NCBI GenBank assembly: GCA_964587725.1
Contig: CAZPLO010000034.1
Coordinates: 1 to 11,332 of the forward strand
Source: an uncultured archaeon
GTDB taxonomy: Archaea > Altiarchaeota > Altiarchaeia > IMC4 > SCGC-AAA252-I15
Length of the DNA: 11,332 bases
Direction of reading: 5' to 3'
Numbering within the stretch: the stretch's first letter is position 1; the number at the start of each line of letters is the position of its first letter. A program made the translations under genes and the position numbers. Shown here piece by piece: positions 1-11,332 of the stretch. The notes beneath the pieces are model-generated. The model was given only the letters and a program-made list of their open reading frames with translations, did no database searches and had not been told where the DNA came from.

Positions 1-1256
1 GGACCGCCGCGCACCAAACCCATCATGCCTGCGGCAGCCACCGCCCCGCCCACCCATTTCATAAGCTGGGTCATCATTAACGGCACAGCCACCAACGCAA
101 CGAACCCACCCAGCAACATGAATATGGCAACCACCTTGCCGATTAAAGCCTGGGAGAAGCTCACGTCCATCTGCCTGTCCAGAGCAACATTATCCCCAGG
201 GTCCACGGCCGTTGAAGTATCAGCCCCGTATCCTGCGTATTTCTCCGATAGGTCGTGTATGCCTGTGGGGTCGCTGGACGCAAGGTTCAGCAGCGACAAC
301 GTGGTTATGGCCAGTATCAGGGCGAACACCGGGCCCATGAAAAGCCACATGACGGTCTTCATCAGCAGGTCGCCGCCGAGGCTCCGGGTGTAGTCAAAGA
401 AGTAGAGGAAGAGTGTGACGGGGAATATTATGTAGAAGAGTATCACCATCGCGTACCTTACCATCAGCAGCAGCACCACCAGCAGGGCGAATGCCGCAAT
501 CCAACCCAGCAGCGTCAGGCCGAACCCGGCGGTCCCTGCGATTATGGCCACCACCAGTGAGACGATGACGCCGGTGAGCACTATGCCTACCAGTCCCAGC
601 CCGGAGGTGGCTGTGGTGGAGCCGCCGAGTAGGTCGTACATTTTGTCGAAGATGGTGTTGGTCATGCCGCGGGCGATTTCAAATAACAGGATGTATATCT
701 TGTTCGAGACGGAGATGAGGAGGACCGCGGTTATGAGTTTGTTGAGCATGCTCTTCGCCTTCGACCGCTGGCCGGGGTCTATCGAGCAGAATATCAGGTA
801 GGCCGCCACGATTAGAAGCTGTACGAACAGCAGAGGTATCAGCAGCTTCAGCATCACCGCGATTATTGGGTCGTAGGCCGACCAGTCCGGCCGCACATTG
901 AGGGCCCACTGGAAGAGCCAGAGGATTCCTTTAATCAGGGCTTGAAACGCCTGCCCTATCGCGTCGAGAATCTTGTTCCATATGATATCCAGTATCCCGC
1001 CCCAGCCCAGCGCACATGCGACGGTGTCTGCGACCGCGAGGGCGCCGACCACGAGGAGACCGATGCCGCCGGTGAGGATGCCGACTACCGCGCCGATGAC
1101 CGCCCACTTCACCAATCTACCCGCCGAAACGCAGCTTTTACCTCCTTCGGTGTCCGACGGGGCGTCCCTGCCACCGGCGTCCGCTATTATCTGCGGCATC
1201 GACGCTGACAGGATGAGGAGTAGTGCCGTGAGGGCGACGAGCTTGCGGACGTTCAT
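1..1256 (-). CDS. VirB6/TrbL-like polytopic membrane protein of a T4SS/Ced-like system; 3'-partial, >418 aa, not in the ORF track
   Basis: Manual translation from the ATG at 1256 is open to the window edge: MNVRKLVALTALLLILSASMPQIIADAGG...YLIFCSIDPGQRSKAKSMLNKLITAVLLI...LLLMVRYAMVILFYIIFPVTLFLYFFDYTRSLGGDLLMKTVMWLFMGPVFALILAI...VPLMMTQLMKWVGGAVAAAGMMG. It has an N-terminal signal peptide and many TM segments. The R-x11-P-(hydrophobic)-F-x-x-T-R hairpin and the later P-x-MM..GG segment resemble VirB6/TrbL. It lies directly downstream of a VirB2-like pilin. The CDS is near-certain; the family call is moderate. Confidence 0.75.
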   Translation of the reverse strand, partial: MNVRKLVALTALLLILSASMPQIIADAGGRDAPSDTEGGKSCVSAGRLVKWAVIGAVVGILTGGIGLLVVGALAVADTVACALGWGGILDIIWNKILDAIGQAFQALIKGILWLFQWALNVRPDWSAYDPIIAVMLKLLIPLLFVQLLIVAAYLIFCSIDPGQRSKAKSMLNKLITAVLLISVSNKIYILLFEIARGMTNTIFDKMYDLLGGSTTATSGLGLVGIVLTGVIVSLVVAIIAGTAGFGLTLLGWIAAFALLVVLLLMVRYAMVILFYIIFPVTLFLYFFDYTRSLGGDLLMKTVMWLFMGPVFALILAITTLSLLNLASSDPTGIHDLSEKYAGYGADTSTAVDPGDNVALDRQMDVSFSQALIGKVVAIFMLLGGFVALVAVPLMMTQLMKWVGGAVAAAGMMGLVRGG

Positions 1257-1279
1257 CTTGGAGGTAAATTAATATTATC

Positions 1280-1287
1280 ATTATAAA
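1280..1287 (-). promoter_or_regulatory. TATA-box-like element for a probably leaderless transcript of the VirB6-like gene
   Basis: TTTATAAT on the minus strand, 24-31 nt upstream of the ATG at 1256, in an AT-rich spacer. No SD-like sequence precedes that ATG. Confidence 0.5.
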
Positions 1288-1317
1288 GAAAAAAGAGTGT
1301 ATTTGGGGGAATATCTG

Positions 1318-1360
1318 AAAAAAAAGAAGGGATTAGGTGCCGGTTGAACCGGCACCTCCC
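1318..1360 (-). terminator. Hairpin plus U-tract terminator downstream of the pilin gene
   Basis: Perfect inverted repeat AGGTGCCGGTT-G-AACCGGCACCT (1335-1357), extendable by GGG/CCC with a bulge. On the minus strand it is followed by CTTCTTTTTTTT (A8 at 1318-1325). It begins about 13 nt after the pilin stop codon. Confidence 0.75.
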
Positions 1361-1373
1361 ACACGTTTCCGGT

Positions 1374-1703
1374 TTATGCGCACTGGCTTCCGAAGACCAG
1401 TACGACAATCCACACCGCGAGCAGGACTATTATCAGTCCGACTACCGCGTGGATTATCCCCTGCTTGGCCTGCTTTCTGGCGCCTGGGTCCTCTGCTGAG
1501 CCAGCCCACTTGATACCCTGCAGCGTAATGACTACTGCGGCTACTCCGCCGGCTATGGCGTACAGAAGATCCCTTATGTTGAAGAGCACGTCACAGATTG
1601 CTGTCTTCGCACTCAAGGCCCCGGTAGACGTCGCACCCGCTGCCACAAAACCAGCCAGTGTCAACACCATAAGACCTGCCAAAAGGGCTCCACTTTTCTT
1701 CAT
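1374..1703 (-). CDS. TrbC/VirB2-family (conjugative-type) pilin precursor, 109 aa
   Basis: Sec-type signal peptide (MKKSGALLAGLMVLTLAGFVAA), then an amphipathic helix, TM1 (LLYAIAGGVAAVVITLQGIKW), a short basic loop (SAEDPGARKQAK) and TM2 (IIHAVVGLIIVLLAVWIVVLVF). This is the typical VirB2/TrbC hairpin architecture. Strong SD upstream. Confidence 0.85.
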   Translation of the reverse strand: MKKSGALLAGLMVLTLAGFVAAGATSTGALSAKTAICDVLFNIRDLLYAIAGGVAAVVITLQGIKWAGSAEDPGARKQAKQGIIHAVVGLIIVLLAVWIVVLVFGSQCA

Positions 1704-1709
1704 CAGATT

Positions 1710-1716
1710 TCACCTC
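1710..1716 (-). promoter_or_regulatory. Shine-Dalgarno sequence of the pilin gene
   Basis: GAGGTGA 6 nt upstream of the ATG at 1703; matches the archaeal anti-SD complement. Confidence 0.8.
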
Positions 1717-1773
1717 ATATATGTTTTAGGTATTGTAAGAAGATGGTAACAAACCCTTAAAAACAGAAAAAAG

Positions 1774-1792
1774 TTGTATATTTGTATACAAA
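1774..1792. promoter_or_regulatory. Candidate operator: TTGTATA repeats and a 12-bp palindrome upstream of the pilin gene
   Basis: TTGTATA at 1774-1780 and 1782-1788, an inverted copy at 1785-1791, and the perfect palindrome TTTGTATACAAA at 1781-1792. It sits next to a TATA-like TTTTTAAG (minus strand, 1756-1763). Confidence 0.4.
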
Positions 1793-1805
1793 ACCTTTTT
1801 TGACC

Positions 1806-2105
1806 CTATTCCATCTCAACCAGATTGCCGTACGGGAACCATGGCTTGCCCGTAACCCTAACTAGAGTGTCGAAGGCGGATTCCTTGCTCCCTGACCGCT
1901 CAGACCACACGTACTCCAGAAACTGGCTCTTGTTTTCAAGCGCGAAACGCACGGCGTACTCTATGACCTCGGACTGGTTCATGCGGATGCCCTGGCGTAG
2001 TATCTTGTAGTTGAGGTTCTTTATGTTAGACAGAGTCATTAAATCCACCCTCTGGGTCGTATACTTCTTTCCCCCACCCCTCTTGTCTCCGGATTTGCCC
2101 GCCAT
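1806..2105 (-). CDS. Ribbon-helix-helix DNA-binding protein (CopG/VapB-antitoxin-like), 99 aa
   Basis: Basic tail, beta-strand YTTQRVD, helix LMTLSNIKNLNYKILRQG, turn, then helix NQSEVIEYAVRFALEN. The S-E-V-I..A-V pattern is typical of RHH helix B. Confidence 0.65.
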   Translation of the reverse strand: MAGKSGDKRGGGKKYTTQRVDLMTLSNIKNLNYKILRQGIRMNQSEVIEYAVRFALENKSQFLEYVWSERSGSKESAFDTLVRVTGKPWFPYGNLVEME

Positions 2106-2128
2106 CAGAACCAGCCCGTTACTAAAAT

Positions 2129-2150
2129 GCAGATATATTAATATATATGC
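2129..2150. promoter_or_regulatory. Palindromic bidirectional TATA element between divergent genes
   Basis: GCA-G-ATATATTAATATAT-A-TGC is a 22-bp palindrome with one mismatched pair. Its centre lies about 34 nt from the RHH ATG (2105, minus) and about 30 nt from the small-ORF ATG (2170, plus). Confidence 0.55.
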
Positions 2151-2169
2151 GGATTATTGAATGTTAACC

Positions 2170-2289
2170 ATGAAAATCGAGCTAAGAGACGACATAACCC
2201 AACGGGACATACTGCTTTTCCTGGGCCTCATCCTATTCCTGATATTCTGGACCTGGTTCGTGTTCTACAGCGGATTCATCCTGGGCTAG
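2170..2289 (+). CDS. Small single-pass membrane protein, 39 aa (42 aa from the ATG at 2161); below the ORF-track cutoff
   Basis: MKIELRDDITQRDILLFLGLILFLIFWTWFVFYSGFILG*: charged N-terminus plus one TM helix. Third codon positions are C/G-rich like neighbouring genes. It fills an otherwise empty gap, has a TATA element at the right distance and overlaps the convergent gene by 14 nt. Confidence 0.65.
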   Translation: MKIELRDDITQRDILLFLGLILFLIFWTWFVFYSGFILG

Positions 2290-3853
2290 GGTTCCTGTAA
2301 ACCAGGTATGCTCCGCTACCGTTGACCACAGGCCAGGACAGCATCTCCCCCGCAGGCTCGGAAGCGTAGTCCGCCACCCACTCCAATGTTCCGTTGGGGA
2401 TTACCAGGTAGTCCGCGTTACGGTAGGAGCAGTTGAATGCATAACGCTCGGGAGGGTACTTTCCATGATAGTAGTCGACTGCGTAGCCCTCGTATACGAC
2501 AGACTGCGTTATTATGGTCGCGTTTCCAAAGTACGGGACGAGGGGGCTCATGGTCAGCACCAGACCCCCCGGCTTCGAATCCGAGGCAACATACGCCGCT
2601 ACGGCTTCAACGTCCATCGGATTCTGTTCTCCAAGGACTCCGCCTGCGGCATAGGCCTGCAGGTTACCCAGGTACGCGAACGCCAGTGGATAGGAGAGCA
2701 GCAGCAGAGCGGTTATAAATCCTGCCTTAGGCTTCAGGTGTTTATACAGTTGCTCCAAGAGGGTTATGACGCCGAGTGCGAAGAACGGGTACATGGGTAT
2801 GAGCATGTGGTCCGAGCGCCCGAACACCAGAACAGACAGGAAGGAGGGGAGGAAGAATACGAGCGTCACCGGAACCCGGTGGACCGCGGGCAAGAAAAGC
2901 AGGCCGACTATTCCGAGCCAGTAGTAGTCCCCGCCCACGAACAATTCCCTGTCCGACAGCGGCTGAAGCATGGTCAAGGAGGTGATGAAGTGGGCCGCCA
3001 GCAGGGCGGCGGGAACCCAGAAGAGTTTGAACAACTCCCTGGTCTCGAATATGTTCTCCACCTCCGACGACAGCAGACGGGAGAGGAATTCAACGACCTG
3101 CCGCCTCTTCCAAGCAGCCGCGGCCAAGATTGGGAGGGCTATGAGAAACTGGGGGCGAAACAACCCCACCCGCTGCACCTGAAACATTACATCCTCCATG
3201 AAATACTGTGAAACAAAAGTCATGGAGGTCGCAAACAGCAGGAAGGGGCCGAAGATAAGCGCCGCCACCTGCGGCATCCGGCTGCGTTCCATGACCATGA
3301 AATAGAGTCCCAATGCTGCGGCCACCAGCAGACCCTGCGGTTCGGTGACCGCGGACAGCCCCGCCAGCAGACAGCAGGGAACCCACCATCGCCCGCCGAC
3401 CTTCACGTATTTTATCATAGAGTACATGGAAGCCACCACCAAGATGCTGAGGAAGTTGTTTGAGAAACCCATTCTCCCCCAGTAGACTGCCGCGGGGTAG
3501 GCCGCGTAGGCGGCGGCCGAATACACTCCAGTGCGCCGGCCACCCACCTCCCCCCCTATCAGGTACATGAGATAGATTATTCCATAGTTTAATGCGACGC
3601 TGAACAGGCGGGAGACGATTATGGACTCTCCGAACACCTTCACCAGTGCAGCCAACGAAATTATGTACAGCGGGGGATGGGGTATGAACGCGTACTCCAG
3701 CGTGAACCACCGGAGACGGCCTTCCGCGAGATTGGATGCGTAGTTGAGGTTGACGCCCTCGTCCCAGTGCCAGTGGGGCACGGTTCCCAGGCTGGGCAGC
3801 CATATGAGAGAAGCCGCCGCGAACACCAGCAGCAGATGCTTGATGGAGGACAT
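2276..3853 (-). CDS. ArnT/PMT-like (GT83/GT39-type) GT-C membrane glycosyltransferase, about 525 aa
   Basis: TM1 followed by WHWDEG (acidic DE pair in loop 1), then HPPLY and SRLFSV, about 11-13 TM segments and a soluble C-terminal domain. The start is reassigned to the ATG at 3853 (MSSIKHLL) because the 3910 extension crosses the divergent promoter region. Confidence 0.85.
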   Translation of the reverse strand: MSSIKHLLLVFAAASLIWLPSLGTVPHWHWDEGVNLNYASNLAEGRLRWFTLEYAFIPHPPLYIISLAALVKVFGESIIVSRLFSVALNYGIIYLMYLIGGEVGGRRTGVYSAAAYAAYPAAVYWGRMGFSNNFLSILVVASMYSMIKYVKVGGRWWVPCCLLAGLSAVTEPQGLLVAAALGLYFMVMERSRMPQVAALIFGPFLLFATSMTFVSQYFMEDVMFQVQRVGLFRPQFLIALPILAAAAWKRRQVVEFLSRLLSSEVENIFETRELFKLFWVPAALLAAHFITSLTMLQPLSDRELFVGGDYYWLGIVGLLFLPAVHRVPVTLVFFLPSFLSVLVFGRSDHMLIPMYPFFALGVITLLEQLYKHLKPKAGFITALLLLSYPLAFAYLGNLQAYAAGGVLGEQNPMDVEAVAAYVASDSKPGGLVLTMSPLVPYFGNATIITQSVVYEGYAVDYYHGKYPPERYAFNCSYRNADYLVIPNGTLEWVADYASEPAGEMLSWPVVNGSGAYLVYRNPSPG

Positions 3854-3925
3854 GTGAGATATTAAGCAGCGGATAAAAAAAGGCGCGGGAGGATTTTTAC
3901 CTGCACCCACCCATGTATAGGTTAT

Positions 3926-5776
3926 ATGAGAGGGGTTATTCAGTCCTTCGTCAGGAACCGCAGATGGGATGTGTTCATGGCACTCTACCTCCTCGCATTA
4001 TTCTCCACCCTCGCCTACAAAACGAATGCAGGACTTTCTGTAAACGACGAGATAGCTTATCTCCTGATGGTGGACCGAACGTCCAAGGGGGGTTTCACGA
4101 TATGGAACGGTCTGAACGAAACCTATTCCGACGAGCTGGTGTTGCACGGCACGGTCAGACAGGACAGCAGCCTCTACGGGGTGCCGCCGCCACTCTACCC
4201 CATACTCGTGCAACCCGCCTATTCATTAGCCGGCTTGGCGGGGTTGATACTCGTCAACACACTGTCCTATGTTGCAGTGGTCGCCCTAGTTTATCTCACA
4301 GCGGATTACGTGGCAGGAGACAAAGGGTTTGCCTCATTCGCAGCCATAGTATACTCTCTGACAGTCTACTCTATAAAGTATGCTGTGGAGCTGTGGCCTC
4401 ACATGTTGTCCGTGTTCATGTGCGCGTCCGCATTCTACCTCACCCTCAGGGGCCGCTCACCCGCCGCCGGCTTGCTCGCGGGGTTGGCGGTGGGTGTCAG
4501 ATACACCAACGGAGCTCTGGCGGCCGCACTACTAATATACATCATATACCGGTTCGGCCTTAAGGATGCGGCATATTTCGCCCTCGGCTTCGGCGCTCCA
4601 GTCGCCGCCATACTATACATAAACAACAGCATCTTCGGCACAGTGTACTCTACGGGATACAGTGTGAGCGCGGGGTTGGATGGGTTTTCACAAGTCCTCA
4701 TCTACCCGGTGGTTTTCGCAGCAGCCGGCGTCTCAGCCTACGTCTTATCCGATAGATTTGGGCGCAGCTCAGCCGTTAAAGCAGCCGCATCCGCCGTATT
4801 GCTGACAGCCCTGTTGTCGTACGTCATGGATCCGGGCTTTGCGGGGGAGGTTTGGCGGTCGCTGCAGATAGCGTACGCGCACCTCGTTGACATGCAAGCC
4901 CACCCGTCCGGATCCGTCCAGCTGGACAAGAAAAGCATACTGCAGGCGTCCCCTGTACTGGCTCTCTGCCTGCTGGCCCCCGCTCTGATGCGAAACCGTG
5001 CTGGCAGACTCAACACCCTCCTCCTCGCCTCCCCTCTGCTGTGCCTGACCGCTGTGTACAGTTCCTTCAGCGTCATGCACGGCGGCAGAGTGTCGTTCAC
5101 TCGCTACCTGCTGGAGGCGATGCCCTTTCTGGGGATACTGGCGGCCTACAGCCTGTGGCACATATGGCGGAGCGGAGAGAAAAATTACGTGATGCTCGTA
5201 CAGGTCCTGCCTTTCAGTTACGCGTTCCTGATACTGGCCATGCTAAGACAGCCGGGTGTTGAGGGGGCCGCCTCGTTCGCAGTCCGATACGCGCCCATCA
5301 CCCTAGCAGCCCTGTTGTTGACGACAGCCATAATCCGACTGAAGACGGGTGAACTGCAACATGTGTTCCTCTTCATCGCGGTCGCGTGCCTGACATACGG
5401 TGCGACCGCGAACGCATTGGATCTGATGAAGACTTCGTCCTCGCGGGAGATTAACCGCGACTTTGTAGTAGAGTTGAACTTCATCCCAGACGACTCCGCA
5501 GTCGTAATCGGCGACGACATCCAAGTCGTCGACGTGGGAGTGCTTAAGATAGACCGCAGAGTCAGGATAGTGGACGCCTCAAGGGACAACTTCAAAGACA
5601 CGCCGAAGCTCCTGGAGTTCTACCGCGAAATGAACATCCCAGTATACCTTTACATGAGAAACTCCACCGACGCTGAAGACGAAGCCTTATACGGGTTCAT
5701 GGAGGAAACCCGGAGCCGATACGGGACACGCATAGTATTAGGTGGCAAGAGAATCGTGTATGAGGTGGGGCGATGA
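3926..5776 (+). CDS. GT-C-fold membrane glycosyltransferase (ArnT/PMT-like), 616 aa
   Basis: SVNDEIAYLLMV, PPPLYPIL, ELWPHMLSVF, GVRY and RYLLEAMPFL motifs; multiple TM segments and a C-terminal soluble domain. Confidence 0.85.
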   Translation: MRGVIQSFVRNRRWDVFMALYLLALFSTLAYKTNAGLSVNDEIAYLLMVDRTSKGGFTIWNGLNETYSDELVLHGTVRQDSSLYGVPPPLYPILVQPAYSLAGLAGLILVNTLSYVAVVALVYLTADYVAGDKGFASFAAIVYSLTVYSIKYAVELWPHMLSVFMCASAFYLTLRGRSPAAGLLAGLAVGVRYTNGALAAALLIYIIYRFGLKDAAYFALGFGAPVAAILYINNSIFGTVYSTGYSVSAGLDGFSQVLIYPVVFAAAGVSAYVLSDRFGRSSAVKAAASAVLLTALLSYVMDPGFAGEVWRSLQIAYAHLVDMQAHPSGSVQLDKKSILQASPVLALCLLAPALMRNRAGRLNTLLLASPLLCLTAVYSSFSVMHGGRVSFTRYLLEAMPFLGILAAYSLWHIWRSGEKNYVMLVQVLPFSYAFLILAMLRQPGVEGAASFAVRYAPITLAALLLTTAIIRLKTGELQHVFLFIAVACLTYGATANALDLMKTSSSREINRDFVVELNFIPDDSAVVIGDDIQVVDVGVLKIDRRVRIVDASRDNFKDTPKLLEFYREMNIPVYLYMRNSTDAEDEALYGFMEETRSRYGTRIVLGGKRIVYEVGR

Positions 5777-7476
5777 GGGGTTGGGTGTTCACTGCATCCG
5801 CCTACCTTTTTCTGGCTTTAGTTTTCACCCACCCCCTCATCCTGAACTTCTCAACCCAGGTCCCCGGAGGCGAGGACGTGGGATTGAGCCTGTGGCAGCT
5901 TTGGTGGTTTAACAAGGCGGTTGGCGGCTGGATGAACCCCTATTGGACGGACCGGATATTCTATCCCGGCGGGGTGAACATGGTGTTTTTCATGCCCTCC
6001 GTGCTGAACCTGGCGGCAGGCACGCTACTGCAGGTTTTTCTCAGCACGGTAGAGGCATACAATACCATCGTGCTGGCGTCGGTGGTTTTGTCCGGATATG
6101 GTATGTACCTGCTGGCCAGGCACCTCACCGGCGACAATAAAGCATCCTTTGTCGCCGGGTTGATTTACGGGTTCAGCCACTACCACATCGGCGAGGTAAT
6201 GCTGGGACACCTCCACACCATGAGTGTGCAGTGGCTTCCATTCTACGTGTTGTTCATGCTGAAGAATTCAATGTGGTCTGCCGTTTTCCTGGCGTTGACC
6301 GCCTACTCCAGCCCCACATACTACGGGTTCGCCCTGATGCTCGCAGCACTCTATCTGACATACCGCCGGTGGAGGACGGGGGAGACCGAATGGACGATAG
6401 TGAAGTCCGCGATCGTTTCACTCGTACTCACCACCCCCATAGCATACCTGATGTTTTCTGAGATGCTGGCTTCAGAGTACATGAACAAAGGCTCTGCCGC
6501 AGACATATATTCCCTAGACCTCCTGGAGGCTCCCGGATTCATAGGCTACGCGGCACTCCTCCTATTCCTACTCCACCTACGGGATGAAGGCGTCTTCAAA
6601 TGGGTGGGCGAGAAGGCTGGGGAGGCTAAGGCGCTCCTGTCAAACCCACGCATACTTGCGTGGACCGTCTCAGCCCCCACCGTATTCTACTTCATCCAGC
6701 CGGTGCGCGACCCCGTGTTGTACGCAGCAGCCATGGCCTCCACCCTGGCACTGATAACCTTGGCCCGACTCACATTAGACGGGGTTCTGGGGTTCTGGAG
6801 TATAGCGTTTTTCGCGTTCACGCTGCTGTCGTTCGGCCCCCTCCTCCGGATCGGCGGCCAGCCCGTGTTCATACTCCCATACATATTCCTCCAACACACA
6901 CCACCATTCACCATATTCAGGACGCCGGTGCGTTTCACCGTGTTGTCCATGCTGGCTCTGTCGGCTGCGGCGGCCTCCGTGCTCAAGAAACTCGACCACA
7001 GAATGCTGCTGGCGGTGGTCGCAGTCGTGCTGCTGGAATACTACCCTGCCATGGAGTTCTCCCGCGCTACCGCACCCGGCATATACGACGGCGTCGGCGG
7101 CGTGGTAGTGAACGTTCCCGTGGGGCCGGCGGAAGTCCTCAGGGAAGGCACCGTCTACACAGTATACTACCCCCTGGCACTGTATTACGCGGCCGTTTCA
7201 GACGCTAAAACTGTCGACGGCTACGGAACCCGGGTGCCGGAATGGACGCTCCAGCAGATGAGGGATAACCCGTTCATAGCGGATGTCATGCACTACCGGA
7301 ACTCGACCCCAGAGGAGATGTGCGAGTCCCTCCGCGGCGTAGACCACGTCATAGTCTGGTGGAGTGAATACGACATCCTCTTCGGCGGGACGGCGGAGCT
7401 GAAGGGTAAGATGGAAGGCCTCTGGTGCCTGGAAGCCGGTGAGGAAGACGGAGCCACCGTTTACTCCGTCGTTTAA
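5773..7476 (+). CDS. YfhO-like GT-C-fold membrane glycosyltransferase, 567 aa
   Basis: PGGEDVGLSLWQLWW, FYPGG, AYN, GHLH, LSFGP and FRTPVRF motifs are typical of YfhO-related membrane proteins. ATGA overlap with the upstream gene suggests translational coupling. Confidence 0.75.
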   Translation: MRGWVFTASAYLFLALVFTHPLILNFSTQVPGGEDVGLSLWQLWWFNKAVGGWMNPYWTDRIFYPGGVNMVFFMPSVLNLAAGTLLQVFLSTVEAYNTIVLASVVLSGYGMYLLARHLTGDNKASFVAGLIYGFSHYHIGEVMLGHLHTMSVQWLPFYVLFMLKNSMWSAVFLALTAYSSPTYYGFALMLAALYLTYRRWRTGETEWTIVKSAIVSLVLTTPIAYLMFSEMLASEYMNKGSAADIYSLDLLEAPGFIGYAALLLFLLHLRDEGVFKWVGEKAGEAKALLSNPRILAWTVSAPTVFYFIQPVRDPVLYAAAMASTLALITLARLTLDGVLGFWSIAFFAFTLLSFGPLLRIGGQPVFILPYIFLQHTPPFTIFRTPVRFTVLSMLALSAAAASVLKKLDHRMLLAVVAVVLLEYYPAMEFSRATAPGIYDGVGGVVVNVPVGPAEVLREGTVYTVYYPLALYYAAVSDAKTVDGYGTRVPEWTLQQMRDNPFIADVMHYRNSTPEEMCESLRGVDHVIVWWSEYDILFGGTAELKGKMEGLWCLEAGEEDGATVYSVV

Positions 7477-7508
7477 CCGTTATATTCGGCGGTGATTCAA
7501 TCTATAAC

Positions 7509-9383
7509 ATGAGGCGGCTTGTAGCAGACGGTGTGGATGCTGCAGCCTACGCCTACGTGCTCGCCGCATTCGTATTCCTCACCGCAAACCTTTCGCCCGG
7601 CCTGCACGTGACGGACGAGGGAGTCTACCTGCTGATGGCAGATTCGATGGCGGACGGCGGAGCCCTCACATTCTGGAACGGACCGGGAGACAGCGTGGAG
7701 TACGAATTCACGGAGGTGGTCCATCTCGTGGACGGGCGAATCGCGCCGCAGTACCCTCCTCTGTACAGTCTCCTCGCAGTGCCGTTCTATCCCCTCAGCA
7801 CATACGGTCTAATAGCGCTCAATTCACTGGCGTTCTGCGGCACCATACTGCTCATATACCACATATCCGACACCCTCTTCTCCGACAAGCTATTGTCTCT
7901 GGCGGCGGGCATCCTGTATTCGGCGTTCACATACGCACCACGATACGCCCTGGGCCTCTGGCCACATTCACTCGTTGTGTTCCTAGTAGCAGCTTCTGTC
8001 TACGCCGCGTTGAAGGGTGTGGGCGGCGACGCTAGATACCTCGCCGCCGCAGGATTTTTGTCGGCCTATGCGGCAGGCGTCAGATACCCTGCAGCAGTGT
8101 ACGGGCTGGTCCTGCTCCTCTATGTAGCGGCCGAGGCCAAGGCTAAGGCGGCGTACTATGTCGTGGGGGGGGCGGCGCCTCTGCTCGCGATGGTCGCCAT
8201 GAACTACGCCGCACACGGAAGCATTCTCCCCTGGTACAGGAACCTCACGGGGGATTTCGGGTTTTTCAGCCACTACCAGGTTTTCACGCTGGGTTTCATC
8301 CTGCTCGCCGGACCGTACCTCGCATGGAGGCTTGGACGCGGCGACGGACTGAAGGTTTCCGCGGCGACAGCGGCAGCATCCGCTGCAGCCATGTACTTCC
8401 TCGACCCCAGTTTCATGTCGCATATGGTAACGTCGCTGCAGGTTATGTTCGCGGAGGTTGTGGACATGGGTTTTTTCCCCGCCGCCGCAGTTCCGGAGGC
8501 TAAGAAGTCACTACTGCAGGCGGCTCCGATGCTGGCGCTGGCCGCAGCCGGCCTCATAGCAGTCAGGAGAAACAGGAAAACATACTACCTACTGCTGATG
8601 CTAGCCCTCTCATCCATCCTCTTCTACAGCATGCGCGTGCACCAGCACGGAGGCAACACACCGTATATGAGGTATTTCCTGGAGTCCCTGCCATACCTGA
8701 GTCTGCTATCTGCCTACGCCGTCCGCCGCCTGTACGGGAGACCAGGTCACGGGTGGAGCATTCTGCTGTTCGGCTCCTTACTCGCCTTCATAATCCTGTT
8801 CTACGTACCTTTATTGGCGTCTCAGGGCCGCTTCCTAGTGCACAGCAGCGTCTACGGGCTTGTTTTCCCACTGACCCTCTCAGCCGCGCTGCTGGTGGCG
8901 TACCCTCTGGTGGAGAGGGGAATCAGATACGCAGGTATCCTGTTCACTATACTGCTCCTCATAACAGCATCGTACACTGTAGTCAATAACATCATATCGG
9001 TCACTGCTGCAAAGAGCGGCAGAGGATACACCGCCGGCATCGCGGAAGAACTCGGCTTCATAGAGGAGGGTTCGACTGTAGTGTACTTCGGCGACTTCAA
9101 CATCCTGTACCTGGCGCCGGTGAAGGCAGACAGGGAGGTGGTGCTGGTGAACGCCGCCCGGGACGGGATGCGGGACACCGTGGATGTTATCGGACGGCGG
9201 CTCCACTCCGGCCCCGTGTATGTGGTGGAGGGGCTGCGGGAAAACTACGCCATTGAGACCACAGGATTCAACAACGGAACCTGGGAGGACTTCGTCGACG
9301 GAAACATAACAGAAGCCTTCCAGGCGTCGTATGTGTGGACGGACGGCCTGGTTCTGCTGAGGCTTAATAATAGACCGTCCTAA
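7509..9383 (+). CDS. GT-C-fold membrane glycosyltransferase (ArnT/PMT-like), 624 aa; paralog of 3926-5776
   Basis: HVTDEGVYLLMA, YPPLYSLL, GLWPHSLVVF, GVRY, KKSLLQAAP and RYFLESLPYL motifs are collinear with the 616-aa protein. TTATATT lies about 25 nt upstream. Confidence 0.85.
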   Translation: MRRLVADGVDAAAYAYVLAAFVFLTANLSPGLHVTDEGVYLLMADSMADGGALTFWNGPGDSVEYEFTEVVHLVDGRIAPQYPPLYSLLAVPFYPLSTYGLIALNSLAFCGTILLIYHISDTLFSDKLLSLAAGILYSAFTYAPRYALGLWPHSLVVFLVAASVYAALKGVGGDARYLAAAGFLSAYAAGVRYPAAVYGLVLLLYVAAEAKAKAAYYVVGGAAPLLAMVAMNYAAHGSILPWYRNLTGDFGFFSHYQVFTLGFILLAGPYLAWRLGRGDGLKVSAATAAASAAAMYFLDPSFMSHMVTSLQVMFAEVVDMGFFPAAAVPEAKKSLLQAAPMLALAAAGLIAVRRNRKTYYLLLMLALSSILFYSMRVHQHGGNTPYMRYFLESLPYLSLLSAYAVRRLYGRPGHGWSILLFGSLLAFIILFYVPLLASQGRFLVHSSVYGLVFPLTLSAALLVAYPLVERGIRYAGILFTILLLITASYTVVNNIISVTAAKSGRGYTAGIAEELGFIEEGSTVVYFGDFNILYLAPVKADREVVLVNAARDGMRDTVDVIGRRLHSGPVYVVEGLRENYAIETTGFNNGTWEDFVDGNITEAFQASYVWTDGLVLLRLNNRPS

Positions 9384-9392
9384 TAGTAGACC

Positions 9393-10199
9393 ATGAGGAG
9401 GCCGGATTTGACGCCGACGACCATGGAATTGGAGGTCGGCTACGTCAACAGGCTCCTGGGCACCGGATTCACCGGGGACGAGGTGAAGTCTATGCTGGAG
9501 AGGATGCGCTACGGCGTCGAATCAGCCGGCGAAAAACTCAGGGTTGAGGTGCCAGCGTACAGGAGCGACATACTCCACCCGATAGACTTGGTGGAGGATG
9601 TTGCCATAGCCTACGGGTACATGGAATTCGAACCCGATGTGCCGGCCCTGTACACGCTGGGTAAGCCGGACCCCCTGGAAGGCTACTGCGGGGAGGCGAG
9701 GGACGTGTTAACCGGCCTCGGCTTCATGGAGGTGATGACGCTCACGCTGACCAGCCGCCGCGATTTATTCGAACGGATGAACGCCCCCGAAGAAGATGCC
9801 GTGGAGGCCGTGAAACCCGTTAGTTCCGAGCAGAGCGTTGCGCGGACGTGGCTGCTCCCGTCGCTGATGGCGGTGTTGGAGAAGAACAGGAACAGGGAGT
9901 ACCCGCAGCGGGTGTTCGAAGTCGGCGACGTGATAACCGGGGAGGGGAAGACCGTCCGGAAGGCCGCCGGCGTCATAGCCCACGGCCGCACAAACTACAG
10001 CGAAGTGAAGGCCGCGGTATTGGGGCTGCTGAACGCCTTGAATCTGGAGTCCGACGAGGAACCATACAATCACCCGTCGTTCATCGAAGGCAGGTGCAGC
10101 AGGAACAGCTATGGCTTCTACGGGGAAGTGAATCCTGAGGTGCTGGGGAACTACGGACTCGAGGTCCCAGTGACCGGATTCGAGCTCCGGCTCAAATAA
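9393..10199 (+). CDS. pheT: Phenylalanine--tRNA ligase beta subunit, C-terminal half only (B5 plus catalytic-like core), 268 aa
   Basis: B5 signature VPAYRSDILHPIDLVEDVAIAYGY, then RTWLLPSLM, YPQRVFEVGDV, HPSFIEGR and GEVNPEVL..FEL (archaeal-type end without B8). It starts at RPDLTP, the usual B3/4-B5 linker. Confidence 0.9.
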   Translation: MRRPDLTPTTMELEVGYVNRLLGTGFTGDEVKSMLERMRYGVESAGEKLRVEVPAYRSDILHPIDLVEDVAIAYGYMEFEPDVPALYTLGKPDPLEGYCGEARDVLTGLGFMEVMTLTLTSRRDLFERMNAPEEDAVEAVKPVSSEQSVARTWLLPSLMAVLEKNRNREYPQRVFEVGDVITGEGKTVRKAAGVIAHGRTNYSEVKAAVLGLLNALNLESDEEPYNHPSFIEGRCSRNSYGFYGEVNPEVLGNYGLEVPVTGFELRLK

Positions 10200-10212
10200 C
10201 ATAGTCTGAAAA

Positions 10213-11301
10213 ATGGATTCTCACCAAGAATACAAGCTGAAGAGGCTCATACGGGAGCTGGACGGGAAGACCGGCAGGCACACGGAGCTGGTGTCAGTGT
10301 ATATTCCGGCGGGCTACGACGTCAACAACGTGTTGACGCAGCTAACGCAGGAGCAGGGCACGGCAAGCAACATCAAATCCAAGGCAACGCGGAAGAACGT
10401 CACCGACGCGTTGGAGCGCGCCATACAGCATCTGAAACTGTACAACAAGACCCCGGAGAACGGGCTGGTTGTGTTCAGCGGCAACGTGAGCGAACGCGAA
10501 GGCCAGTCGGACGTGCAGGTGTGGGCTCTGGAACCGCCTGAAGCGATTTCAACCCGCCTGTACAGGTGCGACAAAGAGTTCATACTCGACCCCCTGAAGG
10601 AGCTGGTCACGCCCAAGGACGTGTACGGCCTCATAGCGGTGGACAACAAGGAAGCCACCATCGCCACGTTGAAGGGCGACCACTACAACATCCTCAAGAA
10701 ACTCACCTCCGGCTACAGCGGGAAGCACCGGGCCGGCGGCCAGTCGGCGCGGCGTTTCGAACGGCTGGTGCGTGAGCAGAGCCACAACTTCAAGAAACGC
10801 ATAGGAGAAGCAGTGGATGAGGTGTTCCTGCCCATGATACAGGACATCCGGGGGCTGGTTATAGGCGGTCCCGCAGCAACAAAGGAGGACTTCATCAACG
10901 GCGACTACATGAACCACGAGGTGAAGAAGAGGATTATCGCCGTCAAAGACATCACCTACACCGACGAATCCGGGATACGCGAGCTCATTAACGCCGCGGA
11001 AGACGACCTCCGGGAGGTGGAGATGGTCCGCCAGAAGGCTTTGATGCAGCGGTTCATGAAGGAACTGATAGAAGACGGCCTCGCAGCATACGGCCCCGAC
11101 ACAGACACCGCATTGGACGCGAACGCAGTCGACACCCTCCTACTGTCTGAGAAGCTGCCCGAGGAAGACATCGAAAGAGACTACGAGAAGGCCCGAGCCG
11201 CCGGCACAGCCGTGGAGATAATGTCTGACGAATTCGAGGAAGGCTATCAGCTCTGGAACACCTTCAAAGGCAGGGCGGCGATACTGCGGTACAGGATTTG
11301 A
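10213..11301 (+). CDS. prf1: Archaeal peptide chain release factor aRF1, 362 aa
   Basis: TASNIKS, YRCDKEF (YxCxxxF) and GGQSARRF motifs; C-terminal AAILRY. Confidence 0.97.
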   Translation: MDSHQEYKLKRLIRELDGKTGRHTELVSVYIPAGYDVNNVLTQLTQEQGTASNIKSKATRKNVTDALERAIQHLKLYNKTPENGLVVFSGNVSEREGQSDVQVWALEPPEAISTRLYRCDKEFILDPLKELVTPKDVYGLIAVDNKEATIATLKGDHYNILKKLTSGYSGKHRAGGQSARRFERLVREQSHNFKKRIGEAVDEVFLPMIQDIRGLVIGGPAATKEDFINGDYMNHEVKKRIIAVKDITYTDESGIRELINAAEDDLREVEMVRQKALMQRFMKELIEDGLAAYGPDTDTALDANAVDTLLLSEKLPEEDIERDYEKARAAGTAVEIMSDEFEEGYQLWNTFKGRAAILRYRI

Positions 11302-11305
11302 AACA

Positions 11306-11324
11306 GTTTAAACCTTTTTTAAAC
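11306..11324 (+). terminator. T-tract terminator after prf1 and/or BRE-TATA of the next gene
   Basis: GTTTAAA-CCTTT-TTTAAAC: a T6 run (11315-11320) inside a 7-bp AT-rich inverted repeat, just after the stop codon. The function is ambiguous at the window edge. Confidence 0.4.
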
Positions 11325-11332
11325 AATATAAA

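Follow-up and report, generated by a model that had tools for sequence, protein, structure and literature searches.

To our knowledge, the only domesticated conjugation machines described from archaea to date are Ced and Ted, both of hyperthermophiles. Altiarchaeota are uncultured, mostly cold-subsurface archaea, known only from biofilms and metagenomes. Judged by titles, no account of a VirB4 or T4SS from Altiarchaeota was found in the literature; Tables S2-S4 of PMC12102498, which cover archaeal VirB4 references and neighbourhood families, might already list Altiarchaeota sequences. Ced (Sulfolobales/Desulfurococcales) and Ted (Thermoproteales) are DNA import systems and domesticated archaeal relatives of the T4SS (PMC9905601); the chromosomal T4SS of Patescibacteria/CPR is derived from MPF-FATA, is indispensable to the epibiotic growth of one cultured strain (cited in PMC12102498), and is thought to have been co-opted for non-conjugative roles (PMC12102498).

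The stretch of DNA analysed here (the window, 11,332 nucleotides) carries in positions 1-2105 three genes which the initial annotation had read as part of a domesticated T4SS/Ced-like machine. Like Ced and Ted, the cluster to which they belong is a chromosomal, apparently domesticated T4SS derivative in archaea. All of them combine a VirB2-like pilin with a VirB6-like channel protein and an ATPase related to VirB4, no relaxase is known or found in them, and the VirB6-like protein has a pilin-like N-terminal region; the predicted signal peptide of the pilin has its counterpart in the cleavable one of TedC (PMC9905601). Unlike Ced and Ted, the Altiarchaeota cluster includes parts resembling PrgI/VirB3 and TrsD, a pair of VirB6-like genes, a gene for a Zn-ribbon protein and a VirB4 fused to a nuclease-like domain, and HerA, Rad50 and ParA genes are absent from it. 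Its VirB4 reaches 54.6 bits with the CedB model (cut-off 700; 7.3e-15) and 45.9 with CedD (cut-off 600), and because it reaches 305 bits as a CD1110-type VirB4 versus 55 bits as CedB, the machine is not considered a member of Ced; the NCBIfam matches point to neither a CedB-type ATPase nor CedA/CedA1. The T4SS half of the original assignment was thus retained and the Ced half given up, the VirB4 being nearer to monoderm MPF-FATA than to CedB.

Judged by sequence, the closest relations of the system appear to lie with monoderm MPF-FATA and the T4SS of Patescibacteria, Ced being more distant. It is similar to the Patescibacteria T4SS in being chromosomal and lineage-wide, with a VirB4 that resembles the monoderm class, VirB6-like proteins and no relaxase found, in having a TrsD/VirB4-N-like protein and a VirB3/PrgI-like protein adjoining VirB4, and in its VirB2 pilins of PF04956/PF18895, which in Patescibacteria often form variable arrays (PMC12102498). 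The host, however, is an archaeal order and not bacteria, the cluster has a giant VirB6-like protein of 1,600-1,770 aa, and VirB4 bears a C-terminal nuclease-fold domain, whereas PMC12102498 makes no mention of a nuclease; Patescibacteria usually retain VirD4-like T4CPs in the genome (PMC12102498), whereas none was found in ours. VirB4, PrgI and the pilin-like protein each have their best family match in MPF-FATA of Bacillota, Actinomycetota and Mollicutes (e.g., CD1110- and Mbov_0397-family VirB4), and plasmid VirB4 of the CD1110 family (Bacillota/Actinomycetota) shares 26-31% identity over residues 3-600, with the nuclease-fold domain outside these matches. In contrast to MPF-FATA, the cluster is not on a mobile element and has no detected T4CP, relaxase or cell-wall hydrolase; VirB2 pilins are present, although PMC12102498 reports MPF-FATA to be without them.

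The gene cluster and its reconstruction

The genome, G000, consists of 48 contigs and 1.56 Mb and is 92% complete. The three co-oriented ORFs were confirmed on the minus strand where the initial annotation had placed them (Table 1), as were the glycosylation and translation neighbours it had named, which Pfam identifies as a PMT_2 glycosyltransferase-like gene, PheT domains and eRF1. For each of the three ORFs, relatives have a conserved homologue; these relatives are Altiarchaeota, in agreement with the host type first suggested. No integrase, relaxase or transposase family was matched among the nine window ORFs scanned with Pfam, and no tRNA lies in the window, just as had been stated. Window 1-2105 is probably the promoter-proximal end of a chromosomal gene cluster of about 17-20 kb; the left edge of the window is base 1 of contig C34, and the VirB6-like gene is therefore truncated by the assembly.

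Table 1. Positions of the features (contig C34 unless C41 is named)
Feature	Position	Strand	Basis or description
Predicted RHH-like regulator gene, gene 1 of the cluster	1806..2105	-	ORF, 99 aa, small, basic
Candidate operator palindrome TTGTATA-N4-TATACAA	1774..1791	.	Between regulator gene and pilin gene
pilA, VirB2/TrbC-type pilin precursor	1374..1703	-	109 aa; PF18895; signal peptide and two-helix hairpin
Giant VirB6-like membrane protein, N-terminal 418 aa	3..1256	-	ORF runs off window
Pilin-like helical hairpin within VirB6-like protein	672..824	-	Residues 145-195, loop DPGQRSKAK
VirB4 ATPase	C41 2568-4838		Pfam and NCBIfam

The order of the cluster is RHH, pilin, giant VirB6-like protein, Zn-ribbon protein, second VirB6-like protein, a protein of 330-400 aa, PrgI/VirB3-like protein, VirB4 and one to three pilins. 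In three relatives it is contiguous from RHH/pilin through the giant VirB6-like protein, a protein of 155-167 aa, the second VirB6-like protein, a protein of 334-398 aa and PrgI to VirB4 and the pilins, and the same gene order recurs in 14 of 30 further loci. The C-terminus of the relatives' 334-398 aa protein corresponds to the cut ORF of contig C41 of the same genome; from these sequences, C41 appears to hold the rest of the locus, which would be split over C34 and C41. The prediction that the locus continues to the left of the window was borne out by the contiguous order in relatives and by a public contig of 11,571 bases, which covers window 1-1222 and continues past base 1, adding about 10 kb; in public records, a contig likewise of 11,571 bases carries the C41 VirB4 protein. 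Joining C34 to C41 by end overlap was rejected, no overlap of at least 12 bases being present. Approximately 8-9 kb between the two contigs are missing from the assembly, a gap that would take in four genes of the cluster in this genome, and tblastn of the genome did not locate the C-terminus of the giant protein, the Zn-ribbon protein, the second VirB6-like protein or the N-terminus of the 330-400 aa protein elsewhere. The latter protein belongs to no Pfam, NCBIfam or PHROG family, and its poor ESM Atlas model (pTM 0.20) gave no usable match. The PrgI/VirB3-like protein on C41 matches PF12666 with 33.8 bits (cut-off 27) and carries a VirB4-N-like domain; in 28 of 30 loci its gene immediately precedes that of VirB4, the remaining two being cut by contig ends, an adjacency that by sequence is consistent with MPF-FATA. 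The public runs with the sequence are four DNA runs of one study, two of which may have given rise to the assembly, and no RNA run is among them.

Predicted regulator, pilins and VirB6-like proteins

The 99-aa protein has no Pfam, NCBIfam or PHROG match, and a PDB sequence-profile search gave one chance-level match only (E 0.53); the ESM Atlas provided a lead to the MetJ cluster (0.93, with 156 shared features against a guide value of 170). Modelled as a homodimer, it scored an ipSAE of 0.61 versus 0.01 for the best control, a mark that 20 of 30 homo-pairs of solved structure reach, as does 1 of 23 single chains; the interface takes in residues 14-25, and the runs had a contact agreement of at least 87% and a partner pLDDT of at least 58. 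Regulator homologues occur in 12 of 40 relatives, in 9 of the 12 just upstream of a VirB6-like gene. TGTATA-N4-6-TATACA occurs once in the 1.56-Mb genome, with about 0.08 occurrences expected from base composition, and the same palindrome core lies in the same place in the loci of four relatives (L034, L030, L029 and L036). The protein is predicted from modelling to be a homodimeric, RHH-like DNA-binding regulator; the RHH identity proposed earlier has in its favour the MetJ-like lead, the predicted homodimer and the conserved downstream palindrome, but no family match for the RHH fold. A hairpin and T8 run lie downstream of pilA, a bare observation since a sigma-70 and intrinsic-terminator scan, a bacterial model on an archaeal host, gave nothing above shuffles.

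The pilin claim was upheld by Pfam: pilA matches T4SS_pilin PF18895 with E 3.2e-12 and 46.8 bits (cut-off 26.6). It also matches the NCBIfam Mbov_0395 pilin-like model at 2.4e-6, under cut-off, the sole NCBIfam match of the pilin and membrane protein, and its orthologue in L034 passes PF04956 TrbC with 37.1 bits (cut-off 27.9). The predicted product has a signal peptide and two hydrophobic helices flanking a DPGxRKQAK loop, and by sequence the protein thus has the marks of a VirB2/TrbC pilin: small size, signal peptide, two-helix hairpin and PF04956/PF18895 membership.

The window membrane protein has about eight hydrophobic segments and no Pfam or NCBIfam match of its own; the giant VirB6-like orthologues in relatives are 1627-1771 aa long, typically about 1,650 residues, and the C-terminal 1,200 residues belong to no family and are of low conservation. 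The AlphaFold model of the N-terminal part has a pLDDT of 70.6. In Foldseek, seven of its nine top matches were R388 TrwI/VirB6 chains (best E 0.011, probability 0.97-0.99); no match reached E <=1e-3 for this model or that of the nuclease-like domain described below, so that rank, probability and VIA-align Z-scores were used. VIA-align placed 7o3v_F first (Z 10.6, rmsd 5.8, 243 of 261 aligned), helical proteins being unsafe at Z < ~13, followed by DotA at Z 10.4, the next unrelated row having 7.4. It is this first rank of R388 VirB6 in both programs that supports the VirB6-like identity put forward originally. Pfam TrbL PF04610 was found in 3 of 19 family members, at best with 5.7e-4 and 20.1 bits (cut-off 25.9), and a PDB sequence-profile search with the VirB6-like domain gave no matches. 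Profile-profile comparison of 12 pilins with 19 VirB6-like domains aligned 51 columns, the hairpin, with a probability of 93.5% and E 2.3e-7, and PF18895 matches 9 of the 19; by homology, the cluster has a pair of polytopic proteins that are VirB6-like, both containing such a pilin-like hairpin.

The VirB4 ATPase and its C-terminal domain

Searching the genome for a VirB4-like ATPase had been proposed as a check, and the enzyme was found on C41. It matches P-loop_TraG with 84.5 bits (cut-off 25.8), AAA_10 with 54.7 (27.5) and DUF87 with 51.5 (23.2) in Pfam; NCBIfam VirB4 models match at 1e-90 to 1.6e-35, all under their equivalog cut-offs, the best being the CD1110-family VirB4 (1e-90, 305.1 bits, cut-off 325). 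Across 100 VirB4 orthologues, the Walker A (GTSGGGKS) and Walker B (VDEAW) motifs show at least 95% conservation. In relatives, a VirB4-family ATPase adjoins the genes of the window, an arrangement that by sequence indicates a T4SS, whatever its class.

The VirB4 C-terminal domain (residues 590-756) is modelled with a pLDDT of 92.3, and its matches in Foldseek and VIA-align are almost all PD-(D/E)xK nucleases. The top VIA match is Can2 (Z 9.3, rmsd 3.2, 114 aligned), followed by R.BspD6I, Hjc, VRR-NUC, NucS and FokI. Similarity to PD-(D/E)xK nucleases (Can2/Card1, the R.BspD6I small subunit, Hjc, VRR-NUC, NucS) extends over the fold, with Z 9.3 to 7.2, rmsd 2.6-3.4 and about 90-114 residues aligned, and over an invariant PD...E...K, in which P90, D91, E105 and K122 are identical in 23 of 23 sequences; two of four free-standing homologues of the domain adjoin C5 DNA methylases. 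It differs from these nucleases in that its lysine lies off the ExK position, the lysine of the canonical position not being conserved, in the lack of any Pfam, NCBIfam or PHROG match, and in its fusion to a secretion ATPase. Since there is no family match, the lysine of the ExK position is not conserved, and three of the four free-standing homologues have another residue in place of E63, the first acidic one, the domain could be inactive or structural. By its model, the VirB4 C-terminus is called PD-(D/E)xK nuclease-like here. At least 17 distinct clusters of full-length VirB4 have the same fusion, which is also found again in DPANN archaea; judged by titles, the literature holds no description of a VirB4-nuclease domain fusion.

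Inheritance and proposed function

Of 49 genomes of the order (Altiarchaeota), 45 have VirB4, as do 12 of the 13 of high quality; genome and locus counts here are not independent because the collections overlap and the members are related. The VirB4 tree has five label changes for six taxonomic groups, the minimum (17.8 on average with shuffled labels, none of 200 shuffles being so low); VirB4 identity equals or exceeds eRF1 identity in 27 of 34 genomes (Spearman 0.63); the loci are flanked by ThrRS, RpiA, FtsY, SepRS, eRF1 and PheT, with conserved synteny of the cluster with eRF1, SepRS and ThrRS. From these comparisons, the cluster appears to be chromosomal, vertically inherited and common to nearly all relatives. 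The suggested examination of inheritance and synteny therefore came out positive, and the domesticated T4SS-like machine first claimed is sustained by the order-wide VirB4, the taxonomy-following tree and the housekeeping flanks.

On balance, with modest confidence, the T4SS-derived machine is considered a fixed, vertically inherited component of the order, with DNA, exchanged between cells, as its most likely substrate. By analogy, the machine probably moves DNA or other large molecules between cells. DNA transfer is the favoured function that we infer; DNA as substrate has as its only grounds the nuclease-like domain and analogy, and is most likely because the motor is fused to this domain and no coupling protein or relaxase was found. 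Relaxase families PF03432, PF02486 and PF08751 had no matches in the 92% complete genome, T4CP PF02534/PF10412 gave only 45-residue P-loop matches in HerA-like ORFs of 507/508 aa, and FtsK PF01580 gave nothing above cut-off. In the proposed mechanism, the small dimeric regulator would bind the unique palindrome and control pilA; the PrgI-like protein would dock VirB4 to the VirB6-like channel; VirB4 would drive pilin extraction and pilus growth and power substrate passage; and DNA would be cut or vetted by the nuclease where the channel opens to the cytoplasm. More tentatively, Altiarchaeales and some DPANN may possess a third, independently domesticated archaeal conjugation machine, in which a restriction-enzyme-like nuclease welded to VirB4 replaces relaxase and coupling protein and cuts or vets DNA where the channel opens, perhaps by methylation state.

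It is possible, although we doubt it, that the same domesticated machine moves no DNA and serves as adhesion or contact pili, in biofilm contact, in protein or effector delivery, or in the uptake of other macromolecules, roles of the kind suggested for the chromosomal T4SS of Patescibacteria, with the nuclease-like domain being regulatory, defensive or inactive. This would suit the pilin expansion of the genome, which has 15 PF18895 matches above cut-off, including a tandem array on contig C3, as well as the extra VirB6-like paralogues, three more giant ones in this genome and tandem arrays in relatives; this picture resembles the variable VirB2 arrays of Patescibacteria and T4SS of host interaction (PMC12102498). 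Surface-exposed parts also diverge fast, the giant VirB6-like protein having 23-31% identity among loci versus 63-83% for VirB4, and the missing relaxase and coupling protein and the non-canonical catalytic motif point in the same direction. However, all 23 orthologous VirB4 examined have a nuclease-fold domain in which D, E and K are invariant, its fusion in at least 17 VirB4 clusters is hard to explain without a nucleic-acid substrate, its free-standing homologues associate with DNA methylases, and Ced and Ted, the known domesticated archaeal relatives, move DNA (PMC9905601).

An ordinary integrated conjugative element or plasmid remnant, present in the genome by chance, is improbable. By sequence, the VirB4 resembles the class typical of monoderm conjugative elements, with the plasmid matches of 26-31% identity given above, and since several relatives have second, divergent VirB4 paralogues (33-42% identity) and this genome has a broken VirB4 fragment (end of C27, start of C45), mobile T4SS do visit these genomes. 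Nevertheless, the cluster is order-wide, with a tree that follows taxonomy and conserved synteny with eRF1, SepRS and ThrRS; no tRNA was found in five loci (the window, L018, L037, L038 and L042), no integrase family among 10 flank ORFs scanned, and no relaxase in the genome, so the nearby relaxase or integrase that was to reduce the locus to an ordinary element did not appear; and the G+C of the region (0.50-0.58) is close to that of the genome (about 0.57). In sequence terms, the integrase, tRNA target and patchy distribution of an integrative conjugative element, and the coupling protein and relaxase of MPF-FATA, all seem to be lacking. That the T4SS likeness is superficial, the window genes being unrelated small membrane proteins and the C41 link a coincidence of assembly or binning, is very improbable: the membrane protein has no family match of its own and C34 and C41 share no end overlap in a 48-contig assembly, but the gene order is contiguous in relatives, the public contig continues about 10 kb beyond the window, the pilin scores above the curated cut-off of PF18895, and the fold match ranks VirB6 and DotA first.

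Taking the machine as a fixed, inherited component of the order, a T4SS lineage other than Ced/Ted appears fixed in a whole order of uncultured archaea. If it moves DNA, it would provide a concrete route of gene flow in Altiarchaeota and DPANN, with relaxase-free substrate processing, and if it is indeed a third conjugation machine, the exchange of chromosomal DNA would belong to the core functions of these archaea, with conservation equal to that of a translation factor. If it does not move DNA, archaea would have in it their own equivalent of the enigmatic T4SS of Patescibacteria. In both cases, it offers defined targets, namely the pilin for study by cryo-EM, the nuclease domain for enzymatic assay, and the pair of palindrome and regulator.

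The T4SS-like cluster and its two halves

The three co-oriented genes described in the initial annotation at window 1-2105 are present as minus-strand ORFs (see table). The pilA product carries a signal peptide and two hydrophobic helices flanking a DPGARKQAK loop, and it passes the Pfam model PF18895 (T4SS_pilin) with 46.8 bits against a cut-off of 26.6. In the 418-aa VirB6-like piece some eight hydrophobic segments can be seen, and neither Pfam nor NCBIfam gives a match for it; since the window is bases 1-11332 of contig C34 of the genome, G000 (1.56 Mb, 48 contigs, 92% complete), this gene is cut by the assembly and not by biology. The glycosylation and translation neighbours are likewise there, namely a PMT_2-type glycosyltransferase-like gene accompanied by three further large membrane proteins, PheT domains, and eRF1. 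These four polytopic proteins (544, 616, 567, and 624 aa) form one run, the first matching PMT_2 (GT-C type), and their homologues also flank the T4SS-like clusters of relatives. PheT is apparently split, with B5 and catalytic-like domains only in the 268-aa window gene and the B3_4 domain encoded apart, in a 265-aa frame of contig C1. After the pilA stop, a G+C-rich hairpin, a T8 run, and an A+T-rich stretch ahead of the VirB6-like gene may, from their sequence, represent a partial terminator together with an internal promoter; a bacterial-type scan, whose model is bacterial and the host an archaeon, gave no promoter or terminator site there.

Features of the window, of other contigs of G000, and of related loci (L034-L036, three relatives of the same family; other L- and G-numbers, further relatives)
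Feature	Location	Strand	Remark
RHH-like regulator gene, 99 aa	window 2105-1806	-	ORF
pilA, 109 aa	window 1703-1374	-	ORF
Giant VirB6-like gene, first 418 aa	window 1256-3	-	ORF, leaves window
Palindrome TTGTATA-N4-TATACAA	window 1774-1791		between regulator stop codon and pilA
Hairpin, T8 run	window 1257-1373		GGTGCCGG...CCGGCACC
Four polytopic membrane proteins	window 2276-9383		3926-5776 and 7509-9383 paralogues of each other
PheT gene, 268 aa	window 9393-10199
PheT B3_4 domain	G000:C1:219340-219717
VirB4	G000:C41:2568-4838	-	only full VirB4 gene of G000
Giant VirB6-like paralogues	G000:C7:1-7498, C28:7695-14870		three, 1036-1438 aa
Second pilA copy	G000:C14:30049-30375 (L021:3050-3376)
Divergent VirB4 fragments	G000:C27:15530-15865, C45:12-515		at contig ends
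Short VirB6-like arrays	L056:6987-12919, G040:C30:1325-4957, G026:C1:1245575-1250050
Free-standing nuclease-fold domain homologues	L068:13-3731, L069:1768-3557		next to C5 cytosine methylases
Cluster position 1	L034-L036		glycosyltransferase-like genes
Cluster position 2	L034-L036		RHH-like gene
Cluster position 3	L034-L036		pilA
Cluster position 4	L034-L036		giant VirB6-like protein, 1627-1771 aa
Cluster position 5	L034-L036		Zn-ribbon protein, 155-167 aa
Cluster position 6	L034-L036		second VirB6-like protein, 657-682 aa
Cluster position 7	L034-L036		334-398-aa protein; C-terminus matches truncated ORF of C41
Cluster position 8	L034-L036		PrgI-like protein
Cluster position 9	L034-L036		VirB4
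Cluster position 10	L034-L036		1-2 pilins, then SepRS or D-aminoacyl-tRNA deacylase

The remainder of the locus had been expected to the left of the window, together with a VirB4-like ATPase in the genome, and both were found. The ATPase lies on the 6.4-kb contig C41 and matches P-loop_TraG (84.5 bits), AAA_10 (54.7), and DUF87 (51.5) in Pfam; in NCBIfam it matches CD1110-family VirB4 at 1e-90 and Mycoplasma-ICE VirB4 at 2e-73, but CedB only at 7e-15. Upstream of it are a 302-aa PrgI-family protein (PF12666, 33.8 bits against a cut-off of 27) with a second half similar to the N-terminus of VirB4, and a 200-aa ORF truncated at the contig end; downstream are two more pilins and SepRS. Both halves are contiguous in L034, L035, and L036; the L034 RHH gene and the L036 pilA were identified separately from the rest of the order. 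A public 11,571-base contig overlaps window 1-1222 and runs about 10 kb past base 1, and a protein identical to the C41 VirB4 is recorded on a contig of the same size. The ends of C34 and C41 do not overlap, and the genes between them are absent from the G000 assembly. A search with VirB4 gave 30 more loci: the order VirB6-like, x, PrgI, VirB4 is kept in 14, 12 end less than 5.5 kb upstream at a contig cut, and 4 have other genes upstream. The record titles of these 30 loci read Altiarchaeota/-ales/-ia (19), "uncultured archaeon" (8), Methanobacteriota (2), and Euryarchaeota (1), and some VirB4 orthologues are already auto-annotated as "VirB4 family" or "TraC".

VirB6-like protein and putative regulator

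The N-terminal domain of the VirB6-like protein was modelled with AlphaFold (pLDDT 70.6, pTM 0.62), and seven of the nine top Foldseek matches are TrwI/VirB6 chains of the R388 T4SS (probability 0.97-0.99; best E 0.011, none at 1e-3 or better). VIA-align also ranks TrwI first, but its Z of 10.6 (rmsd 5.8, 243/261 residues aligned) is below the value of about 13 under which, as the tool itself notes, helical matches are not safe; DotA of the Dot/Icm T4SS follows at 10.4, two further TrwI entries at 10.2, and the next unrelated row at 7.4. Sequence support is weak: in an alignment of the N-terminal domains from 19 orthologues and paralogues, TrbL is matched by three members (best 5.7e-4), and a PDB sequence-profile search gave no matches. 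Residues 145-195 form a hairpin like that of the pilins (93.5% probability and E 2.3e-7 in a profile-profile comparison), and PF18895 is matched by 9 of the 19 members. PMC9905601 reports the same built-in-pilin relation for CedA/CedA1 and VirB6/VirB2. Taken with the gene context, this evidence leads to a VirB6-like reading of the protein.

The family occurs in 39 of 41 relatives, with several copies each. In G000, the giant paralogues on C7 and C28 have long tails, Lys/Gly/Ala-rich or acidic, and a secreted, cysteine-rich protein of 1,181 aa precedes the C28 paralogue. Short VirB6-like genes (~310-380 aa) stand in tandem arrays of 4-5 copies in another family of the order. Contig C14 has a second copy of pilA (75% identical in protein, and 74% in DNA over 209 bases); it has no VirB4 nearby and is flanked by genes for a 254-aa protein and a 755-aa membrane protein.

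The 99-aa putative regulator has no family match in Pfam, NCBIfam, PHROG, or the PDB sequence profile, and the evidence for it is indirect. The ESM Atlas gives a lead to MetJ (0.93, 156 shared features). From an alignment made for this analysis, a homodimer is predicted at 0.61 against 0.01 for the best control, with contact agreement of at least 87% and pLDDT of at least 58; the predicted interface takes in residues 14-25, a putative N-terminal strand. Of solved homo-pairs, 20 of 30 reach that mark, as does 1 of 23 single chains. The palindrome is unique in G000 (~0.08 occurrences expected), and its core recurs at the equivalent position in four relatives. A homologue of the regulator is found in 12 of 40 relatives; in nine of these it immediately precedes the VirB6-like gene.

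The VirB4 C-terminal domain

With plasmid VirB4 proteins, the G000 VirB4 aligns over residues 3-600 only (26-31% identity), and its residues 590-756 also occur as free-standing proteins in four relatives. Eight positions of this domain are invariant in 23 aligned sequences (H64, F65, T87, P90, D91, A103, E105, K122). Its model (pLDDT 92.3) finds NucS/EndoMS, MUS81, YaeQ, FokI, HindIII, XPF, and Hjc as best Foldseek rows (best E 1.7e-3), and in VIA-align Can2 (Z 9.3, rmsd 3.2, 114 aligned), VC1899 (9.2), R.BspD6I (7.8), Hjc (7.5), VRR-NUC (7.5), and NucS (7.2). Two of the four free-standing homologues adjoin C5 cytosine methylases (PF00145, 3.8e-64 and 2.2e-59), with a GHKL-type ATPase also present at L068, and these loci look like restriction-modification or defence loci. 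Searched by profile against 1.84 billion representatives, the domain matches 479 clusters with an E-value no higher than 1e-3; among the best 150, the VirB4 body is also matched by 40, including all 17 of at least 700 aa, and unmatched in the other 110. Some of the named members are MAG proteins with Nanoarchaeota and Diapherotrites labels, and the fusion therefore extends beyond this archaeal order.

Inheritance and proposed working of the machine

VirB4 was detected in 45 of the 49 genomes that represent the order (12 of the 13 of high quality) and in none of 12 genomes from two further families in the class; all are MAGs, and the relatives are not independent of one another. In a maximum-likelihood tree of 39 orthologues with two paralogue outgroups, family f5 (18/18) is on one branch (support 91), f3 is together (100), and f1 makes a single clade that encloses the lone f4 row; multi-row genera are each kept together except g1 (that of G000, with G001), and g4 is unresolved. 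Six labels require five changes, the minimum, while shuffles average 17.8 and none of 200 is as low. In 27 of 34 genomes, VirB4 shares at least as high an identity with its G000 counterpart as eRF1 does with its own (mean 71.4% against 66.8%; Spearman 0.63), and in 12 genomes eRF1 is on VirB4's contig, within tens of kb. Flanks in relatives include ThrRS, ribose-5-phosphate isomerase, FtsY, and an amidohydrolase. Comparison across relatives shows the parts list, its conservation, and its fixation in the chromosome. The window contains no tRNA, as first described, and the reported lack of a relaxase extends to three families searched in the 92% complete G000; T4CP models find only 45-residue P-loops of HerA-like proteins, and nothing exceeds the FtsK cut-off. 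In G000, fragments of a second, divergent VirB4 (32-40% identity) lie at two contig ends, one with a TAA stop; several relatives have intact paralogues of ~1,100 aa, PrgI-VirB4 fusions (33-42% identity) that may belong to mobile elements.

Of the initial T4SS/Ced-like reading, the T4SS parts are supported, and the system parallels Ced and Ted, archaeal DNA-import systems, in the idea of domestication; by sequence it is nearer to the MPF-FATA (monoderm) kind and is not of the Ced kind. Main-text literature on Altiarchaeota/DPANN VirB4, Altiarchaeota T4SS, and VirB4-nuclease fusions yielded no treatment of it. A non-DNA role, for which PMC12102498 argues in the case of the Patescibacteria T4SS, is the chief rival reading; the system parallels that T4SS in organisation and lifestyle. 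The nuclease-like domain at the VirB4 motor would imply a nucleic-acid substrate. In the proposed mechanism, the regulator-palindrome pair would set pilA expression, the PrgI-like protein would hold VirB4 at the membrane, and VirB4 with the VirB6-like channel would extract signal-peptide-processed pilins and assemble a pilus, while the nuclease-like domain may be a stand-in for the relaxase or a restriction-like gate on incoming DNA.
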